Below are positions 1 to 64,000 of a stretch of 64,000 nucleotides of DNA, piece after piece. Both the position numbers and the translations under genes were made by a program. The stretch covers positions 328-64,327 of the forward strand of contig DATFHD010000100.1 of NCBI GenBank assembly GCA_035248785.1. The letters run 5' to 3'. The notes beneath the pieces are model-generated. The model was not told the origin of the DNA, ran no database searches, and was given only the letters and a program-made list of their open reading frames with translations. Position 1 is the first letter of the stretch. Every line of letters begins with the position of its first letter. Source of the stretch: Pyrinomonadaceae bacterium (GTDB taxonomy: Bacteria > Acidobacteriota > Blastocatellia > Pyrinomonadales > Pyrinomonadaceae).

Positions 1-1460
1 GCCGCGAGTCCTTGCAGAGCGTGACGCTGAAGTCGCGCCGCCGCCGAAGCGTCGTGCATTTCGGCGTGTGGTGCGGGTGCGCGAAAGACATCTGCTTGGC
101 CGCGAGCAGGGCGCGCGCGCCGCGCTCCGTGTCCACCTCGGCGAAAAGGCGGTCATCGGCGAAAAGGGGGTCAATGGCCTCCTGCGGCATCTTCGTGCCC
201 GCGACCGCCTTGAACGTGACGGTCGGCAGCCCGTAGGACGCGGCGTAGAAGTTCTCCCAGAAGCGAGCCTCCTCTTCCGTCGCGCAGGCTTCGAGCAGCC
301 AGACGGCGTCGGCGCGCTCTTGGTTGGTGCGCTGGATGAAGCCGAGCGTCTTGTCGTGACGGAAGTGCGCGCGGTAGCGCCGCGTGACGCCGACGCGGAA
401 GCCCATCCCGCGTCTGTACATGAGGTAGGTGAAGAAGAGGTCGTCGCCGTCTCCGTCTTCGACCATGTATCTGGCGAAGTGTACGTGCTCGGGCGTGGTC
501 GTCAACTCGAAGCCGCGCTTCGTGCGGATCGTGACGACCGGCTTCCCGACCACTTGGCGGCGCGTGACGCGCAAGACCCTGCTCAACTGCGTCCGGCCGT
601 TGCCCTTCGCGGTGAGCACCATATCGCCCGCGCGAACCTCTTCGGCTTTGACGGCGCCGCGTGAGGTCTCTATCGGCGTCCCGGCGACGACGCACTGCGA
701 CTCGTCGCCGACGACGCAGATGTTCTGCTGCTTCTGGGTGAGGAAGTTGATGAGGGCGAATTGGAGGGCGTTGGTGTCTTGGTATTCGTCAACGAGGATG
801 TAGCGGAAGCGTTCGTTGTAGTGGGCGCGCACGTCTTCGCGTTTGCGGAGCAGGCGGACGGTCAAAATCAGCAGGTCGTCGAAGTCTACGGCGTTGTTGT
901 TGACGAGGCGCTCTTCGTAGAGGCGGAAGACGCGTGCGATGGCGGCGCGCTTCTCGTCGGTGTACTCGGCGCGGGCGGCGTAAGCTTCGGCGTCGAGGCC
1001 CTGATTCTTGGCGTGGCTGATGGCCGACTGTGTCTGGCGCGGGGCGAGGCGCTGGTCGTCGTAGCCGAGGTCTTTGATGCAGGCTTTGACGACGCGCAGA
1101 GAGTCGTCTTGGTCGTAGATGGTGAAGGAGCGCGTGTAGCCCTCTTCCAGCTTCTCTATGTCGCGGCGCAGCACCCGCACGCACAAGCTATGGAAGGTGG
1201 AGACGAGCGGCGCGCTCTCAAGCCTTTGGCCTTCGAGCAGACGCTTGACGCGCTCGCGCATCTCCTGCGCGGCTTTGTTGGTGAAGGTGACGGCGAGGAT
1301 GTTGTGCGGCGGCACTTGCCTCTCGGAAATCAGGTAAGCAATTCGTACCGTGATGACGCGCGTCTTGCCCGAGCCCGCGCCGGCGAGGATGAGCAGAGGC
1401 CCCTCTGTCGTCGTCACCGCCTCGCGCTGACGTTCGTTGAGTGTCGTTAGTAAGTCCATG
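1..1460 (-). CDS. UvrD/PcrA-family ATP-dependent DNA helicase, N-terminal ~486 codons (C-terminus lies beyond the left edge)
   Basis: Own translation of the minus strand from the ATG at 1460 gives MDLLTTLNERQREAVTTTEGPLLILAGAGSGKTRVITVRIAYLI... (Walker A GSGKT), then AVTFTNKAAQEM, and later FRYILVDEYQDTN. I checked the first ~135 codons and the DEYQDTN stretch near 770-830; the rest of the frame was not read codon by codon. There is no in-window stop, which is why the ORF track does not list it. Confidence 0.9.
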
Positions 1461-1483
1461 TCGAATGATTGTCGCGCTCGAAG

Positions 1484-1512
1484 TTGACAGATAAATACCA
1501 CATCGGTAAACT
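1484..1512 (+). promoter_or_regulatory. Candidate sigma70-type promoter (TTGACA, 17 nt, TAAACT) upstream of the collagen-like gene
   Basis: TTGACA at 1484-1489 and TAAACT at 1507-1512 with an exact 17-nt spacer, in the divergent intergenic region. Confidence 0.4.
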
Positions 1513-1702
1513 CCGCGCACCTTCCAAACGTCCCACGCGTCCACGCCGCAGGGGAAGTCAGAAGTTAACCGAATTTTCCGCGACAGACGCCCCGCAAAAC
1601 CTCGCGTCACGGCGGGCGTGTCTGCCGCACAATCCTAACTGCCGCGCGCCGCACGCCGCGCCGCCGCCGAACGCTCCCCACGCGGGAGGAAGGAAACCTC
1701 CG

Positions 1703-2992
1703 ATGAAGAGAATGAGACTGTACCTGTCGCTCGCCGCGCTCGTGCTGTGCGCGGCCGGAGCGTCCGCCCCCGAGGCGAGGGCGCAGACGGGCGGCACGAT
1801 CTACGGCTGCTACAACACGACGAACGGCCAACTGCGCTACGTCAGTTCGCCGGCCGACTGCAAGAGTGGCGAGACCGCGCTCATCTGGAACTCACAGGGG
1901 CCGAAGGGCGACAAGGGAGATAAAGGCGACCCCGGCCCCGCCGGCCCTCAAGGCCCAAAGGGCGACACAGGCGCGACCGGCCCGGCCGGCCCGCAGGGGC
2001 CGCAGGGAGAGAAGGGTGAGAAAGGCGACACCGGCGCGACAGGCGCTCAAGGCCCTCAAGGCGAGAAGGGCGACACGGGAGCCACCGGCGCCACCGGCGC
2101 ACAAGGCCCGCAGGGTGAAGTAGGCCCGCAAGGGCCGGCCGGCCCACAGGGGCCGCAAGGCGAGCCCGGAGCGCAGGGCCCGGCGGGGCCGCAAGGTGCC
2201 CAAGGCCCACAGGGCGCGACCGGCCTTCAAGGCCCGAAGGGTGACAAGGGCGATACCGGCGCGACCGGGCCGCAGGGGCCTCAAGGTGACGTAGGCCCGC
2301 AGGGGCCGCAAGGCGCGACAGGCCCGCAAGGCGCCACGGGGCCGCAAGGCCCGCAAGGAGCACAGGGGGCGCAAGGGCCGCAGGGAGCGACCGGGCCGCA
2401 GGGTGCTACGGGGCCTGCGGGTCAGTCGGTCACTTCGACGCCGGTGGCGCCCGGCGCCAACTGCCCCAACGGCGGGGTGATGTACACGTCCGCGAACGGC
2501 AACGACTTCGTCTGCAACGGAGCGCCCGGCGCACAAGGCCCGCAGGGCGCTACGGGGCCGCAAGGCCCGCAGGGGCCGACCGTCGCCGTCTTCCCCATCG
2601 GGCGCGCGCCGGAAGGGAACTTCGCGGCCGTCACCTTCAACGACGACACCTCCTCGTTCGTCTGCAACGGCCAGTATCTCGGACAGGCGACGATTGACCC
2701 GAGTTGGTTCGGCGGCTCGATAGACTACCGCGTCGTAGTCTTCGGGGCGCGCAGCTCGGGCGTCATCGGCCAGAACCTCTACTTCGACTTCTGCGCCGGC
2801 ACGAGCCTCGGCGACGGAGGCGGCACGAACCTCTTCACCAGCGTCCTCTTCAACAACCCGCACATGACCGACAGCGGCTGGCAGACCTACGGCGGCAACG
2901 CGCCCGTTCGCATCAACCTGCGCGCGCGCAAGAACAGCCCCGCCTCGGGCAGCTTCGGCCACGCATACATCCTCATCCGCCCACACCAATAG
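1703..2992 (+). CDS. Secreted collagen-like (Gly-X-Y) repeat protein with a globular C-terminal domain
   Basis: The ORF track gives 1469-2992. The likely start is the ATG at 1703 ([27 protein letters not shown] signal peptide) preceded by GGAGGAAGGA. About 170 residues of uninterrupted GXY ([44 protein letters not shown]...) are followed by a second short GXY block and a ~140-aa non-repeat C-terminus. Confidence 0.85.
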
Positions 2993-3005
2993 GACTAGGG
3001 AGTTT

Positions 3006-3074
3006 AACCGCGGAGACACGGAGACACGGCTTGAAGTCTTATGGCTTCAAGCCGTGTCTCCGTGTCTCCGCGGT
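3006..3074. terminator. Long perfect stem-loop between convergent genes; arms contain the tandem 8-mer GGAGACAC
   Basis: AACCGCGGAGACACGGAGACACGGCTTGAAG / loop / CTTCAAGCCGTGTCTCCGTGTCTCCGCGGTT. Confidence 0.8.
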
Positions 3075-3096
3075 TAATTTCGTCCCGGCAGGGCGG

Positions 3097-3654
3097 TCAC
3101 TTGATGAGTTTCTGAATCGCCTTGAACTGTTCGTGGCGCGCGTCGCGCATCAGCTCAAAGAGGGCGAGTTCGGTGGAGGAGGGGAGCGCGCCGGAGCGTT
3201 GCATCTTGTCGAGCCCGGCCTGTCGGTTCTCGGCGGTGCGCGATGAGATGCAGTCTGTGAGCAGGTGAACTTGATACCCGCGCGCGAGCAGGTCGTGCGC
3301 CGTCTGGTTGACGCAGACGTGCGCCTCTATGCCGCAGAGCAAGACCTGCCGCGCGCCCGCCTCTTCGAGCCGCGCGACGAACGTCTGCGCGCCGCAGGAG
3401 CTGAACGCAGTCTTCTCTATCGGCTCAAACTCTTCGGGCAGTGCGGCGCGGATTTCGTCAACCGTCCGCCCGAGCCCCTTCGGGTACTGCTCTGTGACGA
3501 CGACGGGGACGCCGAGCAGCCGCACGGCCCGCGTGACGAGCGCGACGCGCGCGGCCAGCCCGCCGAAGTCCGGGATGTGCGGGCGGAACGACTCCTGCAC
3601 GTCTATGACGGCCAGCGCCGCGCGCCCGAGTTCGAGTGTGTTCTCGTGAAGCAA
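3097..3654 (-). CDS. Isochorismatase-family cysteine hydrolase
   Basis: LAVIDVQESF...VVVTEQYPKGLG...VLLCGIEAHVCVNQTAHDLL is the typical isochorismatase-like D/K/C layout. Confidence 0.8.
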   Translation of the reverse strand: MLHENTLELGRAALAVIDVQESFRPHIPDFGGLAARVALVTRAVRLLGVPVVVTEQYPKGLGRTVDEIRAALPEEFEPIEKTAFSSCGAQTFVARLEEAGARQVLLCGIEAHVCVNQTAHDLLARGYQVHLLTDCISSRTAENRQAGLDKMQRSGALPSSTELALFELMRDARHEQFKAIQKLIK

Positions 3655-3670
3655 TTCAGAGCCCGCCCGT

Positions 3671-4525
3671 TTAAAGCTTGCCGGCCGCGCGCTTGGCCTC
3701 TTCGACGAGGCGCTTGAGGCGCGCGATCTTCTGCTCGTCCGTCTCGCCGGGCTGCGGCCTGAACTCGGGCCCGGACTTGAAACCGCCGCCGCCCTTCTTC
3801 GCCTTCGGCTTGGCTTCGGCCGCAGGTGCGGGCGTCGCGGTTGATGGAGTTGAAGAAGCGGCGGCGGCGGGGCGCTCGTCCTTCGGCGCGCCGGGCGTCA
3901 ACTCGGTCGAGGCTTCCGTCGCCAAGTCTGCGACGGTCTCCGCGCCCGCGGCGGGCGAGGCGGTAGCGGCGGTCGGGCTCATAGGCGCGGCCGAAGCCTG
4001 TCCGGTCGCGGCCTGCGCTTCGGCCGCGGGGCGGTGCGCGTCTGCCGAAGGGGAAGAGTCAACCGCGGCCGTCGCGGGTCTGGCCGGCGCAGGCTTCGGC
4101 GCGGCGGGTTTCGGAGTCGCGGCGGGCTTGACGGCTTTCGGCTTCGGCTCGCCGCGCCAAGCGGGCGTCGGGTATTCGTAAGCGGGCAGCGTCCCGCCCG
4201 CGGCGCTAAGTATCGCGGCGAGGTCGCGCTCGACGTAGCGCGTCTGCTTCGAAGTGTCGCGGACGTGCCCCATCGGCGGCCCCATGTAGAGCGCGCCGCA
4301 AGCCTGACAGCGGTAGAGCGTGTCGTCGCCGCGCAGGTAGACGCGCGAAGGGTGCTGCGTGTTGAGCTGCTTGAGGTGGCCGTTGCAGAGCTTGCCCTTC
4401 TCGTTCTTCTCGTTGCAAACGGTCTGCCCCGGCGCGAAACGCTTCGGCACGCCCGTACGAGACTCCTGCTGCTCGGTCGGCGCCTGCTTCGCGGTGCCGC
4501 TCGTCTGATTCGCTTCGCTCGACAT
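3671..4525 (-). CDS. Hypothetical protein with an N-terminal Cys4 zinc-ribbon-like segment and an Ala/Pro-rich low-complexity tail
   Basis: CNEKNEKGKLCNGH...YRCQACGALY, followed by PKPKAVKPAATPKPAAPKPAPARPATAA... No family recognised. Confidence 0.55.
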   Translation of the reverse strand: MSSEANQTSGTAKQAPTEQQESRTGVPKRFAPGQTVCNEKNEKGKLCNGHLKQLNTQHPSRVYLRGDDTLYRCQACGALYMGPPMGHVRDTSKQTRYVERDLAAILSAAGGTLPAYEYPTPAWRGEPKPKAVKPAATPKPAAPKPAPARPATAAVDSSPSADAHRPAAEAQAATGQASAAPMSPTAATASPAAGAETVADLATEASTELTPGAPKDERPAAAASSTPSTATPAPAAEAKPKAKKGGGGFKSGPEFRPQPGETDEQKIARLKRLVEEAKRAAGKL

Positions 4526-4645
4526 AAGGTTTAAGGGGTCGGCTTCCTTCTCTTTTTCAGTTTTAAGAAAGGCGTGGGACTCTCGGCCGCCGTGGCCCTG
4601 ACTTGCCCCGAATCTTACGCGCGCCGAGCGCCGAAAGCAAAGGAA

Positions 4646-4760
4646 GAGGTTGGAGGTTGGAGGTTAGAGGTTAGTGAAAGCCGCCGGCCATCGCCCGCGT
4701 TCAAAGCGGTCGGCGCGCTAACCGCGACTACTAACCTCTAACCTCCAACCTCTAACCTCT
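4646..4760. repeat. Heptad-repeat inverted repeat, GAGGTTR family, copy 1
   Basis: Left arm GAGGTTGGAGGTTGGAGGTTAGAGGTTAGTG (4646-4676), ~50-nt spacer, right arm CTACTAACCTCTAACCTCCAACCTCTAACCTCT (4728-4760). Lies in a divergent intergenic region. Confidence 0.9.
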
Positions 4761-4775
4761 GCTATCCTGCGGCGC

Positions 4776-5261
4776 ATGCTGAAGAGTCTGGCGGCGCGTC
4801 TGTGGCGGGGTGCGCCGCGGTTCGTGCGCAGGGCGGGCGTGCTTTTGACGCAGACGCGCTTCACCGTGACGGCGGGCGTCGTCGTGACGGACGAGCGCGG
4901 GCGCGTCCTTCTTCTGCGGCACGTGCTGCGCTCGGGCAGCGGGTGGGGCGTGCCCGGCGGCTTCGTCGCCGCGGGCGAGCAGCCCGAGGAGGCCGTCCGC
5001 CGAGAGGTGCAAGAGGAGACGGGGCTCGCGCTCGACGGCGTGGAACTGGCCTTCGTACGCACGCACGCGCACGTCCAACAGGTCGAGATCATCTTCCGCG
5101 GGAAGATGCGTTCGGACGCGGTCGTGAGCCTAGACAAGGGCTTCGAGATAGACCGCGCCGAGTGGTTCGCGCTCGACGCGCTGCCCGGAGGGATAGACCC
5201 CGACCAGCGACGCATCATCGCCCGCGCCCTCTCCGCCGCCCGGGCAAACGCGCCCGAGTAA
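4776..5261 (+). CDS. NUDIX hydrolase
   Basis: Nudix box GGFVAAGEQPEEAVRREVQEETGL (GX5EX7REUXEEXGU). Confidence 0.85.
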   Translation: MLKSLAARLWRGAPRFVRRAGVLLTQTRFTVTAGVVVTDERGRVLLLRHVLRSGSGWGVPGGFVAAGEQPEEAVRREVQEETGLALDGVELAFVRTHAHVQQVEIIFRGKMRSDAVVSLDKGFEIDRAEWFALDALPGGIDPDQRRIIARALSAARANAPE

Positions 5262-5281
5262 TGGTATGCTGTGCGGCAATC

Positions 5282-5416
5282 CAGAGGTTAGAGGCCAGAG
5301 GTTAGAGGTCAGTCGTCGCGCACCCGCGCGAGGCACGCGTCTCCGGCGCGGCTTAGCGCATGCTCCGAAGACGACATGCCACTACTAACCTCTAACCTCC
5401 AACCTCTAACCTCTAA
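5282..5416. repeat. Heptad-repeat inverted repeat, GAGGTTR family, copy 2
   Basis: CAGAGGTTAGAGGCCAGAGGTTAGAGGTCAG (5282-5312), ~70-nt spacer, CTAACCTCTAACCTCCAACCTCTAACCTCTAA (5384-5416). Confidence 0.9.
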
Positions 5417-5439
5417 ACCACAGGAGAGAAGGAACAGAC

Positions 5440-6072
5440 ATGGCTATCCCGCGACTGATTCCAGAGCAGGCCGAGGTGATGGAGATGTTGAAGCGGACGG
5501 GCGCGTACCGCGAGGGGCACTTCGTCTACCCTTCGGGGCAGCACACGCCGCACTACTTCCAGATGCCGCTCGCCTTCCGCTACTACGACACGGCGCGCGT
5601 GCTGGCCGTCGCGCTCTCGCGCAAGCTCCGGCTGGTGAAGGAGGTTTCGAGCGCGCTCCCCAAAGTCTCCATCATATCCCCGAGCCCCGGCGGCATCCCC
5701 GTCGCCTTCGCCGTGCGCGAGGCTCTGAACGCCGAGCAGATTTACTGGGCCGAGCGCGAGGACGGCAACCGCATGTTCCGCCAGTACGTCAACGCGGGCG
5801 AGGTGCACCCGTGCGTCATCGTGGACGACATCTCGCGCACGGGCACGGCGCTTCAGGAGACGGTCGCGCTCGTCCGCCAGCTCGGCGCGCAGGTCATCGG
5901 CGCCGGCGTCATCGTCCGCTTCCGCAGCTCGCCCGACCACCTCGAAGTCCCCGGCAGCGAAGACCCCGTCCCCGTCCTCTCCCTCGTGGACTTCGACGCC
6001 AAGTGGTACGACAACGCCTCCGACTGCGCCGAGTGCAAGCAGAGCGTCGCCGAAGAGCACGTACGCTTCTGA
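5440..6072 (+). CDS. Phosphoribosyltransferase-family protein (PyrE-like)
   Basis: GHFVYPSGQHTPHYFQ resembles the orotate PRTase N-terminal motif. The PRPP-binding loop is VIVDDISRTGTAL. Confidence 0.7.
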   Translation: MAIPRLIPEQAEVMEMLKRTGAYREGHFVYPSGQHTPHYFQMPLAFRYYDTARVLAVALSRKLRLVKEVSSALPKVSIISPSPGGIPVAFAVREALNAEQIYWAEREDGNRMFRQYVNAGEVHPCVIVDDISRTGTALQETVALVRQLGAQVIGAGVIVRFRSSPDHLEVPGSEDPVPVLSLVDFDAKWYDNASDCAECKQSVAEEHVRF

Positions 6073-6078
6073 GAAACA

Positions 6079-6407
6079 GAAGGCAGTAGGCAGACGGTGG
6101 TAGGCGGTACATCCCCGGAGGGGATGAAGTCAATAGCCGGGGGCAGAGCGAACGAGCGAGCCGCAGGCGAACGAGTGAGCGCCGCCCCCGGAAACATGAC
6201 GAATAAACGTCCCGACCCTGAAAGGGTCGCACCGTGTGACGAGGTGTGACCCCTTCAGGGTCGGAATTATTTTGTCGCCTGTTCCGGCGGTTGCGCTCCG
6301 CCGTCTCGCCTGCGGCTTGCGGCTCGGGCTTCAACCCCCGGCTATTATGTTTATCCCCTTCGGGGATTTCCGAACTACCTACCGCCATCTGCCTACTGCC
6401 TACTTTG
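6079..6407. mobile_element. MITE-like, transposase-less derivative of the RAYT element at 42704-43414, nested inside heptad-repeat arms
   Basis: The core 6111-6367 carries the same ordered modules as the RAYT flanks: a hairpin ATCCCCGGAGGGGAT, then CAATAGCCGGGGG, CCCCGGAAAC and CCGACCCTGAAAGGGTCG, followed by their reverse complements. Outer arms are GGCAGTA/GGCGGTA heptads (6079-6110 and 6368-6407). Confidence 0.8.
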
Positions 6408-6410
6408 TCT

Positions 6411-7265
6411 TTATGAGTTCCGCTTGAACGCGTCGGCGACGGCGGTCGAGAGCGGCGTCGTGGGCCGGCCGATGAGGGCGGAGAGTTGCCGCCCTTCGTC
6501 GTACAGCGCGCCGCGGGACGCGCCCGTGTCCCAGCCCGCGATCGCCCCCGCCCACGCCTCCGGCACGCCGAAGCCTTTCAGCGCGGCGGCGTAGTCCGAC
6601 TCGGGAAGGTTCTTGTAGGGAATCTCCCTGCCGGTCTGCTTCGAGATTTCGGCGGCGAGGTCTGAGAGCGTCCAAGCGTCGTCGCCCGCGAGTTCGTAGG
6701 TCTTGCCTTCGTGACCTTCGCCCACGAGCGCCGCGACCGCGGCCTCCGCGAAGTCCTCGCGCGTCGCAGAAGAGACACGGCCCTCGCCCGCGCTGCCGAT
6801 GAAGGCGCCGCCCGCCAGCGCGCCCGCAATCGAGCCGGTGTAGTTCTCCGTGTACCAGCCGTTGCGAAGTATCGTGAAGGCAAGTCCCGAAGCCTTCAGC
6901 GCTCCTTCAGTCGCGAGGTGCTCTTCGGCGAGGTCGAGCGGCGAAGTGTCCGCGTGAAGCAGGCTCGTGTAGACGACGCGACCGACGCCCGCCTTCTTCG
7001 CGGCCTCGATGACGTTGCGGTGCTGCGCGGCGCGCTTGCCGACTTCGTTTGAAGAGACGAGCAGCAGCGTGTCCACGCCCTTGAGCGCGCGTTCGAGCGT
7101 CTCGGGCCGTTCGTAGTCGGCCTCGCGCGCTTCGACGCCGAGACCCGAAGCCTTCTCCGGCGTGCGCGCGAGCGCGACGATCTCCGACGCAGGCACCTTC
7201 GCTTTGAGCTTTTCGACGACGAGGCGGCCGAGCTGCCCCGTGGCCCCAGTGATGGCGATGGTCAT
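6411..7265 (-). CDS. NmrA-like / atypical SDR NAD(P)H-binding oxidoreductase (YtfG-like quinone oxidoreductase type)
   Basis: MTIAITGATGQLGRLVV (Rossmann GxxGxxG), then ...VDTLLLVSS...AAKKAGVGRVVYTS. Confidence 0.8.
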   Translation of the reverse strand: MTIAITGATGQLGRLVVEKLKAKVPASEIVALARTPEKASGLGVEAREADYERPETLERALKGVDTLLLVSSNEVGKRAAQHRNVIEAAKKAGVGRVVYTSLLHADTSPLDLAEEHLATEGALKASGLAFTILRNGWYTENYTGSIAGALAGGAFIGSAGEGRVSSATREDFAEAAVAALVGEGHEGKTYELAGDDAWTLSDLAAEISKQTGREIPYKNLPESDYAAALKGFGVPEAWAGAIAGWDTGASRGALYDEGRQLSALIGRPTTPLSTAVADAFKRNS

Positions 7266-7326
7266 GTTCCTTTTCCTCTCAGTCTTTTTAAGTATTCAGT
7301 TCACGCCGCCAGATTTCAATTGACCT

Positions 7327-8007
7327 TCACTGGCCGGCGGGCTTCGGCGCGGGCTGCACGGCTTCGAGCCGCAGTTTGATGGTGACCTCGTTGCCCACGT
7401 CGAGGCCGCCGCCCGCGAAGGCGTTGCCGTAGTTAATCTGGAAGTCGCGCCGGTTAATCTTCGTCTGCGCCTCGACGCCGAAGCGCGTGTTGCCCCAAGG
7501 GTCTTTCACCGCGCCCGTCAGCGTGAAGGGGAGCGCGACGGGCTTGGTCACGCCCTTTATCGTCAGCTCGCCATGCAGCACGTAAGCGTCCTTGCCCTTG
7601 CGCTCGACGCCCGTGCTCTTGAAGCTCATCTCGGGGTACTTCTCCGCGTCGAAGAAGTCCGCGGTGCGCAGGTGCTTGTCGCGCGCCTCGACCTCGGTGT
7701 CCACGGATGCGACCTTCGCCGAGAACTCGACCGAGGACTTCGTCACGTCCTTGTCGTCAAAGTTGATGGTGCCGCTGAAGTCTTTGAAGCGGCCCTCGAC
7801 CCAGTTGATTTCGAGGTGGCGGACGGCGAAGCCGATGAGGCTGTGCGCCGGGTCAATCTTGTACTCGCCGCCGGGCACGGGCGCGTACGAGACCACGCCC
7901 GCGGGCGCCTGCGCGCTGACGCTCGTGCCGTCCAAGCCGCCGACGAAGGGAACTGCGAAGAGCGCCGCGAGCGCCGCGGCGACGATTGCGTTTCTGAATT
8001 TCTTCAT
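7327..8007 (-). CDS. YceI-family periplasmic protein
   Basis: YKIDPAHSLIGFAVRHLEINWVEGRFKDFSGTINFD is the YceI-like signature. The likely start is MKKFRNAIVAAALAALFA at 8007 with a GGAG upstream; the track ORF extends to 8034. Confidence 0.8.
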   Translation of the reverse strand: MKKFRNAIVAAALAALFAVPFVGGLDGTSVSAQAPAGVVSYAPVPGGEYKIDPAHSLIGFAVRHLEINWVEGRFKDFSGTINFDDKDVTKSSVEFSAKVASVDTEVEARDKHLRTADFFDAEKYPEMSFKSTGVERKGKDAYVLHGELTIKGVTKPVALPFTLTGAVKDPWGNTRFGVEAQTKINRRDFQINYGNAFAGGGLDVGNEVTIKLRLEAVQPAPKPAGQ

Positions 8008-8055
8008 CCTGTCTCTCCTGTGAATCCTCACCATTGATGTTTCCCTGCCTTAACT

Positions 8056-8898
8056 TTATTCACTCAAAGGCGCGCGCCCGAAGCGGTAGCTTGAGACCGT
8101 CAGGCCGCCCATGAAAGAGTCTTCGTGATAGACGCGCTCGCCCGCCTCCGCTTCGGCCGCGCCGACGGCGACCAGCAGCGGAATCAGGTGATCCTCGTCC
8201 GGGTGCGCCAGCCGCGCCGAAGGCGCCGACGCCCAGCCGCGCAGCTTCCGGTCGCGCTCTTCCGCAGTCGAGCCGCAGACCGTTTCCGTCAACCACGCGT
8301 CGAACTCACGCGAAGGGTGAACGCCCGCCGCGCCGAAACGACGCAGGTTGTGATAACTGAGCCCGCTCCCGACGACGAGCACACCCTCTTCGCGCAGCGG
8401 CGCGAGCGCGCGACCTGCGGCGAGGTGTGCGTCAACGTCGTAGTCGCTCCTGATTGAGAGTTGGAGCACGGGCACGTCGGCCTCTGGGTAGATGGCCGCA
8501 AGCGGCGCGAAGGTGCCGTGGTCGAAGCCGCGCCCTTCGTCCGTGCGTGCGTCGAAGCCCGCGCCGCCGAGCAACTCCTGCACGCGGCGCGCGACCTCGG
8601 GCGAGCCCGGCGCGGGGTATTGAATCTGGTACGTGAACGCGGGGAAGCCCGAGTAGTCGTAGACCATGGAGGGCCGCGGGCTCGACATCACGGTGAAGTC
8701 GCGCTCCTCCCAGTGGCCCGACACGACCAGCACGGCCTTCGGCGTCACGCCCAACTGGCGCGGCATGTCGCGCAGCGACGCCTCAAGGTTGTCGTAGACG
8801 CCCGGCATCTGCGCCTTCAGCCACGGCCAAGGGCCGCCGCCGTGCGAGATGAAGTAGGTCGGGAGTCGTCGTCCGGTAATCTTTTCCATAATTAACAC
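8056..8898 (-). CDS. Class III extradiol ring-cleavage dioxygenase (LigB / 4,5-DOPA dioxygenase-like)
   Basis: PTYFISHGGGPWPW...VLVVSGHWEE...VLVVGSGLSYHNL. The start may be MEKI at 8889. Confidence 0.75.
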   Translation of the reverse strand: MLIMEKITGRRLPTYFISHGGGPWPWLKAQMPGVYDNLEASLRDMPRQLGVTPKAVLVVSGHWEERDFTVMSSPRPSMVYDYSGFPAFTYQIQYPAPGSPEVARRVQELLGGAGFDARTDEGRGFDHGTFAPLAAIYPEADVPVLQLSIRSDYDVDAHLAAGRALAPLREEGVLVVGSGLSYHNLRRFGAAGVHPSREFDAWLTETVCGSTAEERDRKLRGWASAPSARLAHPDEDHLIPLLVAVGAAEAEAGERVYHEDSFMGGLTVSSYRFGRAPLSE

Positions 8899-8945
8899 CG
8901 CCGTTACAAGCTCAGTCGTTATAACGACCGTCTGGTCAAAAAAAT

Positions 8946-9452
8946 TTAGTCTTCCTTGCCGCGCACCGTCTCAAGCAGTTTGTTGAGCGCCCTGAGCTGC
9001 TTCTCGCCGAGGTGGCCGGCGAGCCTCCGGTGCCCTTCCAGCATCGGGCCGTCCAGCTCGGAGAGCAGCTTCAAGCCCCCGCCCGTGATGCGCGTGAGTA
9101 CAACGCGGCGGTTCGTCTCGGGCCGCTCCCGGCTGACGAGGCCGCGCTTTTCGAGCCTGTCGAGCAGGCGCGTGATGTCGGAGTCCTTCGTCACCATCCG
9201 CTCGCTGATCTCGCCGCAGGTGAGACCTTCTTCGCCAGCGCCGCGCAGGATGCGCAGGGCGTTGTACTGCGTCGGCGTCAGCTCGACGCCCTTCAGAACC
9301 TGCGCCACGCGCGCGCCGACGTACTCGGCCGTGCGCGCGAGGTTGAGGATGACCTCCTCTTCAAGGCTCTTGAAAGGCTTCGACTGCTTCAGTTCTTTTT
9401 GGAGCTTCGTAACCACGAATCGGAGTATAATCGTTATAACGACTGTTGTCAA
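8946..9452 (-). CDS. MarR-family transcriptional regulator
   Basis: LTPTQYNALRILRGAGEEGLTCGEISERMVTKDSDITRLLDRLEKRGLVSRERPETNRRVVLTRITGGG is a winged HTH of MarR type. The exact start is uncertain. Confidence 0.85.
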   Translation of the reverse strand: MTTVVITIILRFVVTKLQKELKQSKPFKSLEEEVILNLARTAEYVGARVAQVLKGVELTPTQYNALRILRGAGEEGLTCGEISERMVTKDSDITRLLDRLEKRGLVSRERPETNRRVVLTRITGGGLKLLSELDGPMLEGHRRLAGHLGEKQLRALNKLLETVRGKED

Positions 9453-9520
9453 GAGGAGCGTGCCGGTATTTTTACAGGGAAAGATTCCGCACGGGATTTA
9501 CGAGAAGGCCGGCAGCTTTT

Positions 9521-10135
9521 TTAGATTTCGTGGCGGTTGGCGAGCGCCTTGTCCATCGTGACCTCATCCACGTATTCGAGGTCTGAGCCGACGGGCATGC
9601 CCATCGCGATGCGTGTGACGCGGACGCCGAGCGGCTTGAGGAGCCGGCTGATGTAGCTGGCCGTGGCCTCGCCCTCGGTGTTGGGGTTGGTGGCGAGGAT
9701 GACTTCGCGCACCTCTACGCCGTCGTTGTTCTCGGGACGGAGGCGCGGCAATAGGTTCTGAAGTTTAAGGTCTTCGGGGCCGAGGCCGCGGATGGGTGAG
9801 AGGCTCCCGTGCAGGACGTGGTAGAGGCCGTTGTAGCTGCGCGTCTTCTCGACGGCGACGAGGTTGTAGGGCTCTTCGACGACGCAGATGAGCGAGCGGT
9901 CGCGGGTGGTCGAAGCGCAGAAGCGGCACGGGTCAACGTCGGTGAGGTTGTTGCAGACCGTGCAGGAGACGATCTTGCGCTTGACCTCTTCGAGCGCCGC
10001 GACGAAGCGATCCACGTCCGTCTGAGGCATCCGCAGGACGTGGAAGGCGAGCCGCTGCGCCGACTTGTGCCCGATGCCGGGCAGGCGCTTGAACTCGTCT
10101 ATGAGCTTCGTGACTGGCTCGGAGTATTCCAGCAT
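9521..10135 (-). CDS. recR: Recombination protein RecR
   Basis: LIDEFKRLPGIGHKSAQRLAFHVL (HhH), a C4 zinc finger CTVCNNLTDVDPCRFC, and a Toprim region LICVVEEPYNLVAVEKT. Confidence 0.95.
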   Translation of the reverse strand: MLEYSEPVTKLIDEFKRLPGIGHKSAQRLAFHVLRMPQTDVDRFVAALEEVKRKIVSCTVCNNLTDVDPCRFCASTTRDRSLICVVEEPYNLVAVEKTRSYNGLYHVLHGSLSPIRGLGPEDLKLQNLLPRLRPENNDGVEVREVILATNPNTEGEATASYISRLLKPLGVRVTRIAMGMPVGSDLEYVDEVTMDKALANRHEI

Positions 10136-10169
10136 AAGAACGGGAAGCGCTGCGGCCGGGCTATTCGGT

Positions 10170-10568
10170 TCAGTTTAAGAAGGTCGGCGACTCGGTCTCG
10201 TCTTCATCTGACGAGCGAACCGTGGCGGATGTGACGTCGGAAGGGACGCTCTCTCTGCCGAAGGCGTTCACCGAGGTGGCGTAGTAGTAATAAGTCATCC
10301 CCGGCTCCAAATGGCTTTGGGTGAATTTAGTGCCGGGGACGGGCTTGTCGTTCACCTTCTCCCACTGGTCTTTGGGTAGAGTAGGGTCTAGGCTCTGGTA
10401 GACGTTATAGCCGACCACGAACTGCGCCGGGTCTTCCCCCACACTCCGGAGAAACGGTATCAGACAGTCTTGACAGAGTAACTGCTTCTTACCCGTCCGC
10501 TTATGGCCTAAAGTGATGACCCATTCAGCCCGGCCGCTGGCCGCGTGCTTACACCTCTTCGCGCCCAT
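10170..10568 (-). CDS. Small hypothetical protein with a fibronectin type III-like C-terminal half; possibly a gene remnant
   Basis: VVGYNVYQSLDP...GTKFTQSHLEPGMTYYYYATSVNAFGRESVPS resembles an FN3 strand pattern. The DNA looks less GC-rich than its neighbours. Confidence 0.5.
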   Translation of the reverse strand: MGAKRCKHAASGRAEWVITLGHKRTGKKQLLCQDCLIPFLRSVGEDPAQFVVGYNVYQSLDPTLPKDQWEKVNDKPVPGTKFTQSHLEPGMTYYYYATSVNAFGRESVPSDVTSATVRSSDEDETESPTFLN

Positions 10569-10669
10569 GCCCGCCCCCTGTCTCGTGCCGATAACTTTCC
10601 GTCCCGTTCAGGCCGGATCACCTGCGCGGCCGAGCGAAGACGAGATGCCCTCGCCGCTCGCCGTCACTT

Positions 10670-10975
10670 TTACAACAGTCCCGGCGGGAGCATGCCGCCG
10701 AGCTTGGACTTCATGGCCTCGTCTATCTTGCGCCCGGCCTCGTTGACGGCGGCGACGATGAGGTCTTGGAGCATCTCGACGTCGCCGTCTTTGACCGCCT
10801 CGGGGTCTATCTTGATGGACTCGACCTCCTTGGTGCCGCGCATCTGGACGGTGACGACGCCGCCGCCGGCCGAGGCGTCCACCACCATCTCCTCCATCTC
10901 CTTCGCCATCTTCTCCTGCATCTGCTGGGCCTGCTTCATCATCTGCTGCATGTTCATCCCGCCGGGAAATTTCAT
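10670..10975 (-). CDS. ybaB: Nucleoid-associated protein YbaB/EbfC
   Basis: [24 protein letters not shown]...[25 protein letters not shown]...[16 protein letters not shown]. Confidence 0.9.
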
Positions 10976-11056
10976 CGCCTCACCTCGCTCGACTGTTAAG
11001 GATTTGTCCGTGCCAGCATCCTAACCGCCGCCCGCCGCAAATGCAAAGCCGACGCT

Positions 11057-11635
11057 TCAGCCGAGGACTTTCGAGACCGACACGCGCAGCGACGCGAGCG
11101 TGTGCGACTGCAACCTGCGGCCGCGTGCGTAAGACCGGGCGCTCCGGTACTCGCCGCCCGCGGGGTCGCCGTAAACCTCGATGCGCTCTTCGGGGAGGTT
11201 TACGAGCCACGCCTCTGGAATCCCCGCGGCCGCGTAGAGCGGCAGCTTGACCTTCCGGTCGTAGTCGAGCGTCGTGTCCGACACCTCGATGACGACCAGC
11301 ATGTCTTCCGGGTGGGGATGCGTGTGCCTGTAAAAGTCGGCGCGGGGCTTGAGGACGGTGATGTCCGGCTGCGGCTCAGAGTAGTCGTCGAGCTGGACGG
11401 GGTTTTGGACGCGGACGATGGCGCTGTGCCGAAGCCGCAATGTGATGAACTGCGTCAGAAAGTCAACGCAGGCCGCGTGTCGTTCTCCGATGGGTGACAT
11501 TAGGATTACCTCCCCGCAGACAAGCTCCACGCGTTTGTCTTCCGAGAAGATTCCGAACTGACCCATCCGCTCGTACTCGGCGACGGTGAAACGATGTCTG
11601 GTTACTTCAACTGATCTGGCTTCTTGAACAGACAT
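11057..11635 (-). CDS. Uma2-family (DUF820) putative endonuclease
   Basis: FTVAEYERMGQFGIF...VELVCGEVILMSPIGERHA...PDITVLKP...MLVVIEVSDTTLDYDRKVKLPLYAAAGIPEAWLVNL is the Uma2 PD-(D/E)XK-like layout. Confidence 0.8.
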   Translation of the reverse strand: MSVQEARSVEVTRHRFTVAEYERMGQFGIFSEDKRVELVCGEVILMSPIGERHAACVDFLTQFITLRLRHSAIVRVQNPVQLDDYSEPQPDITVLKPRADFYRHTHPHPEDMLVVIEVSDTTLDYDRKVKLPLYAAAGIPEAWLVNLPEERIEVYGDPAGGEYRSARSYARGRRLQSHTLASLRVSVSKVLG

Positions 11636-11752
11636 GGCTTTTCTCCCGTGCGTGAGTTGGCGGACTCCGCTGGCGTTAGCGGAATGATAGCACGGGCGGG
11701 CGCGCGAGACGATTTACGCGCCCCGCGCGCGCGTGCTATAAGCCGAAGGGTC

Positions 11753-13879
11753 ATGAAGCGCTACGTCATCAAGCGGCCCGCGGGCTCTCAACTCCCCGAC
11801 AGGCTGGCGCGCTACCGCGAGGAGTTGAACGAGGAGCAGTTCGCCGTGGCGACGGCGCCCGCGGGTGCCGCGCTCGTCATCGCGGGCGCGGGCAGCGGGA
11901 AGACGCGTGCCATCACGTACCGCGTCGCGTACCTCGTCGAGCACGGCGTCGCGCCCGCGCGCATCATGTTGGCGACGTTCACGAACCGCGCGGCGCGCGA
12001 GATGCTGCGCCGCGTCGAGCAGTTGACGGGCGGAGGCTCGGACGTGGCGCGGCGCGTCTGGGGCGGCACCTTCCACCGCATCGCGAACCTCGTCCTGCGG
12101 CGCCACGCCGAAAGTATCGGTTACACCTCGAACTTCTCCATCCTCGACTCTGAAGACGCCAAAGACTTCATCTCCACCTGCGTTGACGAGGCCGGCGTGG
12201 ACACCAAGGCGCGTCGCTTCCCGAAGGCGGAAGTCCTGCAAGACCTCATCAGCTTCGCCACCAACACCGACACGCCCATCTCGGACGTGGTGCCGCGCCG
12301 CTACCCTTACTTCGAGCCGCTGGCGCAGCAGATCACGCGCGTTGACCGCCTCTACATGGAGCGCAAGCGCGAGCGCAACGTGATGGACTACGACGACCTG
12401 CTTCTGAACTGGAAGCGACTGCTGGAAGAGCGCGAGGAGGTGGCGCGCATCTACCGCGAGCAGTTCGAGCACGTACTCGTTGACGAGTATCAGGACACGA
12501 ACAAGCTTCAGGCGGAGATCGTTGACCTGCTCGCGTTCAAGCACCGCAACGTGATGGTCGTCGGCGACGACGCGCAGAGCATCTTCGCCTTCCGCGGCGC
12601 ATCGGTCGAAGGCATATACGAGTTCCCGAAGCGCTACCCGGAGGCGCGCGTCTTCCGGCTCGAAACCAACTACCGCTCGACGCCCGAAATCCTCGCCGTC
12701 GCCAACGTCTCCATCGCCTCGAACCGTCGGCAGTTCGCCAAGACCCTGCGCGCAGCGCGGCCGTCGCAGGGGTTACAGCCCGCGCTCGTCCCCTGCCGCG
12801 ACGCAGACCAGCAGGCGGCCTTCGTCGCGTCGCGCCTGCTCGAACTGCGCGACGAAGGCGTGGCCCTGAGCGAGGCGGCCGTGCTCTACCGTTCGCACTA
12901 CCACTCGCTCGAACTACAGCTTGAGCTGACGCGGCGCGGCATCCCTTACCGCGTGCGCTCGGGCGTGCGCTTCTTCGAGCAGGCGCACATCAAGGACGTG
13001 GTTTCGTACCTGCGCTTGGTCGCCAACCCGCGCGACGAGTTGGCGTGGAAGCGTGTCTTGCGCCTCATCCCGAACGTCGGCGCCGCGACGACCAACCGCA
13101 TCTGGGAGCGCATCGGCGTGGCCGCAGACCCTCTGGCTCTGGTCTTAAGAGGCGAGGCCGACGCCGTCGCGACGAAGCGCGGCTCGGGCTGGGCCGACTT
13201 CCGCGCGCTTCTGGAAGAACTCGTGCGCGACGAGGTGCGCACGAGCCCCGCGAGGCAGATCGAGACGGTGCTCACGCGCGGCTACGAGGACTACCTCGAA
13301 AACTCCTACGAGAACGCCGACGCGCGCCTCGAAGACCTGCGACAGCTCGCGCACTACGCCACGCGCTACACTTCGGCCGAAGAGTTTCTGGCCGAACTCT
13401 CCCTGCTCTCGACCGAGCGCTACGGAGCCCCGCAGGGCCTCACCGCCGAGGACGTAATCGAAGGCGGCGACGAAGACGAACTCATCACGCTCACCTCCGT
13501 CCACCAAGCCAAAGGTCTCGAATGGCGCGCCGTCTTCATCCTCTGGGCGGCCGACGGCAAGTTCCCCTCGCCCCGCAGCCTCCGCGACGCCGAAGGCGAA
13601 GAGGAAGAACGCCGCCTCTGGTACGTCGCCCTCACACGCGCCCAAGACCAGCTCTACATCACCTACCCCCTCATGGTCACCGACTACTCCTCCCGCCAGA
13701 CCCTCCTCCAACGCCCCTCCCGCTTCGTCACCGAAGTCCCCCCAGATTTGTATGAGATTTGGAGCCTCGAAGAAGAGACCACCACGACGCCCGCGCTCGC
13801 CGCACCCACGGCGGACGAAGAAGATGAAGGCAGCGAACCCGAACGCGGAGGCGGCGAACCGGGCGGCTATGTCAATTAA
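11753..13879 (+). CDS. UvrD/Rep/PcrA-family helicase (second paralogue in the window) with an acidic C-terminal tail
   Basis: LNEEQFAVATAPAGAALVIAGAGSGKTRAITYRVAYLV, ATFTNRAAREM, VLVDEYQDTNKLQ, TNYRSTPEIL, LTSVHQAKGLEW, YVALTRAQDQLYI. The ATG at 11753 (MKRYVIK) is preferred over the track start at 11624, which would overlap the Uma2 gene. Confidence 0.9.
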   Translation: MKRYVIKRPAGSQLPDRLARYREELNEEQFAVATAPAGAALVIAGAGSGKTRAITYRVAYLVEHGVAPARIMLATFTNRAAREMLRRVEQLTGGGSDVARRVWGGTFHRIANLVLRRHAESIGYTSNFSILDSEDAKDFISTCVDEAGVDTKARRFPKAEVLQDLISFATNTDTPISDVVPRRYPYFEPLAQQITRVDRLYMERKRERNVMDYDDLLLNWKRLLEEREEVARIYREQFEHVLVDEYQDTNKLQAEIVDLLAFKHRNVMVVGDDAQSIFAFRGASVEGIYEFPKRYPEARVFRLETNYRSTPEILAVANVSIASNRRQFAKTLRAARPSQGLQPALVPCRDADQQAAFVASRLLELRDEGVALSEAAVLYRSHYHSLELQLELTRRGIPYRVRSGVRFFEQAHIKDVVSYLRLVANPRDELAWKRVLRLIPNVGAATTNRIWERIGVAADPLALVLRGEADAVATKRGSGWADFRALLEELVRDEVRTSPARQIETVLTRGYEDYLENSYENADARLEDLRQLAHYATRYTSAEEFLAELSLLSTERYGAPQGLTAEDVIEGGDEDELITLTSVHQAKGLEWRAVFILWAADGKFPSPRSLRDAEGEEEERRLWYVALTRAQDQLYITYPLMVTDYSSRQTLLQRPSRFVTEVPPDLYEIWSLEEETTTTPALAAPTADEEDEGSEPERGGGEPGGYVN

Positions 13880-13899
13880 GACTTTCGGAGCTAACCGCG

Positions 13900-14976
13900 A
13901 TGGCTAATCCCGAACATCTTGAGATTCTGAGCCAAGGGGTAGAGGCGTGGAACAAGTGGAGAGATGAGCACCAAGACGTTCGTCCAGACCTCAGCGGTGC
14001 AGACCTCGGCGACGCAGACCTAACATTCGCCAACCTCAGCCGCTCAAACCTGAGCGGCGCAGACCTCAGCGATGCAGACTTCAGCTACGCAAATCTCAAC
14101 TTCTCAAACCTAAGCGGTGCAAATCTTAGAGATGCAGACCTCAGCGACGCAGACCTCAGCGGCGCAGACCTCAGCGGCGCAGAGCTAGGTAATGCAAACC
14201 TCAGGGACGCAAACCTCGGCGACGCAAACCTTAGTGATGCGAATCTCTTCAACGTAAATCTCACTAGTGTAGAACTCGACGGCGCAGACTTCACGAATGT
14301 TAGGTTGAGTTGGAGTACGTTCGCAGACAACGACCTCAGTGAAGTTAAAGGACTAGAGACGGTACAACATAGTGGCCCGTCAAGCATCGGCGTTGACACG
14401 CTCTATATATCAGGCGGGAAGATACCCGAAGCGTTCCTGCGCGGGTGCGGCCTACCCGACGATTTCATAGCCTTTATCCCTTCGCACTTCGGCGTACAGC
14501 AGGCAATACAGTTTTATTCCTGCTTCATCAGCTACAGCACGCGGGACGAGGAGTTCGCGCGGCGTCTTTACTCGCGGATGAGGGACGAGAAACTGCGCGT
14601 GTGGTTCGCGCCCGAAGACGCGCAGGGCGGAAAGAAGCTTTACGAGCAGATAGAGCGCGCGATTCAGGTTCACGACAGGCTTTTGATCGTCCTCTCCGAG
14701 CGGAGCCTGCAAAGCAAGTGGGTCATGACAGAGATTCGCAGGGCGCGCAAAGTCGAGTTGAAGGAGAACCGCCGCAAGCTCTTTCCCATTCGCCTCGTTG
14801 ACTACGAAACGCTGCAAGCGTGGGAATGCTTCGACGCGGATACGGGCGAGGATTTGGCGTCTGAGGTGCGTCAGTATTTCATCCCCGACTTCTCCAACTG
14901 GAAAGACCACGACGCTTTCGAGAAGGCGTTCGAGAGATTGCTACGCGATTTGAGGGCGGAAGAGGCCAGAGCCTGA
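13900..14976 (+). CDS. Pentapeptide-repeat protein fused to a C-terminal TIR domain
   Basis: About 23 A(D/N)LXX repeats (ADLGDADLTFANLSRSNLSGADLSDADFSYANLNF...), then FISYSTRDEEFARRLYSRMRDEKLRVWFAPEDAQGGKKLYEQIERAIQVHDRLLIVLSERSLQSKWVMTEIRRA (TIR-type motifs including S..W...E). Starts 20 nt after the helicase stop. Confidence 0.85.
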   Translation: MANPEHLEILSQGVEAWNKWRDEHQDVRPDLSGADLGDADLTFANLSRSNLSGADLSDADFSYANLNFSNLSGANLRDADLSDADLSGADLSGAELGNANLRDANLGDANLSDANLFNVNLTSVELDGADFTNVRLSWSTFADNDLSEVKGLETVQHSGPSSIGVDTLYISGGKIPEAFLRGCGLPDDFIAFIPSHFGVQQAIQFYSCFISYSTRDEEFARRLYSRMRDEKLRVWFAPEDAQGGKKLYEQIERAIQVHDRLLIVLSERSLQSKWVMTEIRRARKVELKENRRKLFPIRLVDYETLQAWECFDADTGEDLASEVRQYFIPDFSNWKDHDAFEKAFERLLRDLRAEEARA

Positions 14977-15150
14977 CGCGCGCGTCCGCCGCCCCTAATC
15001 CGAAGGCGTTGACACGCGTTTTCGTTCGTGTTTCAATGCGCGCCGTCCCTGCCAGAATCCCGACGCATCGCCCGAAGACTGCAAGCCTCGCCCGTAGCAA
15101 ACCTTCGCCCGCGGCCGCACGCCGCGCGGCGCAGACGCCGGAGGTGAAAG

Positions 15151-15714
15151 TTGAAGAGGCGTCAAGCACTCCTGCCCCTCGCGCTCGTCGTCTGCGCGCT
15201 GGCTGCTGTTCCTGCGCGCGGGCAGGACGAGGGGCCGGCGAACGGCCCGTTCTGGGTCTACGCGCGCATCGAGGTCAACACCACGCGGAAGACGCCGGAC
15301 GGCGAGAAGCACGAGTCCCGCGTCTACGTCTCGAACCTCGTCTCGGTGTCGGCCGACGTGTGGGACAACCTGCTCAGGTACAAGGCGAAGGAGAACGTCT
15401 CGGCCTACTTCGACGCGACCGTGGGCAAGGCCGCCGAGGCGCGCGGCGAAGAACTCTCCTACTACGATCAGGACGTTGAATGGGACTGCACCTGCGTCGG
15501 CACTTCGAACGAGGTGCGCCCGAAGTCCGACGTTGAAGAGAAGCGAAACGAGGTGATCCAGACGGCGAAGGAGAACGAACACCCGGTCGTCTTCTTCAAC
15601 TGGGATCCCACGGGGAAGAACAAAGAGCGCGACGCGCAGGGCGAGCTGAAGAAGAACACGACGCCGCCCGCCAAGGCACCCACTTCGGGGAAGAAGCCGA
15701 GCGGCTCGAACTGA
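15151..15714 (+). CDS. Secreted hypothetical protein
   Basis: Signal peptide MKRRQALLPLALVVCALAAVPARGQ. No family recognised. Confidence 0.6.
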   Translation: MKRRQALLPLALVVCALAAVPARGQDEGPANGPFWVYARIEVNTTRKTPDGEKHESRVYVSNLVSVSADVWDNLLRYKAKENVSAYFDATVGKAAEARGEELSYYDQDVEWDCTCVGTSNEVRPKSDVEEKRNEVIQTAKENEHPVVFFNWDPTGKNKERDAQGELKKNTTPPAKAPTSGKKPSGSN

Positions 15715-15781
15715 AAGCGGCCCGAGTTCTGAAAGCGCCACGCGTCCTGAAAGAGCCCCTAGTTCTGAAAGCGCCGACGCG
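15711..15781. repeat. Four tandem ~18-nt repeats, each starting with CTGAAAG
   Basis: CTGAAAG occurs at 15711, 15729, 15746 and 15764 (CTGAAAGCGCCACGCGTC-type units) in the intergenic gap. Confidence 0.7.
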
Positions 15782-15811
15782 TCCCCCTTAAACCTTCCGA
15801 GGAGCGAAGCC

Positions 15812-16438
15812 GTGAACAACCTTGCCTACACGTCGCAGGACGCCGAGTACGTCGGGCCGAAGGTCGAGGAGAAGGTGCGCGAGGAGGTCGGCGCCGATGC
15901 GCCGATGCCCTACCGCGTCGAGACGGGCGAGGCGGCGACCGTCTCGGTCGGCTCGTTCGTCGGCGACGTGGCGCGCGGGCTCGTCGGCGGCAAGGACGAG
16001 ACTCTGTTCCGCCTACGCTTCGGACTGCCGCGCCTGCTCCCGGCCGAACTGTGGGTCTCGGTCAACCGGCAGGGCGTCGGCTCGCACGTCGGGCTGCTGC
16101 ACTACTCGGCGAAGCTTTCGACGCTTTGCGGCGGCGAGGTCGCGCTCGAAGACCCGAAGTTCTTCGGCAAGTCGAAGTTCGTCGGGATGGAGCCGACGGC
16201 CTCACGGCTTAACGCCAACGGCGAACTGATAAAGCGCGCCAACGGCCTCGCGCGCGTCGAGTCACAGTCGGGCGGCCTCACGCTCAAGATCAAACGCTGC
16301 TGCAAGGTCTTCCCGTTCGCGGGCGGCTCGATGCTCGTCGTCGCGACGCTGCCGCGCCCCGTCAAGATGGGCTTCGGCGCCGCCATAGACGCCAGAGACT
16401 TCTTCGACCTCGCCGACATGCTAGAGGCGGCGCTCTGA
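15812..16438 (+). CDS. Hypothetical protein
   Basis: GTG-start ORF of 208 aa with non-shadow composition. No family recognised. Confidence 0.5.
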   Translation: MNNLAYTSQDAEYVGPKVEEKVREEVGADAPMPYRVETGEAATVSVGSFVGDVARGLVGGKDETLFRLRFGLPRLLPAELWVSVNRQGVGSHVGLLHYSAKLSTLCGGEVALEDPKFFGKSKFVGMEPTASRLNANGELIKRANGLARVESQSGGLTLKIKRCCKVFPFAGGSMLVVATLPRPVKMGFGAAIDARDFFDLADMLEAAL

Positions 16439-16472
16439 GCCTGCGGTCTGTGCTACACTTCACCTTAAACCG

Positions 16473-18023
16473 GTGGCGGAGCACACATACAAGCGGGCCG
16501 AGCGTATCGGGCGGAGCGTGCGTTACGGGCAGAAGCGCCTGAAGCGTCTGTCACGCGGCGCGACCCTCGGGGGCATCTTCCTCTCCTTCCTCCAAATCGG
16601 GACGACGGGCTTCGGCGGCGGTCTGGCCGTCATCGCGCAACTGCGCGTGCTCGTCCTACAGAAGCGTCGCTGGTTCACAGACCACGAGTTCGCAGAAGGC
16701 CTTGCGCTCGCGCAGAGCCTCCCGGGCTCGATGGCGGGGAACGTCGCGGCCTACGTCGGGCTGCGCCTGCGCGGTTGGCGCGGGGCGGCCGTCGCGGTGG
16801 CCGGACTCGTCCTGCCTTCGACGGTGATGATGATCGTCCTCGCAATCCTCTACAGGCACCTGCGCAACCTGCCCGACACAGAAAAGCTCTTCCACGGGCT
16901 GAACGCGGCCGTCGTCGCGCTCATCGCGGTGACGGCGTGGCGCATCGGGCGCAGTACACTCTCGAAGTCTTGGCAGTGGTACATCGCAGTCTTCTCCGGC
17001 CTCGCCGTCATCCTCTTCAGCGCGACCGTCATCGAGGTCATACTCGTCGCGGGCCTCGCAGGCATCTACATAGACTCGTTCGCCGAGCGGCGCTGGCAGC
17101 GGTGGCGGCGCATACGCCGGCTGGCAGCGCTACGCCGCGCCGAACTCGACGAGGCAGAGTCGCGCGCCTTCGTCGGCGGCTACCTGACGCGCGCCGTCGC
17201 CGACGAGCAAGTGCGGCAGGCCGGCGGCTTTGTTGAGGTGGAAAAGGAAGTCGAGCGCAGGCCCGAGCGTCGCGTGAGGCGCGCCGAGAAGATACGCGAG
17301 CGCGTGCGCGTGTGGAGGAAGAAGGCCGGCGCGCAGAGAAATGAACAGGGCGCGCAGAGGAGTGAAGAGAAGGACGCGGCGGACGCGGACGCCGCGGCGA
17401 CGGACGCGCAGGCGGAAGGACGTGAGAAGGGCGCGGGAACAGTCCTGCGCTCGTTGGCGGCGTTGGGTGCGGCGATGCCGATTATGGCGAAGCTGGCGCT
17501 GCTGCTGACCATCGCGTCCATCTTCCTGCGCATCGGAGCCGTCACCTTCGGCGGCGGCTTCGTGATGGTGCCGCTCATCGAGGCCGAGGTCGTCAACGGT
17601 CACGGCTGGGTCTCACACCGCGAGTTCGTCGAGGCGTTCGCGCTCGGGCAGATTACGCCCGGCCCCGTCCTCGTCACCGCGACCTTCATCGGCTACCGCG
17701 TCGCGGGCACGCTCGGCGCGCTCGTCGCCACCGTCAGCATCTTCCTGCCGTCTCTGGTGCTGACCATCGTCGCGGGCTCTTCGCTCAGGCGCTTCCGCTC
17801 CAACCGGCAGGTGCAGGCGTTCCTGCGCGGCGTGACGCCCGCGGTCGTCGGCCTGCTCGTCGCCGCCGCCTATAGCACGGGGCGCGCAGGGATACACACT
17901 TGGGTCGGACTCGCCATCGCGCTCGCCGCGGCGGCCGTGCTCGTGCGCTTCCGCGCCAACGCGTTCCTCGTCATGCTCGGCGCGGCGGCGCTGCGCTTCG
18001 CCTTCAGCTTCTTCTGGTTCTGA
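16473..18023 (+). CDS. chrA: Chromate transporter (CHR family, two fused halves with a charged linker)
   Basis: FLQIGTTGFGGGLAVIAQL...DHEFAEGLALAQSLPGSMAGNVAAYVG, and a second half FLRIGAVTFGGGFVMVPLIEAEVV...HREFVEAFALGQITPGPVLVTATFIG. Confidence 0.85.
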   Translation: MAEHTYKRAERIGRSVRYGQKRLKRLSRGATLGGIFLSFLQIGTTGFGGGLAVIAQLRVLVLQKRRWFTDHEFAEGLALAQSLPGSMAGNVAAYVGLRLRGWRGAAVAVAGLVLPSTVMMIVLAILYRHLRNLPDTEKLFHGLNAAVVALIAVTAWRIGRSTLSKSWQWYIAVFSGLAVILFSATVIEVILVAGLAGIYIDSFAERRWQRWRRIRRLAALRRAELDEAESRAFVGGYLTRAVADEQVRQAGGFVEVEKEVERRPERRVRRAEKIRERVRVWRKKAGAQRNEQGAQRSEEKDAADADAAATDAQAEGREKGAGTVLRSLAALGAAMPIMAKLALLLTIASIFLRIGAVTFGGGFVMVPLIEAEVVNGHGWVSHREFVEAFALGQITPGPVLVTATFIGYRVAGTLGALVATVSIFLPSLVLTIVAGSSLRRFRSNRQVQAFLRGVTPAVVGLLVAAAYSTGRAGIHTWVGLAIALAAAAVLVRFRANAFLVMLGAAALRFAFSFFWF

Positions 18024-18051
18024 GCGCGAGAGCCCGAAGCTTTTTCTGGTT

Positions 18052-18681
18052 TTGAGAATGAGAGCCGGACGTGTCTTAGTTCTGCTTCTTCTGCTTGCGC
18101 AGCTCGCGGGCTGCGGGCGCGCGGGGCGCCGCACTATCTTGAGCGTGCCGCCCGCGGCCGCGTCCGACAACGACGTGTATCTGGCGGAAGAGGGCGGGCG
18201 CGTACGCGCGCTCAGGCCCGACGGCACGGAGCAGTGGTCTTACTCGCTGGCCGAAGACCTCGAACGCCTGACGCATGAGCCCTCGCACGACATACGCATC
18301 GAGTACCTCGCGCCGCGCTCGGGCGGCCGCCTCTTCGGGCTGGCGACGCGGCTCGCGGGGCGGCAGGCCGGGGCGTCCATCCTCTTCGCACTCGAAAGGG
18401 GGCGGCTGCTCTGGCAGAGGGAGGTGCCGTTCCCTGCGCAGGGCGTCGCGCCCGTCGCCGTCGGGCAGGAGGCCGTCTACGAGTCGGGCGAAGACGGCGT
18501 GCTCTACGCATACGCGCGCGACGACGGGCGCGAGCTCTGGCGCTACCGCGTGGGCGACGGCGCCATCGGCTCGCCCGCGGTCGGCGCCGACGGCACCATC
18601 TACGTCACCGGCCCGCGCCAGAACCTACACGCCGTCGGCACGGACGGCCGACAGCGCTGGGTCGCCGGCACGCAGAAGTGA
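18052..18681 (+). CDS. PQQ-like beta-propeller repeat lipoprotein (BamB-like fold)
   Basis: Lipobox LAQLAGC. Repeats of type GVLYAYARDDGRELWRY...GSPAVGADGTIYVTG. Confidence 0.65.
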   Translation: MRMRAGRVLVLLLLLAQLAGCGRAGRRTILSVPPAAASDNDVYLAEEGGRVRALRPDGTEQWSYSLAEDLERLTHEPSHDIRIEYLAPRSGGRLFGLATRLAGRQAGASILFALERGRLLWQREVPFPAQGVAPVAVGQEAVYESGEDGVLYAYARDDGRELWRYRVGDGAIGSPAVGADGTIYVTGPRQNLHAVGTDGRQRWVAGTQK

Positions 18682-18696
18682 GCGGCCGAAGAGCTT

Positions 18697-19407
18697 ATGG
18701 AAAAGACGGGCGAGACTGTTAACGCGGCCGAGTCGTTCGAGCAAGACCGCGCGCTCGCGGCGGAGGTGAAGCTCTACTACGACCTCTACGCGCCGGGCGC
18801 GCGGCCCGCGCCGCTGCTCCTTGCGCTGCACGGGTACGGGAGCAACAAGGCTTGGATGATGCGCGAGGCACGGCACCACGCGCCCGAAGGCTTCGCCGTC
18901 GCCGCCTTGCAGGGGCCGCACCAGCACTTGAAGGATGCGCGCGAGCCGGGCGGGCCGCTGCGCTACGGCTTCGGTTGGCTGACGAACTTCCGGCCCGAAG
19001 AGTCAATCGCGCTGCACCACGGCGCGCTGCTCGACTTAATCAACTCGCTCGTCGCGCGCGGGGTCGCGCGCCGCGAACAAATCTTCCTCATGGGCTTCTC
19101 GCAGTCGTGCGCGCTCAACTACCGCTTCGCCTTCACGCACGTGGAAGCACTGCGCGGCGTCGTAGGCATCTGCGGCGGGCTGCCCGGCGACTGGGAGACG
19201 AGCCCCGTTTACGGCCGCACGCGCGCCTCCGTCCTCCACCTCTCGGGCACGCGCGACGAGCACTACACGCCCGAGCGCGTCGCCGACTACGCCGAGCGCC
19301 TGCGCACGCGCGCCGCCGATGTCGAAACTCGCGCCTACGACGCGGGCCACGAGTTCGTCCCCGCCATGCGCGCCGACGTGCGCGCTTGGCTCGCGGCGCG
19401 GGTCTGA
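18697..19407 (+). CDS. Alpha/beta hydrolase (phospholipase/carboxylesterase family)
   Basis: LLALHGYGSN..., nucleophile elbow FLMGFSQSCA, and ...LHLSGTRDEHY...GHEF. Confidence 0.75.
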   Translation: MEKTGETVNAAESFEQDRALAAEVKLYYDLYAPGARPAPLLLALHGYGSNKAWMMREARHHAPEGFAVAALQGPHQHLKDAREPGGPLRYGFGWLTNFRPEESIALHHGALLDLINSLVARGVARREQIFLMGFSQSCALNYRFAFTHVEALRGVVGICGGLPGDWETSPVYGRTRASVLHLSGTRDEHYTPERVADYAERLRTRAADVETRAYDAGHEFVPAMRADVRAWLAARV

Positions 19408-19452
19408 TTCAGGATTCGAGATTTCAGATTTGAAATTTGAAATCCTTGAACT
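19405..19452. repeat. AT-rich heptad-repeat imperfect hairpin, GATTTSA family, copy 1
   Basis: GATTCAG GATTCGA GATTTCA GATTTGA AATTTGA AATCCTT immediately after the hydrolase stop. Confidence 0.75.
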
Positions 19453-19515
19453 CCGGCGACACTCCGCGTATCCTCCCGCACGCAACACGCCGCCGCAGGA
19501 AGGAGCAAGAGAACG

Positions 19516-19992
19516 TTGAGCAAAAAGTATCTCTTCACACTCGCGCCGCTGCTGGCCGTGGCGGCGGTCGTCGTCGGCTATCAGGGCGGCGGCCGCGCGC
19601 CGCGCTCGCAGGGCGAAGACAGGAACGTCGCGGCCGTGCGCGCCGTCATCGAGGGGCAGGCCGCGGCTTGGAACCGCGGCGACGTGGCCGGCTACATGGA
19701 GGGCTACGCGAAGGAGGACTCGACGACCTTCGTCTCCGGAGACGCCGTCACGCGCGGCTGGCAGACCGTGCTCGACCGCTACAAGGCGCACTACGACACG
19801 CGCGCCAAGATGGGCACGCTCGCCTTCTCGGAGCTTGAGTTCAAACCGCTCAGCGAGTTCTACATCATGGCCACAGGCCGCTGGCAGCTCACGCGCGAGA
19901 CGGACACCCCGCACGGCCGCTTCACCCTCATCTTCCGCCGCACCAACTCGGGCTGGCGCATCGTCCACGACCACACCTCTTCGGCCTCGTGA
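19516..19992 (+). CDS. DUF4440/SnoaL-like (NTF2 fold) protein with an N-terminal anchor
   Basis: AVRAVIEGQAAAWNRGDVAGYMEGY...GRFTLIFRRTNSGWRIVHDHTS. Confidence 0.7.
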   Translation: MSKKYLFTLAPLLAVAAVVVGYQGGGRAPRSQGEDRNVAAVRAVIEGQAAAWNRGDVAGYMEGYAKEDSTTFVSGDAVTRGWQTVLDRYKAHYDTRAKMGTLAFSELEFKPLSEFYIMATGRWQLTRETDTPHGRFTLIFRRTNSGWRIVHDHTSSAS

Positions 19993-20022
19993 ACCGGCGC
20001 CGCGGGCGCAAGGAGTCTGAAC

Positions 20023-21474
20023 GTGGAAGAAGTCAGAGCCGACATCGCCCCCGAGGAGTTCAGGCGCGAGGAGGAGAAGGTCGAGGGGCGGAGCGCCGTC
20101 TTCAGGAAGGAGCTGGGGCTCTGGGATTTGGTGCTGACGCAGATCGTCTTCGTCGTCGGCACCATCTGGGTCGGGACGGCGGCGAAGCTCGGCGACGAGC
20201 AGCTCTTCTTCTGGCTGCTCGCCATCGCCACCTTCTACCTGCCGCTGGCGGCCGTCGTCATCTACCTCAACCGCCTGATGCCGCTCGAAGGCGGGCTCTA
20301 CCAGTGGGCGAAGTTATCTCTGGGCGAGTTCGTCGGCTTCATGGTCGCGTGGAACCTCTGGGTCTTCGCCATCCTCGTCATGTCAGGTATAGGGCTGACG
20401 GTGGTGAGGAACCTCTCGTACGCGTTCGCGGGCATGCGCTGGACGGCCGACAGTCATTGGTTCGTCGGCCTCTTCAGTTGCGTGATGCTCGGCGTGATGG
20501 TCTACGTCTCGACTCGCGGGCTGTCGTTGGGCAAGTGGGTACACAACGCGGGCGGGGTCTTCCTCTTGCTAGTCTTTATGGCGCTCATTATTCTGCCCTT
20601 CGTCAGCCTCTGGCGCGGGACGATTACGGAGTACCACCCCTTCGTCTTCGCGGTGCCGGCCTTCTCACTGTCGGGCATCAACATCTACAGCAAGCTCGCG
20701 ACGGGCGCGCTCACCGGCTTCGAGTACGTGGCGATACTGGCGGGCGAGTGCAGGACGCCCGCGCGCAACATCGGCCGCTCGGTCGTCATCGCCTCGCCCG
20801 TCATCGCGCTGATGTTCATACTGGGGACGAGTTCCGTGCTCGCCTTCTTCCGCCCCGAAGAGGTAGACCTCATCAGCCCCATCGCGCAGGTCTTGACGCG
20901 CGGCTTCGGACTGCTGGGGACGGGCGTGGCGAACGTCGTCTCGCTCGTCATCCTCGCGGTCGTCGGCCGGCAGGTGGCTTTGATGAGCATCTACCTGACG
21001 GCGAACGCGCGCCTGCCGATGGTCGCCGGCTGGGACGACCTCCTGCCCGCTTGGTTCACGCGCCTGCACGCGCGCTACAAGACGCCGGTCAACTCCATCG
21101 TGCTGGTCGGCGCGCTCGCGCTCGGGCTCGGGCTGCTCGGGTTGCTCGGCGTGGGGATGCAGGAGGCGTATCAACTGCTTGAGAACGCGGCCACGATCTT
21201 CTACGCGACCTCCTACGTCATCCTGTTCGCCATCCCTCTCTTCGCCGCCGCGCGTGTGGGCCTGCGCGCGCCGCTGTGGCTGAAGGCCGCGTCAGCCTCG
21301 GGGCTGCTCGTCTCGCTGCTCGGCATCGCGCTTACGATTGTCCCCATCGTGGACGTGGTGAGCCCGCTCGCCTTCGCCGCCAAGCTCGTCGCCGTCACGC
21401 TCGCCTTCAACCTCGCGGGCGTGGTGCTTTACCGTCTGGGCCGGCGCAGACAACAGAAGGTCGGCAGCGCATGA
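20023..21474 (+). CDS. APC-superfamily amino acid permease
   Basis: About 12 hydrophobic segments. [16 protein letters not shown]...[24 protein letters not shown] is typical of APC transporters. The stop overlaps the hutI start. Confidence 0.8.
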
Positions 21475-22772
21475 GTTCTGCGGAATCAAACATGGAAGCG
21501 ACGCTGGCCGTCATCAACTGCTCGCAACTCGTCACGCTCGCGGGGCCGCGGCGGCCTCGTGTAGGCGCGGAGATGCGCGAGCTTTCCATCGTCGAAGACG
21601 GCGCGATGCTCGTCCGCGGCGGACGGATTGTGCGAACCGGCGCGAGCGCGGAGATTGAGCCGCTGATTGATGCCGACTGCGAAATGTTGGACGCGGGCGG
21701 GCGCGTCCTCTTGCCCGGCTTCGTGGACGCGCACGCGCACCCGGTCTTCGCGGGCGACCGCGCCGACGAGTTCGAGAAGCGCGCGGCGGGCGTCTCTTAT
21801 CAGGAGATCGCCGCGGCCGGCGGCGGCATCCGCTCGACCGTGCGGCGTACGCGCGCGGCGTCAGAGGAAGAGTTGTTACGGGCCGCGCGCGAGCGCGAGC
21901 GCTGGTTCCTGCGCACGGGCACGACGACCGTCGAGGCGAAGTCGGGCTACGGCCTCTCGGTCGAAGACGAGTTGAAGATGCTGCGCGTCGTGCGCCGCCT
22001 GAACGAGCGCGGCACGGACGATGAGAGCGGCGTCGGCGTCAACTACGTCCCGACCTTCCTCGGGGCGCACGAGGTGCCGGACGAGTACAGGGGACGGAGC
22101 GAGGAGTACGTGCGGCTCGTCGTCGGCGAGATGCTGCCGCGCGTGGCGGCCGAAAGGCTGGCGGAGTTCTGCGACGTGTTCTGCGAGGAGCGCGTCTTCA
22201 CAATCGAAGAGTCGCGGCGGGTGCTCAAGGCGGCACGCTCTCTCGGCTTGGGCCTACGCGTCCACGCGGATCAGCTCACGCGCGGCGGCGGCGCGCTGCT
22301 CGCGGCCGAGCTGAAGGCGAAGACGGCCGACCACCTCGAACACACCGACGCCGACGGCATCGCTGCGCTCAAACGCGCGGGCGTGCAGCCGGTTCTGCTG
22401 CCCGGCTCGGTCTACGCGCTCGGCTCGCGCCGCTACCCTTCGGCGCGCGAGATGATAGAGGCGGGCTTGGGCCTAGTCCTCGCCACCGACTTCAACCCCG
22501 GCTCGTCGCCCACGCCCTCGATGACGATGATCCTCTCGCTCGCCTCGACGCAGATGCGCATGACGCCGGCCGAAGCCCTGACGGCCGCGACCGTCAACGC
22601 CGCCTACAGCCTCGAACGCGGCGGCGAGGCGGGCACGCTCGAACCGGGCAAGCGCGCCGACTTCGTCGTACACGACTGCGCCGACTACCGCGAGCTGGCC
22701 TACTTCTTCGGCGTCGAGCACGCGCACATGACTTACGTCGGCGGGCGACCAGCCTTCGCGCGGGGCGCATGA
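21471..22772 (+). CDS. hutI: Imidazolonepropionase
   Basis: [45 protein letters not shown]...[13 protein letters not shown]...HADQL...[10 protein letters not shown]. The ATG at 21471 overlaps the permease stop (ATGA); the longer track ORF from 21276 is rejected. Confidence 0.9.
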
Positions 22773-22794
22773 AAGGAGCCTCCGAAAAAAATCG

Positions 22795-22823
22795 TTGACG
22801 AGTGCGGGGTCGTCCTCTATCAT
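22795..22823 (+). promoter_or_regulatory. Strong sigma70-type promoter candidate (TTGACG, 17 nt, TATCAT)
   Basis: TTGACG at 22795-22800 and TATCAT at 22818-22823 with an exact 17-nt spacer. Confidence 0.55.
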
Positions 22824-22829
22824 CGCCTC

Positions 22830-23073
22830 AACACTGGAAAGGAGGTGATCCGAAAACATATGAGTTCTAATCACAGTGAGGTGGCTGTAGTCTCCTGAAC
22901 AGGGATTAGCACCGCACAAGCAGTAGCGAAGCCTATGGCTGTAAATCCCTGAAGCGTAGTTTACGGAGTCAAACTCCGCAGGCAGACGAAGTTCAGAGAG
23001 GCTAATCCACACAGTCCACCGAGCCATAGGAGAAAACGGGAAGAGGCCGGCGAAAGTCGGCCTCTTTTCTTCT
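22830..23073 (+). ncRNA. Structured leader or non-coding RNA upstream of modA (riboswitch-like; class not identified)
   Basis: The region is bounded by the promoter above and an intrinsic terminator (AAGAGGCCG-GCGAAAGT-CGGCCTCTT-TTCTTCT, 23041-23073) ending 12 nt before the modA ATG. It is lower in GC. Hand-found helices: CAGGGATT/AATCCCTG (22900/22943), CGGAGT/ACTCCG hairpin (~22972), CTGAAC/GTTCAG (22895/22991), and CCTATGGCT/AGCCATAGG (22932/23022, pseudoknot-like). Confidence 0.55.
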
Positions 23074-23084
23074 AAGGGCCGAAC

Positions 23085-23894
23085 ATGATGACGCAGCGGG
23101 CACCCTTGAGAATCTTATGCGCGGCGGTAACGCTCGCCGCTTTGTGCTTTTTACCGGGCTGCGCACGTCAGCCCCCGGCGAACACACAGGACAACCAGTC
23201 GGAGATAAACGTCGCGGCGGCGGCGAACCTGACGGACGCCTTCGCCGAGGTCGCGAAGCAGTTCACGGCGGAGACGGGCGTGCGTGTGGTTTACAGTTTC
23301 GGGGCCACGGCGGACTTGACGAAGCAGATAGAGAACGGCGCACCGTTCGACGTGTTCGCGTCGGCGGACGTGTCTCACGTTGACCAACTGAACGACAAAG
23401 GATTGCTCACGCCCGGCACGCGCTCCCTCTACGCGCGCGGGCGTCTCGTAATGTGGACGCCGCCCGACGCCCGCATTCAAGTGTCGAGCATCTCGGAAGT
23501 CACGCGCCCGGAGGTCGGTCACATCGCCGTCGCCAAGCCGGACGTTGCGCCTTACGGGCAGGCGGCGGTCGAAGCCTTGCGGGCGCTGAACCTTTGGGAG
23601 CGGGTGGAGCCGAAGGTCGTGTACGCGCAGAACGTGGCACAGACCAAGCAGTTCGCCTCGTCGGGGAACGCGGAAGTCGCGTTCATTCCGCTGGCGCTGG
23701 TCAAACCGAACGAGGGGCGATTTGTCGAAGTTGACGAGCGGCTGCACAAGCCGATAGACCAAGCGCTGGGCGTCGTCAAGGCGTCTGGTAAACAGGAAGC
23801 GGCCCGCCGCTTTACGGCTTTCGTACTGAGCGACAAGGGGCAGGCTATCCTCGGGCGGTTCGGTTACAGCAAGCCGAGTTCTGCCGCCCCTTGA
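23085..23894 (+). CDS. modA: Molybdate ABC transporter substrate-binding protein
   Basis: Lipoprotein-like signal (CFLPGC), then INVAAAANLTDAFAEVAKQFTAETGVRVVYSFGATADLTKQIENGAPFDVFASAD...AVAKPDVAPYGQAA. Confidence 0.85.
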   Translation: MMTQRAPLRILCAAVTLAALCFLPGCARQPPANTQDNQSEINVAAAANLTDAFAEVAKQFTAETGVRVVYSFGATADLTKQIENGAPFDVFASADVSHVDQLNDKGLLTPGTRSLYARGRLVMWTPPDARIQVSSISEVTRPEVGHIAVAKPDVAPYGQAAVEALRALNLWERVEPKVVYAQNVAQTKQFASSGNAEVAFIPLALVKPNEGRFVEVDERLHKPIDQALGVVKASGKQEAARRFTAFVLSDKGQAILGRFGYSKPSSAAP

Positions 23895-23921
23895 TGCGGA
23901 TTTTCGTCGGCGTCTCTGTTA

Positions 23922-23957
23922 GAGGGGCGGCGCTTTCCGAGCGCCGCCTCTTTCGTC
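23922..23957 (+). terminator. Intrinsic terminator after modA
   Basis: GAGGGGCGGCGC-TTTCCGA-GCGCCGCCTC followed by TTTCGTCTTC. Confidence 0.6.
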
Positions 23958-24047
23958 TTCGCCGGGTTACATTTTTATTGCACGGCCGACCTCGGTCGCC
24001 CGCGGCACTCGCGTTGCACGCGTCCCGCGAGAAGGGGGAAGAGGCCG

Positions 24048-24677
24048 ATGAATTCGTTTCGGAAACATGCACCGGGCAATACACAACGCCCCAATTCGCT
24101 CCTGAAAACCCGCGCGCACGTAGCCGGCGCCGCCGCGCTGCTGCTGACGCTGCTCCTCGTCGCGCCCTGTGCGTCGGCCGCGCCGCGTCAGAGTCAGGCC
24201 GAGGGAGCCAAGTCGCGCGACGGGCAGGCGCAGACGGCCGCGCCCGAAAAGACTGAGAACGGCGCGCGTGGTGCTGCCGAAAAGACTGAGAACGGGGCGC
24301 GGGGCGGCGCCGAGGCGTCGGCCGCCGACCCGAAGATTCCTGTGCGCGTCACGCGCGTCAACACGCCGGACGGGCCGGCGGTCGTCGCGACCATCGGCGA
24401 GTTCCCCGAAGATTTGAACGAGGCCGGGCAGGACTTCCTCAAGCGCGAGTTCTTCGAGCACTTCGCCTCGGACGTGCTGGGCCTCGGCGACTCGGGCGAG
24501 GAGCGCGCGACGCTGAAGGTCGCGATGCTGCCGCAGGAGAAGGAGAATCAGCGCGAGGGCGACTTCCGTCTGGGTAAGGTCTCGGGCCACATGGTCGTGC
24601 TGGTCGAGAAGCGGCGCGTACTGATCGCCTGCACCTTCTCGGAGACCGAGGAGGCGCCGCGGCTCTTGGCCGAGTAG
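24048..24677 (+). CDS. Secreted hypothetical protein with a 33-nt internal duplication
   Basis: Signal-like AGAAALLLTLLLVAPCASA. Duplicated PEKTENGARGAAEKTENGARGG (nt ~24244-24310). Confidence 0.6.
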   Translation: MNSFRKHAPGNTQRPNSLLKTRAHVAGAAALLLTLLLVAPCASAAPRQSQAEGAKSRDGQAQTAAPEKTENGARGAAEKTENGARGGAEASAADPKIPVRVTRVNTPDGPAVVATIGEFPEDLNEAGQDFLKREFFEHFASDVLGLGDSGEERATLKVAMLPQEKENQREGDFRLGKVSGHMVVLVEKRRVLIACTFSETEEAPRLLAE

Positions 24678-24689
24678 GCAACAGAAAAG

Positions 24690-24890
24690 TGATAGTTCGG
24701 GGAAACGCCCGGCAAGGTTTCCCTCTAGACTCCTTCACATCCAAGGGGTTGTAAGGTGGGTTTCGGGGGAACGCCCACCTTACTACTAAAGCTAAGGGCC
24801 TTGTCCTAGTCGTTTGGGGGAGCGACGGGACGGGGCTCTTAGCTTTTGGACAAGATTTCGGGGGAAGTGTACGGCGGGCGGGCGCGGAAA
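24690..24890 (+). ncRNA. Possible small RNA or 3' UTR element displaying four UUYGGGGRA motifs
   Basis: TTCGGGGAA at 24695, TTTCGGGGGAA at 24760 (in the loop of AAGGTGGG/CCCACCTT, 24752-24780), TTTGGGGGAG at 24812 (in the loop of GTCG/CGAC within AAAGCTAAG/CTTAGCTTT, 24788-24845), and TTTCGGGGGAA at 24855. The strand is not established. Confidence 0.3.
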
Positions 24891-24894
24891 AAGC

Positions 24895-24924
24895 TGAGGG
24901 CGCGATGTCGCGACATCGCGCCCT
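24895..24924. terminator. Bidirectional intrinsic terminator between convergent genes
   Basis: Perfect 14-bp stem GAGGGCGCGATGTC-GC-GACATCGCGCCCTC, flanked by AAAAAGCT upstream and CTTTT downstream. Confidence 0.75.
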
Positions 24925-24951
24925 CGAACTTTTACACGAACTGGCGAAACC

Positions 24952-25275
24952 TTAGTTGTGGTTGTTCGTGTTGGCGCCGCGGTTGCTGTTGGCGCTGTTG
25001 GTGTTGGTGCCGGCGTTGGTGTTGCGGGTCATGTTGCCGTTCATGTTGCCCGCGTTGCTGTTGCCCGCGTTCATGTTACCGGCGTTGGTGTTGCCCGCGT
25101 TCGTGTTGCTGCCGGCATTCGAGTTGACGACGGTGATGTTGGCGTTGCCAACGGTCACATTGGCGTTGTTCGCGTTGGCGTTGCTGGCGTTCATGTTGTT
25201 GGTGTTGTCACCACCGCCACAGGCCGAAAGGCTCGCGACGCCGGCCAACGCCAGAAGTGCTAAAGTCTTGCGCAT
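24952..25275 (-). CDS. Asn-rich low-complexity lipoprotein
   Basis: MRKTLALLALAGVASLSAC (lipobox), followed by ~85 residues dominated by N, A, G and T (NAGSNTNAGNTNAGNMNAGNSNAGNMNGN...). A promoter-like TAGACA, 17 nt, TATAGT lies on the minus strand at 25353-25325. Confidence 0.7.
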   Translation of the reverse strand: MRKTLALLALAGVASLSACGGGDNTNNMNASNANANNANVTVGNANITVVNSNAGSNTNAGNTNAGNMNAGNSNAGNMNGNMTRNTNAGTNTNSANSNRGANTNNHN

Positions 25276-25506
25276 CGATCGTTCTCCTGAATTACTTAGA
25301 AATTGAGGTACCTCAAGCGTGGAAACTATACTTAAAACGGGCTTTGCTGTCTAGCCGTCATCGAAAATTTTTTCACCCAATTAATGTCGGCTTGTGTATA
25401 ATACCGCACGTTGTTGTGGCGCTGACGTTGGCCGCTCTCAGCACCGGCTGACTCTCCTCAGTCCGGTCACAGAGGCCCACGGACAATTTGCCGGAAGTGC
25501 TAAGTC

Positions 25507-25558
25507 GGAAAGGCGCGACCCGTTATGGCGAAACGGGTCGCGCCTTTCCCGCGTTTTA
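25507..25558. terminator. 18-bp perfect stem-loop, 27 nt downstream of the 25576-26295 gene; the T-run lies on the plus side
   Basis: GGAAAGGCGCGACCCGTT-ATGGCGA-AACGGGTCGCGCCTTTCC followed by CGCGTTTT. Confidence 0.7.
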
Positions 25559-25575
25559 CGGGAACTTTTCACGGT

Positions 25576-26295
25576 TCAGGGGCGCGCGGGCGGTTTCGCC
25601 GGCTGCGTGGTGTCGCCCGCGGGCGTGCGCTCCGAAGGCAGGATGTTCGCCGGGTTCGGCTTGTCAGGCGAGGTGTGGGTGTGAACGATCTTCCAAGCCG
25701 TGCCTATCTTCTGGTAGACGATTGTCAGGCGCCCCGTCGCATGCTCGGGCTGGCCGTCGGCGGTCTGCGACTGCTCCCAGAGGCACGTGACGAGCGCCGC
25801 CGTCGGCCCCAGAGTCTTCACGCGCACGTCGCGCACGTCGAGTTTGACGTCCGAGATTTTCGCGTACAGGCTCTCGCGGTTGCTGCGCGCCTGCTCCCAA
25901 CTCTTCGTCACCGTGCCGTTGTTGTTGAAGACTGAGAGCTGCGGCGAGTTCCAGTAGAGCGACATGACGGCGTTGGCGTCGGCGCGGCGTATGCCGTCCA
26001 CGAGCGAGTCGAAAGCCTCGCGGACGGCCGCTGACTCCGTGGCCGCGGGCGTAGTCCGCGTGGAGGCGGCGCGGCGTGTGCCCGCGCCGGTCGTCGTCCC
26101 TTCGGTCTGCGCGCCGGTCGTCTCCTGCGCGGGCTGCGTCGGTTTGGGCGTCGCGGAGGGCGTCGCGCGGGTATTCGCGCGGCGGCCGGTCGTCCCCATC
26201 CTGCCCGCGGACGCGTTCGTGTTCGTGTTCTGCGCGACGGCGGCCGGCGCGAGCGCGGCGGCGAGAGTCGCGGCGAAGAGAAGTCTTTTAATCAT
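25576..26295 (-). CDS. Secreted protein with a Thr/Ala-rich linker and a C-terminal DUF4440/SnoaL-like domain
   Basis: Signal MIKRLLFAATLAAALAPAAVAQ. C-terminus AVREAFDSLVDGIRRADANAVMSLYW...GRLTIVYQKIGTAWKIVHTHTS. Confidence 0.7.
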   Translation of the reverse strand: MIKRLLFAATLAAALAPAAVAQNTNTNASAGRMGTTGRRANTRATPSATPKPTQPAQETTGAQTEGTTTGAGTRRAASTRTTPAATESAAVREAFDSLVDGIRRADANAVMSLYWNSPQLSVFNNNGTVTKSWEQARSNRESLYAKISDVKLDVRDVRVKTLGPTAALVTCLWEQSQTADGQPEHATGRLTIVYQKIGTAWKIVHTHTSPDKPNPANILPSERTPAGDTTQPAKPPARP

Positions 26296-26319
26296 TCCTG
26301 AAACACCTCACTGAAAAAG

Positions 26320-26377
26320 CATGATGACAGACTGTCTGTCCGAACGTCACATGATGACAGACTGTCTGTCCGGACGT
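26320..26377. promoter_or_regulatory. Two tandem 30-bp units, each containing the perfect palindrome GACAGAC-T-GTCTGTC (candidate operator pair)
   Basis: Palindromes at 26326-26340 and 26356-26370. The units CATGATGACAGACTGTCTGTCCGRACGT repeat with an exact 30-bp period, 31 nt upstream of the start at 26295. Confidence 0.6.
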
Positions 26378-26393
26378 TCCAACTGTCCGAACG

Positions 26394-27953
26394 TCAGACG
26401 AGCGCGGCGGCCGCGCGCAGGCGTCTGGCCGAGCGCTCGCGCCCGACGACCTCGAACACGTCGAACATCGAAGGCCCGACCGCCTGACCCGTGAGCGCCG
26501 TGCGCGAGGCGTTGATGAGCAGTCCGGCCTTGACGCCGCGCTCGTCCGCGAAGTCGCGGAGCGCTTGCTCGACCGCCTCCAACGTCCAAGGCTCGACCGC
26601 TTCAAGACGCTCGGCCAGCGCGGGCAGAAGCTCGCGTAGTGACGCGTCCTTCTTCAGGTTCTTCCTGACGGCCGCCTCGTCGAACTCGAAGTCGTCGGCG
26701 AAGTACGCGCGGCCCTGCCCCGAGAAGTCTTTGAGCGTGTAGAAGCGCTCGCGTATGAGATTGATTGTACGCGCGAACCATTCGCGCCGCTCTGCGTCGT
26801 ACTCCGCGCGCCACAGCCCGGCCGACTCGAACTCGGCGCGCACGAGCGGCAGCAACTCTTCGAGCGGCATCGTGCGGATGTACTCGGCGTTCATCCAGAT
26901 GAGCTTGTCGTCCGTCCACCGCTTCGGGTTGTTGGCGTCGAAGTTGAAGATGGCCGGGCTGCGGTGTATGCGTTCGAGCGAGAAGTTCTCAATCAGATCG
27001 CTCAGGGGAATTATCTCGCTCCCGCGCGCGTCGGCCGCTGTCTGCTCGTTGCCGTGCGTCGCGTCTTCCGCGGACTGAAGGCCGGCGGGCGACCAGCCGA
27101 GCAGCGCGAGGAAGTTGCGGAAGGCTTCGGGCAGAAAGCCTCGGTCGCGGTAGGTCGTAAGCGAGACTATCTCTCCATGAATACGCTTCGACAACTTTTT
27201 CCCGCCGGGCGCGAGTATCAGAGGCAGGTGCGCGAAGCGCGGGACGGCCGCGCCCAGAGCCTCGTAGATGAGAACCTGCTTGTGCGTGTTCGTCAGGTGG
27301 TCTTGGCCGCGTATCACGTCGGTGATGCCCATCTCGATGTCGTCCACGACGACCGAGAGGTTGTAGAGCGGCGAGAGGTCGCCCGAGCGCAGCAGCACAA
27401 GGTCTTCTATCTCGGAGTGCGCGCGCTCCTGCTCGCCGTAGACGGCGTCGGTGAAGTGCGTCTGCCCTTCGGCCGGCACCTTCAGGCGGACGGCGAAGGG
27501 CTCTCCGTCGGCGGCCCTTCGGTCGGACTCTTCGAGCGGCAGGTCGCGGAAAGGGTTGGCGCGGTGGCTGGCGCCCTCGCCCGCGGCGGCCGTGCGTGCG
27601 CGCTCGGCGATCTCCTGCTTGACGTTGGCGTCCGAGCGCTCGCCCTTCGGCGTGAAGTCGCGGTAAGCCTTGCCCTCGCGCACGAGGCGCATCGCGGCCT
27701 CGCGGTGCTTGTCGGCGTTGCGCGACTGGAAGACTATCTCCTCGTCGTAGTCGCCGATGCCGAGCCACGCGAGCCCTTCGAGGATCGAGCGCGTTGACTC
27801 TTCGGTCGAGCGTTGGAGGTCTGTGTCCTCGACGCGCAGCAGGAACTTCCCGCCCTCCTTGCGCGCGTAGAGCCAGTTGAACAGCGCCGTGCGCGCGGCG
27901 CCGATGTGCAGGTAACCCGTGGGCGAAGGTGCGAAGCGGACGCGGACAGACAT
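26394..27953 (-). CDS. gltX: Glutamate--tRNA ligase
   Basis: VRVRFAPSPTGYLHIGAARTALFNWLYARKEGGKFLLRVEDTDLQRS (HIGH motif) and KLSKR (KMSKS-type motif). Confidence 0.95.
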   Translation of the reverse strand: MSVRVRFAPSPTGYLHIGAARTALFNWLYARKEGGKFLLRVEDTDLQRSTEESTRSILEGLAWLGIGDYDEEIVFQSRNADKHREAAMRLVREGKAYRDFTPKGERSDANVKQEIAERARTAAAGEGASHRANPFRDLPLEESDRRAADGEPFAVRLKVPAEGQTHFTDAVYGEQERAHSEIEDLVLLRSGDLSPLYNLSVVVDDIEMGITDVIRGQDHLTNTHKQVLIYEALGAAVPRFAHLPLILAPGGKKLSKRIHGEIVSLTTYRDRGFLPEAFRNFLALLGWSPAGLQSAEDATHGNEQTAADARGSEIIPLSDLIENFSLERIHRSPAIFNFDANNPKRWTDDKLIWMNAEYIRTMPLEELLPLVRAEFESAGLWRAEYDAERREWFARTINLIRERFYTLKDFSGQGRAYFADDFEFDEAAVRKNLKKDASLRELLPALAERLEAVEPWTLEAVEQALRDFADERGVKAGLLINASRTALTGQAVGPSMFDVFEVVGRERSARRLRAAAALV

Positions 27954-27961
27954 GATAGGGA

Positions 27962-28040
27962 GGGATGAGGGATGAGGGATGAGGGATGAGTTAAAAGCAA
28001 CTGGTCTTTAACTCACCCCTCATCCTTCATCCCTCATCCC
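27962..28040. repeat. Heptad-repeat hairpin (GGGATGA repeats)
   Basis: GGGATGAGGGATGAGGGATGAGGGATGAGTTAAA / loop AGCAACTGGTC / TTTAACTCACCCCTCATCCTTCATCCCTCATCCC. The right arm overlaps the last codons of the DUF421 gene. Confidence 0.9.
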
Positions 28041-28633
28041 TTCTTCAAACTCCTTTTCAGTTCTTCCATCTGGCGGCAGAGTTGGTCAATGCGCGCGAGC
28101 AGTTCCTCGTGGCGGCGCTCGTCGCGCGGGGGCGTGTGGCCCTCGATGTAGAAGCTGCCGCCGGGCTCCAACACGCAGGTCTTGATGTCGCCGAGGTGGC
28201 GGAAGCCCTGCCGGTGCGCGACCGTCAGCAGTTCGCTCTTCGTCAGCATCTCGCGCGCCAGCTCCGCCTCGCAGACGTGCCCGTTCTCGATGAGCTTGCT
28301 GGGCGTGCCCTCGATGAGCTGGTCGAGGCGCCGGTGCTTGAACATGAAGCGCACGACCGTGTAGTTCACCAGCAGCAGCGCGACGGCGCCGACGAGCCCC
28401 CCGGCGAGCGAGTTGTCTTCGCCGATGATCGCGTTCTGCACCGTGTTCGAGAGCGAGAGCAGGACGACGAGGTCGAAGGGGTTGAGCTGCGCCAGCTCGC
28501 GCTTGCCGAAGACGCGCAGCAGCACGACGAGCGCGGCGTAGACGACGACGGGGCGCAGAACCTTCTCGGCCAGCGGGAGCGCGGGCGCCGAGAGAAGGTT
28601 CTGAAGCGTCCCGTCCCAAAGGAGTCCGGACAT
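28034..28633 (-). CDS. DUF421 (YetF-like) membrane protein
   Basis: LRVFGKRELAQLNPFDLVVLLSLSNTVQNAIIGEDNSLAGGLVG...LIENGHV...ELAREMLTKSELLTVAHRQGF. Confidence 0.8.
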   Translation of the reverse strand: MSGLLWDGTLQNLLSAPALPLAEKVLRPVVVYAALVVLLRVFGKRELAQLNPFDLVVLLSLSNTVQNAIIGEDNSLAGGLVGAVALLLVNYTVVRFMFKHRRLDQLIEGTPSKLIENGHVCEAELAREMLTKSELLTVAHRQGFRHLGDIKTCVLEPGGSFYIEGHTPPRDERRHEELLARIDQLCRQMEELKRSLKKG

Positions 28634-28682
28634 CTTGCGCTTCTCCTCGCGGGCGGGTTTAGAAAGAGCAGGGCGGCCGCGT

Positions 28683-28723
28683 AAAACAAATGAAGGTTAC
28701 CTGAACTTTGCGACAGGTAACCT
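28683..28723 (-). terminator. Intrinsic terminator downstream of tRNA-Ser(GCU)
   Basis: On the minus strand AGGTTACCTG-TCGCAAAGTT-CAGGTAACCT is followed by TCATTTGTTTTA. Confidence 0.65.
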
Positions 28724-28739
28724 GCGTGGGCGATGTTGA

Positions 28740-28830
28740 TGGCGGAGATGGCAGGATTCGAACCTGCGATAGGCTTTTGACCTATAACGGTTTAGCAAAC
28801 CGCCGCCTTCAGCCACTCGGCCACATCTCC
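28740..28830 (-). tRNA. tRNA-Ser (anticodon GCU)
   Basis: Hand-folded: GGAGATG TG GCC GAGTGGCTGAA GGC G GCGGT TTGCTAA ACCGT, a long variable arm TATAGGTCAAAAGCCTATC, GCAGG TTCGAAT CCTGC CATCTCC G CCA. The CCA is encoded. Confidence 0.9.
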
Positions 28831-28988
28831 GCGAAGGCGAAGCCCTATTCTAGCCCGCGACCACCGATTGTCAAGCCGCGCCCCGGCCGTTTCCGCCCCG
28901 CGAAAACTTACGTATAACCCCGGCGCGGTTTGGTGATAAAGTTTGCGCGCACGGCCTCGGATTCCGCTTTGACAGGAGACGGCCTCAC

Positions 28989-31900
28989 ATGCCCGAAGCT
29001 TCCAGTAAACAGACCGTCGTCATGGTCAGCAGCACCGTGCTCGATCTGCCCGAGCACCGCAAAGAGGTGCGCGACGCCTGCCTGCGGATGGGGATGCTCC
29101 CCGTGATGATGGAGCACCTGACGGCCGGCGATACGGACGCGGCCGAGAAGTCGCTGGCGATGGTTGACGGCGCGGACATCTATCTGGGCGTCTTCGCCTA
29201 CCGCTACGGTTACGTGCCCGACGCGAACAACCCCGACCGAATCTCCATCACCGAGATGGAATACAACCGCGCCGTCGAGCGCGACATACCCCGCCTGATC
29301 TTCTTCATGGACAAGTCGCACACGCTCACTGCGGCCGACATGGAAGAGGACACGACCGACCCGGTCGAAATCGCGCGGCGTAAGGTGAAGCTGGCGGAGT
29401 TGAAAGAGCGCGCCGGCAAAAGGCGCGTCGTCGCCTCCTTCAGGTCGCCCGCCGACCTGCGCGCGCTCGTCATACAAGCCCTCGTCGAATTCCGCGTGCC
29501 AGACCTCACGACCTTCCACTACGTCAGCAACATCCCCGAGCCACCCGAGCCCTTCATCGCGCACCCCTACACGCTGCTGCAAACGCACCGCCTCGTCGGC
29601 CGTCAGCCAGAACTGAATCTGTTAACCGACTGGGTCGCCAAACCCGACTCTGGCGTTTACAAGGCGCGCATCCTCAACGTCGTCGCCATCGGCGGCATGG
29701 GCAAGAGCGCCCTGACGTGGAAGTGGTTCAACGACATCGCCCCGCAGGAGATGAAGCCGCTCGCCGGACGCATGTGGTGGAGCTTCTACGAGTCCGACGC
29801 CACCTTCGAGAACTTCGTCACCCGCGCCCTCGCCTACGTCACCCGCCGCCCTCTCGCCGAAGTCCAACAAATCCCCGCCCCCGACCGCGAGACGCAACTC
29901 CTCGCCGCCCTCGACCGCGAGCCCTTCCTCCTCGTCCTCGACGGCCTCGAACGCATCCTCATCGCCTACGCCCGCATGGACGCCGCGCATCTCAGCGACG
30001 ACGACTACGACAGGCAGACGGCGAACTTCGTCGCCAACGCCTACGGCCTGCCCGCGAGCGCCGCGCAGTCCTTCACCGGCGAGCACCGCCTACGCAAGAC
30101 CGCCGACCCGCGCGCCGGCTCCTTCCTCCGCAAACTCTCGAACGTCCGCGCCTCCCGCATCCTAGTCAGCACACGCCTCTACCCAGCCGACTTACAGACG
30201 GTGACGGGCGAATCGCTTGGCAATTGTGCCGCTGTCTTCCTGCCCGGGCTGTCCGATGACGACGCGCTCGAACTGTGGCGGGCGTTTGGTGTCACCGGCT
30301 CACGCGATACGTTGCTGCCGCTTTTCAATCTCGTCGGTAATCATCCTTTACTGGTCCAAGCGTTGGCGGGCGAGGTGGCGCGCTACCGGCCCGCGCCCGG
30401 CGACTTCGACGCGTGGCGGCGCGCTCATCCCGATTTTAACCCCTTCGGCCTGCCGCTCATTCAAGTAAGATCACACGTGCTGGCCTCTGCCCTGCACGGG
30501 CTCGGCGGCAAAGCGCACCAAGTGTTGCGCACCATCGCCGCCTTCAGGATGCCCGCACGCTACGACACGCTGGTCGCGTTGTTAATAGGTAACGGGAAGG
30601 CGTGCGCAGACGAGCGTGAGTTGGACGGGGTTCTAACCGAGTTGGAAGACCGGGGCTTGGTCGGCTGGGACAAGCGCGCCAACCGCTACGACCTGCACCC
30701 GCTCGTGCGCGGCGTGGTGTGGAGCGGCCTGAGCGACGACGCCCGGCGCGGCATCTATACGAGCCTGCACACACACTTTGAAGTGGTGCCGAAGATTGAC
30801 GATTTTCTCAAAGTCAATAACCTCGAAGACCTCACACCCGCTATCGAGCTATACAATACGCTGATTGGTTTGGGACGTTACTCCGACGCCGCGCTTCTTT
30901 TCCAAGGGAAATTAGACCAAGCCACGATTTGGCGCCTGAGCGCCAACCGCCAGCGGATAGAGTTGCTCGAAATGCTCTTCCCCGATGGATTAGAGCACCA
31001 GCCGCGGTTGAACCGCGGTGGGTTGCAAGCCTACGCGTACGGTGCGTTGGCAACCAGCTATACGTCGAGCGGACAACCTGGACGCGCCGCGGCCGTGCAC
31101 CGCCGCGCCAATGCTATTGACGCCGAGATCGGGCGGAGCATCAGCCTATGTACGGGACTGTATAACATGTCGTATGCCCTACGCTTGTCAGGCGCCCTGC
31201 GGGAGGCAGAATCTACTGCGCGGCAGGCGCTGATTATTTCGCGTGAGCAGGGTGATGTCGGTAGAGAAGCCAGCAGCCTCTACATGCTCGGGCTGGTGTT
31301 CGCCGCTCGCGGCATCTCTAAAGGGTCTGAGGCGGCGCTCAGTCGGGCGTTGAGGATATTCGTGACCTACTCCTTCAAACCAGGGATGGGATTTGTAAGC
31401 TCTTTCCTTTCACAAAGGGCATTATGGCTCGGAGCTTACATCGCTGCGATGACACTCGCCGACCGCGCTTGGGAACTGGCTCATGTCAGAGGCAATGAGC
31501 GTGATTTCATCTTCGCTTCACGGCGGCAGGGTGAGGCGGCGCTGGGCTTAAACGACTTAGTTAAAGCAGACGAGCGGCTGCATCATGCGCTCACCCGCGC
31601 GCGGATGGTGAATCTAGTTGAGGAAGAACTGCCCGCGCTGGTGGCGCTGGCGGAGTTGCGGCGGAGGCAGGGGGAGTTGGGGGCGGCGAGGGGGTTGTTA
31701 GAGGATGTGTGGGAGGCGGCGGAGCGGGGGCCGTATCCTTTGATTCATGCGGATGCGTGTTGTGTGTTGGCGGAGGTGGAGCGGGAGGAGGGCCGATACG
31801 ATAAAGCGGTTGAGCCGGCGGAGACGGCTTATAGGTTGGCGTGGTGTGATGGGCCGCCGTTTGCTTATCATTGGGGGTTGGAGAGGGCGCGGGCTCTGCT

Positions 31901-32033
31901 GAAAGAGTTGGGGGCGGGGGAGCCGGAGTTGCCGGCGTTTGATGCGTCGAAGTTTGAGCCGATGCCGGAGGTGGAGATTGACCCGGCGGACGAGTTCGGG
32001 GCGGGGAGTGTTGAAGGTGGTGGAGGAGGATAA
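28989..32033 (+). CDS. STAND NTPase: DUF4062-like N-terminal domain, NB-ARC ATPase, C-terminal TPR array
   Basis: N-terminus VVMVSSTVLDLPEHRKEVRDACLRMGMLPVMMEH...ADIYLGVFAYRYGYVP...ISITEMEYNRAVERDIPRLIFFM (DUF4062-type). P-loop VVAIGGMGKSALTWKW, Walker B FLLVLDGLERIL, RILVSTRLYP, LPGLSDDDALELW and GNHPLLVQALAG (NB-ARC order). About 400 aa of TPR-like helical repeats follow. Confidence 0.85.
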   Translation: MPEASSKQTVVMVSSTVLDLPEHRKEVRDACLRMGMLPVMMEHLTAGDTDAAEKSLAMVDGADIYLGVFAYRYGYVPDANNPDRISITEMEYNRAVERDIPRLIFFMDKSHTLTAADMEEDTTDPVEIARRKVKLAELKERAGKRRVVASFRSPADLRALVIQALVEFRVPDLTTFHYVSNIPEPPEPFIAHPYTLLQTHRLVGRQPELNLLTDWVAKPDSGVYKARILNVVAIGGMGKSALTWKWFNDIAPQEMKPLAGRMWWSFYESDATFENFVTRALAYVTRRPLAEVQQIPAPDRETQLLAALDREPFLLVLDGLERILIAYARMDAAHLSDDDYDRQTANFVANAYGLPASAAQSFTGEHRLRKTADPRAGSFLRKLSNVRASRILVSTRLYPADLQTVTGESLGNCAAVFLPGLSDDDALELWRAFGVTGSRDTLLPLFNLVGNHPLLVQALAGEVARYRPAPGDFDAWRRAHPDFNPFGLPLIQVRSHVLASALHGLGGKAHQVLRTIAAFRMPARYDTLVALLIGNGKACADERELDGVLTELEDRGLVGWDKRANRYDLHPLVRGVVWSGLSDDARRGIYTSLHTHFEVVPKIDDFLKVNNLEDLTPAIELYNTLIGLGRYSDAALLFQGKLDQATIWRLSANRQRIELLEMLFPDGLEHQPRLNRGGLQAYAYGALATSYTSSGQPGRAAAVHRRANAIDAEIGRSISLCTGLYNMSYALRLSGALREAESTARQALIISREQGDVGREASSLYMLGLVFAARGISKGSEAALSRALRIFVTYSFKPGMGFVSSFLSQRALWLGAYIAAMTLADRAWELAHVRGNERDFIFASRRQGEAALGLNDLVKADERLHHALTRARMVNLVEEELPALVALAELRRRQGELGAARGLLEDVWEAAERGPYPLIHADACCVLAEVEREEGRYDKAVEPAETAYRLAWCDGPPFAYHWGLERARALLKELGAGEPELPAFDASKFEPMPEVEIDPADEFGAGSVEGGGGG

Positions 32034-32076
32034 AGCTTAAGGGCTTCGTTAGAAGGCGGGAGCACTGTGTTGGGAA

Positions 32077-32928
32077 GTGGCGGAGGTTGAGTTGGGTCTG
32101 ACGAGGAGGGAGTTTTTGAGGGGGGCGGGGGCCGCGGCGTTGGTCGGGGCGGCGGGGGTGTCGGCGTATGGCGGGGTGGTGGAGGCTTGGGATTATGAGG
32201 TGACGGAGACGGCCGTGCCCGTGAAGGGTTTGCCGGAGAGGTTCGAGGGGTTTCGGATCGTGCAGGTGTCGGACGTGCATCACGGGCGGCTGGTGTCGCT
32301 TGATGAAGTCCGGCGGGTGGTGAGTTTGGCGAACGCGGCGCGTGCGGACATGGTGGCGCTGACGGGCGATTACACGACCTCTTACAGGGAGTACATAGAG
32401 CCCTGCGCGGAGGCGCTCGGCGAGTTGAATGCGCCGGAAGGCGTGTGGGCCGTGCTCGGGAATCACGACCACAACACGGACGCGGCTCTGACGCGGCAGG
32501 CTTTGAAGCGGCGCGGGGTAGAGGTGCTGACGAACGCGAACACGACCTTGAGGCGCGGGGCGGACGTGTTGCAGTTGGCGGGCGTGGACGATTGGGGCTG
32601 GGGCGTCGCCGACTACGAGAAGGCCCTGCGCGGGGTGGACGTGTCGCGGCCTTCGGTGCTGCTCGCGCACGAGCCGCGCGCGCTCGACGAGCCCGAGACG
32701 CGCGGCGTCTCGCTCATCCTCAGCGGGCACACGCACGGCGGGCAGGTCAGGCTGCCGTTTGTCGGCGCGCCCGCGGCCTACGTCTTCAAGCACCTGAACT
32801 ATCTGCGCGGGATGTATGAGAACAACGGCACGCGGCTCTACGTCTCGCGCGGGACGGGGATGATAGGCGTGCCCGTGCGCGTCGGCGCGCGGCCCGAGGT
32901 CGCGGTGCTTCGTCTGCAAAAGGCTTAA
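32077..32928 (+). CDS. Tat-signal metallophosphoesterase (YkuE-like)
   Basis: LTRREFLRGAGAAAL (twin-arginine), VQVSDVHHG, ALTGDY, LGNHDH, SGHTHGGQV. Confidence 0.85.
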   Translation: MAEVELGLTRREFLRGAGAAALVGAAGVSAYGGVVEAWDYEVTETAVPVKGLPERFEGFRIVQVSDVHHGRLVSLDEVRRVVSLANAARADMVALTGDYTTSYREYIEPCAEALGELNAPEGVWAVLGNHDHNTDAALTRQALKRRGVEVLTNANTTLRRGADVLQLAGVDDWGWGVADYEKALRGVDVSRPSVLLAHEPRALDEPETRGVSLILSGHTHGGQVRLPFVGAPAAYVFKHLNYLRGMYENNGTRLYVSRGTGMIGVPVRVGARPEVAVLRLQKA

Positions 32929-32930
32929 CA

Positions 32931-33001
32931 GAAACAATGAACGATGAACGATGAACGATGAACTGAAGGCATGAAGCTTTCAGTTCATCATTCATTGTTT
33001 C
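32931..33001. repeat. Heptad-repeat hairpin (GAACGAT repeats) between convergent genes
   Basis: GAAACAATGAACGATGAACGATGAACGATGAACTGAA / loop / TTCAGTTCATCATTCATTGTTTC. The left arm has two more heptads than the right. Confidence 0.9.
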
Positions 33002-33977
33002 AAACGCGGCGTAGTGTCATCACGGTCAGGTCGTCGTGGCGCGGGGCGCCGGCGCGGAAGTCTTTGAGGTCGCCGAGGCAGGCTTCGATCAGTTCCGCGG
33101 GCGCGAGCAGGTGACGTTGGCAGAGGAGGCGTCGGAGGCGTTCGGCGCCGTACTCCGTGCCCAGCGGGTCGCGCGATTCGGAGAGGCCGTCGGTGAAGAG
33201 GAAGAGCGTGTCGCCGGCTTCAGTCCGGAACTTCTCGGAGGTGAACTCTTCGTTGCAGAAGATGCCGACGGGCAGGCCCGTCGCCTCGATAAGACGCGCC
33301 TCGCCTCCCCGCAGGAGCAGCGGCGGCAGATGTCCCGCGTTGCAGATTTCGACGAAGCCCTCTGTGTCGGCGCGGCCGAGGACGAGCGTGGCGTAGTGTG
33401 TGGGGAGCGTGCTCCCGTTGAAGACGCGGCTGGCGCGCTCGACCAAGCGGTTGAGCGCGAGCCCCTCGGGGACGAGCGCGCGGAACATCGCGTGAAGCTG
33501 CGACATCAGCAGAGACGCCGCCACGCCCTTGCCCGCCACGTCGCCGAGCATGAAGTAGAGGCTTCCGTCCTCCGCCGTCAGGAAGTCGCAGTAGTCGCCC
33601 GAGACTACCGACGCCGCCTCGTAATGGTAAGAGACCTGCCAGCCGTCGTGCCGGAAGTCGCGGCGCGGCAGGAGCCCCGCCTGAATCCGCGCCGCCAGTT
33701 CTAAATCGTCTTCGAGCGCGCGCCGCTGTGCCGGCGAAAGGCAGCCCAGACAGACGCACGTCAGAGGGTCGGCCAGAAGCCTCTCGGCCTCGACCGGGTC
33801 TTCGCAAATCTGGCAGAGCCCGAACGTCTCTTCCTCCATGCGCGCGAGCGCGGCGTCCACCTCTTCGAGCAGGCGTTGGAACTGCGCCTCGTTGTCCGCG
33901 CGATGGTAAGCCTCTTCCAGCCTGTGCCTGCGCACGAGGAGTTGTTCGCGCATCGTCGCGTCTATCACCGTGGCCAT
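33000..33977 (-). CDS. PP2C/SpoIIE-family serine phosphatase with an N-terminal DksA/TraR-type coiled-coil and C4 zinc finger
   Basis: CQIC-x17-CLGC (DksA/TraR spacing) after a helical N-terminus. Then VSGDYCDF...FMLGDVAGKGVAASLLMSQL...FLFTDGLSE...DDLTVMTL (SpoIIE/PP2C). Confidence 0.8.
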   Translation of the reverse strand: MATVIDATMREQLLVRRHRLEEAYHRADNEAQFQRLLEEVDAALARMEEETFGLCQICEDPVEAERLLADPLTCVCLGCLSPAQRRALEDDLELAARIQAGLLPRRDFRHDGWQVSYHYEAASVVSGDYCDFLTAEDGSLYFMLGDVAGKGVAASLLMSQLHAMFRALVPEGLALNRLVERASRVFNGSTLPTHYATLVLGRADTEGFVEICNAGHLPPLLLRGGEARLIEATGLPVGIFCNEEFTSEKFRTEAGDTLFLFTDGLSESRDPLGTEYGAERLRRLLCQRHLLAPAELIEACLGDLKDFRAGAPRHDDLTVMTLRRV

Positions 33978-34046
33978 CTCTGTCTCCCTCTGAAAAGTCG
34001 GAACCTGTAGCGCGAGGTCGTAAGGGCGCGTCGGGAGGGCGCGATT

Positions 34047-34445
34047 CTAAGTCGGGACTGCGCCGGGGCGCGGCGCCCCTTGCAGACGCACGGGCAGCGA
34101 CGGCGCGCAGCAGATGTTATTCATGCGCGCGCGATCCTTCTGCATCGCACGGTCTTCGCCGAGCCACGTCAACACTTCCGCCAGCACGCGCGCGGCGTGC
34201 GGGTCGGCGGGAGTCGAGATGCGGTAGTGCATCCACTTGCCCTCGCGCCGCGCCGAGACGACGCCAGCGCGGCGCAGGTACGCGAGGTGGCGCGAAATCT
34301 TCGGCTGGCCCTCGCCGAGCACCTCGACGAAGAAGCAGACGCAGACCTCGCCGGCCGCCATCAGGTTCAAAAGGCGCAGGCGCGTACGGTCGGCCAAGGC
34401 CCGAAAGAGTAGTTCGGCCTGCGCTTCGTCCTTCGCCATCTTCAA
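34047..34445 (-). CDS. arsR: ArsR/SmtB-family metalloregulator
   Basis: LADRTRLRLLNLMAAGEVCVCFFVEVLGEGQPKISRHLAYLRRAGVVSARREGKWMHYRI. It has the CVC metalloid-binding motif. Confidence 0.85.
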   Translation of the reverse strand: MKMAKDEAQAELLFRALADRTRLRLLNLMAAGEVCVCFFVEVLGEGQPKISRHLAYLRRAGVVSARREGKWMHYRISTPADPHAARVLAEVLTWLGEDRAMQKDRARMNNICCAPSLPVRLQGAPRPGAVPT

Positions 34446-34930
34446 TCAACCCCCGTGATTCTGCTGCGGCGTTCGAGCAGGACTGTGTCGCGCCAGCGCC
34501 CGCCGAGTTTGCCGACGCGCTCGCGCCGCCCGACCTCTCGAAAGCCGCACGCGCGGTGCAGACTGATGCTCGCCACGTTCTCAGGAAAGATGCTCGCCTG
34601 CAAAGTCCAGAGCCCCGCTGATTCAGACTCGCGCACCAGCGCTTCGAGCAGAGCGCGCCCCAGCCCCGCGCCCCTGAACCTCTCGCCGACGTAGACGCTC
34701 ACCTCCGCCACCCCCGCGTAAACCTTCCGCGCCGACACGGGCGAGAGCGCCGCCCACCCCGCCACGCGCCCGCCTTCCAAGGCCACGAGCCGGCAGCACG
34801 TCAGGTGCGACGCGTCCCAACGCTCCCACTCCGGAGCCTCGGTCTCGAACGTCGCGTCGCCCGTCGCGAGCCCCTCAAGGTAGACGGCGCGCACCTGCTC
34901 CCAGTGCCCTCGCGACATCTTTTCGATCAT
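34442..34930 (-). CDS. GNAT acetyltransferase of the phosphinothricin-acetyltransferase type (ArsN1-like)
   Basis: VRAVYLEGLATGDATFETEAP...VAGWAALSPVSARKVYAGVAEVSVYVGERFRGAGLGRALLEALV...LQASIFPENVASISLHRACGF. The stop overlaps the arsR start by 4 nt. The likely start is MIEKM at 34930. Confidence 0.75.
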   Translation of the reverse strand: MIEKMSRGHWEQVRAVYLEGLATGDATFETEAPEWERWDASHLTCCRLVALEGGRVAGWAALSPVSARKVYAGVAEVSVYVGERFRGAGLGRALLEALVRESESAGLWTLQASIFPENVASISLHRACGFREVGRRERVGKLGGRWRDTVLLERRSRITGVD

Positions 34931-35020
34931 GAAAATTATACGAATTTCGCCCCGCCTCCGGCACGACTTTGTGCGTCTGCAACGCCGCACGGGCGTGCAA
35001 AAATAAACTTCATATATGTC

Positions 35021-35064
35021 TTGACGAATGTGTAATCCGGGTGTAGTATCCGCTCACACATTCG
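35021..35064 (+). promoter_or_regulatory. arsM promoter candidate (TTGACG, 17 nt, TAGTAT) bracketed by the 9-bp inverted repeat CGAATGTGT / ACACATTCG
   Basis: -35 at 35021-35026 and -10 at 35044-35049. Inverted-repeat arms at 35024-35032 and 35056-35064. This would be a plausible ArsR operator. Confidence 0.45.
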
Positions 35065-35147
35065 CTTTCGCGTATATGATAAGCGAGGGCGGCGGACGAA
35101 GGCAAGGCCGTGGGGCGTCGAAATTAGAGACGGAAAGGAAGGCTTTT

Positions 35148-36083
35148 ATGTCGAGTTCAATCGAGCAGTTGGTGAAGGAGCGTTACGGGTTGGTCGCGCG
35201 GGGAGGGCTTTCGAGCGAGCAGGGCGGCGTGCGCGCAGTGGCCGAGGCGTTCGGGTACACGGCGGAGGAACTGGCCTCGATACCGGCGGAGGCGAACATG
35301 GGGCTCTCTTGCGGAAACCCCGTCGCGACGGCCTCGTTGCGGGAGGGCGAGACGGTCGTTGACCTCGGCTCGGGCGGCGGCCTCGACATCTTTCTGGCCG
35401 CGGAGAAAGTCGGCCCCGCGGGCCGCGCCGTCGGCATAGACATGACGCCCGAGATGATCGAGCTCGCGCGGCGCAACGCTGCGAAGCGTCTGGAAGCGGG
35501 AGCATCCGACAACGTCGAATTTCATCTGGCGACGATAGACCGCCTGCCGCTCGCCGACGCGTCCGCCGACTGCGTAATCAGCAACTGCGTCATCAACCTC
35601 GCGCCGGACAAGCGCGCAGTCTTCCGCGAAATCGCGCGCGTCCTCAAGCCGGGCGGGCGTCTGGCCGTGAGCGACATCGCGCTGAAGAAGGAGCTGCCGC
35701 CGGAGGTGAGCGGCGACGTGCTGGCTTACGTCGGCTGCGTCGCGGGCGCGATTACGTTCGAGGAGTATCGGCGCGGACTTATCGAGGCGGGCTTCGGCGA
35801 AGTCGCCGTCATAGACTCCGGCGCAGACCTGAACGCCTACTCGAAGGTCGAGAACCAGTCCGGCTGCTGCTCGCCTTCGATGAAGGAGGAGGCGCCGCAG
35901 AGTCTACCCGTTGCCGCGGCTGCCTGCTGCGCGCCGGCCGAAGCGTCGAGTGCGGAGCAGGCGGCGGGCTGGTGCTGCGGCCCGCCGCCGACGGCGGAGA
36001 ACGGGGCGCGCGACGTTCTCTCGCGCTACGACATCAACGACTACGCGGCGAGCGTGAAGGTCTTCGCCGTCAAGCCGCGTTGA
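35148..36083 (+). CDS. arsM: Arsenite S-adenosylmethionine methyltransferase
   Basis: SAM motif [16 protein letters not shown], conserved Cys contexts GLSCGNP, SNCVINL and YVGCVAGA, and a Cys-rich tail. The ATG at 35148 ([14 protein letters not shown]) is preferred over the track start at 35028. Confidence 0.85.
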
Positions 36084-36096
36084 AGTCGGCAGGTAG

Positions 36097-37992
36097 TCAG
36101 TTGCTCTGCGGCTCGCCCTCGTCCGAGTCCGACTCGTCGTCGCCGTCGTCGGGCGGGCGGTTGTCGGGCGGGGGCGGGCCCTTCTCGGCGCGCAGGCGGA
36201 GGATGGAGCAGTCGCCGTCCGTGTAGACCTCGTCGAACCAGCCGCTGTCGAGCGCGTCGTTGTAGAAGTCTTCGTGCTCGTGGTCTGTGAAGACGTAGCG
36301 CGCGCAGCGGCGCTTGTCACCTTCGCCGACGCAGAAGTTGTCGCGGATGATCTGGCCGAGGTCTGCGACCTCTTTATCCGAGAGGTCTTTGGCGATGGTT
36401 ATCTTGCCGTGCAGCTCGGCGAGGTTCTTGTCCTTGTCGAGCAGGTAGGTCGGGTCGAGGCCCGAGACGTATGCGAGCTGCGGGTTGTAGAAGAAGAGCT
36501 TAGGGAAGTCGTCCCAGTCGGTGTTGAAGATCAGCTCGCCGGGCTCGGCGTTCTTCGCCAGCCACTCGGCGCCGCCCCTGTACATCTGCGGGCCGGCCAT
36601 GCCGGCGATGTCCTGCGCGGTGACGCGCGCGTACCAGACCGTCGAGGCCGAGAGCAGCACGAAGGCCGTCGAGACCAGAACGATCTCCCACGCGCGGGCG
36701 CGTTCGACGCGCGCGGGCTCGGGCGGCGCCTCCGTCTCAAGGACTTCGCCCGCCGTCTCTTCGGGCGCGCGCGAGTTGAAGCGCTGGCGGAGCAGACGCA
36801 GGTGCGGCTCGACGGCGAAGGCCGCGAAGAGCACCGCGAAGGGCGGGAAGTATTCCGCGAAGCGGCGCCAGCGCATGTTGACGATCATGAGGAACGTCGA
36901 GAAGAGCAATAGCAAAAAGGTGCGCCGACGCTCCGCGCTGGCCGAGTCCTTGAAGGCGATGTAGCCGACGAACATCGCGGCCACCGCCACGCCGCAATTG
37001 CCCAAGAACTCCCAAGTCGTGTACGGGTACCACTCCGAGCCGACGGTCGTCGTGAAGTCCTTCGTCGTGACCTTGATGACGAGGTGCTCGTAGAGCAGTT
37101 GGAGGTTGTGCGGGAAGTAAGGGTTGATGACGAAGCCGAGCACAGTCCCCGCGAACACGAAGACGCAGGCGAGGAAGGCGAGTTTGACTTCGCGGTTGAC
37201 CGAGCGCTCCTGCCAGACGGTCACCAGCAGCCAGAAGAAGGTGACCCCCCAGAGCAGGAAGACCATGTCATACGTGAGCGCGAAGACGAACGCGAGCGGC
37301 AGAAGCCAGCGGTACCTGCGCTCGAACAGCAGGTGGATGCCGACGACGAGCAGGACGATGGAGACGCTCATCGCCTTGCCCATGTTCATCCGGTAGAGGA
37401 ACGGCGCCGAGCTTCCGATGACGGCGACGAGCCACACGAGCGGGTAGCTTACGCGGTTGCGTATGAGCAGCCAGTAGCAGGAGAAGACCGCGAGGCACGC
37501 GAAGAGCCACGTCCCTATCTTCGCCCCGACCTCGAAGTCCGAGAAGAAGGTGAACGGAATCTGTAGGACGTGGAAGAGGAAGTGGTGGTCAACGTAGTCG
37601 CGCGGGTTGAGCGTCGTGAGCGGCAGCGCGTCGAAGGAGGGCGGGAAGTGGCCCGTCCTCATCCCCTCCCAGAGCATACGGCTCCAGCGGAAGTGGTAGT
37701 AGGCGTCGAAGTCGCCGCAGCAGAGCGAGCCCGTCGAGAACTGCAAGTACCAGAAGACCGCGCCGATGAGTATCGCGCCGACGACGAGCAAAGCCGCGCG
37801 GCCGCCCAGCACGGCCGCGATGCTCCGGCGCCTCGAAGGCGCGGCGGCCGCGGCCGACTCCGCCCCATTCAACGCTTCGGCGTTATCCGCGGGAAGGCTC
37901 CCGCCCTGTATGTTCTCCATCGCACTTCGCCTCTCTGCACGGGTACGGCGCGCAAGGATTCGCGCCCGGAATCGAGTCAACGAAAATAACAC
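36097..37992 (-). CDS. Polytopic membrane protein, GT-C-like glycosyltransferase fold suspected
   Basis: About 12 hydrophobic segments, then a soluble C-terminal domain and an acidic tail. The likely start is the ATG at 37920 (MENIQ). No family confidently recognised. Confidence 0.5.
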   Translation of the reverse strand: MLFSLTRFRARILARRTRAERRSAMENIQGGSLPADNAEALNGAESAAAAAPSRRRSIAAVLGGRAALLVVGAILIGAVFWYLQFSTGSLCCGDFDAYYHFRWSRMLWEGMRTGHFPPSFDALPLTTLNPRDYVDHHFLFHVLQIPFTFFSDFEVGAKIGTWLFACLAVFSCYWLLIRNRVSYPLVWLVAVIGSSAPFLYRMNMGKAMSVSIVLLVVGIHLLFERRYRWLLPLAFVFALTYDMVFLLWGVTFFWLLVTVWQERSVNREVKLAFLACVFVFAGTVLGFVINPYFPHNLQLLYEHLVIKVTTKDFTTTVGSEWYPYTTWEFLGNCGVAVAAMFVGYIAFKDSASAERRRTFLLLLFSTFLMIVNMRWRRFAEYFPPFAVLFAAFAVEPHLRLLRQRFNSRAPEETAGEVLETEAPPEPARVERARAWEIVLVSTAFVLLSASTVWYARVTAQDIAGMAGPQMYRGGAEWLAKNAEPGELIFNTDWDDFPKLFFYNPQLAYVSGLDPTYLLDKDKNLAELHGKITIAKDLSDKEVADLGQIIRDNFCVGEGDKRRCARYVFTDHEHEDFYNDALDSGWFDEVYTDGDCSILRLRAEKGPPPPDNRPPDDGDDESDSDEGEPQSN

Positions 37993-38012
37993 GAACCGGC
38001 GCGTGCTTGAAG

Positions 38013-38504
38013 TTACCCGCAGAGCTTTCGGACGGCGTCGAGGAGGTCGGAGGGGTTGATGGGTTTGGTGAGGAAGTCGTTGAAGCCTGCGCGGCGTGCG
38101 CGCTCGCGGTCGTCGAACATGGTGAAGCCGGTGACGGCGATGAGGGGCGTCCGCTCGTAGGCGGGCAGGGCGCGCAGCGCCTCTGCCAGTTGGTAGCCGT
38201 TCATGCCGGGCATGCCGATGTCGGAGATGACGGCGTCGAAGTGGTCGCCGCGCGCGGCGTCGAAAGCCTCGGGCGCCGAGAAGGCCATCTTCACCTGATA
38301 GCCTGCGAAGCTCATCATCGTCGCGATCATCTCGGTCACGTCGGGCGCGTCGTCCACGACGAGCAGTCGCAGGCAGCGCGCGCCGTCGCCAGCGTCGCCC
38401 GCCTTGTCCTCGGGCGCGTCGCCGGGTAGAGGCGGAGTGTGCGGGGAGTTCGGGGAGCCGTTGATGTCGTGTTCGGCGCGGCCGCCGGTCGGGTCGGTTT
38501 GCAT
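38013..38504 (-). CDS. Single-domain response regulator (CheY-like receiver)
   Basis: LLVVDDAPDVTEMI...DAVISDIGMPGMNGYQLAEALR...PLIAVTGF...FNDFLTKP. Confidence 0.9.
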   Translation of the reverse strand: MQTDPTGGRAEHDINGSPNSPHTPPLPGDAPEDKAGDAGDGARCLRLLVVDDAPDVTEMIATMMSFAGYQVKMAFSAPEAFDAARGDHFDAVISDIGMPGMNGYQLAEALRALPAYERTPLIAVTGFTMFDDRERARRAGFNDFLTKPINPSDLLDAVRKLCG

Positions 38505-38512
38505 AACTCTAC

Positions 38513-41500
38513 TTAAACGCCGGGCTCGCCTTCGTCCTTGCGCCGCACGAGTTGTTCCATCCGCGCGGCGAGCGCCGAAGGGTCTACGGGCTTCGGGACG
38601 TGCGCGTCGAAGCCCGCGGCGAGCGCGGCCTCGGCGTCGCGCGGGGCGGCGTAGCCCGTCAGCGCCAGCGCCGGCACCTCCCTGAGGTGCGGCAACTCGC
38701 GCAGCCGCCTGATCAACTCGTATCCGTCAATTCGTGGGAGCCCGATGTCGGAGACGATTATATCAAACCGCCCCGACTCGGCAACGCGCAGCGCCTCCTC
38801 GGGGGTGGCGCAGGCCGCGGCCGTGTAGCCGCGCGCCTCGAAGACGACGCGCAGCATCTCCAAAGTGTCGGGCGCGTCCTCGATGAGCAGGACGTGGCAA
38901 GCCTCTTCCGCGCAGGGCACGGCCGCCGCGGGGTCGAGGTCGCCCGAGGGGCGGGGCCGCTCGGCGGAGGCCAGCGTCGGCAGTCGGACGGTGAAGCGGC
39001 TGCCGCGCCCCTCGCCCGCGCTCTCGGCCGCGACACTGCCGCCGTGCGCCTCGACGAAGCTCTTGACGAGCGCGAGCCCGAGCCCCAGCCCGCCGTGCGT
39101 GCGCGTCGTCGAGCCGTCGGCCTGACGGAAGCGCTCGAAGACGTGCGGCAGAAACTCGGGCGCTATCCCGTCGCCGTCGTCTTCGACCTCCACGCGCGCC
39201 GCGCCGTCCCTGCCTCCGACGCGCACGCGCACCAGCCCGCCCTCGGGAGAGAACTTGACGGCGTTGTTCAGAAGGTTCCAGAAGACCTGCACGAGGCGCG
39301 TGCGGTCGCCGTCCAGAGAGACGGGGGCGAGCCCGCCCGACTCGACCTCAATCTGGACGCGCCGCGCGGCGGCCTGCGGCCGGACGGTCTCGACCGCCTC
39401 GCGCACGACCGCCTGAAGCTCGACGGGCGCGCGCTCGATTCTCATCTTGCCCGACAGAATCGAGGACATGTCGAGCAGGTCATTGATGAGGCGCGAGAGC
39501 GACTGCGAGTTCTTCTCGATGACGCGCACGCCCTGCGCGACCTCCGCCTCGCCGAGCCGGCCCGAGCGGATCATGTGCGTCCAGCCGAGGATGGGCGTCA
39601 GGGGCGTGCGCAGCTCGTGCGAGAGCGTGGCGAGGAACTCGTCCTTGGCGCGGTTGACTTCCTGCGCGCGTCCGTAGAGGCGCGCGTTCTCGATGGCGAG
39701 CGCGGCGCGCGCGGCGATCTCCTGCGCGTAGGCCACATCCTCCTCGTCGTACTCGCGCCGCTGCCGCGTAGAGGAGAAGGTGAGCGCGCCGATGGTGCGG
39801 CCTCGGGCGACGAGCGGGACGGTGATGAAGGACTTCAAGCCCAACTCGCCGAGGACGCGCGCGTGCTCTTCGTCGCGCGCGAGCCGGACGATAGTCTCGT
39901 CGTCAACGTGTGAAATCCACTCGGGCGTGCCGGTGCGCAGGACTGCGGGCACGCCCGCCGGCTGCTGCCCGGGCGGGTACTCGCGCAGGCGCTCGGCGAG
40001 CGGCTGAAGCGCGGGGTCGCGGTGCGTGGCCGCGACGCGACGGACGCGCCCGTCGTCGTCCACGAGGTCAACGAGGCAGTAGTCTGCGAGCGCCGAGACG
40101 GCGAGCCGCGCGAGCCCCGCGAGCGTCGTCTCGTAGTCGAGAGAGGAGCCGAGCACGCGGCTCGCCTCGGCGAGGAAGCGCAGGCGCTCTTCGCCGCGCT
40201 GGCGTGCGCTGATGTCAATCGTCACGCCGCGCATCCCCATGGGGCGCCCGCGCTCGTCGAGGATGATTCTCGACTGCGCCTCGACGTGTACGGCGCGGCC
40301 GTCCTTGCGCACCCATCGGAACCGGCTCGTGCCGCCCGTCCGGCTCTCGAAAATCTGGTGCGCCTCGCGCGCGGCGCGCTCGCGGTCTTCGGGGTGGACG
40401 ATTGAGAGCCAGAAGTTCGGGGTTGAGAGCCACTCCTCGACCGTGTAGCCGAGCATCTTCTCGACGTGGTCGCTGACGAAGTTGATGCGCTGCGTCGCGT
40501 CGTCCGGCTCGCCCCAAGCCTCCCAGACGACGCCGGGCACGTCGGCGACGAGGTTGCGCAGACGCTCGCGCTCGCGCTCGACCATCAGAGAGAGGCGTGT
40601 GCGCTCCCCGGCGGCGCGCTTCTGCTCGCCGATGTCGCGCGCGATGGTCGAGGCGCCGACGAGGCGCCCCGAAGGGTCGCGTATGGGCGAGATGATGAGC
40701 GACACGTCTATGCGCGTCCCGTCCTTGCGCACGCGTACGGTCTCCTCGCGCTCGACGCGCTCGCCGCGCGCGAGCTGTTCCATTATCTCTTTGAGGTCGT
40801 CGCGCAGCTCTTCGGGGATGATGAAGGAGATGTGACGGCCGACCGCCTCCTCGGCCGTGTAGCCGTACATGCGCTCGGCCGCGGCGTTCCAGCTCGTGAT
40901 GGTGCCGTCGAGCGTCTTGCCGATGACGGCCTCGCTCGAAGACTCGACAATGGCTGCCAGAAGCGCGCGCTCGGCCTCGGCGCGGCGCCGCTCGCCCACG
41001 TCGTGGAAGACGAGGACGACACCCGAAATCCTCCCGCGCGCGTCGCGGATGGGGGCGCCGCTGTCGTCAATGGGCATCTCTGTGCCGTCGCGCGCGACGA
41101 GGATGGTGTGGTTGGCGAGTCCGACGATGCCGCCCTCGCGCAAGACCTTCTCGACGGGGCTCTCGACCGCGGCGCGCGTGTACTCGTTGACGATGCGGAA
41201 GACTTCAGTGAGCGGCCGCCCGTTCGCCTCCTTCAGCGTCCAGCCGGTCAGGCGCTCGGCGACGGGGTTCATGAAGTTGACGCGGCCCGAGGCGTCGGTC
41301 GAGATCACGGCGTCGCCGATGCTGCGCAGAGTCGTCTCCAAAGACTCGCGGCTGCGCACGGCCTCCGATTCGGCGCGCGCGCTGCGCTCGGCCAGCGCCG
41401 TGATGAAGAGCGAGACGAGGGCGAAGACTCCGGTCTGAAGCAGCGCCGGGAGGTCGAAGCCGAGCGCGTCGAAGGGCGGGATGAAGAAGAAGCGCGCGGC

Positions 41501-41881
41501 GAGCGCCGAGAGCAGTATCGAGAAGAGGCCGGGGCCGCGCCCGCCGTAGACGGCCGCGAAGACGACGGCGCAGAAGTAGAAGATGAAGGGGACTGAGCCG
41601 CGCGACAGGCCCGAGACGGCGTAGAGCGCGAACATCAGCAGCGTCGCCGCCGCGACCGACAGAACCGCCAGCCCGTAGCGCGCGGCCGCGGACTCTCTCC
41701 AAGGATGACTTGACCTTTGCGCGCCGTGGGGATGGGGGTCAGGCATCGCTCTTCCTTGCTCGCTCTTGCAGGGCCGCAGGGCTTCCGGCGAGGGATGCGC
41801 GGCCGCCCCGCCCGAACGAGGCCCGCCGCCGGAACTGCTTAAAGATTCGGACTCGCTGCGCTGTCTTCGCTTCGGCGACAA
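38513..41881 (-). CDS. Hybrid sensor histidine kinase (membrane N-terminus, three PAS, GAF, HisKA, HATPase_c, receiver)
   Basis: H-box FLATLSHELRTPLTPILGW, N/G boxes NLLNNAVKF...DDGDGI...GGLGLGLALV, and a C-terminal receiver VLLIEDAPDTLEM...DIIVSDIGLPRIDGYELIRRLR. Confidence 0.9.
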   Translation of the reverse strand: MSPKRRQRSESESLSSSGGGPRSGGAAAHPSPEALRPCKSEQGRAMPDPHPHGAQRSSHPWRESAAARYGLAVLSVAAATLLMFALYAVSGLSRGSVPFIFYFCAVVFAAVYGGRGPGLFSILLSALAARFFFIPPFDALGFDLPALLQTGVFALVSLFITALAERSARAESEAVRSRESLETTLRSIGDAVISTDASGRVNFMNPVAERLTGWTLKEANGRPLTEVFRIVNEYTRAAVESPVEKVLREGGIVGLANHTILVARDGTEMPIDDSGAPIRDARGRISGVVLVFHDVGERRRAEAERALLAAIVESSSEAVIGKTLDGTITSWNAAAERMYGYTAEEAVGRHISFIIPEELRDDLKEIMEQLARGERVEREETVRVRKDGTRIDVSLIISPIRDPSGRLVGASTIARDIGEQKRAAGERTRLSLMVERERERLRNLVADVPGVVWEAWGEPDDATQRINFVSDHVEKMLGYTVEEWLSTPNFWLSIVHPEDRERAAREAHQIFESRTGGTSRFRWVRKDGRAVHVEAQSRIILDERGRPMGMRGVTIDISARQRGEERLRFLAEASRVLGSSLDYETTLAGLARLAVSALADYCLVDLVDDDGRVRRVAATHRDPALQPLAERLREYPPGQQPAGVPAVLRTGTPEWISHVDDETIVRLARDEEHARVLGELGLKSFITVPLVARGRTIGALTFSSTRQRREYDEEDVAYAQEIAARAALAIENARLYGRAQEVNRAKDEFLATLSHELRTPLTPILGWTHMIRSGRLGEAEVAQGVRVIEKNSQSLSRLINDLLDMSSILSGKMRIERAPVELQAVVREAVETVRPQAAARRVQIEVESGGLAPVSLDGDRTRLVQVFWNLLNNAVKFSPEGGLVRVRVGGRDGAARVEVEDDGDGIAPEFLPHVFERFRQADGSTTRTHGGLGLGLALVKSFVEAHGGSVAAESAGEGRGSRFTVRLPTLASAERPRPSGDLDPAAAVPCAEEACHVLLIEDAPDTLEMLRVVFEARGYTAAACATPEEALRVAESGRFDIIVSDIGLPRIDGYELIRRLRELPHLREVPALALTGYAAPRDAEAALAAGFDAHVPKPVDPSALAARMEQLVRRKDEGEPGV

Positions 41882-41913
41882 CCTACTGCTTTTCCCCGCG
41901 GCAAGTCAAGATT

Positions 41914-42023
41914 TAGAGGTTAGAGGTTGGAGGTTAGAGGTTAGTGGTCGCCGGGTGCGGAGGTCTAAACCTGCCGCCGCCGGTTGCCTTTACCAACCTC
42001 CAACCTCTAACCTCTAACCTCTA
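41914..42023. repeat. Heptad-repeat inverted repeat, GAGGTTR family, copy 3
   Basis: TAGAGGTTAGAGGTTGGAGGTTAGAGGTTAGTGG / ~45-nt spacer / CCAACCTCCAACCTCTAACCTCTAACCTCTA. The right arm ends at the ATG of the next gene. Confidence 0.9.
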
Positions 42024-42691
42024 TGTACCCCGCAGGGAATCTCTTCATCCCGGCGCCGCACGGGCGCCTTGAGGCCATCTGGAAGGAGCCGCGCGGGCAG
42101 GCGCGCGGCGCGGCGCTCGTCCTGCACCCGCACCCTCTGCACGGCGGGACGATGCACAACAAGGTCGTCTTCCGCACCGCGCGGGGCTTGGAGGACGCAG
42201 GGCTCGTGACGCTCCGCATCAACTTCCGCGGCGTCGGCCACTCGACCGGCACACACACGGGTGCGCGCGGCGGCGAGCAGGAGGACGCGCGCGTGGCCTT
42301 AGACTATCTGGTCGAGAAGTGCCCGGGGCTCCCCGTCTTCCTCGCGGGCTTCTCCTTCGGCGCGCGCGTCGGGCTCGAAGTCGGCACGCACGACCCGCGC
42401 GTCAACTTCCTCATCGGCGTCGGCACGCCCGTCAGCATCCCCGAGCGCGAGTACGACTTCTCTTTTATCGAGGACTGCCGCAAGCCGCTCCTCCTCGTCC
42501 ACGGCGAGCGCGACGAGTTCGGCTCCGTCCAAGACCTACGCGCCCTCGCCGCGCGCCTCCCCGAACACTCAAACGTTAAAATCGCCATCATCCCCGGCGC
42601 CGGCCACTTCTTCGACCAGCAACTCGAAGACCTCCGCCGCGCCGTCGCCGCTTGGGCGTCGGAGATGCTTGGCGGAGAGGCCGGCCGGTAA
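42023..42691 (+). CDS. Alpha/beta-fold hydrolase (COG2945-like)
   Basis: LVLHPHPLHGGTMHNKVV...FLAGFSFGARV...LLVHGERDEF. Confidence 0.7.
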   Translation: MYPAGNLFIPAPHGRLEAIWKEPRGQARGAALVLHPHPLHGGTMHNKVVFRTARGLEDAGLVTLRINFRGVGHSTGTHTGARGGEQEDARVALDYLVEKCPGLPVFLAGFSFGARVGLEVGTHDPRVNFLIGVGTPVSIPEREYDFSFIEDCRKPLLLVHGERDEFGSVQDLRALAARLPEHSNVKIAIIPGAGHFFDQQLEDLRRAVAAWASEMLGGEAGR

Positions 42692-42703
42692 AGGCATGGC
42701 GCT

Positions 42704-43414
42704 TGTCCCCGAAGGGGACACAGACAATAGCCGGGGGTAGAGCGAAGACGCGAAGCGTCTGAGCGCCACCCCCGGAAACGTCGCAACATACATCCGACCC
42801 TGAAAGGGTCGAACCGTCAGCGCCACAAGTATTCCTCTTCGTATTTAACCCCGTACCTCTTCAACAGCGACAGCATCTCCGACTCGAACGTGCGCCGGCG
42901 GTGGTGCTCCCCCTGCCGCGCGATGTAACCCTTCAATGCCTCAACGTTCGACTCCCCGATAGAGAAAGCGCCGTAGCCGTCCTGCCAGCCGAAATCTCTG
43001 AAACGCGCGCCATTCGTCTTAACCCACCTCGACGAACTCCGCTTCAAATCGCCGACGACTTCGCTGAGTGCGAAGTTCTTCGACAGCGAGACGAGCAGAT
43101 GTACGTGGTTGGCAGTGCCGCCGACGGCGAGGCAGCGTGATTCGTGATTGTTGAGGATGCCCGAGAGGTATGCGAAAAGGTCGGGTTCCAACTCGGGCGT
43201 GATGAGGTCGGCGCGATCCTTCGTCGAGAAGACGACGTGAACGAGGAGGCTGACGAGCGTCTGTGACACGTTGGGCTCCTTCCGTCACGACGGTGCGACC
43301 CTTTCAGGGTCGGGACATTTTACCGTCTTAACCCGGGGGCGGCGCTCGCCGTTCGCCTTCGGCTCACGGTTCGCTCTGCCCCCGGCTATTGTCTGCGTCC
43401 CCTTCAGGGACGGG
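42704..43414. mobile_element. RAYT unit: Y1 transposase gene framed by inverted, hairpin-rich REP-like modules
   Basis: The left flank runs TGTCCCCGAAGGGGACA, CAATAGCCGGGGG, CCCCGGAAAC, CCGACCCTGAAAGGGTCG. The right flank is the reverse-complement order: CGACCCTTTCAGGGTCGG, CCCGGGGG, CCCCCGGCTATT, CGTCCCCTTCAGGGACG. Confidence 0.8.
42817..43269 (-). CDS. IS200-like Y1 (HUH) transposase, REP-associated tyrosine transposase type
   Basis: LLVHVVFSTKDR, HUH motif ANHVHLLVS, GWQDGYGAFS and the catalytic-Tyr helix KGYIARQGEHH. Confidence 0.85.
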   Translation of the reverse strand: MSQTLVSLLVHVVFSTKDRADLITPELEPDLFAYLSGILNNHESRCLAVGGTANHVHLLVSLSKNFALSEVVGDLKRSSSRWVKTNGARFRDFGWQDGYGAFSIGESNVEALKGYIARQGEHHRRRTFESEMLSLLKRYGVKYEEEYLWR

Positions 43415-43453
43415 GAGCAGACTTTCGCCCGGCCTTCAGGATGTTGGCTGACG

Positions 43454-45349
43454 TTAGCCTTCGCGGCCGGAGCCCGCCGAATCGGCCTCTTCGTAAATAC
43501 GGTCAATCACGTCCCTGTACTTGTCGTCTATGACGCGGCGCTTGATTTTGAGGGTGGGGGTGAGCTCGCCGCCCGTGACGGTGAGTTCTTGTTCGAGCAG
43601 GGCGACGCGCTTGACGCGCTCGAAGCGGGAGAGGTCTTGGGTGAGCGAGTCAACCTGCCGCTGTAGGAGGTCGAGGATGCGCGGGTGGCGGCAGAAGTCG
43701 GCGGGCTCGCGGATGTCGAGCCCCTTGTGCTGCGCGTAGGAGCGCAGCATCTCCCAGTCGGGGACGATGAGCGCGGAGGGGAACTTGCGCCCGGCGCCGA
43801 CGAGGACGACCTGATTGACGAAGCGCGACTGCTTGATGCGCTCCTCAAGGACTTGCGGCGCGATGTACTTGCCGCCGGAGGTCTTGAACAGCTCCTTCTT
43901 GCGGTCGGTGATGCGCAGGTAGCCCTCTTCGTCGAGCGCGCCCACGTCGCCGGTCTTGAACCAGCCGTCTTCGGTGAAGACCTCGCGCGTCGCGTCGGGC
44001 TTGTTGTAGTAGCCGCGCATGATGTTGGGGCCGCGCGTCTCGATCTCGCCGTCCGGGGCGATGCGGACTTCGACGTGGCGTATGGGGCGGCCGACGGTGC
44101 CGATGCGGTTGTCGTCCGCCGCGTTGACGCAGATGACGGGCGAGGTTTCGGTCAGCCCGTACCCTTGCACGATGGGCAGCCCCGCGCCGTAGAAGACGAG
44201 CCCGAGTTCTTCGGGCAGCGCCGCGCCGCCCGAGCAGAAGAGTCGTATGCGCCCGCCCGTCGCCTCTCGCCACTTCGAGAAGACGAGCTTCGACGCGAGT
44301 GCGTGCTGCAACTTGAGGAGGGGGCCGACGGGCTCCTTCCAGACGGTCGCGTGCGCCCAGCGCTTCGCAACGCCGACCGACCACATGAGCAGCGCCGTCT
44401 TCACGCGCCCGCCCTCGGCGGCCTTCTCCTTTATGCGCGCGTAAATCTTCTCGAACAGGCGCGGGACGGCGATGAGGAGCGTCGGGCGCACCTCGCGCAT
44501 GTTGTCGCCGACGCGCTCGATGGCCTCTGCGAAGAAGACGCGCGCGCCGTGGTGCAGGTACATGTACATCGCGCCGCGCTCGAAGACGTGCGAGAGCGGG
44601 AGGACGGAGAGCACCACGTCTTCGGGCGTGAAGGCCAGACGCTCGGACGTGTCTATCAGGTTCGAGACGACGTTCGAGTGCGTGAGCATGACGCCCTTGG
44701 GCTCGCCCGTCGTCCCCGAGGTGTAGATGATCGTCGCGAGGTCTTCTGGCTCGGCCGCGCCCGCGAGTTCTTCGACGAGGCCGGGGCGCTCGCGCTCAAG
44801 CTCCGCGCCGCGCGCTTCGAGTCCGGCGAGCGTGAGCACGCCGTCTGACGGCTCGCCCGTCATCAGGACGACGGTCGAGACCGCGGCGCACGCCGAGAGC
44901 GCTTCGCGCACGCGCTCGTAAGCCTCTCGGTTCTGGACGAAGAGCAGGCGAGCGCCCGAGTCCGAAAGGATGTAGCAGACCTGCTGCGGCGCGAGCGTCG
45001 GGTAGAGAGGGACGTTGACTATCCCTGCGAACTGGCAGCCCAAGTCCGTGACGACCCACTCGGGCGAGCTTTCGGAAAGAACACCTGCGCGCTCGCCGCG
45101 CCTGAGCCCCAGCGCGTGGAGCCCGAGCGCGACGTGACGTACGCGCCGCGTGAACTCTTCGGAAGAGATCGGACGCCACTCGCCCGCGGACTTGTAGTTG
45201 AGCGTGTCGGGTCGCGCGTGGCGTCGCATCGCGCGCACGAAGATTTCGATGAGGGTCGTCGGCGCTTCCGCGTCGCGCGCTTCTGCGTGCCGGGCGTCGC
45301 GCACGGCGCCGGGCTCGGGCGCGACCTCGCGTGTCGTCTCCGTCGTCAA
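43454..45349 (-). CDS. Long-chain fatty acid--CoA ligase (AMP-dependent synthetase)
   Basis: IIYTSGTTGEPKGVMLTH (AMP-binding motif), GYGLTET, GWFKTGD, KKELFKTSGGKYIAP. Confidence 0.9.
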   Translation of the reverse strand: MTTETTREVAPEPGAVRDARHAEARDAEAPTTLIEIFVRAMRRHARPDTLNYKSAGEWRPISSEEFTRRVRHVALGLHALGLRRGERAGVLSESSPEWVVTDLGCQFAGIVNVPLYPTLAPQQVCYILSDSGARLLFVQNREAYERVREALSACAAVSTVVLMTGEPSDGVLTLAGLEARGAELERERPGLVEELAGAAEPEDLATIIYTSGTTGEPKGVMLTHSNVVSNLIDTSERLAFTPEDVVLSVLPLSHVFERGAMYMYLHHGARVFFAEAIERVGDNMREVRPTLLIAVPRLFEKIYARIKEKAAEGGRVKTALLMWSVGVAKRWAHATVWKEPVGPLLKLQHALASKLVFSKWREATGGRIRLFCSGGAALPEELGLVFYGAGLPIVQGYGLTETSPVICVNAADDNRIGTVGRPIRHVEVRIAPDGEIETRGPNIMRGYYNKPDATREVFTEDGWFKTGDVGALDEEGYLRITDRKKELFKTSGGKYIAPQVLEERIKQSRFVNQVVLVGAGRKFPSALIVPDWEMLRSYAQHKGLDIREPADFCRHPRILDLLQRQVDSLTQDLSRFERVKRVALLEQELTVTGGELTPTLKIKRRVIDDKYRDVIDRIYEEADSAGSGREG

Positions 45350-45963
45350 GCGCTCACACCCCCGAGGAAGATGTCGAGTACTTCGTCGGCCATCGGCGCG
45401 AGCTTGTAGCGGCGGCGCGAGAGAATCCAGTTGGTCGCCATCTCGTCCAGAGCGCCGAAGAGAATCTTCGCGACGAGCTTCGGCTTGAGCTCTTCGCGGA
45501 AGACGCCCGCCTGCTGTCCCTCCTCGAAGACTTCGCGTATGAGGCCGAGGTATTCGGCCAAGCCCGCCGCGGAAAACTCCTCCATGAACTTGGTCGTGCC
45601 GCGCAGCTCGACCTGAAAGACGACGGCGAGGTCTCGGTCGGCGCCGAGCCGTTCGAGGTGGTGGCGCGCGATGCGGCGGAGCTTCTCGCGCGGGTCTTCG
45701 ATCTTCGCCAACTCCTCTCGGCCCGCGCGCACGGCCTCAGAGGTGTTGCGCTCGAAGATGGAGCGCAGAATCTCTTCCTTGCTCTTGAAGTAGAGGTAGA
45801 CGGTGCCGTCGGCGACGCCCGCCTCGCGCGCCACGTCCGCGACCTTCGAGTTGAAGTAGCCGCTGCGCGCGAAGACTTTGGTCGCGGCGCGCATGATGGC
45901 CTCGCGCTTGTCGCCCACGGGGGCGGCCGCGCGCGCGGGCTGGAGGGAACGTGCGGTGCGCAT
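45346..45963 (-). CDS. TetR/AcrR-family transcriptional regulator
   Basis: IMRAATKVFARSGYFNSKVADVAREAGVADGTVYLYFKSKEEIL. The stop overlaps the acyl-CoA ligase start by 4 nt. Confidence 0.9.
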   Translation of the reverse strand: MRTARSLQPARAAAPVGDKREAIMRAATKVFARSGYFNSKVADVAREAGVADGTVYLYFKSKEEILRSIFERNTSEAVRAGREELAKIEDPREKLRRIARHHLERLGADRDLAVVFQVELRGTTKFMEEFSAAGLAEYLGLIREVFEEGQQAGVFREELKPKLVAKILFGALDEMATNWILSRRRYKLAPMADEVLDIFLGGVSA

Positions 45964-46002
45964 CCGGAATGCTTCTCCGTGCTGGTCTCGCCGAGCTTAG
46001 GT

Positions 46003-46020
46003 TGAATGAATGGTCATTCA
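46003..46020. promoter_or_regulatory. 18-bp palindrome TGAATGA-ATGG-TCATTCA, 40 nt upstream of the TetR start (candidate operator)
   Basis: Perfect 7-bp arms with a 4-nt centre, in the TetR upstream region. Confidence 0.5.
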
Positions 46021-46099
46021 GTCAGTGCAGACCATAGCCTAACCTCCGCGCGCGTTTTCTGCAACAGAAGCCCGCCGGAGTCCGGCGCCGCGCGGCAAG

Positions 46100-47113
46100 T
46101 CAACGGCGGCTGTACTCGGGCTCGTCCTCTTCGTCGCCGGCGGTGAGGCGGCCGTTGCGGGAGTCGAGGCGGAGGGTGCCGCCGCGCAGCGTGATGTCGC
46201 GCTGCGGGTTGGGGATTTCGATGCCGGCCTCTTTGAAGAGGCGGAAGATGTTGTAGTTGATCTGGCTCTTGATGACGACGTGGCGGCGCGGCTTGTCCGT
46301 CCAGACGAGGAGGCGGAACTTGAGGTCGAAGTCGCCGAACTCCATGAACTGCACGGAGGGCTTCGGCTCGTCGAGGATGAACTGCACGCCCTCGGCCGCG
46401 CGCAGCAGGGTCTCTGTGACGAGGTCAACGTCCGAGTCGGTGGCGACGCCGATGGGGACGGAGACGCGCGTGCGGCGCTCGCGGAAAGTCCAGTTGAGGA
46501 AGTTCTGGTTGACGATCTTCGAGTTGGGGACGACCGAGGCGACGTTGTCGTTGGTCATGACGACCGTGGTGCGGAGGTTGATGCTGCGGACTCGGCCCTC
46601 GGTGAGCTTGCCGTCGGGGCCGGGGATGGTGATGTAGTCGCCGACGCGTACGGGGCGCTCGAAGAGGATGATGAAGCCGGAGGCGATGTCGCCCGCGATG
46701 AACTGAAGGCCGAAGCCGATGCCGATGGAGAGCGCGGTGAAGACGACGGCGAGCGAGGTGAAGTCGGCCTGCACGGCGATGCGCAGCGCGACGATCAGCC
46801 CGACCGTCATGATGAAGTAGTGGACGAGCCGGAGGATGGTGAACTGCACGCCGGGGTCGAGGTGCTTGTGCCGCGACAGGCGCGCTTCGAGGAACCGCCG
46901 CAGGTAGCGCGAGACGACGACCGACGCGACGACGACGAGCAGGCCGAGCGTCAGCGTCGCGATGGAGAAGGGGAAGTTGCCGACCGTCCAAGTGTAGTTG
47001 GCGTAGTAGCGCAGCGGCTCGCTCATCTTCCAGAGCCTCGTCAAAACGTTATCGCCCGCCTGCCACAACGCCGCCAACGCCGCCGCGCACACACTCGCCG
47101 CAAACATTCCCAC
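46100..47113 (-). CDS. Small-conductance mechanosensitive channel (MscS family)
   Basis: GFGLQFIAGDIASGFIILFERPVRVGDYITI...GRVRSINLRTTVVMTNDNVASVVPNSKIVNQNFLNWT. Confidence 0.9.
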   Translation of the reverse strand: MGMFAASVCAAALAALWQAGDNVLTRLWKMSEPLRYYANYTWTVGNFPFSIATLTLGLLVVVASVVVSRYLRRFLEARLSRHKHLDPGVQFTILRLVHYFIMTVGLIVALRIAVQADFTSLAVVFTALSIGIGFGLQFIAGDIASGFIILFERPVRVGDYITIPGPDGKLTEGRVRSINLRTTVVMTNDNVASVVPNSKIVNQNFLNWTFRERRTRVSVPIGVATDSDVDLVTETLLRAAEGVQFILDEPKPSVQFMEFGDFDLKFRLLVWTDKPRRHVVIKSQINYNIFRLFKEAGIEIPNPQRDITLRGGTLRLDSRNGRLTAGDEEDEPEYSRR

Positions 47114-47149
47114 TTCAAACCCCCTTGATTCCTAAACGCCCCGAAAGCC

Positions 47150-47188
47150 GAAGCCGCCCGCGCCTCGTTGCAGGGGGCGGGCGGCTTC
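47150..47188 (-). terminator. GC-rich stem-loop downstream of tRNA-Ser(UGA)
   Basis: GAAGCCGCCCGC / 15-nt loop / GCGGGCGGCTTC. Confidence 0.5.
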
Positions 47189-47207
47189 AGGGAGAAAACT
47201 TTGTCTG

Positions 47208-47293
47208 TGGCGGAGGGGACAGGACTCGAACCTGCAAGCGCGTTAGCGCGGTAGTTTTCAAGACTACTGCCTTACCAATTAGGCTACCCCTCC
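47208..47293 (-). tRNA. tRNA-Ser (anticodon UGA)
   Basis: Hand-folded: GGAGGGG TA GCC TAATTGGTAA GGC A GTAGT CTTGAAA ACTAC, a long variable arm CGCGCTAACGCGCTT, GCAGG TTCGAGT CCTGT CCCCTCC G CCA. Confidence 0.9.
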
Positions 47294-47491
47294 GCGTTGA
47301 ATCCTTAAAGAATATAACCCGCGCTGAAACGGATGGCAAAACGCGTGGCCCGCGAAAAAACTGGCGCGGCGTTGACACTTCGCGCGCGATTTCTCGCGTT
47401 AGTAGGCAGACAGGTGGAAGTCCGCGGGGCGCGTCTTGCACGTCCCTGAAGGGAAGCGGACTCGAATTCTTGCCCCGGAGGTTTCAGAGAG

Positions 47492-48520
47492 ATGGCCGGA
47501 AAGTGGAGGAGGCGTTTGTTGAAGGCCGCGGGGTACGGGCTGGCGGCTCTGGTCGCCCTGCTGGCGGTCGGGATTTCGGCGACGGTCGGGTGGCGGCCTC
47601 TGCTCGGGCCGAAGGTGCGCGCGCTCACCGCGCGGCGCTTCGAGGCCAGCCCGCAGCGAGCGGCGCGCGGGAAGTACCTGACCGAGAACGTCATGGGCTG
47701 CTTCGCCTGCCACTCGAAACTAGACCAGAACGACCCGGCCGGCTCGTACGCGGCTTTGAAGACGAAGGGCGCGGGGGCGCCGATGGACGGCGACCCTTGG
47801 CTCGTCGCGCCGAACATCACGCCCGACGGCGAGACCGGCGTCGGCGGTTGGACGGACGACCAGCTCGCGCGCGCCATACGCGAGGGCGTCAGCCGCGACG
47901 GCCGCGCGCTCTTCCCCGCGATGCCCTACGGCGGCTACCGAAACCTTTCGGACGAAGACCTCGCGTCAATCATCGTCTACCTGCGCGCGTTGGAGCCCGT
48001 GCGCAACGGGCTTCCGAAGACGGACGTGCCGTTCCCGCTCTCGCGGCTCATCAACATCGCGCCCGAGCCGGTCGAAGCGGCGGTGCCAGAGCCCGACAGG
48101 TCGAGCCCGGTGAAGTACGGCGAGTACCTCGTGCGCGTCGCTGACTGTGCCGGCTGCCACACGCCGCGCGGCGGGATGGGCAAGCCCGTCGAGGGCTTGG
48201 AGTACGGCGGCGGCAACGTCTTCGACGACGGCAAGGGGCACGCGGTCGCGACCGCCAACATCACGCCCGACCCGACCGGCATCTCTTATTACGACGAAGC
48301 GCTCTTCGTCGAGGCCATGCGCACCGGCCACGTCAAGGCGCGCGCCTTAAGCCCCGCGATGCCGTGGTGGGCCTTCAAAGGGATGACCGACGAAGACCTC
48401 AAGGCGATGTTCGCGTACCTGCGCACGCTCAGGCCCGCGCGCCACGCCGTGGACAACACCGAGCCGCCGACCTACTGCAAAGTCTGCAAGCAGAAGCACG
48501 GGTTGGGAGAGAGGAATTGA
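47492..48520 (+). CDS. Membrane-anchored di-haem c-type cytochrome
   Basis: An N-terminal transmembrane segment and two CXXCH motifs (CFACH, CAGCH). Confidence 0.8.
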   Translation: MAGKWRRRLLKAAGYGLAALVALLAVGISATVGWRPLLGPKVRALTARRFEASPQRAARGKYLTENVMGCFACHSKLDQNDPAGSYAALKTKGAGAPMDGDPWLVAPNITPDGETGVGGWTDDQLARAIREGVSRDGRALFPAMPYGGYRNLSDEDLASIIVYLRALEPVRNGLPKTDVPFPLSRLINIAPEPVEAAVPEPDRSSPVKYGEYLVRVADCAGCHTPRGGMGKPVEGLEYGGGNVFDDGKGHAVATANITPDPTGISYYDEALFVEAMRTGHVKARALSPAMPWWAFKGMTDEDLKAMFAYLRTLRPARHAVDNTEPPTYCKVCKQKHGLGERN

Positions 48521-48529
48521 GGGGAAGAA

Positions 48530-48664
48530 GTAGACAGTAGTCAGTAGTCAGTAGACAGTAGAAAGACAGGCGGCGCGGCCTTCATTATCGGTTGATGATG
48601 AAGGCCGCGCCGCCCTTCTTCTTCGCTTCTTCCTACTGACTACTGACTACTGACTACTGTCTAC
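48530..48664. repeat. Nested heptad-repeat hairpin (CAGTAGT/CAGTAGA repeats) enclosing a second GC-rich hairpin
   Basis: The outer 25-bp perfect stem is GTAGACAGTAGTCAGTAGTCAGTAG / CTACTGACTACTGACTACTGTCTAC. The inner 17-bp stem is GGCGGCGCGGCCTTCAT / ATGAAGGCCGCGCCGCC. Lies between convergent genes. Confidence 0.9.
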
Positions 48665-48668
48665 TCCC

Positions 48669-50411
48669 TCACGGCGGCGGGGCCGGGAGGCCACGGCGGC
48701 GCTGCTCTTCGAACCTCTGGCGGCGCTCCTCTTCGATGATTCTGTCGCGCTCCATCCTCGCGCGGCGGCGCTCCTGCGCGGCGCGGCGGAGGACGGCGCG
48801 CAGCTCCTCGCGCGTGAGCGGGTTGGTTCTGAGGTCTCGGCCGCGAAGCATGGGGTCGCCGTAGGCTTCGGGCGGGAGACCGGGCGGCGGCCCCGCTTGG
48901 CCGGGCGGTGGCGGCTCGGGCGTTTCGGGGCGCGGCGCCTCCGACGCTCTCTCACGCGCGGGCGTGGCGGCGGGCGCTGCGCGGCGTTGGGCGTTGGAGG
49001 GTGTCGCCGTGGACGCCGGTGCAGGCGTCTGCTGCGCGGGCGTGGCTGGGAGTTCCGTCGGCGCCGGCTGCGCTGTCGCTTGTGTCGGTTGTGCCGTCGC
49101 TTGTGTGGGCTGCGCGGTGGCTTGAGGCGTCGGCTGCGCGGCGGGCAGGCCCGGCGGTGTGCTCTGCACGAACGAGTAGAGGCCCGCGCCGACGAGCGCG
49201 AGCGCGGCGACGCCCGCCGCCGGGCCTAACCAACGACGCGAGCCGCCGCCCGCGGCCGCGCCCGCGGCCCTCATGCGCGTCACGTCCGAGTCGCCGCCCG
49301 ACTCTTTGATTGAAGACTTCCCGTCCGGGCTTTCGACCGAAGTCGCCTCCGCGCCGCGCGCGGTCGTCTGAGCCAACACCGCGCCGTCGTCGGCGACGGC
49401 CGTTGCGCCTTCGTTGACGACGGTCGCGGTCTCCTGCGTGCCCGCGGGGCGCGTCGCTCCGGGTTCGTGCGCGTTGGTGCGCGCGGCGCCGGACGAGTCG
49501 AGCAGGCGCGTCTTCTGTTCAGACTCCACCAGCGTGGAGACGGCAGCGGCGCCGGGCGTCACGGGCTTCGCCTCCGCGGCGTGGCGCGCGGCCTCGCGCA
49601 AGGCGGCGCGCATCTCCGCGGCCGAGGCGAAACGTTTGGCGGCGCTCAGCGCCATCGCGCGCGAGAGGACTTCGGAGACTTCCGCGGGGACGTGCGCGGC
49701 CCCGTCGCTCGCGGGGCGCAGGGGGTCGGGCTCGTTGTTAAGGACGGCCGTCGCGCGCGAGAGCGCGTCGGGCGGCGTCTGGCCCGTGAGCAGGTGGTAG
49801 AGGGTCGCGCCCAGAGAGTAGAGGTCGCTGCGCGGGTCTGTGCCGGTGCCCTGCATCTGCTCGATGGGGGCGTAGTTGAAGGAGTAGCCGAAGAGGCTCG
49901 CGGTGTTGGTGACGCGCGTCTGCAAGGGCGTACCCTTGGCGAGCCCGAAGTCGAGGAGCACGATCTGATCGCGGCTGGTGAGCTTGAGGTTCTGCGGCTT
50001 GATGTCGCGGTGTACTACGGGCGGCTCCTGCGTGTGAAGGTAGTCGAGCGCGTCGAGCAGTTGGTCTGCCCAAGCTGTGACCTGCGCGGCGGGGAAGCCC
50101 TGCCCGGCTCGCGCCTTCAACATCTGCGAGAGGTCTTCGCCCGCGATGTACTCCATCACGAGGAACTGGCCGTCCGCCTCCTCGAAGTGGTCGCTGACGC
50201 GGGGCAGCGCGTGGTGGCGCAGGTGGTTGAGCAGCCGCGCCTCGCGCTCGAAGGCTTTGCGCAAGTTGGGGTCGTCGAAGAAGGTCTCTTTGAGCGCGAC
50301 CGTCGAGCCGAAGCGCCGGTCTGTCGCGACGTAGACGGCGCCCATACCGCCCACGCCGATCTGCCGCTCGACGACGTAGCGGTTCTGCAAGACTGTGCCG
50401 GGGGCAATCAT
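48669..50411 (-). CDS. Ser/Thr protein kinase with a transmembrane segment and repetitive Pro/Thr/Ala-rich C-terminal region
   Basis: GVGGMGAVYVA...VALK, HRDIKPQNLKL, DFGLAK, and later the QPTQATA triple repeat plus one hydrophobic segment. Confidence 0.9.
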   Translation of the reverse strand: MIAPGTVLQNRYVVERQIGVGGMGAVYVATDRRFGSTVALKETFFDDPNLRKAFEREARLLNHLRHHALPRVSDHFEEADGQFLVMEYIAGEDLSQMLKARAGQGFPAAQVTAWADQLLDALDYLHTQEPPVVHRDIKPQNLKLTSRDQIVLLDFGLAKGTPLQTRVTNTASLFGYSFNYAPIEQMQGTGTDPRSDLYSLGATLYHLLTGQTPPDALSRATAVLNNEPDPLRPASDGAAHVPAEVSEVLSRAMALSAAKRFASAAEMRAALREAARHAAEAKPVTPGAAAVSTLVESEQKTRLLDSSGAARTNAHEPGATRPAGTQETATVVNEGATAVADDGAVLAQTTARGAEATSVESPDGKSSIKESGGDSDVTRMRAAGAAAGGGSRRWLGPAAGVAALALVGAGLYSFVQSTPPGLPAAQPTPQATAQPTQATAQPTQATAQPAPTELPATPAQQTPAPASTATPSNAQRRAAPAATPARERASEAPRPETPEPPPPGQAGPPPGLPPEAYGDPMLRGRDLRTNPLTREELRAVLRRAAQERRRARMERDRIIEEERRQRFEEQRRRGLPAPPP

Positions 50412-50810
50412 CCGCGCAATCGTAAACCGGAAGAGCGTGGGCCGTAAACAGTAAACCGTAAGAAGAGGAAGCCGCTGCTTTATCTTGTCAGGTTTTACAG
50501 TGGGGCCGGCCGGGGCGCCGCGTTTGAAGCAGCGGCGCGTAAGTCTAATGACTCGGCGTGAGTGAGGGCGAGAATTTCATTGACAATTAATTGGCCGGGG
50601 AGTAGAAGTACTGCGTCCCAAGAAAACGGCTGCGCCTTCTCAACCGGCGTAGCTTCACGGCAACCCTTTAACCTCGCGTTCAGTTAACGTTTTAGGCACG
50701 CAACCCGGATAGAGGTTACGTTGTCCGCAATCTTCACCGGCTTCCTTCAACGTCACGCTCCGCAGACTGAGTTGAGAGCTTCACGCAATCCACCGTAGGG
50801 GGTAACTGTC

Positions 50811-51335
50811 ATGAAAGCACCTATCGGAAAGGTTTATTACATCGCCGGCCTCTGTCTTATTACGCTGCTGATTATCGGCGGAGTCGTGGCCGTCGCGAGA
50901 CGCCAGCGAAGGCCGTTGCCGCCGGTCATCTCCAAGGTTAAGCAGCTCGAAGTGGCTAGCGTTATAGTCGAGGGGGCGGACGAAGAGACGGCGGTGGCCG
51001 TGATTGAAATAAGGAACACTTCCGATAAGGCTGTCATCGCCGTCGCGGTAGAGGTCGGCGATGGTAAAGACGCTTCGGGCACCAACCTTAACGGCATACG
51101 TGAAGGTGATTTGCCCCCTCTGGTCGTCATCGAACCCTACGGTTCGACAAAAGTCAGGTTCTCGCTCAGCAACCTGAAATTTTACAAGCCCGGTACGCCG
51201 ATTAAAATCGGCGGAGCTATGTTCGCCGACGGCGACGAGGAGGGCGATGAGGACACGCTGGGGACGATGCGCCGGCAGAAGGAGCATCAAAAAGCCAAGA
51301 AGCAAAAAAAGGAAGGAGCGACCTCACAGCAATGA
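50811..51335 (+). CDS. Membrane-anchored hypothetical protein
   Basis: N-terminal transmembrane segment [20 protein letters not shown] and a Lys-rich tail. Lower-GC DNA. The stop overlaps the next start (ATGA). Confidence 0.55.
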
Positions 51336-52492
51336 AACGGAGTCTAGTCATCGTAGCCTTGAGTGCGGCGTTACTGAGCGCGGTAGGCGGTATATACGTG
51401 TGGGCTCAGTGCGGCGACAGAGAGCAAGTGTACTCGGATGACACTAATGACATGAACTGTGATTATCATGTGCATACAACCTTTACAGTAACCAAACATT
51501 GGAGAATTTTCTGGACCGACGGCTATGAACGTGTCGACGCACATGCTACCGGTGTGGGAGGATGCTACGGGGGATTAATTACTAGCACAGTCTGCGACCC
51601 GATATTTGAACGGCCATACTGGAGTGTAAATACCAGCGGCTGGGGAGAGTGGAATCAAGTATCTAGAACAAGGGCCGTAGACAGCGATGGTACGAGTTGT
51701 ACGGAAAATACGTTTGCTAATAACTACCATCGCCATGCGTGCCCGACTCCGACACCTCCCCCCCCGGACTGCCTCAAGGGCAACTGTTCCTCTTCAGCCA
51801 AGGCGGAGTATCAATTCAGCGAGTCTCAACCAATCTGCAACGGCAGCGTAGACTATTGCACGTACCCCTACACGGGGGGCTGCCCCTCCGGCACCTACGC
51901 GTACAACTGGGAGGACACCTGCTGCTGCAACCACGCCCAGACCCCCGTCTTCATAGACGTGGCCGGCGATGGCATCGAGTTGACGAGCAGCGCCGACGGC
52001 GTCAACTTCAACCTCAACCGGGTCGGCATCAAGGAGCGGCTGGCGTGGACGGCGGCCGGGTCGGACGACGCACTATTGGTGCTCGACCGCGACGGCAACG
52101 GCACGATTGACGACGGCGGCGAGGTGTTCGGGAACTTCACCGAGCAGCCGGTGTCCGAGGAGCCGAACGGCTTCCTCGCGCTCGCCGAGTTCGACAAGCC
52201 GCAGAAGGGCGGAAACTCCGACGGCGTGATTGATTTCCGCGACCCGGTCTTCTTCTCCCTGCGCCTCTGGCAGGACACTAATCACAACGGCGTCTCCGAG
52301 CCGGGCGAGTTGCACCCGCTCGCGGAATTAGGGGTGGCGACGCTTGAGCTGGATTACAAGCTGTCGAAGCGGACTGACCGGTACGGCAACCAGTTCCGCT
52401 ACCGCGCGAAGTTGAAGGACGCGCACGGCGCGCAGGTCGGGCGGTGGGCGTGGGACGTGCTCCTCATGTCCGGCGGCGGCGGCGGGGGATAA
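51332..52492 (+). CDS. Secreted Cys-rich protein with C-terminal EF-hand-like Asp/Gly calcium-binding motifs
   Basis: Signal [20 protein letters not shown], about 18 Cys in the N-terminal half, [17 protein letters not shown] and [12 protein letters not shown] motifs, and [15 protein letters not shown]. Confidence 0.6.
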
Positions 52493-52581
52493 CAACTAAT
52501 TGGAGCTTGGCACGCCGGGCCGCCACGTGGCTGACGGGGCCGCCGCGATACCCTGAAGGGGCCGCGGCGGCCCTTTACCGT

Positions 52582-53016
52582 TTACGGCTCGCGCCGCTCG
52601 GCTATCGCGTCGGCGAGCGACTGCAAGCCGTCGCGTATGCTCTGCTCGAACATGGGGCCAAGTAGCGGCGCGGCCGCCGCGGCGTGCGGCCCCGTGAGCG
52701 TGACGCGCTGTCGCAGGCGCGTGCGGCTCTCGGAGACGGGCTCGAAGCTCATCTCGAAGCGGAAGGTCACGCCGGGCATCTCGGCTTCGAGGACGGCGCG
52801 CTCGGCCGCGCGCGACTCCGCGACGCGGCTGCGCACGAACGGCAGGTCGAGGTGCTCAGCGTCGCCCACGGCGCCCGACGCCAGAACGTCGTCGGTCGTC
52901 ACCCAATCGGTGGACTGGTCTGCGTGCCAGTTCCCGCCCTTCGTCCAGAACTCCCAAGCCGTCTCGGCCGACGCGTTGACCTCGACGCTGTGCTCGAACT
53001 CGAAGGGCGGCTGCAT
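52582..53016 (-). CDS. SRPBCC (START/polyketide cyclase-like) family protein
   Basis: FEHSVEVNASAETAWEFWTKGGNW is a typical SRPBCC N-terminus. Confidence 0.65.
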   Translation of the reverse strand: MQPPFEFEHSVEVNASAETAWEFWTKGGNWHADQSTDWVTTDDVLASGAVGDAEHLDLPFVRSRVAESRAAERAVLEAEMPGVTFRFEMSFEPVSESRTRLRQRVTLTGPHAAAAAPLLGPMFEQSIRDGLQSLADAIAERREP

Positions 53017-53037
53017 GGTCGGAAAAACTCCCCGGCT

Positions 53038-53808
53038 TCAGTCCTGTAGCACGCGCAGCATCGCTTCGTGGACGAGGCCGTTGCTGGCGGCGATGTGCGA
53101 GGCGTAGATATGGAAGGGCGAGCCGTCGTAGTGCGTGACGCGGCCGCCGGCCTCCTCGACGAGCAGCACGCCCGCGGCCACGTCCCAAGGGCGCAGGCCC
53201 TCCTCGTAAAAGCCCTCGAAGCGGCCCGCGGCGACGTAGGCGAGGTCGAGCGCGGCGGCGCCGTCGCGGCGGACTGACTGCGCCTGCATGATGAAGGCTC
53301 GGAAGTGGCGCGCGAAGTCGCCGCGCTCGCGCACGTCGTAGGGGAAGCCGGTGCAGACGAGCGCGCGGTTCAGGTCGTCTGTGTCGGAGGCGCGCAGCGG
53401 GCGGCCGTTGAGGGTCGCGCCCGAGCCGCGTTCGGCTGCGAACAACTCGTCGCGCGTCGGGTCGTAGACGACGCCGACGACGATGCGGCCCTCGTGTTCG
53501 AGCGCGACCGAGACGCAGAAGGTCGGGTAGCCGTGCGCGTAGTTGGTCGTGCCGTCGAGCGGGTCAATGATCCACTTGTACTCGGCGCCGGGCGCGCCCG
53601 CCTCCTTCACGTCGCCCGACTCTTCGGTGAGTATCGCGTGGCGCGGGTGGTAGCTGCGTATGCGCTCGACGATGAGCCGCTCGGCCGCGAGGTCGGCCTC
53701 GGTCACGAGGTCTATGTCGCCCTTGTTCGAGACCTGTAGCGCGCGCCCGAACTTGTCGGCGAGCACCTGCCCGGCCTCTCTCGCAATCTGGACGGCGAAG
53801 TCGAGCAC
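53038..53808 (-). CDS. Inositol monophosphatase family protein (SuhB-like)
   Basis: AILTEESGD, WIIDPLDGTTNYAHG, and a WDVAAG-type C-terminal motif. Confidence 0.9.
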   Translation of the reverse strand: MLDFAVQIAREAGQVLADKFGRALQVSNKGDIDLVTEADLAAERLIVERIRSYHPRHAILTEESGDVKEAGAPGAEYKWIIDPLDGTTNYAHGYPTFCVSVALEHEGRIVVGVVYDPTRDELFAAERGSGATLNGRPLRASDTDDLNRALVCTGFPYDVRERGDFARHFRAFIMQAQSVRRDGAAALDLAYVAAGRFEGFYEEGLRPWDVAAGVLLVEEAGGRVTHYDGSPFHIYASHIAASNGLVHEAMLRVLQD

Positions 53809-53809
53809 G

Positions 53810-55135
53810 TCACTTCTCCTTCAATACGGGGACGATCTCGGTCTGGATGGGCTGGCCCGTGACTTCGACATCCTTGTCCGAGACGTAGACGTTGATTTCG
53901 GAGCGGACGCCGAAGCGGCCTTCGAGGTAGATGCCGGGCTCGATGGAGAAGCACGTGCGCGCGATGACGCGGCGCGAATCTCTGGTCTCGAAGTCGTCTA
54001 TGTTGGCGCCGTTGCCGTGGCCCTCTTCGCCGATGGAGTGGCCGGTGCGGTGCGTGAACTGCGGGCCGTAGCCGGCGCGCTTGATGACTCCGCGCGAAAC
54101 GTCGTCAACCTCCGCGGCGCGTATGCTCCGGCCTTCGCGCACGGCCCTGCGGACGAAGTCTGTGGCGGAGTCGCGCGCCTCCTTCACGATGTTGAAGACC
54201 TTGACGTACTCGTCGGGCACCGTGTCGCCGACGTAGCCGACCCACGTCTGGTCGGCGACGATGGAGCCGGGCTTGTCCAGCTTCTCGGAGATGTCGAAGA
54301 GGACGAAGTCGCCGCGGCGGATGGGGGCGCTGCGTTCGGCGGTGGGGGAGTAGTGCGGGTTGGCCGTGTTCGCGCCGACCGACACGTCGCCGCCGCCCGC
54401 CGTCATCCCCTCTTCACTGAGGCGGCGTGCGATGAACTGCTGGATTTCGTACTCGGTCGGCGTCTCGTTGTTTCTGATTCTGCGCGCGATCTCTGCGAAG
54501 CCCTCCATGATGACCTTGTGGAGCTTGTCGGCGGCCTCGCGGTGCGTTTCGAGTTGCTCGGGCGTGAGCACGGCCTCGAACTGCTGGACGAGGTCTGCGC
54601 TGGTGACGACCGAGACGCCGCTCATCGAGCGGACTAGCTCCAAGGTGCCCGCGTCCACGCGCGCGACGTAGGGGATGTCGCCCATGGGTGAATACTGCAT
54701 GGCGATCTTCTTGAGTACGACGCGCTTGTTCTGAAGTCCGCCCGAGGCGAGCGCGTCGCGCAGTCCGGCGTGCAACTCTTGCCAGCTCGCGTAGATGATC
54801 TTGCGGCCGGGCAGCGCGTCGAGTCGGTAGCGCTCGATTGAATGTACGAGGCGCACGGGCTCGCCGACGACGGGGACGTAGTAGAACCAGCGGCGCGTGG
54901 TGACGCCGGTCGTCGGCAGTTTAAGTATCCTGTAGGCGAGCGGGTCGCTGCGGCGGAAGTCGTAGAAGAGCCAGCCGTCGAGCCCCGCCTCGCGCAGCGC
55001 CGCCTGAATCTCTCGGACGCGCGCCGACTGCTCCTCGCCCGGCCGCGCCTCCTGCGCGCGCGCTGCGCCCGCCGAAAGGACGAGTGTGAGCGCCGCGAGT
55101 GCGAACGCGGCGAGTCTGTCGTGTCTCGTTCTCAT
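53810..55135 (-). CDS. M24-family metallopeptidase (Xaa-Pro aminopeptidase-like) with a signal peptide
   Basis: HRTGHSIGEEGHGNGANID, FSIEPGIY, and an N-terminal signal AALTLVLSAGAARA. Confidence 0.8.
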   Translation of the reverse strand: MRTRHDRLAAFALAALTLVLSAGAARAQEARPGEEQSARVREIQAALREAGLDGWLFYDFRRSDPLAYRILKLPTTGVTTRRWFYYVPVVGEPVRLVHSIERYRLDALPGRKIIYASWQELHAGLRDALASGGLQNKRVVLKKIAMQYSPMGDIPYVARVDAGTLELVRSMSGVSVVTSADLVQQFEAVLTPEQLETHREAADKLHKVIMEGFAEIARRIRNNETPTEYEIQQFIARRLSEEGMTAGGGDVSVGANTANPHYSPTAERSAPIRRGDFVLFDISEKLDKPGSIVADQTWVGYVGDTVPDEYVKVFNIVKEARDSATDFVRRAVREGRSIRAAEVDDVSRGVIKRAGYGPQFTHRTGHSIGEEGHGNGANIDDFETRDSRRVIARTCFSIEPGIYLEGRFGVRSEINVYVSDKDVEVTGQPIQTEIVPVLKEK

Positions 55136-55156
55136 ATTGTCCTTATACCACTTTCA

Positions 55157-56254
55157 CTACTCGTAAAGCTTACGCAGCGTCGCGCGCCAAGACGAGTGTT
55201 GGAGGAGGTCTGTGCTGTCGCTGAACTGGTCAACGCTTCCGATGGGGCGGCGCGAGGCGATGCGGCGCACGCGCTCGTCCGAGATGAGCGCGAAGAGCGA
55301 GCCGGGGAAGCCGTGGAGCGCGATGACCTTGAAGGGGCGGCCGAAGAAGTCGCGCGGCTCCGTGGGCAGAGGCTCTGTGAGGCCGAGCGTGTTGTGCATC
55401 CCGGCCACGACGCGGTAGGCGTCCGCGAGGTGCCGCTCGCGCTCCTGCCACGTCTCGGCGGAGAGCGCCGCGCGCAGGTGCGGCGAGAGTCGCACGGCAC
55501 AGCCCAACTGCATGAAGGCCGTGCCGAACCACTTCGCGTAGGGCGCGTAAGTCCGCTCCATCAGGAAGCAGAGCCGCATCAGGTCGCGCACGAGCCGCGC
55601 GCCGATGAGGGCCGAGCCTATCTCGTCGCCGACCATCCCCGCGCGCCCCATCAAGTGCTCCTCCTGCCCGACGCGCACCCACGCGGCGGCGAGCAGATAG
55701 AGCCAGAGGTCGTGCGGGTAGTAGGCGAAGCGGCGGCGCACGTCTTCGAGTCCGATACGGTCGTGGAAGACCGCGCCCGACGTGATGGTGCGGAGCTTCT
55801 GCTCGGGGAAGGTGAGCCAGTCGGCAGGCTCAAGCTCCTGTCTGATGTCGAAGGCGAGGTAGCTCTCGAAGAAGCCGCGCGGCGTCATCAGATCAACCCT
55901 GTGGTTGACCGGCCCCGCATCCTTCTCGACCAAGTGCTTCACGCCGCCGCCGGCCGCGTCCGGCTCGGTGAAATTCGTCGGGTAGCCGCGGAAGCGGCGC
56001 GGGAGTTTGTGGCCGAGCGTCACGCGGACGGCCTCGCGCGCGGCTTCGTAGTCGTCCTCTCCGACAAACAGATCAACGCGCGGCCCCCACTCGTGATCCG
56101 CGCTCATCTCCGTGTCGAAGCCGAGCACTTCGGAGCCCGTGCCGAGCCGCGCCGCCGCGTAGCGGAGGGCGGGGAACTCCGCTTCGAGGACGGGCCTCAC
56201 GGCCTCCTCGAAGAAGAGGCGGCTCAACTCAAGTCCCTTGACGAACTCCGTCAT
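55157..56254 (-). CDS. Hypothetical protein, DUF4037/nucleotidyltransferase-like
   Basis: GTGSEVLGFDTEMSADHEWGPRVDLFV resembles DUF4037-family N-termini. The assignment is from memory only. Confidence 0.5.
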   Translation of the reverse strand: MTEFVKGLELSRLFFEEAVRPVLEAEFPALRYAAARLGTGSEVLGFDTEMSADHEWGPRVDLFVGEDDYEAAREAVRVTLGHKLPRRFRGYPTNFTEPDAAGGGVKHLVEKDAGPVNHRVDLMTPRGFFESYLAFDIRQELEPADWLTFPEQKLRTITSGAVFHDRIGLEDVRRRFAYYPHDLWLYLLAAAWVRVGQEEHLMGRAGMVGDEIGSALIGARLVRDLMRLCFLMERTYAPYAKWFGTAFMQLGCAVRLSPHLRAALSAETWQERERHLADAYRVVAGMHNTLGLTEPLPTEPRDFFGRPFKVIALHGFPGSLFALISDERVRRIASRRPIGSVDQFSDSTDLLQHSSWRATLRKLYE

Positions 56255-56260
56255 CTCCGT

Positions 56261-57616
56261 TCAGTAGAGCGAGCCGGGGCGGCGCGTGCCTAAGAGCGCC
56301 GGGTTCTTCTCCGCAATCGCCGACGCTGGCGTGCGCCTGTCCGTGTAGAGCGAGACGCGCGCGAAGTTGTGCGCGGCCAAGCCGGCGTGAAAGACGATGC
56401 CGCAGGCGAGGAAGACGGCAGCGAAGACGCGCCAGCCGCGCCTTCGCAGAAGCGCGTCCCAGGAGTAGAAGCCGTAGAGGGCCGCGACGGGGAAGGTAAC
56501 ATAAAACGTGTGCGAGGCGGGCAGCTTCGCCGTGAAGGTGAAGAGCGCGCAGAGCAGCACGACTGTCAACAGCGTCAGCCTCTTCACCTGCGGCCAGTCT
56601 TCGCGCGCGGTCTTCCTACGGAACCAGAGGACGACCATCGCCGCGGGCTGCAAGAGCCCCACGACGCCTAGAAAAACCGCGAGCGGCGCGAGCCAGAGGT
56701 TCTCGCGCAGGAAGGCCACGCGCTCGGCCGTGTTGCGTCCGACGAAGCGCGCCAGCTCCATGCTCGCCAGAGAGAGGAAGCGCGCCGGCACGCCCTCGAC
56801 CGGGTTCAGCACGCGCGCGAAGTTCTTGAAGTTCGCCGCGAACATCTCGCCCGTCCCGCCCGAGCCGGTCGTCACACCGTACTTCAGAAAAGTCGGCGCG
56901 AGCGTCCACGCCGTCAGCAGCGCCCCGCACGCGGCGAGGCCGAGCGACGGCAGCGCTTCCGTCCCCCCTTCACTTAACTGGAAGTAGACCGACGCCAGCA
57001 GGAACGGCACCAGCACGACCCACGAGAGATGTAGCTGCATCACCCAGAAGAGCGCGGCGCCCATCATCAAATTGCAGAGCCACGCGGGGACGAGCCCCTT
57101 TCGCGTCGCGGGGATGGTTTCGAGCGCGCCGACGAAGAAGAGGACTGCGCCGGGCAGCACGTAAGAGGGGTTGACGACGTGCGTCGAGAAGTTGAGCGTC
57201 CAAGGCGCCGTCAGCAGCCAGCCCCAGACGAACCAGCGCGGCGTCCCCGGCAGGCGCCGCGCGCAGTACCACGCGAACAGGCAGAGCGCCGCGAACGACA
57301 TCAAGTTGAGCGGGACGTACGGCGCCTCGGGCACGGGCGCGGCGTAGAACGGGAGCCCGACGAGCAGACCTTGCAGCGCGCCCGGCACCTGCACGCCCGC
57401 CGCCACGTCCGGGCCGAAGTAGGGCCACGCGCCCGTCGAGTAGAACTTCAAACCGATGAGGTAGACCTGCCGCTCGTCGTCGGCCCAGAACTGCGAGCAG
57501 AGCCCGTAGCCCAGACGGAAGAGGAACGCGGCGGCGAGCAGCGCGACGAGCAGACGCCTCCGCGCCGCCCGCCCCGCCCCGTCACTCTTCCGAACGTCGG
57601 CGTCGCTCCGGCTCAC
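56261..57616 (-). CDS. Polytopic membrane protein (GT-C/ArnT-like glycosyltransferase suspected)
   Basis: About 11 hydrophobic segments. No soluble domain recognised. Confidence 0.5.
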   Translation of the reverse strand: MSRSDADVRKSDGAGRAARRRLLVALLAAAFLFRLGYGLCSQFWADDERQVYLIGLKFYSTGAWPYFGPDVAAGVQVPGALQGLLVGLPFYAAPVPEAPYVPLNLMSFAALCLFAWYCARRLPGTPRWFVWGWLLTAPWTLNFSTHVVNPSYVLPGAVLFFVGALETIPATRKGLVPAWLCNLMMGAALFWVMQLHLSWVVLVPFLLASVYFQLSEGGTEALPSLGLAACGALLTAWTLAPTFLKYGVTTGSGGTGEMFAANFKNFARVLNPVEGVPARFLSLASMELARFVGRNTAERVAFLRENLWLAPLAVFLGVVGLLQPAAMVVLWFRRKTAREDWPQVKRLTLLTVVLLCALFTFTAKLPASHTFYVTFPVAALYGFYSWDALLRRRGWRVFAAVFLACGIVFHAGLAAHNFARVSLYTDRRTPASAIAEKNPALLGTRRPGSLY

Positions 57617-57660
57617 GTGGATTCAGAAGCTCAAATCTGAAATTTCAAATCTTCAATTCT
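57617..57660. repeat. AT-rich heptad-repeat imperfect hairpin, GATTTSA family, copy 2 (opposite orientation to copy 1)
   Basis: GATTCAG AAGCTCA AATCTGA AATTTCA AATCTTC AATTCTT. Its reverse complement contains GATTTGAAATTTCAGATTTGA, compared with GATTTCAGATTTGAAATTTGA at 19405-19452. Confidence 0.7.
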
Positions 57661-58594
57661 TAGCGGGCGCGAGGCGTTCGGCGGCGAGGCGCAGAACCTC
57701 CCGCACCTGCCTGTCCCAGTAGGGCCAACTGTGCGTGCCGGGAAGCTCGCGGAACTCGTGCGGCACCTTCTTCTCGATGAGCAGGGCGGAGAAGTCGCGG
57801 CTGTTCGTGATGAGGAAGTCTTCGGTGCCGCAGTCGAGGTAGAGGAAGGGCAGCGCCTTCACTTGCTCGGGCGTCAGCTCCTTCGCGATGCGGTAGATGT
57901 CGTTGTCGCGGCGCACGGCGCTGCCCGCGTCGCCGTAGACCCTGACGACGGACGGACGTACGAAGTCGGGTATGCGCTGGTCTGGCGTCCAAGAGGCGAC
58001 GGCCAGCGCGCCGCTCATCGAGCCGGCGAAGGCGAAAAGCTCCGGGTGCTTCAGCGCGAACTTCAACGAGCCGTAGCCGCCCATCGAGAGCCCCGCCACC
58101 GCGCGCCCCTCGCGCGTGGATAGGGTGCGGAAGCGGCGGTCAACGTCCGGTATCAACTCCTGCACGAAATAACTCTCGAACTTCGCGTTCGGCTCGGGGC
58201 CGTCCGTGTACCAAGCGTCCTTACCCTCGGGCACGACGATGATGAAGGGGTAGCTTGCGGCGTAGTCGGCGAGGTGCGCGCGCTCCGAGACCCAGTCGCC
58301 CGCGCTCCCGCCGAGCCCGTGCAGGAGGTAGAGGACAGGGTAGCGCTTCGACTTCGACGAGCCGCGTTTGTAGTCGGCCGGCAGGATGACGTTGTAGGGG
58401 AGCGGCGCGCCGACGAGTCGGCTGTCGAACTGCACAGTCTCGTAGCGGCGCGGCCCTTCCTTCTTCTTCTCGTCCTTCTTCTTCTCGGTCTGAGCCTGCG
58501 GCGCGTTCTGCGCGGGAGTCGCCTGCGCGTGCGCGTGCGTCGAAGACAGGAGCAGTGCGAAGACGAGGAAGAGAGTTCTCGTTATTTTATCCAT
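57653..58594 (-). CDS. Secreted esterase-family alpha/beta hydrolase (esterase D / putative esterase type)
   Basis: PVLYLLHGLGGSAGDW and GLSMGGYGSLKFAL (nucleophile elbow), with an N-terminal signal peptide. Confidence 0.8.
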   Translation of the reverse strand: MDKITRTLFLVFALLLSSTHAHAQATPAQNAPQAQTEKKKDEKKKEGPRRYETVQFDSRLVGAPLPYNVILPADYKRGSSKSKRYPVLYLLHGLGGSAGDWVSERAHLADYAASYPFIIVVPEGKDAWYTDGPEPNAKFESYFVQELIPDVDRRFRTLSTREGRAVAGLSMGGYGSLKFALKHPELFAFAGSMSGALAVASWTPDQRIPDFVRPSVVRVYGDAGSAVRRDNDIYRIAKELTPEQVKALPFLYLDCGTEDFLITNSRDFSALLIEKKVPHEFRELPGTHSWPYWDRQVREVLRLAAERLAPAKN

Positions 58595-58654
58595 CGCGTT
58601 TGCGCGTGTGTGCCTGTAGGTTTTGCCCGGCCCGAGTCTTTGAGGCGGAAGGCT

Positions 58655-59239
58655 TCAGCGGGCGTCGGCCTTCGCCTTCTTCCGCGCGGCCTTCTCTGTC
58701 TTCCGCTCCGCCTCCGTGCGGTGTATCGCGTCCTCCGCGGCGCGGCCCGTGCGCGAGAGCCGCACGTAGAGCAGGTAGGCGACGATGACCGCGTTGAAGA
58801 AGAGGACGAGGCCGCGCAGGTGCGTCGGCTGCTCGAACAACTCGTACAACTCCACGGGCAGGTAGAGGCAGCCCGACAGTATGGCGAACCACTCGGCCCA
58901 CGCGCGCATGTGCCAGAGCCCGTAAGCCTCGACGAAGCGCACGACCGAGTAGGCGAAGGCGAGCGCCGCCAGCGTCCGCAAACGCGTGTCGTTCATACGC
59001 GACGCGGCCTCGACGAAGACGCGCGGGTAGTGGCTCGCCGGGTCTAGATGAGAATGGCGCACCAGACGCTCGGCCAAGTCTTCCAAGTCGCGGTGTACAA
59101 GCGACAGCAGCCCGAAGCCCGCGACCAGCACGAGCGTCCCCTTCAACGCCTCGAACAGCGCCACGGCGCGCACGCCCGCGGCGATCTCCGTCACCGTCCG
59201 CGGCTTCGGCATGTAAGGTTCAGTCGCAGACATCTTCAA
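58655..59239 (-). CDS. DUF2127 membrane protein
   Basis: ALFEALKGTLVLVAGFGLLSLVH...AFAYSVVRFVEAYGLWHMRAWAEWFAILSGCLYLPVELYEL. Confidence 0.7.
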   Translation of the reverse strand: MKMSATEPYMPKPRTVTEIAAGVRAVALFEALKGTLVLVAGFGLLSLVHRDLEDLAERLVRHSHLDPASHYPRVFVEAASRMNDTRLRTLAALAFAYSVVRFVEAYGLWHMRAWAEWFAILSGCLYLPVELYELFEQPTHLRGLVLFFNAVIVAYLLYVRLSRTGRAAEDAIHRTEAERKTEKAARKKAKADAR

Positions 59240-59328
59240 GGATTCCGTTAATCGTTCAAATGACCGGTGTTATCACACCAATATTGAGCGAAGCACAATA
59301 CGTTAATTTTGCATAACCTTCTGCCCAA

Positions 59329-59679
59329 TTGTATAAGATGCGTATGTGTGCGGCATCCTCAGACCGAAATCTACTTGCGGACGATGAGACGTGGGCGGCC
59401 ATCCTTGAGCCGTCTTTGTGCGAGGACGACGCCGCTGTGGAAATTTTGGCGCGTCTTCTCTTAACCATTAGGAAGGCGATTGAAAGTGGGCCAGATGGGG
59501 CCGGTCGCGCGAGCCTTACACTTCTGCGTGGAGTCGAGTTAATGTACCTTTACACCGACGCGCACAGGGCAGCCCTCAAATTGTACATCCTCTCGCTGGA
59601 AGGGATACTTAAGCCCAAGGATGAACCACTCAACCTCATCAACGCGGCGATTGAAAGGGGATTAAGCGAGTCACGCTAG
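59329..59679 (+). CDS. Hypothetical helical protein (weak call)
   Basis: 116-aa ORF in a lower-GC patch with non-shadow composition. It overlaps the 3' end of the HicB-like gene by ~40 nt. Confidence 0.3.
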   Translation: MYKMRMCAASSDRNLLADDETWAAILEPSLCEDDAAVEILARLLLTIRKAIESGPDGAGRASLTLLRGVELMYLYTDAHRAALKLYILSLEGILKPKDEPLNLINAAIERGLSESR

Positions 59680-59848
59680 TCAAGACCTCTGACCCGAAGG
59701 TCTCGACGTGAAAGCGTATCGCCGACTCCACGTCGGCCAGCGCCTCTTCGCGACTTTGACCCTCGCCCACGACGACGCCCTTCAGGCCGAGCGGGTAAGC
59801 GACGTAGCCGTCCGGATGTTTCTCGACGATGATTTTTACTTTCCTCAT
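59639..59848 (-). CDS. HicB-like (UPF0150) antitoxin-fold protein
   Basis: MRKVKIIVEKHPDGYVAYPLGLKGVVVGEGQSREEALADVESAIRFHVE matches the HicB N-terminal-domain pattern. Starts 16 nt after the hutU stop. Confidence 0.7.
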   Translation of the reverse strand: MRKVKIIVEKHPDGYVAYPLGLKGVVVGEGQSREEALADVESAIRFHVETFGSEVLTSVTRLIPFQSPR

Positions 59849-59863
59849 TTCTTCAATCCTATC

Positions 59864-61531
59864 TCACTCAACTTCGCCACGCAGCATGGGAATCTTCAAG
59901 CCCTTCTCGCGCGCGGTCTGCTCGGCCTCTTCGTAGCCGGCGTCCACGTGGCGCGCGACGCCGAGGCCGGGGTCGTTGGTGAGGACGCGGTTGAGGCGGC
60001 GTGCGGCTTCCGGCGTGCCGTCGGCGACCGAGACCTGTCCGGCGTGGAGCGAGTAGCCGATGCCGACTCCGCCGCCGTGGTGGAAGGAGACCCAAGAGGC
60101 GCCGCTCGCGGTATTGAGGAGCGCGTTCAAGATAGGCCAGTCGGCGACGGCGTCCGTGCCGTCGCGCATCGCTTCGGTCTCGCGGAAGGGCGAGGCGACC
60201 GAGCCGGTGTCGAGGTGGTCGCGGCCGATGGCGACGGGCGCTTGCAACTCGCCGCGCCGGACGAGGTCGTTCATCGCCTCGCCCATCTCTGCACGCTCGC
60301 CGTAGCCGAGCCAGCAGATGCGCGCGGGCAAGCCTTGGAACTGCACGCGCTCGCGGGCGAGCCGCATCCATCGTTCGAGCGTTCGGTCTTCGGGGAAGAG
60401 TTCGAGCGCGAGATCGTCGGTGCGCCGTATGTCGCTGGCCTCGCCCGAGAGCGCGACCCAGCGGAAGGGGCCTTTGCCTTCGCAGAAGAGCGGGCGGATG
60501 TATTCGGGGACGAAGCCGGGAATCTCGAAGGCGTCCGAGACGCCCGCGTCGAAAGCCTGCTTGCGTATGTTGTTGCCGTAGTCGAAGGCGACGGCGCCCG
60601 CGCGCTGCAAAGCGAGCATCGCCTCGACGTGCCGCGCCATAGACTGCATGGAACGCTCGACGTACCCTCGCGGGTCGTTACGTCTCAGCTCGTCGGCTTC
60701 TTCGAGAGAGAGCCCGGCGGGCACGTAGCCGTTCAGTGGGTCGTGCGCGCTCGTCTGGTCTGTCACTGCGTCAACCTTTACGCCGCGCTTCACAATCTCA
60801 GGCAGAACCTCCGCGCAGTTGCCGACCAGCCCGACCGAGACGGCGCGCTTCTGCTCGACGGCGTCCTCGCAGATGCGCAGCGCCTCGTCTAAATCCAGAG
60901 CGAGCCGGTCGCAGTAGCCCGTGCGGATTCGCTTCTCGATGCGCTCGCGCTCGACCTCGACGCCGAGGAAGACCGCGCCGTTCAGAGTCGCCGCCAAGGG
61001 CTGCGCGCCGCCCATGCCGCCCATGCCGCCCGAGAGGACGAGGCGCCCCGCGAGGTCTCCATCAAAATGCCTGTCGGCCATCGCGGCGAAGGTCTCGAAC
61101 GTGCCCTGCACGATGCCCTGCGAGCCGATGTATATCCAAGAGCCGGCCGTCATCTGCCCGTACATCATCAGGCCGCGCCGTTCGAGCTCGTGGAAGTGCT
61201 CCCAGTTGGCCCACGCGCCGACGAGGTTCGAGTTGGCGATGAGCACGCGCGGCGCCGCGTCGTGCGTGCGGAAGACGGCGACGGGCTTCCCCGACTGCAC
61301 GAGCAGCGTCTCGTCGTTCTCAAGCCGCGTCAGCTCGCGCACGATGGCGTCGAACGAGCGCCAGTCGCGCGCGGCCTTGCCCGTTCCGCCGTAGACGACC
61401 AACTCGTCGGGGCGCTCGGCCACTTCGGGGTCGAGGTTGTTCATCAGGCAACGCAGCGCCGCCTCCTGATGCCAGCCCTTGCAGTTCAACTTCGGCCCGC
61501 GCGGCGCGCGGATTATTCTTTGCGTGTGCAT
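59864..61531 (-). CDS. hutU: Urocanate hydratase
   Basis: [51 protein letters not shown]...[14 protein letters not shown]...[18 protein letters not shown]. Confidence 0.95.
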
Positions 61532-61600
61532 AAGACAGCCGTTGAATGTCGGTAAAGACCGATGAGAAGTTTTACGCCCGCCACGCCGCGAATTTAAGTC

Positions 61601-62680
61601 CTAGCGCACGAGCCGCAAAGCCGGCGCCGCCGCCATGAATAAAAGAAACAGCACTAATAGTATCAGGGCGGCTCTCCTCAGAGTCAGGAAGCCCATGAAG
61701 GCAAGTATCGCCGTATTGAATCTACCGACCTTGACGCCTTGTCCGGCGATTAAGGAACGTAGTGCTATCTGCATCTCCTGAATGGAGTCCTTCCTGAATA
61801 CGTTTGCCGCCCACGCGCTGGTACCGGCGAATCTGGGCGTTCCGTCCGTTTCAAAACGCAGGAAGTATGCGTCACCGCCGTACCCCAGTACAGGCCGTTT
61901 TAATAAACTCTCCAAAAGCGCCTGCACTTCAAGGCGACCATCAACCCGTATGTGCGCTGCCGGAGTGAAAATAGTCTGCGGCCGGTCTTCCGGTAAGTAG
62001 CGGTAGTTAATGAAGTGAAAAATCACCTTTTCGTGGTCTACGAGTTCCAGAGCGCGCTTGATTTCCCAGACTAAGCCGTCACTCAAGAACTCGCCGTTTA
62101 TAATAATCAGCCGAGCTTCAGCCATCAGACCTTCCACGAAAGTCTGCCAGTCCACGTCCTCTCGCAGGTAAAAACGGGCCGCCCCCAAGACCGCGGTTCG
62201 ATCCGCCGGGTTCCCGACGGCTATCAGCGGCCCGACGTCCCTGACGCCGGAGCTTATCAACTCCTCTACCGTCTTCCGGCTATCGCCTAACTCCCCTTCG
62301 GCCGCCTCCCTGAAAGAGCGCAGATAAAGGACAGGTGGGAGGTGGGTAGAAGAAAGCACCTCCCGGGCGTCGGCCACCGTGGAATAGCTCCTGCCCTGCC
62401 TCCTCAGGCTCCCTGACAGATTCTTCACGACCGCGGCGCCGAAGGGGATGGCCACCATCAGAAACAATGACAGGAGGACGCGGACGACCCGGGGCAGTCC
62501 CGCTTCCCCTACAATGCTCGGCAGTATTTGAGAGAGTACGCAGGAGAAGGGGATTAGTAACAACCCGAATAAGCTTAACAGCAAGCCCACGACGGGGCGG
62601 CGCGCGAACCTCCGCTCGCTGACATTACCTTGTTGTGAAGCCGGGGCAGGCATTCTGGCGTGCGCTTTCACCAACGGCAA
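61601..62680 (-). CDS. Membrane protein with two N-terminal and one or two C-terminal transmembrane segments around a Rossmann/TIR-like soluble core (function unknown)
   Basis: Transmembrane segments VVGLLLSLFGLLLIPFSCVL, VVRVLLSLFLMVAIPFGAAVV and ILAFMGFLTL..ILLVLFLLFMAAAPAL. The core contains PPVLYLRSFREA, PLIAVGNPADR and ARLIIINGEFLSDGLVWEIKRAL. Lower-GC DNA. Confidence 0.6.
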   Translation of the reverse strand: MPLVKAHARMPAPASQQGNVSERRFARRPVVGLLLSLFGLLLIPFSCVLSQILPSIVGEAGLPRVVRVLLSLFLMVAIPFGAAVVKNLSGSLRRQGRSYSTVADAREVLSSTHLPPVLYLRSFREAAEGELGDSRKTVEELISSGVRDVGPLIAVGNPADRTAVLGAARFYLREDVDWQTFVEGLMAEARLIIINGEFLSDGLVWEIKRALELVDHEKVIFHFINYRYLPEDRPQTIFTPAAHIRVDGRLEVQALLESLLKRPVLGYGGDAYFLRFETDGTPRFAGTSAWAANVFRKDSIQEMQIALRSLIAGQGVKVGRFNTAILAFMGFLTLRRAALILLVLFLLFMAAAPALRLVR

Positions 62681-62697
62681 CGTCCTCGCCCTGACGC

Positions 62698-63483
62698 TTA
62701 GCTACCCCTCTTCTCCTGTATGCCGCGGACGACCTTCGTCACCACCCCGCGCGGCATCATGCCGACGGCGCGCGCGACGAGGGCGTTGCGGAAGCCGGGG
62801 ATGACGAGGGTCTTGCCCGCGAGCATTCCACGGTAGCCGGCCTCGGCGACTTCGCGCGCGGTCATCGCGCCGCGGTCGAAGAGCTTCGACTGCTCCATCC
62901 CCGCGGCGGCGACGAAGCCCGTCTCGGTCGGGCCGGGGCAGAGCGCAGAGATACGGACGCCCGTGCCCTCGCACTCGTTCGCCAGCGCCTCGGAGAGCGA
63001 GAGGACGTAAGCCTTCGACGCGTAGTAGACGGCCATCAGGGGCCCCGGCTGGAAGGCGGCGGTCGAGGCGACGTTCATCACGAAGCCGCGCCGACGCGCG
63101 AGCATGCCGGGCAGGAAGAGTTTCGAGAGGTGCGTGAGCGCGACGACGTTGACTTGCAGCAGTTCCAACTCGGACTTCAAATCGGTCTCGGCGAAGAGGC
63201 CGTAGCTGCCGAAGCCCGCGTTGTTGACGAGCGCGTCAACGACTACGCCCGCGCCGTTTAACTCTTCAAAAATTTCCCGCGGCGCCTCGGGGCGCGCGAG
63301 GTCTGAAGCGAGGACGCGCGCCGCGACTTTGTGCTTCCCCTCCAACTCTTCGGCGAGTCGCGCGAGCTTGTCGCGGCTGCGCGCGACGAGGACGAGGTCG
63401 TGCCCGTCGGCCGCGAACAGCCGCGCCAACTCCTCGCCGATGCCGCCCGACGCGCCCGTGACGAGCGCCGTCATCTTCTTCAT
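62698..63483 (-). CDS. Short-chain dehydrogenase/reductase
   Basis: ALVTGASGGIGEELARLFA (TGxxxGxG), NNAG, and YYASKAYV (YxxxK). Confidence 0.9.
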   Translation of the reverse strand: MKKMTALVTGASGGIGEELARLFAADGHDLVLVARSRDKLARLAEELEGKHKVAARVLASDLARPEAPREIFEELNGAGVVVDALVNNAGFGSYGLFAETDLKSELELLQVNVVALTHLSKLFLPGMLARRRGFVMNVASTAAFQPGPLMAVYYASKAYVLSLSEALANECEGTGVRISALCPGPTETGFVAAAGMEQSKLFDRGAMTAREVAEAGYRGMLAGKTLVIPGFRNALVARAVGMMPRGVVTKVVRGIQEKRGS

Positions 63484-63571
63484 AGCTGTTGGCTGTTAGC
63501 TGTTGGCTGTTGGCTGTTGGCTGTTGGCCGTGAGCTGAAAGCCAACAGCCAACAGCCAACAGCTAACAGCT
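63484..63571. repeat. Heptad-repeat hairpin (GGCTGTT repeats)
   Basis: AGCTGTTGGCTGTTAGCTGTTGGCTGTTGGCTGTTGGCTGTTGGC / loop CGTGAGCTGAAA / GCCAACAGCCAACAGCCAACAGCTAACAGCT. The left arm is two heptads longer. Confidence 0.9.
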
Positions 63572-63887
63572 ACTCATTCGTCCTGCCCGGCCAGAAGGCG
63601 TGGAGCCAGCGGCTGGCCGAACTCTCCTGACTGATGATGTGTTCGAGCTCGCCCGCGTCGAGCCAGATGCCGCCGCAGGTGTCGCAGCGGTTGATGCTCA
63701 CCTCGTCGTAAGAGTCCTCGTGGAGCTTGCCCGTGCAGCGCGGGCAGGGCATCGTGACGGGGCCGAGGTCGCGCGTGCGCGCGTCCTCGCGTATGGCCTC
63801 GCGCAGGCGTTCCAGCGACTCCTTGTCGCGGCGGCGGAAGTACTCCTCTTCGAGCCCGCGGCGGCGTTCGTCGAAAATGTCTGACAC
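63570..63887 (-). CDS. Zinc-ribbon (zf-TFIIB-like) domain protein
   Basis: CPRCTGKL...INRCDTCGGIWLDAGELEHI. Confidence 0.75.
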   Translation of the reverse strand: MSDIFDERRRGLEEEYFRRRDKESLERLREAIREDARTRDLGPVTMPCPRCTGKLHEDSYDEVSINRCDTCGGIWLDAGELEHIISQESSASRWLHAFWPGRTNE

Positions 63888-64000
63888 AGTGCTTGTTCCT
63901 CCTGATGCGTTCGCCCGAGACGCCGCGGGGGAACCGGGCGACAGTCTGCGGCGTTGTGATGGCTGGTGACGGCGTATGTAATAGCAGAAAAGGCGGCGCG

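What the first reader, a model, noticed from the sequence alone, without database searches (positions are those of the whole stretch)
13900..14976. Pentapeptide-repeat (DNA-mimic fold) fused to a TIR domain: candidate single-protein immune sensor-effector
Seen in the sequence:
- Residues ~30-150 are about 23 consecutive A(D/N)LXX pentapeptides.
- Residues ~205-330 read FYSCFISYSTRDEEFARRLYSRMRDEKLRVWFAPEDAQGGKKLYEQIERAIQVHDRLLIVLSERSLQSKWVMTEIRRA. This gives the (F/I)SYS start, the VW..D strand and the S..W...E helix of bacterial TIR domains, with a Glu where the catalytic NADase glutamate normally sits.
- By eye the DNA is less GC-rich and uses different codons (GCA GAC CTC AGC reiterations) than both neighbours.
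- The ATG lies 20 nt after the stop of a UvrD-family helicase.

Established knowledge: TIR domains act as NAD+-degrading or signal-generating effectors in Thoeris, CBASS, SPARTA and TIR-type Avs systems. Pentapeptide-repeat proteins (Qnr, MfpA) form a quadrilateral beta-helix that mimics B-DNA and binds DNA-binding enzymes.

Inference: the repeat arm could bait a phage DNA-binding protein, or guard a host one, and switch on the TIR domain. I know of no characterised defence system with this architecture.
Basis: partly seen in the sequence, partly recalled or inferred. Interest (0 to 1): 0.78.

Follow-up and report, generated by a model that had tools for sequence, protein, structure and literature searches.

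The report
Pentapeptide-repeat–TIR protein, candidate immune sensor
This gene really does fuse a pentapeptide-repeat beta-helix to a TIR domain with its catalytic glutamate intact, but it belongs to a large, uncharacterised family in soil bacteria that looks like a self-contained immune sensor-effector and has no proven role in defence.

Summary
ORF 13900..14976 (+, 358 aa) has an N-terminal cap, 24 in-register pentapeptide repeats (residues 30-149), a conserved linker (150-204) and a TIR domain (205-358). Its W274/E278 align on the WxxxE motif of the NADase AbTIR and are invariant in 60 homologues.

It is not a unique architecture. There are at least 8,000 protein clusters in one clade and 2,597 in a second, and more than 500 species genomes carry it, across Acidobacteriota, Verrucomicrobiota, Planctomycetota and Chloroflexota.

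- **UvrD neighbour:** this is local synteny only (5-6 of 80 loci). No neighbour family recurs in more than 7 of 80 loci, so the gene acts alone.
- **For an immune-receptor reading:**
  - The TIR is constant (80-94% identity) while the repeat body is hypervariable (48-54%), with dN about 10-fold higher.
  - Tandem paralogues occur in about a fifth of loci.
  - Codon usage is persistently atypical.
  - The gene sits in a variable cargo slot.
  - A few relatives carry the conflict-system adaptor EAD7 in place of the TIR.
- **Against:**
  - Neighbours show no enrichment of known defence genes.
  - No phage or intact plasmid copy was found.
  - dN/dS stays below 1.
  - The DNA-like acidic surface is not conserved (+0.27 to -0.96 charge per repeat).

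I rate it a new variant of a known kind (TIR plus repeat sensor), with function untested.

The parts
13887..13890 (+). Shine-Dalgarno-like GGAG, 9 nt before the ATG. The gene starts 20 nt after the uvrD-family stop codon (13877-13879), and no promoter-like site was found in 11400-15300, so co-transcription with the helicase is likely.
13900..14976 (+). Complete CDS of the PPR-TIR protein (358 aa plus TGA stop).
13900..13986 (+). N-terminal helical cap (residues 1-29, MANPEHLEIL..GVEAWNKWR). Conserved across the family and modelled as two helices at pLDDT >95.
13987..14346 (+). 24 pentapeptide repeats (residues 30-149), about 6 coils of a right-handed quadrilateral beta-helix. Net charge is -18. 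This is the hypervariable part of the family. At DNA level it has a 15-nt period (16.3 copies, 70% match) and a 60-nt period (76% match).
14347..14511 (+). Conserved linker / C-terminal cap (residues 150-204; ..GPSSIGVDTLY.S.GKIPE.FLRGCG.PD.FI..). It is 80-91% identical among orthologues and is found in 2,544 clusters at 50% identity. It forms the junction at which TIR is occasionally replaced by EAD7.
14512..14973 (+). TIR domain (residues 205-358). The beta-A strand is FYSCFISYS, beta-B is RVWF, beta-C is LLIVLS, and alpha-C carries W274 and E278.
14719..14733 (+). W274-V-M-T-E278 (TGG..GAG), the WxxxE motif. E278 is at the position of the catalytic glutamate of NADase TIRs and is invariant in alignments of 47 and 60 sequences.
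15001..15024 (+). Terminator-like hairpin followed by a T-rich tail, 25 nt after the stop codon. It may end the uvrD/PPR-TIR transcript. The evidence is weak because such sites are no more frequent here than in shuffled sequence.

Best explanation
The gene encodes a cytoplasmic, self-contained sensor-effector of the bacterial conflict/immunity type. The capped pentapeptide-repeat beta-helix is a fast-evolving binding surface. The C-terminal TIR domain is an NAD+-cleaving effector that is inactive as a monomer.

Proposed mechanism (inferred, not shown): a foreign, probably multivalent, ligand from a phage or other mobile element binds the beta-helix. This brings two or more TIR domains together and completes the composite TIR active site around E278. 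NAD+ is then depleted, with or without production of ADPR-type products, and growth of the infected cell stops (abortive infection).

Shown here:
- the fold and domain order;
- the invariant WxxxE motif;
- the absence of any conserved partner gene;
- the constant-TIR, variable-repeat pattern;
- paralogue arrays;
- the patchy, cross-phylum distribution.

Inferred: the enzymatic activity, the trigger and the phenotype.

The UvrD helicase immediately upstream is a housekeeping neighbour and not part of the system.
For: **Architecture**
- Pentapeptide E=4e-29 and TIR_2 E=1.6e-22.
- The beta-helix is modelled at pLDDT 95-99 and matches Np275/276, Qnr and MfpA.
- The TIR-only model (pTM 0.70) matches the SPARTA TIR-APAZ TIR (TMq 0.65), AbTir (TMt 0.69), BtpA and SARM1.

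**Catalytic motif**
- W274/E278 align on the AbTIR W..E.
- Both are invariant across two clades down to 35% identity.

**Single-gene unit**
- In 80 species-level loci no neighbour family occurs in more than 7 loci.
- UvrD is upstream in only 5-6 of them.

**Constant effector, variable repeats**
- In orthologues the TIR is 80-94% identical, the linker 80-91% and the PPR 48-54%.
- In 7 of 9 tandem paralogue pairs the TIR is 83-90% identical; across the 9 pairs the PPR is 34-55%.
- dN is 0.32-0.39 in the PPR against 0.035-0.047 in the TIR.

**Copy number and repeat number**
- 15 of 80 loci hold 2-3 copies, and some MAGs have several dispersed copies.
- Protein lengths step by 5 aa, from 298 to 484.

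**Accessory behaviour**
- The family spans several phyla, with 55-59% identity between Acidobacteriota and Verrucomicrobiota copies.
- GC3 is below that of neighbours in 46 of 70 loci.
- The gene sits in a slot between uvrD and the Abhydrolase_2 gene that is empty in L092 and holds other cargo in L093.
- A plasmid copy is split by IS256.

**Link to conflict systems**
- The same cap-PPR-linker cassette is joined to EAD7 in P0280, P0358 and P0368.
- EAD7 is described as an effector-recruiting adaptor of conflict systems (PMC7159879).

**Precedent**
- Single-protein TIR systems, including TIR+TPR, defend E. coli (PMC11350192).
- Pentapeptide repeats are listed among the predicted sensor repeats of bacterial NACHT proteins (bioRxiv 10.1101/2022.07.19.500537).
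Against: - Flanking genes show no enrichment of known defence or mobile-element genes. Among about 300 neighbours at positions ±1 to ±3, the commonest families are HTH_3, DUF4142, amidohydrolases and TPR. Only isolated PrrC/type I S, PDC and PIN hits appear.
- No copy was found in 50,697 phage records, and no intact copy on 72,556 plasmids.
- PADLOC matches are at TIR-domain level only.
- dN/dS in the repeats is 0.45-0.49, not above 1. Outward-facing positions are saturated at synonymous sites too. Relaxed constraint or repeat turnover could therefore explain the variability without positive selection.
- A conserved Glu is necessary but not sufficient for NADase activity. The family profile's best PDB match is a Toll-like receptor TIR (TLR15/TLR2) whose aligned sequence also shows WxxxE. 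That animal TLR TIRs act as scaffolds and not as NADases is from my own knowledge.
- The TIR model is only of moderate confidence (pLDDT 70.5).
- No oligomer model, activity or phenotype could be obtained here.
Confidence: 0.5

Rival explanations
1. The protein has a non-immune physiological role. It could be a regulated NAD+ hydrolase or a signalling/scaffold protein, for example in stress, dormancy or developmental control in large-genome soil bacteria. In that case the repeat body is a loosely constrained spacer or assembly scaffold and not a receptor.
For: - Neighbourhoods are overwhelmingly metabolic or housekeeping.
- Synteny is retained within a Pyrinomonadaceae clade.
- dN/dS is below 1 in the repeats.
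- The family is absent from phages and intact plasmids.
Against: - Presence and absence vary at a shared locus.
- The distribution across phyla is patchy, with high identity between phyla.
- Tandem paralogue arrays have divergent repeats.
- Codon usage is atypical.
- The TIR is swapped for the conflict-system adaptor EAD7 in some relatives.

All of these are unusual for a housekeeping regulator.
Confidence: 0.2
2. The roles are reversed. The pentapeptide beta-helix is the effector, an inhibitor or decoy for nucleic-acid enzymes as in Qnr/MfpA. The TIR, like EAD7, is an assembly or adaptor module that docks it to an unlinked core system.
For: - EAD7, a non-enzymatic adaptor, occupies exactly the TIR position after the same junction.
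- Kaur et al. place pentapeptide repeats in the 'effector position' of vWA-MoxR systems and note that they may inhibit DNA-binding proteins.
- This copy is strongly acidic, at -18.
Against: - W274 and E278 are invariant across two deep clades, which argues for catalysis.
- Repeat charge and surface are not conserved, even among orthologues. That is hard to reconcile with a fixed enzymatic target.
- No core-system genes are linked.
Confidence: 0.1
3. Guard model. The beta-helix mimics DNA and sits on a host DNA-binding enzyme. A phage factor that displaces or modifies that enzyme releases the TIR.
For: - The fold is the same as the gyrase-binding DNA mimics MfpA, Qnr and AlbG.
- The repeat body of this copy has 22 acidic and 4 basic residues.
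- In this clade the gene lies next to a DNA helicase.
Against: - A conserved host target predicts a conserved binding surface. Instead, repeat identity among orthologues is 48-54%, near the floor set by the inward-facing L/A positions.
- Charge per repeat ranges from -0.09 to -0.75 within the UvrD-linked clade.
- Repeat number varies from about 12 to about 49.
- The helicase linkage is absent from 74-75 of 80 loci.
Confidence: 0.08
4. Thoeris-like signalling. The TIR makes a cyclic-ADPR-type messenger that activates an effector encoded elsewhere in the genome.
For: - There are weak matches to ThsB-type TIR models: PF08937 at 1.2e-5, PADLOC ThsB at 2e-4, and NCBIfam ThcB4 at 9e-5.
- AbTIR, a close structural match, is known to make cADPR isomers (my own knowledge; the match is).
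Against: - No ThsA-like or other recurrent partner lies within ±8 kb in 80 loci.
- Known signalling TIR systems keep sensor and effector in one operon (established knowledge).
- The strongest model matches are to assembly-activated NADase TIRs: SAVED-TIR, Aga/SPARTA TIR, and TIR-STING.
Confidence: 0.07

Closest known systems
Single-protein TIR defence systems with a repeat sensor, e.g. E. coli TIR-II (TIR + TPR) (PMC11350192)
   Same: One polypeptide combines a TIR domain that has the NADase active-site residues with a solenoid-type repeat domain. No obligatory partner gene is needed. The TIR active site is required for defence in the tested systems.
   Different: - The repeat is a pentapeptide beta-helix and not alpha-helical TPR.
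- The domain order is repeat first, then TIR.
- There is no ATPase variant.
- The hosts are Acidobacteriota, Verrucomicrobiota and similar phyla.
- There are no experimental data.
AbTIR / BtpA-type bacterial TIR NADases and the SPARTA TIR-APAZ TIR
   Same: These are the best sequence-profile and structural matches for the C-terminal domain. The WxxxE motif is shared. In those proteins activity depends on TIR-TIR assembly (established knowledge).
   Different: - Those TIRs are attached to coiled-coil or APAZ/Argonaute modules.
- They are triggered by other means, such as guide-directed nucleic-acid binding in SPARTA.
- Sequence identity is only 15-20%.
DNA-mimic pentapeptide-repeat proteins (MfpA, Qnr, AlbG, McbG)
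   Same: They share the right-handed quadrilateral beta-helix fold. This particular copy also has an acidic surface.
   Different: - All Qnr/MfpA NCBIfam models score far below their cut-offs, e.g. Qnr at 37.8 bits against a cut-off of 240.
- The surface charge is not conserved in the family.
- The Qnr loops were not identified here.
- The protein is fused to an effector domain.
- No link to a gyrase context was seen.
Bacterial NACHT/STAND and vWA-MoxR/EAD conflict systems that carry pentapeptide repeats (Kaur et al. 2020; Kibby et al. preprint)
   Same: - Pentapeptide repeats serve as the variable 'superstructure-forming' module next to a constant module.
- The cap-PPR-linker cassette found here also occurs fused to EAD7.
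   Different: There is no NTPase, vWA or MoxR component in the protein or its neighbourhood. TIR is fused directly to the repeats.
DSR2 (SIR2 NADase + alpha-solenoid sensor that binds phage tail tube)
   Same: The logic is the same: a single-chain NAD+-depleting effector fused to a repeat sensor that binds a phage structural protein directly (PMC11850899, abstract).
   Different: The effector is SIR2 and not TIR. The sensor is alpha-solenoid and not a beta-helix. DSR2 is a much larger tetramer. There is no homology.

Membership tests
TIR domain superfamily (Pfam TIR_2, PF13676) | Significant match to the family HMM above its gathering score | tested here: met
   80.7 bits against a cut-off of 28, E=1.6e-22, residues 209-316
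TIR domain superfamily (Pfam TIR_2, PF13676) | Flavodoxin-like alpha/beta fold matching solved TIR structures | tested here: met
   The TIR-only AF2 model (pTM 0.70) has TIR domains as its top 30 Foldseek hits: SPARTA TMq 0.65, AbTir TMt 0.69. Model confidence is only moderate.
NADase-competent TIR domains | Glutamate at the catalytic position on helix alpha-C (WxxxE) | tested here: met
   E278 aligns with the Glu of AbTIR's W..E and is invariant in alignments of 47 and 60 sequences.
NADase-competent TIR domains | NAD+ cleavage on self-association | not testable with these tools
   This needs an enzyme assay. No multimer prediction was available.
Pentapeptide-repeat proteins (Pfam PF00805) | Tandem A(D/N)LXX repeats forming a right-handed quadrilateral beta-helix | tested here: met
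   24 in-register repeats; PF00805 E=4e-29; pLDDT 95-99; Foldseek hits to Np275/276, Qnr and MfpA
Qnr/MfpA-type DNA-mimic topoisomerase protectors | Match to the equivalog models | tested here: not met
   NCBIfam Qnr scores 37.8 bits against a cut-off of 240. MfpA scores 29.3 against 360.
Qnr/MfpA-type DNA-mimic topoisomerase protectors | Conserved DNA-like negative surface | tested here: not met
   This copy is -0.75 per repeat. The family ranges from -0.96 to +0.27, and same-locus orthologues from -0.09 to -0.75.
Thoeris (ThsB sensor TIR + ThsA effector) | A ThsA-type effector gene (SIR2/SLOG, or Macro/TM) adjacent to the TIR gene | tested here: not met
   No recurrent partner in 80 loci. 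The window neighbours are UvrD, two hypotheticals and ChrA. ThsB models match only weakly.
Gabija (GajA + GajB) | A GajA OLD-family ATPase/nuclease next to the UvrD-like GajB | tested here: not met
   The upstream helicase matches GajB models, as any UvrD-family helicase does. It scores best to PcrA/UvrD and sits in a recR-ybaB-uvrD repair neighbourhood with no GajA.
Genes of defence islands (guilt by association) | Homologues enriched next to known defence genes | tested here: not met
   Neighbours at ±1 and ±2/3 of 80 loci give mostly metabolic families and only singleton defence hits. No formal background rate was computed.
PADLOC/known single-gene TIR systems (PDC-S66, TIR-NLR, RT-TIR, SAVED-TIR) | Full-length match to a system model | tested here: not met
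   All hits cover only the TIR part (residues ~200-305), at E between 2.8e-9 and 4e-3.

The most novel reading that the evidence does not exclude
The pentapeptide-repeat beta-helix is a previously unrecognised class of hypervariable intracellular pattern-recognition surface, a bacterial counterpart of LRR or TPR sensors. It binds phage or plasmid proteins directly and switches on a fused TIR NADase by induced assembly. This would define a very widespread single-gene immune family (thousands of members, tandem receptor arrays) in soil phyla whose defence repertoire is largely unknown. The repeat cassette would also be exchangeable between TIR and EAD7 outputs.
Probability: 0.35. Interest if true: 0.7.

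Novelty: new variant of a known kind. Interest (0 to 1): 0.5.

Why it matters
If it is an immune protein, it adds a new sensor fold, a beta-helix whose outward-facing residues and repeat number vary freely, to the short list of solenoid sensors that drive TIR effectors. It would do so in Acidobacteriota, Verrucomicrobiota and Planctomycetota, abundant soil lineages with almost no experimentally validated defence systems.

The family is compact (about 350 aa, one gene), has an obvious catalytic knock-out (E278A) and carries natural repeat-swap variants, so it is easy to test.

The negative results matter too. Defence-island association, the usual discovery heuristic, would have missed this family. 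The DNA-mimic idea that comes to mind on seeing pentapeptide repeats is not supported as a family trait.

Tried and rejected
1. **UvrD helicase as functional partner: rejected.** It is upstream in only 5-6 of 80 loci, all close relatives, and is more conserved there than the PPR-TIR. L092 and L093 keep recR-ybaB-uvrD without the TIR gene.
2. **Gabija-like reading of the helicase: rejected.** There is no GajA, and the best models are PcrA/UvrD.
3. **Recent horizontal transfer as the cause of low GC: rejected in that form.** Syntenic orthologues show the same low GC3, and the offset is family-wide.
4. **Recent DNA-level repeat expansion: not supported.** The 15-nt and 60-nt periods match at only 70-76%.
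5. **Positive selection on outward-facing repeat positions: could not be shown.** pS is saturated at 0.6-0.77 and dN/dS is not computable or below 1.
6. **Full-length AF2 model for the TIR part: unusable** (pLDDT 36-58). It was replaced by a TIR-only model built from two clades.
7. **Plasmid hits H1 and H2 as alternative effector fusions: led nowhere.** They are only longer pentapeptide proteins.
8. **Genomic context of the EAD7 variant: uninformative.** The contigs are about 4 kb.
9. **Paralogues of the gene in the window: none**.
10. **Promoter scan around the gene: nothing found.** Terminator-like sites are at chance level.
11. **Rfam scan of the window:** only two tRNA genes.
Full report
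**1. Observation**

The window contains an ORF at 13900..14976 on the + strand encoding 358 aa.

- Residues 30-149 are 24 pentapeptides in one register. D/N is at position 1 in 20 of 24, L at position 2 in 21 of 24, and A at position 5 in 16 of 24.
- Pfam assigns Pentapeptide (PF00805, E=4e-29) and TIR_2 (PF13676, E=1.6e-22, residues 209-316), both above their gathering scores.
- The ATG lies 20 nt after the TAA of a UvrD-family helicase gene, with a GGAG 9 nt upstream.
- GC is 0.556 against 0.62-0.72 for neighbouring genes.
- The difference is a true codon-usage effect. GC3 is 0.67 (0.57 in the repeat part, 0.78 in the TIR part) against 0.79-0.92 in the neighbours.
- The exact protein is on record in soil-type metagenome contigs. 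The closest named relatives are Pyrinomonadaceae MAGs (Acidobacteriota).

**2. Anatomy**

An AlphaFold2 model gives a very confident structure for residues 1-160 (pLDDT 95-99). It consists of two N-terminal cap helices followed by a quadrilateral beta-helix of about six coils, then a helical linker (pLDDT about 87-91 to residue 190). Foldseek matches this part to Np275/276, designed beta-solenoids, HetL, Qnr, MfpA and AlbG.

The TIR part was poorly modelled in the full-length run. A TIR-only model built from two clades reached pTM 0.70, and its top PDB matches are all TIR domains: SPARTA TIR-APAZ (TMq 0.65), AbTir (TMt 0.69), MyD88, BtpA, L7 and SARM1.

A profile of the C-terminal half aligns to the NAD+ hydrolase AbTIR at E=2.9e-10. 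This places W274 and E278 on AbTIR's W-x-x-x-E. That this Glu is the catalytic residue of NADase TIRs is established knowledge, not something tested here. W274 and E278 are invariant in alignments of 47 sequences and 60 sequences, the latter reaching 35% identity.

**3. How common is it?**

The architecture is far from unique.

- The first search returned 7,987 clusters at E<=1e-5, which is the candidate cap. The 120 best nearly all have the same Pfam set, and many are already named 'TIR domain/Pentapeptide repeats' or 'toll/interleukin-1 receptor domain-containing protein'.
- A second clade, about 36-40% identical in the TIR, has 2,597 hits with the same architecture.
These lie in Acidobacteriota, Verrucomicrobiota, Planctomycetota, Chloroflexota, KSB1 and one Heliomicrobium MAG.
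- Verrucomicrobial copies (55-59% identity) are closer to the query than many acidobacterial ones (48-55%). This indicates horizontal spread.
- No copy was found in 50,697 phage records, and none of 72,556 plasmids carries an intact one. One Skermanella plasmid carries a copy split by two IS256 elements.

**4. Genomic context**

In the window and its closest relatives the order is recR, ybaB, Uma2 (all on the - strand), then uvrD-family helicase (+), PPR-TIR (+), ChrA, and the Abhydrolase_2 gene.

The helicase is not a partner.
- It is upstream in only 5-6 of 80 species loci.
- In those loci it is 84-92% identical while the PPR-TIR is 65-74% identical.
- It scores best to PcrA/UvrD models and sits among repair genes.

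An all-against-all clustering of flanking ORFs found no family present in more than 7 of 80 loci, apart from out-of-frame shadows of the repeats. The gene is therefore a stand-alone unit.

Neighbours at ±1 and ±2/±3 (about 300 proteins) are mostly metabolic or housekeeping. The commonest Pfam families are HTH_3 (5), DUF4142 (5), amidohydrolases (5) and TPR (4). PADLOC found only singletons (one PrrC, one protein matching type I specificity-subunit models, three PDC candidates); Pfam found two PIN-domain proteins. I did not compute a formal background, and defence systems of these phyla are poorly represented in PADLOC.

The gene nevertheless behaves as accessory DNA. Relatives that keep recR-ybaB-uvrD (81-87% identity) have something else after uvrD. 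L092 has the Abhydrolase_2 gene directly after it, and L093 has a different 779-aa gene. The uvrD-to-abhydrolase gap is thus a variable cargo slot.

**5. Evolutionary pattern**

This is the most informative result.

- Among same-locus orthologues the TIR is 80-94% identical and the linker 80-91%. The repeat body is only 48-54% identical, close to the floor set by the inward-facing L and A.
- 15 of 80 loci carry two or three copies. In 7 of the 9 tandem pairs compared, the TIR is 83-90% identical; across all 9 pairs the repeats are 34-55% identical.
- dN is 0.32-0.39 in the repeats against 0.035-0.047 in the TIR. dN/dS is 0.45-0.49 against 0.06-0.09.
- Outward-facing repeat positions are saturated even at synonymous sites (pS 0.6-0.77). 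This points to repeat turnover or segment replacement. Positive selection is not demonstrated.
- Protein lengths vary in steps of five residues from 298 to 484 aa.
- At DNA level the array has only 70-76% periodic identity, so there is no recent slippage.
- Low GC3 persists in orthologues. Across 70 loci the gene's GC3 is lower than its neighbours' in 46 (median -0.06), and the gap is widest in the highest-GC hosts.

**6. The DNA-mimic idea**

This copy is strongly acidic, with 19 D, 3 E, 4 R and 0 K in 120 residues (net -18). That is not a family trait.
- Charge per pentapeptide has a median of about -0.25 and ranges from -0.96 to +0.27.
- Even the UvrD-adjacent orthologues range from -0.09 to -0.75.
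- Qnr and MfpA equivalog models score far below their cut-offs.

A conserved host target, whether through a guard model or gyrase protection, would predict a conserved surface. The opposite is seen.

**7. Modularity**

An exhaustive search with the 64-residue linker alone found it in 2,544 clusters at 50% identity, 748 of them at E<=1e-10. Of the best 149:
- 128 have pentapeptide repeats;
- 98 match a family TIR HMM, and most of the remainder are fragments or frameshifted TIRs;
- three (P0280, P0358, P0368) carry EAD7 directly after the same FLRGCGVPD junction;
- one (P0328) has a domain with a sub-threshold nucleoside 2-deoxyribosyltransferase match.

EAD7 is described as a small non-enzymatic adaptor that recruits effectors by homotypic interaction in NTP-dependent conflict systems (PMC7159879). 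The same paper and the bacterial NACHT study list pentapeptide repeats among the variable 'superstructure-forming' modules of such systems. This ties the cassette to conflict systems independently of the TIR domain.

**8. Mechanism**

My best explanation, at confidence about 0.5, is a single-chain sensor-effector. The variable beta-helix binds a foreign ligand. This drives TIR-TIR assembly, the composite active site around E278 cleaves NAD+, and the infected cell arrests.

Shown:
- the folds;
- the catalytic motif;
- the single-gene organisation;
- the constant-TIR, variable-repeat pattern;
- accessory behaviour;
- the EAD7 swap.

Inferred: the activity, the trigger and the phenotype.

The rivals, each detailed in its own section, are:
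- a non-immune NAD+/scaffold role (0.2);
- reversed roles, with the beta-helix as effector and TIR as adaptor (0.1);
- a guard of a host DNA enzyme (0.08);
- a Thoeris-like messenger maker with an unlinked effector (0.07).

**9. Comparison and novelty**

The closest validated kind is the single-protein TIR system with a repeat domain, such as E. coli TIR-II (TIR+TPR). In that survey, 12 of 32 TIR candidates defended against phage, and the TIR active site was required (PMC11350192). In logic it resembles DSR2. In fold, the C-terminal domain is nearest to the AbTIR and SPARTA TIRs.

It is not a member of Thoeris, Gabija, Qnr/MfpA or any PADLOC system model. Defining features of each were tested and not met.

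I found no paper that describes or tests a pentapeptide-TIR protein. The library does not cover subscription journals.

I rate it a new variant of a known kind, with interest 0.5. It is a large, tractable, uncharacterised family with a suggestive receptor-like evolutionary signature. However, the fusion of TIR to yet another repeat is not in itself surprising, and the standard genomic evidence for defence is lacking.

Noticed in passing
window 11057..11635 (-): The Uma2-family gene (192 aa) between ybaB and the helicase matches the PADLOC single-gene candidate PDC-S03 (E=1.3e-18). tblastn finds no homologue of it in relatives L091, L092 and L093, so it may be a second accessory insertion at this locus.
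   Followed up: partly
window 13880..18696 compared with L092, L093, L003, L004: The gap between uvrD and the Abhydrolase_2 gene is a variable cargo slot. It is empty in L092. L093 has a 779-aa gene there with weak S1-P1 nuclease, Zn-PLC and Nal1_C hits. L003 and L004 have PPR-TIR plus ChrA. The window has PPR-TIR, two hypotheticals, ChrA and a PQQ-repeat gene.
   Followed up: partly
window 50811..51335 (+) and 51332..52492 (+): Two adjacent ORFs (174 and 386 aa) whose stop and start overlap lie in the lowest-GC kilobase of the window (0.547). Neither has a Pfam or PADLOC match. This is an unexplained low-GC two-gene islet.
   Followed up: partly
window 15151..15714 (+) and 15812..16438 (+): Two hypothetical genes sit directly downstream of the PPR-TIR gene. 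One is 187 aa with a signal-peptide-like N-terminus, the other 208 aa. They have host-like GC3 (0.88-0.91) and no Pfam or PADLOC hit. They are absent from L003 and L004, where ChrA follows the TIR gene.
   Followed up: partly
L088 823..4579 (Skermanella rosea plasmid pSR-5): A PPR-TIR gene of the second clade is split into a 144-aa pentapeptide ORF and a 216-aa TIR ORF by two IS256 transposase genes.
   Followed up: yes
P0280, P0358, P0368 (L089 2009..2842); P0328: The same cap-pentapeptide-linker cassette is fused to EAD7, a conflict-system adaptor, instead of TIR. In P0328 it is fused to a domain with a sub-threshold nucleoside 2-deoxyribosyltransferase match.
   Followed up: partly
L029 6691..10468; L046 791..2856; L031, L034, L078 and others: Tandem arrays of two or three PPR-TIR paralogues have near-identical TIR domains (83-90%) but divergent repeat bodies (34-46%) and different repeat numbers.
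   Followed up: yes
several representatives (e.g. P0260, P0327, P0330, P0334, P0364): In these proteins the TIR reading frame breaks just after the FYSCFISYS strand. They are either frameshifted pseudogenes or assembly errors in long-read MAGs.
   Followed up: no
window 10170..10568 (-): A 132-aa ORF between recR and ybaB has only a weak, sub-threshold Ig-like hit (Ig_J_second, E=3.8e-4). It is called as a gene in the public contig.
   Followed up: no
window 28740..28830 (-) and 47208..47293 (-): Two tRNA-Ser genes (anticodons GCT and TGA) are the only RNA families detected in the window at gathering thresholds.
   Followed up: yes

What the first reader, a model, noticed from the sequence alone, without database searches (positions are those of the whole stretch)
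22795..23084. Promoter-to-terminator structured RNA directly upstream of modA (riboswitch candidate, possibly molybdenum-cofactor class)
Seen: a near-consensus promoter (TTGACG, 17 nt, TATCAT) is followed by ~210 nt of lower-GC sequence with several long-range complementary pairs. These are 22900-22907/22943-22950, 22895-22900/22991-22996, a 6-bp hairpin near 22972, and 22932-22940/22ions 23022-23030, which would form a pseudoknot. A clean intrinsic terminator follows at 23041-23073, and its U-tract ends 12 nt before the modA ATG. modA has no obvious SD of its own.

Established knowledge: Moco (and Tuco) riboswitches commonly precede molybdate transport and molybdopterin biosynthesis genes and work through terminator or SD-sequestering platforms.

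Inference: this is ligand-controlled attenuation of modA. I cannot verify the Moco consensus from memory, and the element is longer than I would expect for a typical Moco aptamer. It could instead be an independent sRNA or a different or undescribed aptamer class.
Basis: partly seen in the sequence, partly recalled or inferred. Interest (0 to 1): 0.62.

Follow-up and report, generated by a model that had tools for sequence, protein, structure and literature searches.

The report
Conserved small RNA with mini-ORF
The structured RNA upstream of modA is not a molybdenum riboswitch but a stand-alone, highly expressed and strongly conserved small RNA gene of soil Acidobacteria that carries an unusually strong ribosome-binding site and an 11-12-codon reading frame, and it is a distant relative of an uncharacterised actinobacterial sRNA (Ms_IGR-5).

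Summary
The riboswitch interpretation fails. No Moco or other riboswitch model matches even permissively. None of 32 modA relatives carries the element. Among ~105 homologous elements from soil metagenomes, modA is the downstream gene only here. The element is an independent gene with a conserved TTGACG-17-TATYAT promoter and its own terminator. It usually lies after hutI and is assembled in at least 17 metatranscriptome runs. Its first 58 nt are nearly invariant. They hold a 15-nt complement to the 16S rRNA tail (-25.9 kcal/mol; best ordinary gene in the window -13.0), an A/U-rich spacer, an AUG and an always-intact 11-14-codon ORF. The ORF's 3' half forms one strand of the RNA's closing helices. 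Most relatives, but not the window's subtype, also carry an internal anti-SD that can sequester the SD. Family members match Rfam Ms_IGR-5 over its full length below threshold (best 39.5 bits, E = 5e-6; cutoff 45). The most likely mechanism is a ribosome-engaging, possibly translated sRNA. Its function is unknown.

The parts
22795..22823 (+). Sigma-70-type promoter: -35 TTGACG (22795-22800), 17-nt spacer, -10 TATCAT (22818-22823)
   Evidence: Conserved in 90/92 distinct homologues (TTGACG in 81, spacer 17 in 78, -10 TATTAT/TATCAT/TATGAT).
22830..22830 (+). Transcription start (+1 A of AACACUGG)
   Evidence: Inferred from the promoter geometry. Sequence conservation in relatives begins at 22829/22830. 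In homologue L033 a 226x metatranscriptome contig has the sequencing adapter abutting the equivalent A.
22830..22887 (+). Nearly invariant 58-nt 5' domain (P1 hairpin 22832-22849/22860-22878), holding the SD, spacer, AUG and first 9 codons
   Evidence: It stays ~92% identical where the adjacent HutI is only 60-70% identical and the RNA middle is 52% (19 of the 58 nt were fixed by the search pattern).
22836..22850 (+). Extended Shine-Dalgarno GGAAAGGAGGUGAUC: 15 contiguous pairs with the canonical 16S rRNA 3' tail
   Evidence: Duplex -25.9 kcal/mol, against a best of -13.0 (median -8.0) among 42 long ORFs of the window. The 14-mer is unique in the window.
22860..22898 (+). Mini-ORF AUG..UGA, 12 codons (MSSNHSEVAVVS)
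   Evidence: Intact in all 118 family members (11-14 codons). TGA, TAG and TAA are all used at the same site, never TGG. The 3- and 6-nt insertions are in frame. Translation was not shown here.
22880..22900 (+). 5' strands of closing helices P2 (22880-22888) and P2b (22889-22900); these are codons 7-13 of the mini-ORF
   Evidence: Pair with 23011-23020 and 22991-23003. Family-wide 98.7% paired; P2b has 38 double-sided compensatory cells.
22901..22990 (+). Variable apical part of the rod (helices 22901-10/22941-50, 22913-17/22923-28, 22959-69/22973-83); replaced or shortened in other subgroups
   Evidence: (contigs skipping 22910-22976).
22932..22940 (+). Pseudoknot strand 1 (CCUAUGGCU), in an apical loop
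   Evidence: Pairs with 23022-23030; 93% of cells paired in 8 subgroup-C sequences, with two positions changed on both sides.
22991..23020 (+). 3' strands of P2b/P2 with the conserved internal-loop motif GGCUAAUCCACACAGUCCACC (23000-23020)
   Evidence: Invariant or near-invariant in 66 sequences. The same motif is in the Ms_IGR-5 consensus (GCgAAUuCCccGcAGuCACC).
23022..23030 (+). Pseudoknot strand 2 (AGCCAUAGG), in the 3' tail; specific to subgroup C
23038..23073 (+). Intrinsic terminator (stem 23038-51/23056-69, then U-run)
   Evidence: Stems covary across the family. Metatranscriptome depth falls from 100-600 over the RNA to 0-3 over modA.
21471..22772 (+). hutI (imidazolonepropionase), the conserved upstream neighbour; not part of the RNA
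   Evidence: TIGR01224, 454 bits. The same gene lies upstream and co-oriented in 67 homologous loci.
23085..23894 (+). modA, a lineage-specific downstream neighbour; not part of the family
   Evidence: TIGR01256, 221 bits. It is downstream of the element only in the window and in one closely related metagenome contig (X3 1485-nt contig).

Best explanation
The element is an independently transcribed, abundant small RNA gene (+1 about 22830; terminator 23038-23073; about 240 nt). It belongs to a large family in Pyrinomonadaceae/Blastocatellia-type soil Acidobacteria that is distantly related to the actinobacterial sRNA Ms_IGR-5. It is not a modA leader.

Shown here:
- It has its own conserved promoter and terminator.
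- It keeps a conserved position after hutI whatever the downstream gene is.
- It is expressed in many metatranscriptomes.
- Its helices and the subgroup-specific pseudoknot are conserved.
- Its 58-nt 5' module is nearly invariant.

Inferred: the 5' module is a very strong ribosome-binding site. It has a 15-nt complement to the 16S tail, an A/U-rich spacer and an AUG, followed by an 11-12-codon ORF. Codons 7-13 are one strand of closing helices P2/P2b, and the AUG pairs with part of the SD in P1. Ribosome binding and RNA folding are therefore mutually exclusive. The RNA most likely acts by engaging 30S subunits or ribosomes, as a translated mini-ORF RNA or dual-function sRNA.

In subgroups A and B an internal 16S-tail mimic gates this by sequestering the SD. 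The window's subgroup C lacks that gate and has a 3'-tail pseudoknot instead. In this genome modA sits 12 nt after the terminator with no promoter of its own. It can therefore be transcribed only by read-through from upstream, which makes the sRNA terminator an incidental and probably constitutive damper of modA.
For: Independent gene:
- The promoter is the only sigma-70-like site in 22000-24200 and is conserved in 90/92 homologues.
- Conservation starts at +1 and ends before non-homologous but covarying terminators.
- An adapter junction falls exactly at the predicted +1 in a homologue.
- At least 17 RNA runs hold its words.
- RNA depth is 100-600 against 0-3 over modA.

Not linked to modA.

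Structure:
- z = -6.3.
- 98.7% paired family-wide with 74 compensatory cells.
- Subgroup C is 86.8% paired, and its pseudoknot 93%.

Ribosome module:
- SD duplex -25.9 kcal/mol against at most -13.0 for 42 ORFs.
- The GGAGG-to-AUG spacer is 11-16 nt and varies by single nucleotides, while insertions within the conserved body of the ORF (+3 and +6 nt) are in frame; one +1 insertion lies just before the stop.
- All three stop codons are used at one site.
- All 118 members have an intact ORF.

Anti-SD gate:
- Median -20.8 kcal/mol, z = -4.3, in 33/37 A members; 18/22 B members; 0/7 C members.
- It is the MFE fold in A members.

Homology to Ms_IGR-5:
- Full-length hits of 39.5, 34, 32, 30.7, 26.9, 26.8 bits (E down to 4.7e-6).
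- Ms_IGR-5 homologues show ribosome footprints in M. abscessus and M. smegmatis (PMC4974804).
Against: - Translation or 30S binding was not observed here; all support is sequence-based.
- The 5' domain is invariant even at synonymous sites, while codons 2-3 change freely. The peptide sequence is therefore not what is conserved, and an RNA-only role for the 'SD' remains possible, for example as a helix strand against the internal anti-SD or as a seed.
- The spacing from the GGAGG core to the AUG (13-14 nt) is longer than the classical optimum.
- A 15-nt SD is expected to slow ribosome clearance rather than favour peptide output (established knowledge from E. coli work).
- The homologue set was collected with an exact 19-nt pattern inside the ORF, so NHSEVA invariance is partly ascertainment.
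- Some metatranscriptome contigs have adapters abutting GGAGG/GGUGAU. If these are real 5' ends, they would remove part of the SD.
- All Rfam hits are below the gathering score, and the window's own sequence scores only 15.5 bits.
Confidence: 0.6

Rival explanations
1. It is a purely non-coding regulatory sRNA. The purine-rich 5' stretch is not used as an SD. It is a structural strand (pairing with the internal pyrimidine-rich segment in subgroups A and B) or a seed for pyrimidine-rich targets, and the mini-ORF is incidental.
For: Nucleotide-level invariance includes synonymous positions, and residues 2-3 are freely exchangeable. A 12-21-nt contiguous internal complement to the 5' domain is present in A and B and is the MFE fold there. 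The SD is partly paired in P1 in the window's RNA (P unpaired 0.24).
Against: The AUG is invariant at a fixed distance from the SD. The ORF is intact in 118/118 members. All three stop codons are interchanged at one site without UGG. The 3- and 6-nt insertions in the ORF are in frame (the one 1-nt insertion lies next to the stop), whereas 1-2-nt indels are common in the spacer. Subgroup C and short variants such as L062 lack the internal complement yet keep the 5' module unchanged. Ribosome footprints are reported on the actinobacterial homologue (PMC4974804).
Confidence: 0.28
2. It is a cis-acting leader of modA, either a Moco-type or novel riboswitch or a leader-peptide attenuator, that controls read-through of the terminator at 23038-23073.
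For: The terminator ends 12 nt before modA, and no promoter-like site lies between them. A short ORF precedes a terminator, as in classical attenuators. One closely related metagenome contig shares the RNA-modA arrangement.
Against: There is no Moco or other riboswitch hit even at E<=10. modA in 32 relatives lacks the element. The element is followed by unrelated genes in ~105 loci, 13 of them on the opposite strand. No alternative pairing competing with the terminator appears in the MFE or centroid folds. The RNA accumulates far above modA in metatranscriptomes.
Confidence: 0.03
3. It is a protein-sequestering RNA of a known type, either a 6S-like RNA polymerase mimic or a CsrB/RsmZ-like CsrA sponge.
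For: It is abundant, about 180-240 nt and rod-shaped. Several GGA motifs are present (CUGGAAAGGAGG, CAGGGAU, ACGGAG, AUAGGAG).
Against: There is no hit to 6S or Csr/Rsm families at E<=10. The rod has no large central bubble, and the most conserved part is a 5' extension outside the rod. The GGA motifs are not presented in repeated hairpin loops. Presence of CsrA was not examined.
Confidence: 0.05

Closest known systems
Ms_IGR-5 (Rfam RF02471), an actinobacterial sRNA first found in Mycobacterium smegmatis
   Same: It is a promoter-to-terminator sRNA of similar size. The 5' start ACACnnGGAAGGAGGUGnUCC is shared, as are GUGAGGUGGCUG about 20 nt further on, the closing helix, the AAUyCC..CAGUCACC 3' motif and the terminator. 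Family members align to the full model at up to 39.5 bits, E = 4.7e-6. It has +1 A and is expressed (bioRxiv 10.1101/2021.12.14.472595; PMC8079986; PMC8780764), and ribosome footprints are reported (PMC4974804). Its function is unknown.
   Different: The phylum differs (Acidobacteriota). Every score is below the 45-bit gathering cutoff, and the window's own copy scores 15.5 bits. The apical domains differ, the internal anti-SD hairpin (A/B) and the 3'-tail pseudoknot (C) are not in the Rfam model, and the genomic neighbourhood differs (hutI here; MSMEG_5794/5795 in M. smegmatis).
CC2171 (Rfam RF01867), an sRNA of Caulobacter and other Alphaproteobacteria
   Same: The 5' start cAAcaAucGAAAGGAGGUGAUCC is the same, it has a terminator, and it is a Northern-validated sRNA of unknown function (bioRxiv 10.1101/2022.01.24.477521). 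There are weak full-length hits (24.6, 21.2, 20.9 bits).
   Different: Scores are far below the cutoff of 75 (E 0.1-1). Only the 5' 23 nt and the terminator align convincingly. Homology is not established.
Dual-function sRNAs that also encode a small peptide (e.g. B. subtilis SR1/SR1P, S. aureus RNAIII/hld, E. coli SgrS/SgrT)
   Same: It is an independent, structured, terminator-ended sRNA carrying an SD-led short ORF.
   Different: The ORF here is only 11-14 codons and its variable residues are unconstrained. Neither translation nor base-pairing targets are known. The comparison is from my own knowledge, not from a test.
Moco RNA motif (Rfam RF01055)
   Same: It is a structured RNA upstream of a molybdate-transport gene and ends in a terminator, in this one genome.
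   Different: There is no covariance-model match at any threshold tried, and no association with molybdenum genes in homologues.
Cis SD-sequestering elements (anti-SD strands of riboswitch expression platforms and RNA thermometers; fold-back inhibition in hok-type mRNAs)
   Same: In subgroups A and B a distal pyrimidine-rich segment pairs with the SD and competes with a local hairpin.
   Different: The window's subgroup lacks it. No sensor domain or ligand is evident, and the controlled ORF is tiny. The comparison is from my own knowledge.

Membership tests
Moco RNA motif riboswitch (RF01055) | Match to the family covariance model at or above the gathering score | tested here: not met
   No hit in the whole window at gathering threshold, and none at E<=10 on 22700-23150 with permissive filters.
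Moco RNA motif riboswitch (RF01055) | Recurrent location upstream of molybdate-transport or Moco-biosynthesis genes | tested here: not met
   modA is the downstream gene in 1 of ~105 homologous loci. 32 modA relatives lack the element.
Moco RNA motif riboswitch (RF01055) | Ligand-dependent switching | not testable with these tools
   Needs in-line probing or reporter assays.
Ms_IGR-5 sRNA (RF02471) | Covariance-model score at or above the gathering score (45 bits) | tested here: not met
   Window 15.5 bits. Family members score 39.5, 34.0, 32.0, 30.7, 26.9, 26.8, 22.7, 20.8 and 19.5 bits.
Ms_IGR-5 sRNA (RF02471) | Full-length alignment sharing the 5' motif, GUGAGGUGGCUG, the closing helix, AAUyCC..CAGUCACC and the terminator | tested here: met
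   Model positions 1-184 are aligned in all hits, with E down to 4.7e-6 for a search of 17 kb against 4227 families.
Ms_IGR-5 sRNA (RF02471) | Independent transcript with its own start (+1 A) and intrinsic terminator | tested here: met
   For Ms_IGR-5 itself see bioRxiv 10.1101/2021.12.14.472595.
CC2171 sRNA (RF01867) | Covariance-model score at or above the gathering score (75 bits) | tested here: not met
   14.8-24.6 bits, E 0.1-1.
Leader-peptide transcription attenuator | The same downstream operon is co-transcribed and conserved across homologues | tested here: not met
   Downstream genes differ, most have their own promoter-like box, and 13 lie on the opposite strand.
Leader-peptide transcription attenuator | An antiterminator structure that competes with the terminator | tested here: inconclusive
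   None appears in the MFE or centroid folds. Suboptimal and co-transcriptional folds were not explored.
6S RNA (RF00013 and relatives) | Covariance-model match, and a rod with a large central bubble closed by the 5' and 3' ends | tested here: not met
   No hit at E<=10. The rod excludes a 50-nt 5' domain and has no central bubble.
Dual-function (peptide-encoding) sRNA | The short ORF is translated | not testable with these tools
   Only indirect evidence: extreme SD, ORF intact in 118/118 with interchangeable stop codons, and footprints on the actinobacterial homologue (PMC4974804).
Dual-function (peptide-encoding) sRNA | Base-pairing regulation of target mRNAs | not tested
   No genome of a carrier was available for target prediction.
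Intrinsic (rho-independent) terminator | GC-rich hairpin followed by a U-run at the 3' end of the transcript | tested here: met
   23038-51/23056-69 plus UUUUCUUCU. Stems covary in homologues. A crude automatic test passed 53/92 homologues, and by eye nearly all qualify.

The most novel reading that the evidence does not exclude
The RNA and its actinobacterial (Ms_IGR-5) and possibly alphaproteobacterial (CC2171) relatives form one ancient, cross-phylum class of ribosome-targeting sRNA. Its invariant 5' module uses a 15-nt anti-16S-tail sequence plus a start codon and mini-ORF to capture 30S subunits or ribosomes. A self-encoded 16S-tail mimic gates this capture. The RNA would then act as a sponge or sensor of translational capacity, the ribosomal counterpart of 6S/Ms1 RNA for RNA polymerase, rather than as a source of peptide.
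Probability: 0.12. Interest if true: 0.85.

Novelty: new variant of a known kind. Interest (0 to 1): 0.55.

Why it matters
If the analysis holds, it has three consequences.

- It removes a false riboswitch candidate.
- It identifies one of the most conserved and most highly expressed small RNAs of a dominant but poorly studied group of soil bacteria. Current Rfam thresholds miss this RNA.
- It links the RNA to Ms_IGR-5, which has been validated repeatedly in Mycobacterium and Streptomyces but never explained.

It also points to concrete shared features: an extreme SD, a start codon, a mini-ORF embedded in the closing helices, and an optional internal anti-SD. These turn "uncharacterised sRNA" into a directly testable hypothesis about ribosome engagement, and the tests can be run in the genetically tractable M. 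smegmatis or Streptomyces.

Tried and rejected
- **Moco or any riboswitch:** Rfam at gathering threshold on the whole window and at E<=10 on the local region gave nothing relevant.
- **modA linkage:** blastn of the element against 32 modA loci from named genomes found nothing, and their upstream regions are short and unrelated.
- **Second copy in the window:** the only near-match to the 16S-complementary 14-mer (15546) lies inside a coding region.
- **Real sequences from other phyla:** a gapped motif scan of viral contigs gave 0 hits, and blastn of the Ms_IGR-5-like variant L062 against plasmids found no match.
- **Original Ms_IGR-5 paper (PMC3527728):** not held. A search for the M. smegmatis locus tags found no functional study.
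- **3' adapter junctions as processing sites:** they fall at non-equivalent positions in two variants (window 23019 inside P2; L033 7026 inside the terminator arm), so I do not interpret them.
- **GGAUU/AAUCC tertiary pairing:** it is complementary in all subgroups, but both strands are invariant and GGAUU also pairs locally, so covariation cannot test it.
- **Minus-strand ORF 22473-23027 (184 aa):** it overlaps hutI in antisense and the RNA, and I treat it as spurious.
- **Terminator tally:** my automatic count (53/92) under-counts because of a fixed 48-nt fold window.

Full report
**1. The observation**

- TTGACG-17-TATCAT (22795-22823) is the only sigma-70-like promoter in 22000-24200, where 0.2 are expected by chance.
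- The stretch 22830-23040 is 50% G+C, between genes of 70% (hutI) and 64% (modA).
- The + strand 22830-23084 folds at -100 kcal/mol, z = -6.34, with none of 200 shuffles as good. The - strand gives z = -3.9.
- The quoted pairings are real. 22895-900/22991-96 and 22900-07/22943-50 belong to one long rod. The small hairpin is 22964-69/22973-78. 22932-40/23022-30 is a perfect 9-bp complement.
- A GC-rich hairpin (23038-51/23056-69) with a U-run ends about 12 nt before the modA ATG at 23085.
- The modA SD is weak (-3.9 kcal/mol).

**2. It is not a riboswitch of modA**

- Rfam 15 gives no hit in the region at gathering threshold. On 22700-23150 at E<=10 there is no Moco or other riboswitch hit, only weak sRNA hits.
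- ModA (TIGR01256, 221 bits) placed the window in Pyrinomonadaceae (Acidobacteriota, Blastocatellia) through 32 loci from named genomes. None of those loci contains the element by blastn. Their modA upstream regions are short and unrelated.
- Words of the element are present in many soil metagenomes and metatranscriptomes.

**3. A large family of independent genes**

That gives 117 true loci plus the window (118 members), one copy each, of which about 95 are distinct full-length elements.

All share one layout: promoter, +1 at AACACUGG, invariant 5' domain, variable rod, conserved GGyCAAUCCnAACAGUyCACC motif, and an intrinsic terminator of non-homologous, covarying sequence.
- The promoter is found in 90/92 distinct elements: TTGACG in 81, 17-nt spacer in 78, -10 TATTAT/TATCAT/TATGAT.
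- In relatives, similarity to the window begins at 22829/30 and stops near 23035.
- In a metatranscriptome, a 226x contig carries the sequencing adapter directly on the A of AACACUGG in homologue L033, which is the predicted +1.
- RNA contig depth is 100-600 over the element and 0-3 over modA.
- At least 17 RNA runs from more than ten studies hold its words.

**4. Genomic context**

- In 67 loci the upstream, co-oriented gene is the same amidohydrolase as in the window. This is hutI (TIGR01224, 454 bits).
- In 57 loci the downstream gene is a ~950-aa GH18 + polysaccharide-deacetylase + GT2 protein, preceded by its own promoter-like box.
- In 13 loci the downstream gene is on the opposite strand.
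- modA is downstream only in the window, and in one closely related contig of run X3.
- The SnoaL-like gene that follows the RNA in eight loci lies at 25576-26295 (-) in the window. This suggests that modA and two further ORFs were inserted here.

The RNA therefore keeps its place by descent, not by function in cis.

**5. The 5' module**

- 22836-22850 (GGAAAGGAGGUGAUC) forms 15 contiguous pairs with the canonical 16S 3' tail, at -25.9 kcal/mol. The strongest SD I could assign to any of 42 long ORFs of the window is -13.0 (median -8.0).
- An A/U-rich spacer follows (11-16 nt after GGAGG, with single-nucleotide indels), then an invariant AUG (22860).
- The ORF is intact in all 118 members, at 11-14 codons. 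There are 28 distinct ORF sequences.
- TGA (14), TAG (8) and TAA (6) are interchanged at the same site, even in otherwise identical backgrounds. TGG never occurs there.
- A 6-nt and a 3-nt insertion are in frame. One 1-nt insertion near the end runs into a new stop three codons later.
- Codons 2-3 vary freely (S/N; S/L/F/T/N), and the rest is invariant even at synonymous sites. Selection therefore acts on the RNA and on having a short ORF, not on a peptide sequence.
- Where HutI is 60-70% identical, the 58-nt module is about 92% identical, or about 89% after discounting the 19 nt fixed by my pattern. The middle of the RNA is 52% identical.

**6. Structure**

- Family-wide, P1 (5' hairpin), P2 (GGUGGCUG/CAG-UyCACC), P2b and the terminator base are 98.7% paired, against 25-44% when partners are slid. 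There are 74 double-sided compensatory cells, 38 of them in P2b.
- Codons 7-13 of the mini-ORF are the 5' strands of P2/P2b, and the AUG pairs with GAU of the SD in P1. A ribosome on the ORF and the folded rod therefore exclude each other.
- There are three subgroups.
- In A (37 non-redundant members) and B (22), a contiguous internal segment (UCACUGUGA-CACCUUCUUUCC, or CUCCUCCUUUC) is complementary to the SD and to UCACAGUGA of the 5' domain. The median duplex is -20.8 kcal/mol (z = -4.3; 33/37) in A and -17.1 (18/22) in B.
- This duplex is the consensus and MFE fold in A, with SD P(unpaired) <= 0.1. It competes with a local hairpin and the rod.
- The window's subgroup C (8 sequences) has no such segment (-9.1 kcal/mol, z = +0.6).
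- In the window's RNA the SD is only weakly occluded, at about 5.7 kcal/mol to open.

**7. Relation to known RNAs**

- The weak hit of the window to Rfam RF02471 (Ms_IGR-5; 15.5 bits) becomes consistent, full-length matches for other family members: 39.5 bits (E = 4.7e-6), 34.0, 32.0, 30.7, 26.9, 26.8 and lower. All are below the 45-bit gathering score.
- The aligned consensus shares ACACnnGGAAGGAGGUGnUCC, GUGAGGUGGCUG, the closing helix, AAUyCC..CAGUCACC and the terminator.
- Read in the same frame, the consensus gives ...GAG-GUG-GCU-GCC-CGC-UAG. This is from the consensus only and is not verified on real sequences.
- Ms_IGR-5 is a validated but uncharacterised sRNA of M. smegmatis. It is NAD-capped with +1 A and lies between MSMEG_5794 and MSMEG_5795 (bioRxiv 10.1101/2021.12.14.472595). 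It is expressed in Streptomyces (PMC8079986, PMC8780764) and reported to carry ribosome footprints (PMC4974804).
- RF01867 (CC2171, Caulobacter/Methylorubrum; function unknown; bioRxiv 10.1101/2022.01.24.477521) gives only weak hits of 15-25 bits.
- I found no paper assigning a function.

**8. Mechanism**

Shown:
- It is an independent, abundant, structured RNA.
- It has an invariant 5' module.
- The helices are conserved.
- It is not linked to modA.

Inferred:
- The module is a very strong ribosome-binding site with a mini-ORF. Occupying that ORF must melt the closing helices.
- An internal 16S-tail mimic gates access in most relatives but not in the window's subtype.

I therefore favour a ribosome-engaging, possibly translated, dual-function sRNA. 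I put about 0.9 on "independent sRNA, not a modA riboswitch" and about 0.5 on ribosome engagement as the mode of action. A purely non-coding role for the purine-rich strand is the main rival.

For modA in this genome, the only upstream promoter-like site is the sRNA's own. Its expression must therefore rely on read-through, which makes the terminator an incidental damper.

**9. Limits**

- The homologue set is biased by an exact 19-nt seed.
- No complete carrier genome, no stranded raw reads and no actinobacterial sequences were available.
- Adapter junctions at GGAGG/GGUGAU in two runs remain unexplained.

Noticed in passing
window 25576-26295 (-), with 23085-25275: A SnoaL/DUF4440-like secreted protein lies here. 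Its homologues are the opposite-strand downstream neighbour of the sRNA in 8 other loci. modA, the 209-aa secreted ORF (24048-24677) and the Asn-rich ORF (24952-25275, -) therefore look like a block inserted between the sRNA and this gene in the window's lineage.
   Followed up: partly
window 23085-24700: modA appears to be orphan. No modB or modC-like ORF follows within about 2.5 kb. The next ORF (24048-24677) has no Pfam or NCBIfam family.
   Followed up: partly
window 24952-25275 (-): A low-complexity Asn/Thr/Gly-rich lipoprotein-like ORF (NTNAGNTNAGNMNAGN...) lies here, overlapped by several spurious ORFs in other frames.
   Followed up: no
window 28743-28830 (-) and 47211-47293 (-): Two tRNA genes with long variable arms (62-63 bits) are the only Rfam gathering-level hits in the window.
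   Followed up: no
loci L037, L049, L051, L054, L114, L120, L121, L129, L143, L144 (about 20-80 nt after the sRNA terminator): A conserved promoter-like or operator box, CTTGACTWATCAACC..GCGC..CGTTATTAACATC, lies upstream of the GH18 + polysaccharide-deacetylase + GT2 gene.
   Followed up: no
loci L119, L148, L039, L067 (just downstream of the sRNA terminator): Short tandem heptamer repeats (CAGGATT / CAGATTT) follow the terminator.
   Followed up: no
loci L009-L012, about 120-150 nt upstream of modA: A shared motif GGTCTATACCATACC lies upstream of modA in several Pyrinomonadaceae relatives. It may be a molybdate-responsive operator, and it is absent from the window.
   Followed up: no
window 22841 and 22844 (and the equivalent positions in A- and B-type homologues): Metatranscriptome contigs of two runs have the sequencing adapter abutting GGAGG.. 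or GGUGAU.. at high depth. These may be processed 5' ends that remove part of the SD, RT stops, or assembly artefacts.
   Followed up: partly
window 23041-23066: The terminator hairpin is preceded by an A-rich run (GGAGAAAAC), so the scan tool calls it as a terminator on the - strand. It could act bidirectionally, although no convergent gene is nearby.
   Followed up: no

Follow-up and report, generated by a model that had tools for sequence, protein, structure and literature searches.

Palindromes of tandem heptamers at gene junctions in Pyrinomonadaceae: a more diverse variant of the bacterial heptamer repeats

Introduction

Bacteria have been known since 1990 to carry heptameric repeats, the cyanobacterial STRR being among them, and over-representation of such repeats was demonstrated in 2007 (Mazel 1990 and Mrazek 2007, as cited in PMC4692102); one detailed study of them exists, and it attributes the preference for four units to G-quadruplexes. 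In Xanthomonas, GGGAATC arrays mostly comprise four units and form convergent inverted pairs, 70-75 per genome (Rehm et al. 2015, PMC4692102). These repeats are transcribed, share a four-unit mode, are under-represented between divergent genes, and have been shown to form quadruplexes in vitro (PMC4692102). One proposal, relayed in the same study (PMC4692102), is that polymerase slippage underlies the 7-nt preference of STRR-type repeats. A further heptamer repeat, (GATAGRA)n, is described from Chloroflexus (PMC6749651), and direct TAACTGA repeats of Beggiatoaceae, cyanobacteria, and Bacteroidetes were proposed as a site for a single-strand RNA-binding protein (MacGregor 2015, PMC4679880). For the palindromic REP, BIME, and REPIN elements, proposed roles include mRNA stabilization, termination, and supercoiling (PMC3116915, PMC3733652).

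The hairpins described here extend this little-studied heptamer class as a much more diverse variant. They are not a new class, because the inverted GGGAATC pairs of Xanthomonas and the cyanobacterial STRRs precede them. The initial annotation had regarded the class as undescribed, a view corrected by the reports on Xanthomonas GGGAATC, cyanobacterial STRR, and Beggiatoaceae TAACTGA (PMC4692102, PMC4679880); a literature search on Blastocatellia or Acidobacteria found no description of such repeats. With Xanthomonas GGGAATC and Nostoc GGGGAYT, the hairpins share intergenic tandem heptamers, a four-unit mode, inverted pairs capable of forming stem-loops, a G-rich array on the coding strand downstream of genes (a purine-first polarity), and positions that are kept while sequence and length vary among close species (PMC4692102). 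Those systems have one G-rich unit per genus studied and were interpreted through G-quadruplexes (PMC4692102), whereas Pyrinomonadaceae, in the phylum Acidobacteriota, have ~66 units, most of them not quadruplex-capable, with 85% of arrays paired, and add concerted and compensatory evolution, abutment of stop codons, and turnover of families. The STRRs of Calothrix and Nostoc and the Chloroflexus repeats likewise have 7-nt units, are intergenic, and come as several units per genome; in the accounts cited above, they are mainly direct tandem arrays, often longer, for which a hairpin is not defining. The TAACTGA repeats are also intergenic heptamers, in 2-6 copies and a few nucleotides from start codons, with three-frame stops noted and a patchy phylogenetic distribution, but they have a single unit and are direct (169 sets versus 1 inverted), with no hairpin (PMC4679880).

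Results

The DNA analyzed, hereafter the window, is a 64,000-nt stretch from a short-read metagenome assembly of a soil bacterium of the Pyrinomonadaceae (Acidobacteriota). Between gltX and a DUF421 gene, it holds a hairpin at 27961-28041. The 5' arm (27961-27995, + strand) consists of 4.4 copies of GGGATGA followed by a non-repeat stem part, GTTAAA, with 33 of its 35 nt paired; a loop (27996-28006) separates it from the 3' arm (28007-28041, + strand), which carries the complementary array of 4.3 TCATCCY units. Tandem Repeats Finder delimits the arrays as (GAGGGAT)4.4 at 27960-27990, with 100% matches, and (CTCATCC)4.3 at 28012-28041. The gltX gene (26394-27953, - strand; glutamyl/glutaminyl-tRNA synthetase family, Pfam tRNA-synt_1c and Anticodon_2) has its ATG 7-8 nt from the hairpin. 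Upstream, the DUF421 gene (28034-28633, - strand) has its 3' end inside the hairpin: read on the - strand, the 3' arm supplies its last codons and its stop codon (28034-28036). Farther upstream lie tRNA-Ser(GCU) (28740-28830, - strand), which in most relatives immediately precedes the hairpin and gltX, and, in front of it, a sigma-70-like promoter (28847-28874, - strand; TTGACA-16-TAGAAT, 11/12 matches), the one promoter-like site between 27700 and 29000. A scan for consensus intrinsic terminators found none at this locus, and an Rfam 15 scan of the whole window at the gathering threshold returned two tRNA-Ser genes only, leaving the hairpins without a match.

Tandem Repeats Finder and ungapped inverted-repeat detection placed the units and coordinates of the named loci where the initial annotation had them, with arms of 19-38 nt that are 87-100% complementary. 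Period-7 pairs were called at 4646/4731, 5282/5385, 41913/41995, 48529/48633, and 63485/63540, a period-7 array at 32933-32963, and an 8-mer pair at 3011/3052. A GAACGAT hairpin (32931-33001) lies between convergent metallophosphoesterase and SpoIIE-type phosphatase genes, and a GGCTGTT hairpin (63485-63572) occupies the whole spacer between two - strand genes. Both have unequal arms, as first noted: the former has about two extra units in its 5' arm (4.4 versus ~2), and the latter has 6.3 versus 4.4 units. A CAGTAGW hairpin (48529-48665), also between convergent genes, combines 38-nt arms with a GC-rich inner hairpin at 48569-48614. Three GAGGTTR hairpins occur at 4645-4760, in a divergent spacer 15 nt upstream of a NUDIX gene start; at 5283-5416, between the NUDIX gene and a phosphoribosyltransferase gene, with a 3' arm identical over 34 nt to that at 4727-4760; and at 41913-42023, in a divergent spacer, ending at the ATG of a hydrolase gene. 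Their suggested location in promoter regions is a possibility for two of the three, whose divergent spacers place them 5-15 nt from a start codon. All loci are intergenic, as proposed, with the qualification that arms can overlap gene ends, namely the DUF421 stop codon and the ATG at 42023, which touches the arm.

The degenerate GGCAGTA sequences at 6079-6110 and 6368-6407, initially counted as two loci, pair as the arms of a single 330-nt composite hairpin (6079-6407; -231 kcal/mol) between convergent genes, and its loop is a 257-nt insert containing an unrelated dispersed element. The two GATTTSA-type sites do form hairpins, but short and weak ones: the first (19405-19452, -23 kcal/mol) stands immediately after a stop codon and immediately precedes a conserved promoter-like TTGAAC...TATCCT, and the second (57617-57660, -13 kcal/mol) lies at a 36-nt spacer between two - strand genes. 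What had been taken for an 8-mer version (GGAGACAC, 3004-3077) is indeed an inverted pair, but one from a distinct family of dispersed palindromes also present in relatives; its fold of -68 to -73 kcal/mol had no shuffle control. With its TTAACC termini, the 8-mer family is a better MITE candidate than the heptamer families. RNA folding of eight window loci gave -33 to -102 kcal/mol (z = -6.6 to -16), with 0/200 shuffles equally stable.

Runs of at least three tandem heptamers number 11 in the window, against 0.15 expected under a first-order Markov model (maximum 2 in 60 simulations), and nearly all have a reverse-complement partner; the same criterion yields no period-8 run and one of period 9. 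In 1.75 Mb taken from 160 related loci (~11 kb per genome), inverted repeats whose arms reach 21 nt or more number 309, of which 162 have period 7 and nine period 8, with at most one for each other period; apart from the gltX site, 80 of 206 have period 7. These relatives contain 354 arrays (~200 per Mb), most often of 4-4.5 copies, and a complementary array lies within 260 nt of 301 of them (85%), compared with 7 of 400 control segments. Unit number is equal between arms in 50 of 103 pairs and differs by one in 43. Across the ~66 distinct units found in the bacterial family, the 7-nt period that the initial annotation had seen over different sequences is family-wide. The arrays have the hallmarks of heptameric simple-sequence repeats: tandem 7-nt units in excess, a non-coding location, scarcity between divergent genes, about four units, and G-rich-first inverted pairs. 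The layout is genuine, exceeds chance by a wide margin, and characterizes the Pyrinomonadaceae as a whole as well as many uncultured contigs of other origin. That chance or faulty assembly produced it, as the short-read metagenome origin of the window might suggest, is next to impossible, being refuted by the window excess, the census of relatives, and recurrence at orthologous positions in ~150 independent assemblies, including multi-megabase contigs and OY970256.1 (titled a complete chromosome).

Placement is tight. The hairpins start a median of 3 nt from the stop codon (70% within 10 nt), lie a median of 17 nt from start codons, and fill ~79% of the spacer, whereas the corresponding values for non-periodic hairpins are 34 nt, 142 nt, and 17%. 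They occur in 51 tandem, 20 convergent, and 7 divergent contexts (baseline 766, 206, and 215), and 302 of the 354 arrays overlap called genes by <50%. In many cases, a start codon follows the hairpin after 0-17 nt, too short a distance to accommodate a promoter. On both strands, the 5' arm is purine-rich, with G exceeding C in 180 arms versus 10 (n=191) and A exceeding T in 139 versus 47; IMG/VR contigs have the same polarity (77 versus 2). Stop codons in three frames are present in 70/191 5' arms versus 32/191 3' arms; as a sufficient reason for the units, three-frame stops were rejected (unit-level count 99 versus 91.8 +/- 5.9 in composition-matched shuffles).

At the gltX junction, an inverted repeat is present at 127 of 155 loci, clearly of period 7 at 103, and the hairpins end a median of 7 nt before the ATG. 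Most relatives have a heptamer hairpin here, with differing units. A T tract follows the hairpin at 45 of 102 loci whose upstream neighbor is a tRNA and at 0 of 18 with a protein gene upstream. Some alleles have three arms and could pair in alternative ways; since the T tract comes before the third arm, the latter has no antiterminator role. The position just ahead of the ATG in most of the 155 loci, the alternative pairings, and the lack of a visible separate promoter between the tRNA and gltX would suit a leader element devoted to regulating gltX in cis, as an attenuator or translational operator, with the other loci as unrelated look-alikes. We judge this very unlikely. The same architecture and unit families stand beside NUDIX, kinase, cytochrome c, dehydrogenase, and other genes, and for this reason a gltX-specific riboregulator was rejected; moreover, pairing alone is conserved, with no sequence and no Rfam match, and the third arm offers no antiterminator.

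Sequence change within the hairpins is concerted. Between the window and a 94%-identical relative (L082), flanking coding DNA is ~95% identical and the hairpin ~71%, with GGGATGA in the one and GTGAYGA in the other, the same unit position being altered in all eight units; L112 and L116 differ by the same kind of all-unit change. Two strains with 98.7% identical coding sequence (L104 and L106) differ by two units in one arm. Units changing in concert and varying in number between close strains are the signature of slippage or unequal exchange, and together with the unequal arms they bear out the slippage first proposed; the units are probably homogenized by it. The arms are kept complementary through changes on both sides, recurring every 7 columns. 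In alignment A4, 93.5% of cells are paired, 22 of 32 pairs changed on both sides, and the changed columns recur at period 7; cells with two-sided changes number 54 versus 16.6 +/- 3.4 when shuffled, with 0/500 shuffles as high. Alignment A1 behaves alike (92.7% paired; 10 pairs altered on both sides; 0/500 shuffles), and covariation is only marginal in the weaker alignment A2. Selection that favors pairing may restore complementarity, as may templated correction inside the palindrome, and the data fit either.

The initial annotation had described an unrelated sequence at each locus. Instead, unit families are limited in number, return at unrelated loci and in more than one genome, and form mutational series; examples are GAACGNN, CAGTRGT, GTGACRA, and CAGAGGT, and some share non-repeat ends, e.g., GAAAC...GATGAACTGAAAG. 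Orthologous spacers carry different palindromic families or none, often nested in each other's loops. This nesting resembles that of small elements in STRR-type arrays of Nostoc, which Elhai reportedly described in 2008. On a rough neighbor-joining tree of gltX, families are scattered, with 101 family changes in 157 adjacent steps, and vertical inheritance along this tree is unsupported. Unit families replace one another at orthologous spacers in a REP-like turnover between loci; the loci are not, however, copies of one known REP/BIME family, a possibility raised at the outset. In three IMG/VR contigs (L180, L213, and L198), whole elements are repeated, loops included. BLAST searches of phage and plasmid collections found no match for a heptamer-rich contig and none for a pure heptamer array, the latter likely owing to the low-complexity filter.

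This turnover is the basis of the main rival explanation, that the hairpins are selfish REP/REPIN- or MITE-like palindromes of no host function, copied between intergenic sites by a hairpin-recognizing enzyme (e.g., a RAYT/TIRYT-type tyrosine (HUH) transposase) or by ectopic gene conversion. Periodicity would then be a by-product of slippage inside the arms, and the elements would persist by inserting where they do no harm, just past stop codons or in loops that belong to older hairpins. Recurrence of families at unrelated loci, at times with common non-repeat ends, scatter over the gltX tree, nested or missing palindromes in orthologous spacers, the second dispersed element in the loop of 6079-6407, and the repeated whole elements all speak for such spread, and TIR-associated tyrosine transposases are reported from Acidobacteria (PMC3733652). 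REP, BIME, and REPIN elements are likewise short palindromic intergenic repeats at operon junctions and 3' ends, with several families per genome (PMC3116915, PMC3733652), and their inverted doublets form long hairpins (REPINs), with presence varying among strains (Bertels & Rainey 2011, PMC3116915; Di Nocera 2013, PMC3733652). REPs differ in being imperfect palindromes of 20-40 nt with conserved sequence, a GTAG or CGTC tag, and a link to RAYTs (PMC3116915, PMC3733652), whereas the Pyrinomonadaceae hairpins are tandem 7-nt arrays with no tag, no fixed full-length consensus, and no RAYT link found in the stretches examined. A MITE assignment was rejected: the heptamer families have no target-site duplication at element borders, no conserved termini, and no conservation of internal sequence, same-family copies in the window having unrelated loops. 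No linked transposase was found in the DNA examined (~11 kb per genome). Near-universal occupancy of one junction by different families, and a T tract there only with a tRNA upstream, look like site requirements, and mobility alone leaves the purine-first polarity and the four-unit mode over ~66 units unexplained. Purely selfish spread is possible, if somewhat unlikely, in our estimation; tree-ignoring turnover and the whole-element copies in some contigs fit it as well as they fit function.

Function could also reside in the chromosome, where the palindromes may act as cruciforms, as G-quadruplexes in the case of G-rich units, or as periodic sites for nucleoid, topoisomerase, or other proteins. 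Three heptamers measure 21 bp, two turns of B-DNA, a length that suits this explanation. The arms, at 47% GC against ~64% in the genomes, would favor local opening, and BIMEs, which bind gyrase and IHF, provide an analogy. The (GGGATGA)4 array at the DUF421-gltX junction is a canonical G3N4 quadruplex motif, like the quadruplex-forming Xanthomonas GGGAATC (PMC4692102). Mismatches within stems are symmetrical as well: on the sense strand, G:U-type and A:C-type mismatches number 26 versus 27 in tandem contexts and 25 versus 22 and 21 versus 28 in two alignments, with 78 versus 57 at the gltX site. Because the two types are equally common, there is no strand-specific RNA signature, and asymmetry as a sign of RNA-level selection was not seen; the symmetry is as compatible with plain mutation as with a process at the DNA level and agrees with selfish copying, too. 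At least four tracts of three or more G with short loops occur only with units like GGGATGA and AAGGGGW. Most units (e.g., AGTAGTC, ACGAGTG, AACGATG, AGGTTTC, and AGAGGTC) lack a G3 tract yet keep the same four-unit mode, and G-quadruplexes are therefore ruled out as the general principle. Nor do the ~66 units offer a common motif for a sequence-specific protein, and stop-codon proximity together with the context-dependent T tract points to the transcript level. An action on the chromosome is, in our view, quite unlikely.

Discussion

We consider the hairpins best explained overall, with about even confidence, as slippage-homogenized heptamer palindromes whose pairing is maintained, most likely as a transcribed stem of ~30 bp closing a gene unit. 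Each functional step in this explanation is one that we infer from the sequences. Transcribed directly after the stop codon, such a stem would close the transcription and translation unit in either direction. It may serve as a largely T-tract-independent terminator or insulator, and also as a 3'-end-protecting or RNase III-type processing hairpin, with read-through at operon junctions such as tRNA-Ser/DUF421-gltX. The arm transcribed first would be C-poor and stop-codon-bearing, and its purine richness would fit a closing role; the RNA:DNA hybrid over the pyrimidine-rich 3' arm would be of the weak pyrimidine-RNA type, which would fit that role as well.

Rho-independent terminators and phage T7-type RNase III hairpins are comparable in forming a stable stem-loop directly after a gene or between cistrons, and at the tRNA-Ser junction, a T tract follows the hairpin as in Rho-independent terminators. 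The Pyrinomonadaceae stems are 25-38 bp long, of moderate GC, periodic, and usually without a T tract, whereas terminator stems are 5-14 bp and GC-rich. Outside the gltX site, a T tract (at least 5 T in 8 nt) is present in 8 of 91 flanks (4/51 tandem, 4/40 convergent), and the short GC-rich stem, 3-8-nt loop, and U tract of an intrinsic terminator do not describe these hairpins, the exception being tRNA-linked gltX hairpins (45/102). Arm length and T-tract scarcity uphold the initial view that the hairpins are more than ordinary terminators. Against a termination role, a downstream gene whose start codon lies 0-17 nt beyond the hairpin would be silenced if termination were efficient.

A broader proposal, which we consider unlikely, is that all heptamer palindromes (about 4 x 7 nt per arm, with the purine-rich arm leading) form a single widespread class of bidirectional, U-tract-independent terminators or processing sites with a dedicated mechanism that builds and maintains them. 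Its members would be found in Acidobacteriota, Xanthomonas, cyanobacteria, and many uncultured bacteria or phages, and the mechanism would be something like hairpin-templated synthesis or an enzyme that is specific to hairpins and has a 7-nt step. If true, this would amount to a new general way of ending genes in compact, GC-rich genomes.

For the heptamer repeats as a class, the same four-unit, purine-first, inverted layout with dozens of non-quadruplex units means that the G-quadruplex explanation is not general. The tRNA-Ser/gltX junction constitutes a natural experiment, in which one conserved site carries many heptamer hairpins undergoing concerted and compensatory evolution. At this site, tests can directly address the choice of a 7-nt unit and of four copies, the level of action (DNA or RNA), and the selfish or functional nature of the hairpins. 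Should they prove to be terminators or processing sites, gene-finding and operon prediction would improve in Acidobacteriota, a dominant and poorly studied soil phylum.

Heptamer hairpins across Pyrinomonadaceae

The hairpin at 27960-28041, between a DUF421 gene and gltX, is composed of (GGGATGA)4.4, an 11-nt loop with a short non-repeat stem, and the complementary array. The initial annotation had proposed a family of such inverted repeats, each arm a short tandem array of a 7-nt unit, and its remaining loci have the layout described, with three corrections. The repeats at 6079-6110 and 6368-6407, listed as two loci, pair with each other as the arms of a single 330-nt composite hairpin; the hairpins at 19405 and 57617 are present but short and weak; and the 8-mer locus, taken as a version of the heptamer class, exists but is a member of a separate family. 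The window has 11 period-7 runs with three or more copies, where a first-order Markov model predicts 0.15. RNA folding of eight window hairpins gave -33 to -102 kcal/mol (z-scores -6.6 to -16), and searching the window against curated RNA families returned no match to the hairpins.

The closest relatives of the window gltX product (70-80% amino-acid identity) are encoded by metagenome-assembled genomes labelled Pyrinomonadaceae (Acidobacteriota, Blastocatellia). Our comparison set comprised 80 gltX-flanking loci from species-representative genomes, 80 from metagenomes, and the window, for a total of 1.75 Mb. Among 309 inverted repeats (ungapped, arms of at least 21 nt, complementarity of at least 85%), 162 had period-7 arms, nine had period 8, and each other period occurred at most once; with the gltX site excluded, period 7 still accounted for 80 of 206. 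The same sequence contains 354 period-7 arrays (~200 per Mb), whose copy number peaks sharply at 4.0-4.5. A complementary partner lies within 260 nt of 301 of these arrays, compared with 7 of 400 random control segments. Therefore, the heptamer hairpin is the dominant long stem-loop type in these genomes rather than a curiosity of this window. The 5′ arms comprise ~66 distinct units. Slippage-type dynamics are apparent in the arms: of 103 pairs, 50 have equal numbers of units and another 43 are one unit apart.

Arm polarity and gene context

Most arms span 25-35 bp, and the usual loop is 10-30 nt; loops can reach 150 nt where other hairpins or dispersed elements lie inside. Whichever strand is read, the 5′ arm is rich in purines: of 191 hairpins, 180 have more G than C there (mean GC skew +0.46), and those with more A than T outnumber the reverse by 139 to 47. 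Non-periodic intergenic hairpins have the same purine-first bias, more weakly. Arm GC content is 47%, and that of the genomes is ~64%.

Based on gene calls made here by codon bias, period-7 hairpins abut stop codons, beginning a median of 3 nt away and within 10 nt in 70% of cases. The median distance to a start codon is 17 nt, and the median fraction of spacer filled is 79%; the corresponding medians for non-periodic hairpins are 34 nt, 142 nt, and 17%. Tandem, convergent, and divergent contexts number 51, 20, and 7, compared with 766, 206, and 215 in the baseline. T tracts (at least five T in 8 nt) are rare, with four among 51 tandem flanks and four among 40 convergent ones. The neighboring genes are functionally unrelated (NUDIX, phosphoribosyltransferase, kinase, cytochrome c, dehydrogenases, and others). 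On its plus strand, the window also has a gene for a collagen-like triple-helix repeat protein (1469-2992, Pfam Collagen); another, at 13900-14976, has a 15-nt periodicity of the pentapeptide-repeat type.

Two exact-pattern scans of IMG/VR retrieved 118 stretches from putative viral contigs (host unknown, GC 0.4-0.7). Chosen for one array each, and hence informative only for co-occurring other units and polarity, they contain 421 period-7 runs (140, 90, 24, and 14 for periods 5, 6, 8, and 9) and 82 period-7 hairpins, in which 37 units are represented and the purine-first polarity recurs (77 versus 2). Heptamer hairpins are numerous in five contigs (L180, L196, L198, L213, and L252; GC 0.60-0.71), each of which has several units. 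L180, L213, and L198 repeat the entire element, including the loop, upstream of successive genes; L196 has an additional 8-nt version, (GGGCAGTA)5.

The gltX junction

Around 27960-28041, reading along the minus strand, a sigma-70-like promoter (28874-28847) precedes tRNA-Ser(GCU) (28740-28830), followed by the DUF421 gene, whose stop codon falls inside a hairpin arm, the hairpin itself, and gltX (26394-27953), whose ATG lies 7-8 nt past the hairpin. Throughout the family, tRNA-Ser(GCU) and gltX are same-strand neighbors, with the DUF421 gene inserted between them in some lineages; most relatives lack it, and the tRNA is then immediately upstream of the hairpin. In the window, the only promoter-like site found is upstream of the tRNA, with none in the interval from tRNA-Ser to gltX; therefore, gltX may be co-transcribed with tRNA-Ser(GCU).

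Upstream sequence was sufficient at 155 loci, of which 127 have an inverted repeat at this junction, clearly of period 7 in 103; the hairpin's end lies a median of 7 nt upstream of the gltX ATG. The unit depends on lineage: CAGTRGT, GAACGNN, CAGAGGT, GTGACRA, GTGATRA, RGGATGA, CCGTGAA, or AAAGGCA. Downstream of the hairpin, 45 of 102 tRNA-linked loci carry a T tract, compared with none of 18 protein-linked loci, a contrast expected if the hairpin terminates the tRNA transcript in one arrangement and lies within an operon in the other.

Concerted and compensatory evolution

Locus L082, whose GluRS is 94% identical to that of the window, offers a close comparison. Coding DNA on the DUF421 side is ~95% identical, whereas the hairpin is only ~71% identical, with the same unit number and a similar loop. 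Substitutions follow the 7-nt period: at unit position 2, every one of the four left units has G in the window but T in L082, and each of the four right units has C in the window but A in L082. A similar coordinated change separates L112 from L116 (coding ~95% identical), and one arm differs in length by two units between L104 and L106 (98.7% identical).

Across 11 DUF421-linked hairpins, 93.5% of alignment cells are paired, and 22 of 32 pairs have changed on both sides. Both-side-changed cells number 54 versus 16.6 ± 3.4 after shuffling (0 of 500 shuffles reached 54), and covarying columns recur every seven positions. In the CAGTRGT family, 92.7% of cells are paired and both partners have changed in 10 pairs, a count that none of 500 shuffles reached; covariation is weaker in the GAACGNN family. 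Thus, units within one hairpin are homogenized by concerted evolution while compensatory changes hold the arms complementary. Many units also form mutational series, such as NNGAYGA and CAGTAGT-CAGTGGT-CAGAGGT-TAGAGGT.

Locus turnover and other palindromic elements

Elements turn over between loci. Identical unit families occupy unrelated loci in the window and other genomes, and gltX-junction families are scattered on a rough neighbor-joining GluRS tree (101 family changes in 157 adjacent steps). Elsewhere, orthologous spacers contain differing palindromic elements or none. Among these are heptamer families, the TTAACC-ended 8-mer family, and a non-periodic CAGAACCGCGAGCGGTAGCGAGCGGGT family, often one inside the loop of another. 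This pattern fits a selfish or mobile REP-like element as well as it fits a transcribed stem, and we consider the former less likely. Comparison of element borders in heptamer families revealed neither target-site duplications nor conserved termini, and same-family copies within the window have unrelated loops. The nearest mobile analogues are REP, REPIN, and TIR elements with tyrosine transposases (PMC3116915, PMC3733652), the last reported in Acidobacteria (PMC3733652).

Compared with the heptamer families, the 8-nt-unit palindromic family (RCACRGAG / GGAGACAC; termini TTAACC...GGTTAA) is a stronger candidate for a MITE; it is found at window 3004-3077 and in the relatives L010, L016, L023, L044, L046, L089, L144, and others, sometimes nested in other hairpins. 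A dispersed ~105-nt element occurs at window 6131-6235 and 43290-43391 (86% identical) and in L030 (13694-13912); one copy lies inside the loop of the 6079-6407 hairpin, and that whole 330-nt region folds at -231 kcal/mol. The non-periodic family CAGAACCGCGAGCGGTAGCGAGCGGGT...ACCCGCTCGCTACCGCTCGCGGTTCTG, often with other elements in its loop, appears in L023, L030, and L092 in spacers orthologous to window 32929-32999 and 19408-19515, where other genomes have heptamer hairpins. A conserved promoter-like CTTGAAC-N17-GTATCCT/GTATGCT (window ~19450-19490 and orthologous spacers of relatives) lies directly downstream of the spot where varied palindromes insert after the upstream stop codon. A NUDIX hydrolase gene (4776-5261) is flanked by identical 34-nt direct repeats (4727-4760 and 5381-5414), each the 3′ arm of a GAGGTTR hairpin, a layout that could permit loss or duplication of the gene.

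Possible function

G:U-type and A:C-type mismatches on the sense strand are about equally frequent (25/22, 21/28, 26/27, and 78/57); therefore, the counts carry no signature of selection on one RNA strand. This symmetry is compatible with transcript action from both strands, a DNA-level process, or simply young mutations.

A composite explanation, to which we assign an even chance, is that the elements act mainly as transcribed ~30-bp stems, each closing a gene unit in either direction. Such a stem would act as a terminator or insulator, with 3′-end protection or an RNase III-type processing site in addition; at operon junctions, transcription would continue through it. The purine-first polarity fits transcription of the stem: the first-emerging arm would be C-poor, and so a poor Rho loading site, as well as rich in stop-codon letters, and the RNA:DNA hybrid across the pyrimidine-rich second arm would fall in a weaker class, as pyrimidine-rich RNA:DNA hybrids do in hybrid thermodynamics. 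The context-dependent T tract, the depletion in divergent spacers, and the position of the 19405 hairpin between a stop codon and a conserved promoter also favor such a role. Arguing against a transcribed stem are the hairpins located 0-17 nt before start codons, the lack of an RNA-strand signature in the mismatch counts, and the turnover pattern, which a selfish REP-like element would fit equally well.

Relation to known heptamers

Xanthomonas GGGAATC and Nostoc GGGGAYT heptamers mostly form four-unit arrays, with 70-75 convergent inverted pairs per genome. Relative to genes, the G-rich array lies downstream and on the coding strand; the repeats are transcribed, depleted between divergent genes, and of unknown function (Rehm et al. 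2015, PMC4692102). Earlier work, as cited in that article, includes heptameric-repeat over-representation, a polymerase-slippage idea, and Calothrix heptamers. TAACTGA direct repeats adjoin start codons (MacGregor 2015, PMC4679880), and (GATAGRA)n occurs in Chloroflexus (Subirana and Messeguer 2019, PMC6749651). Our search of the Blastocatellia literature found no description of heptamer hairpins. The class is therefore already known yet unexplained, and Pyrinomonadaceae harbor a new, far more diverse form of it. The most useful message from this family is a four-unit, purine-first inverted architecture that is independent of G-quadruplex potential.
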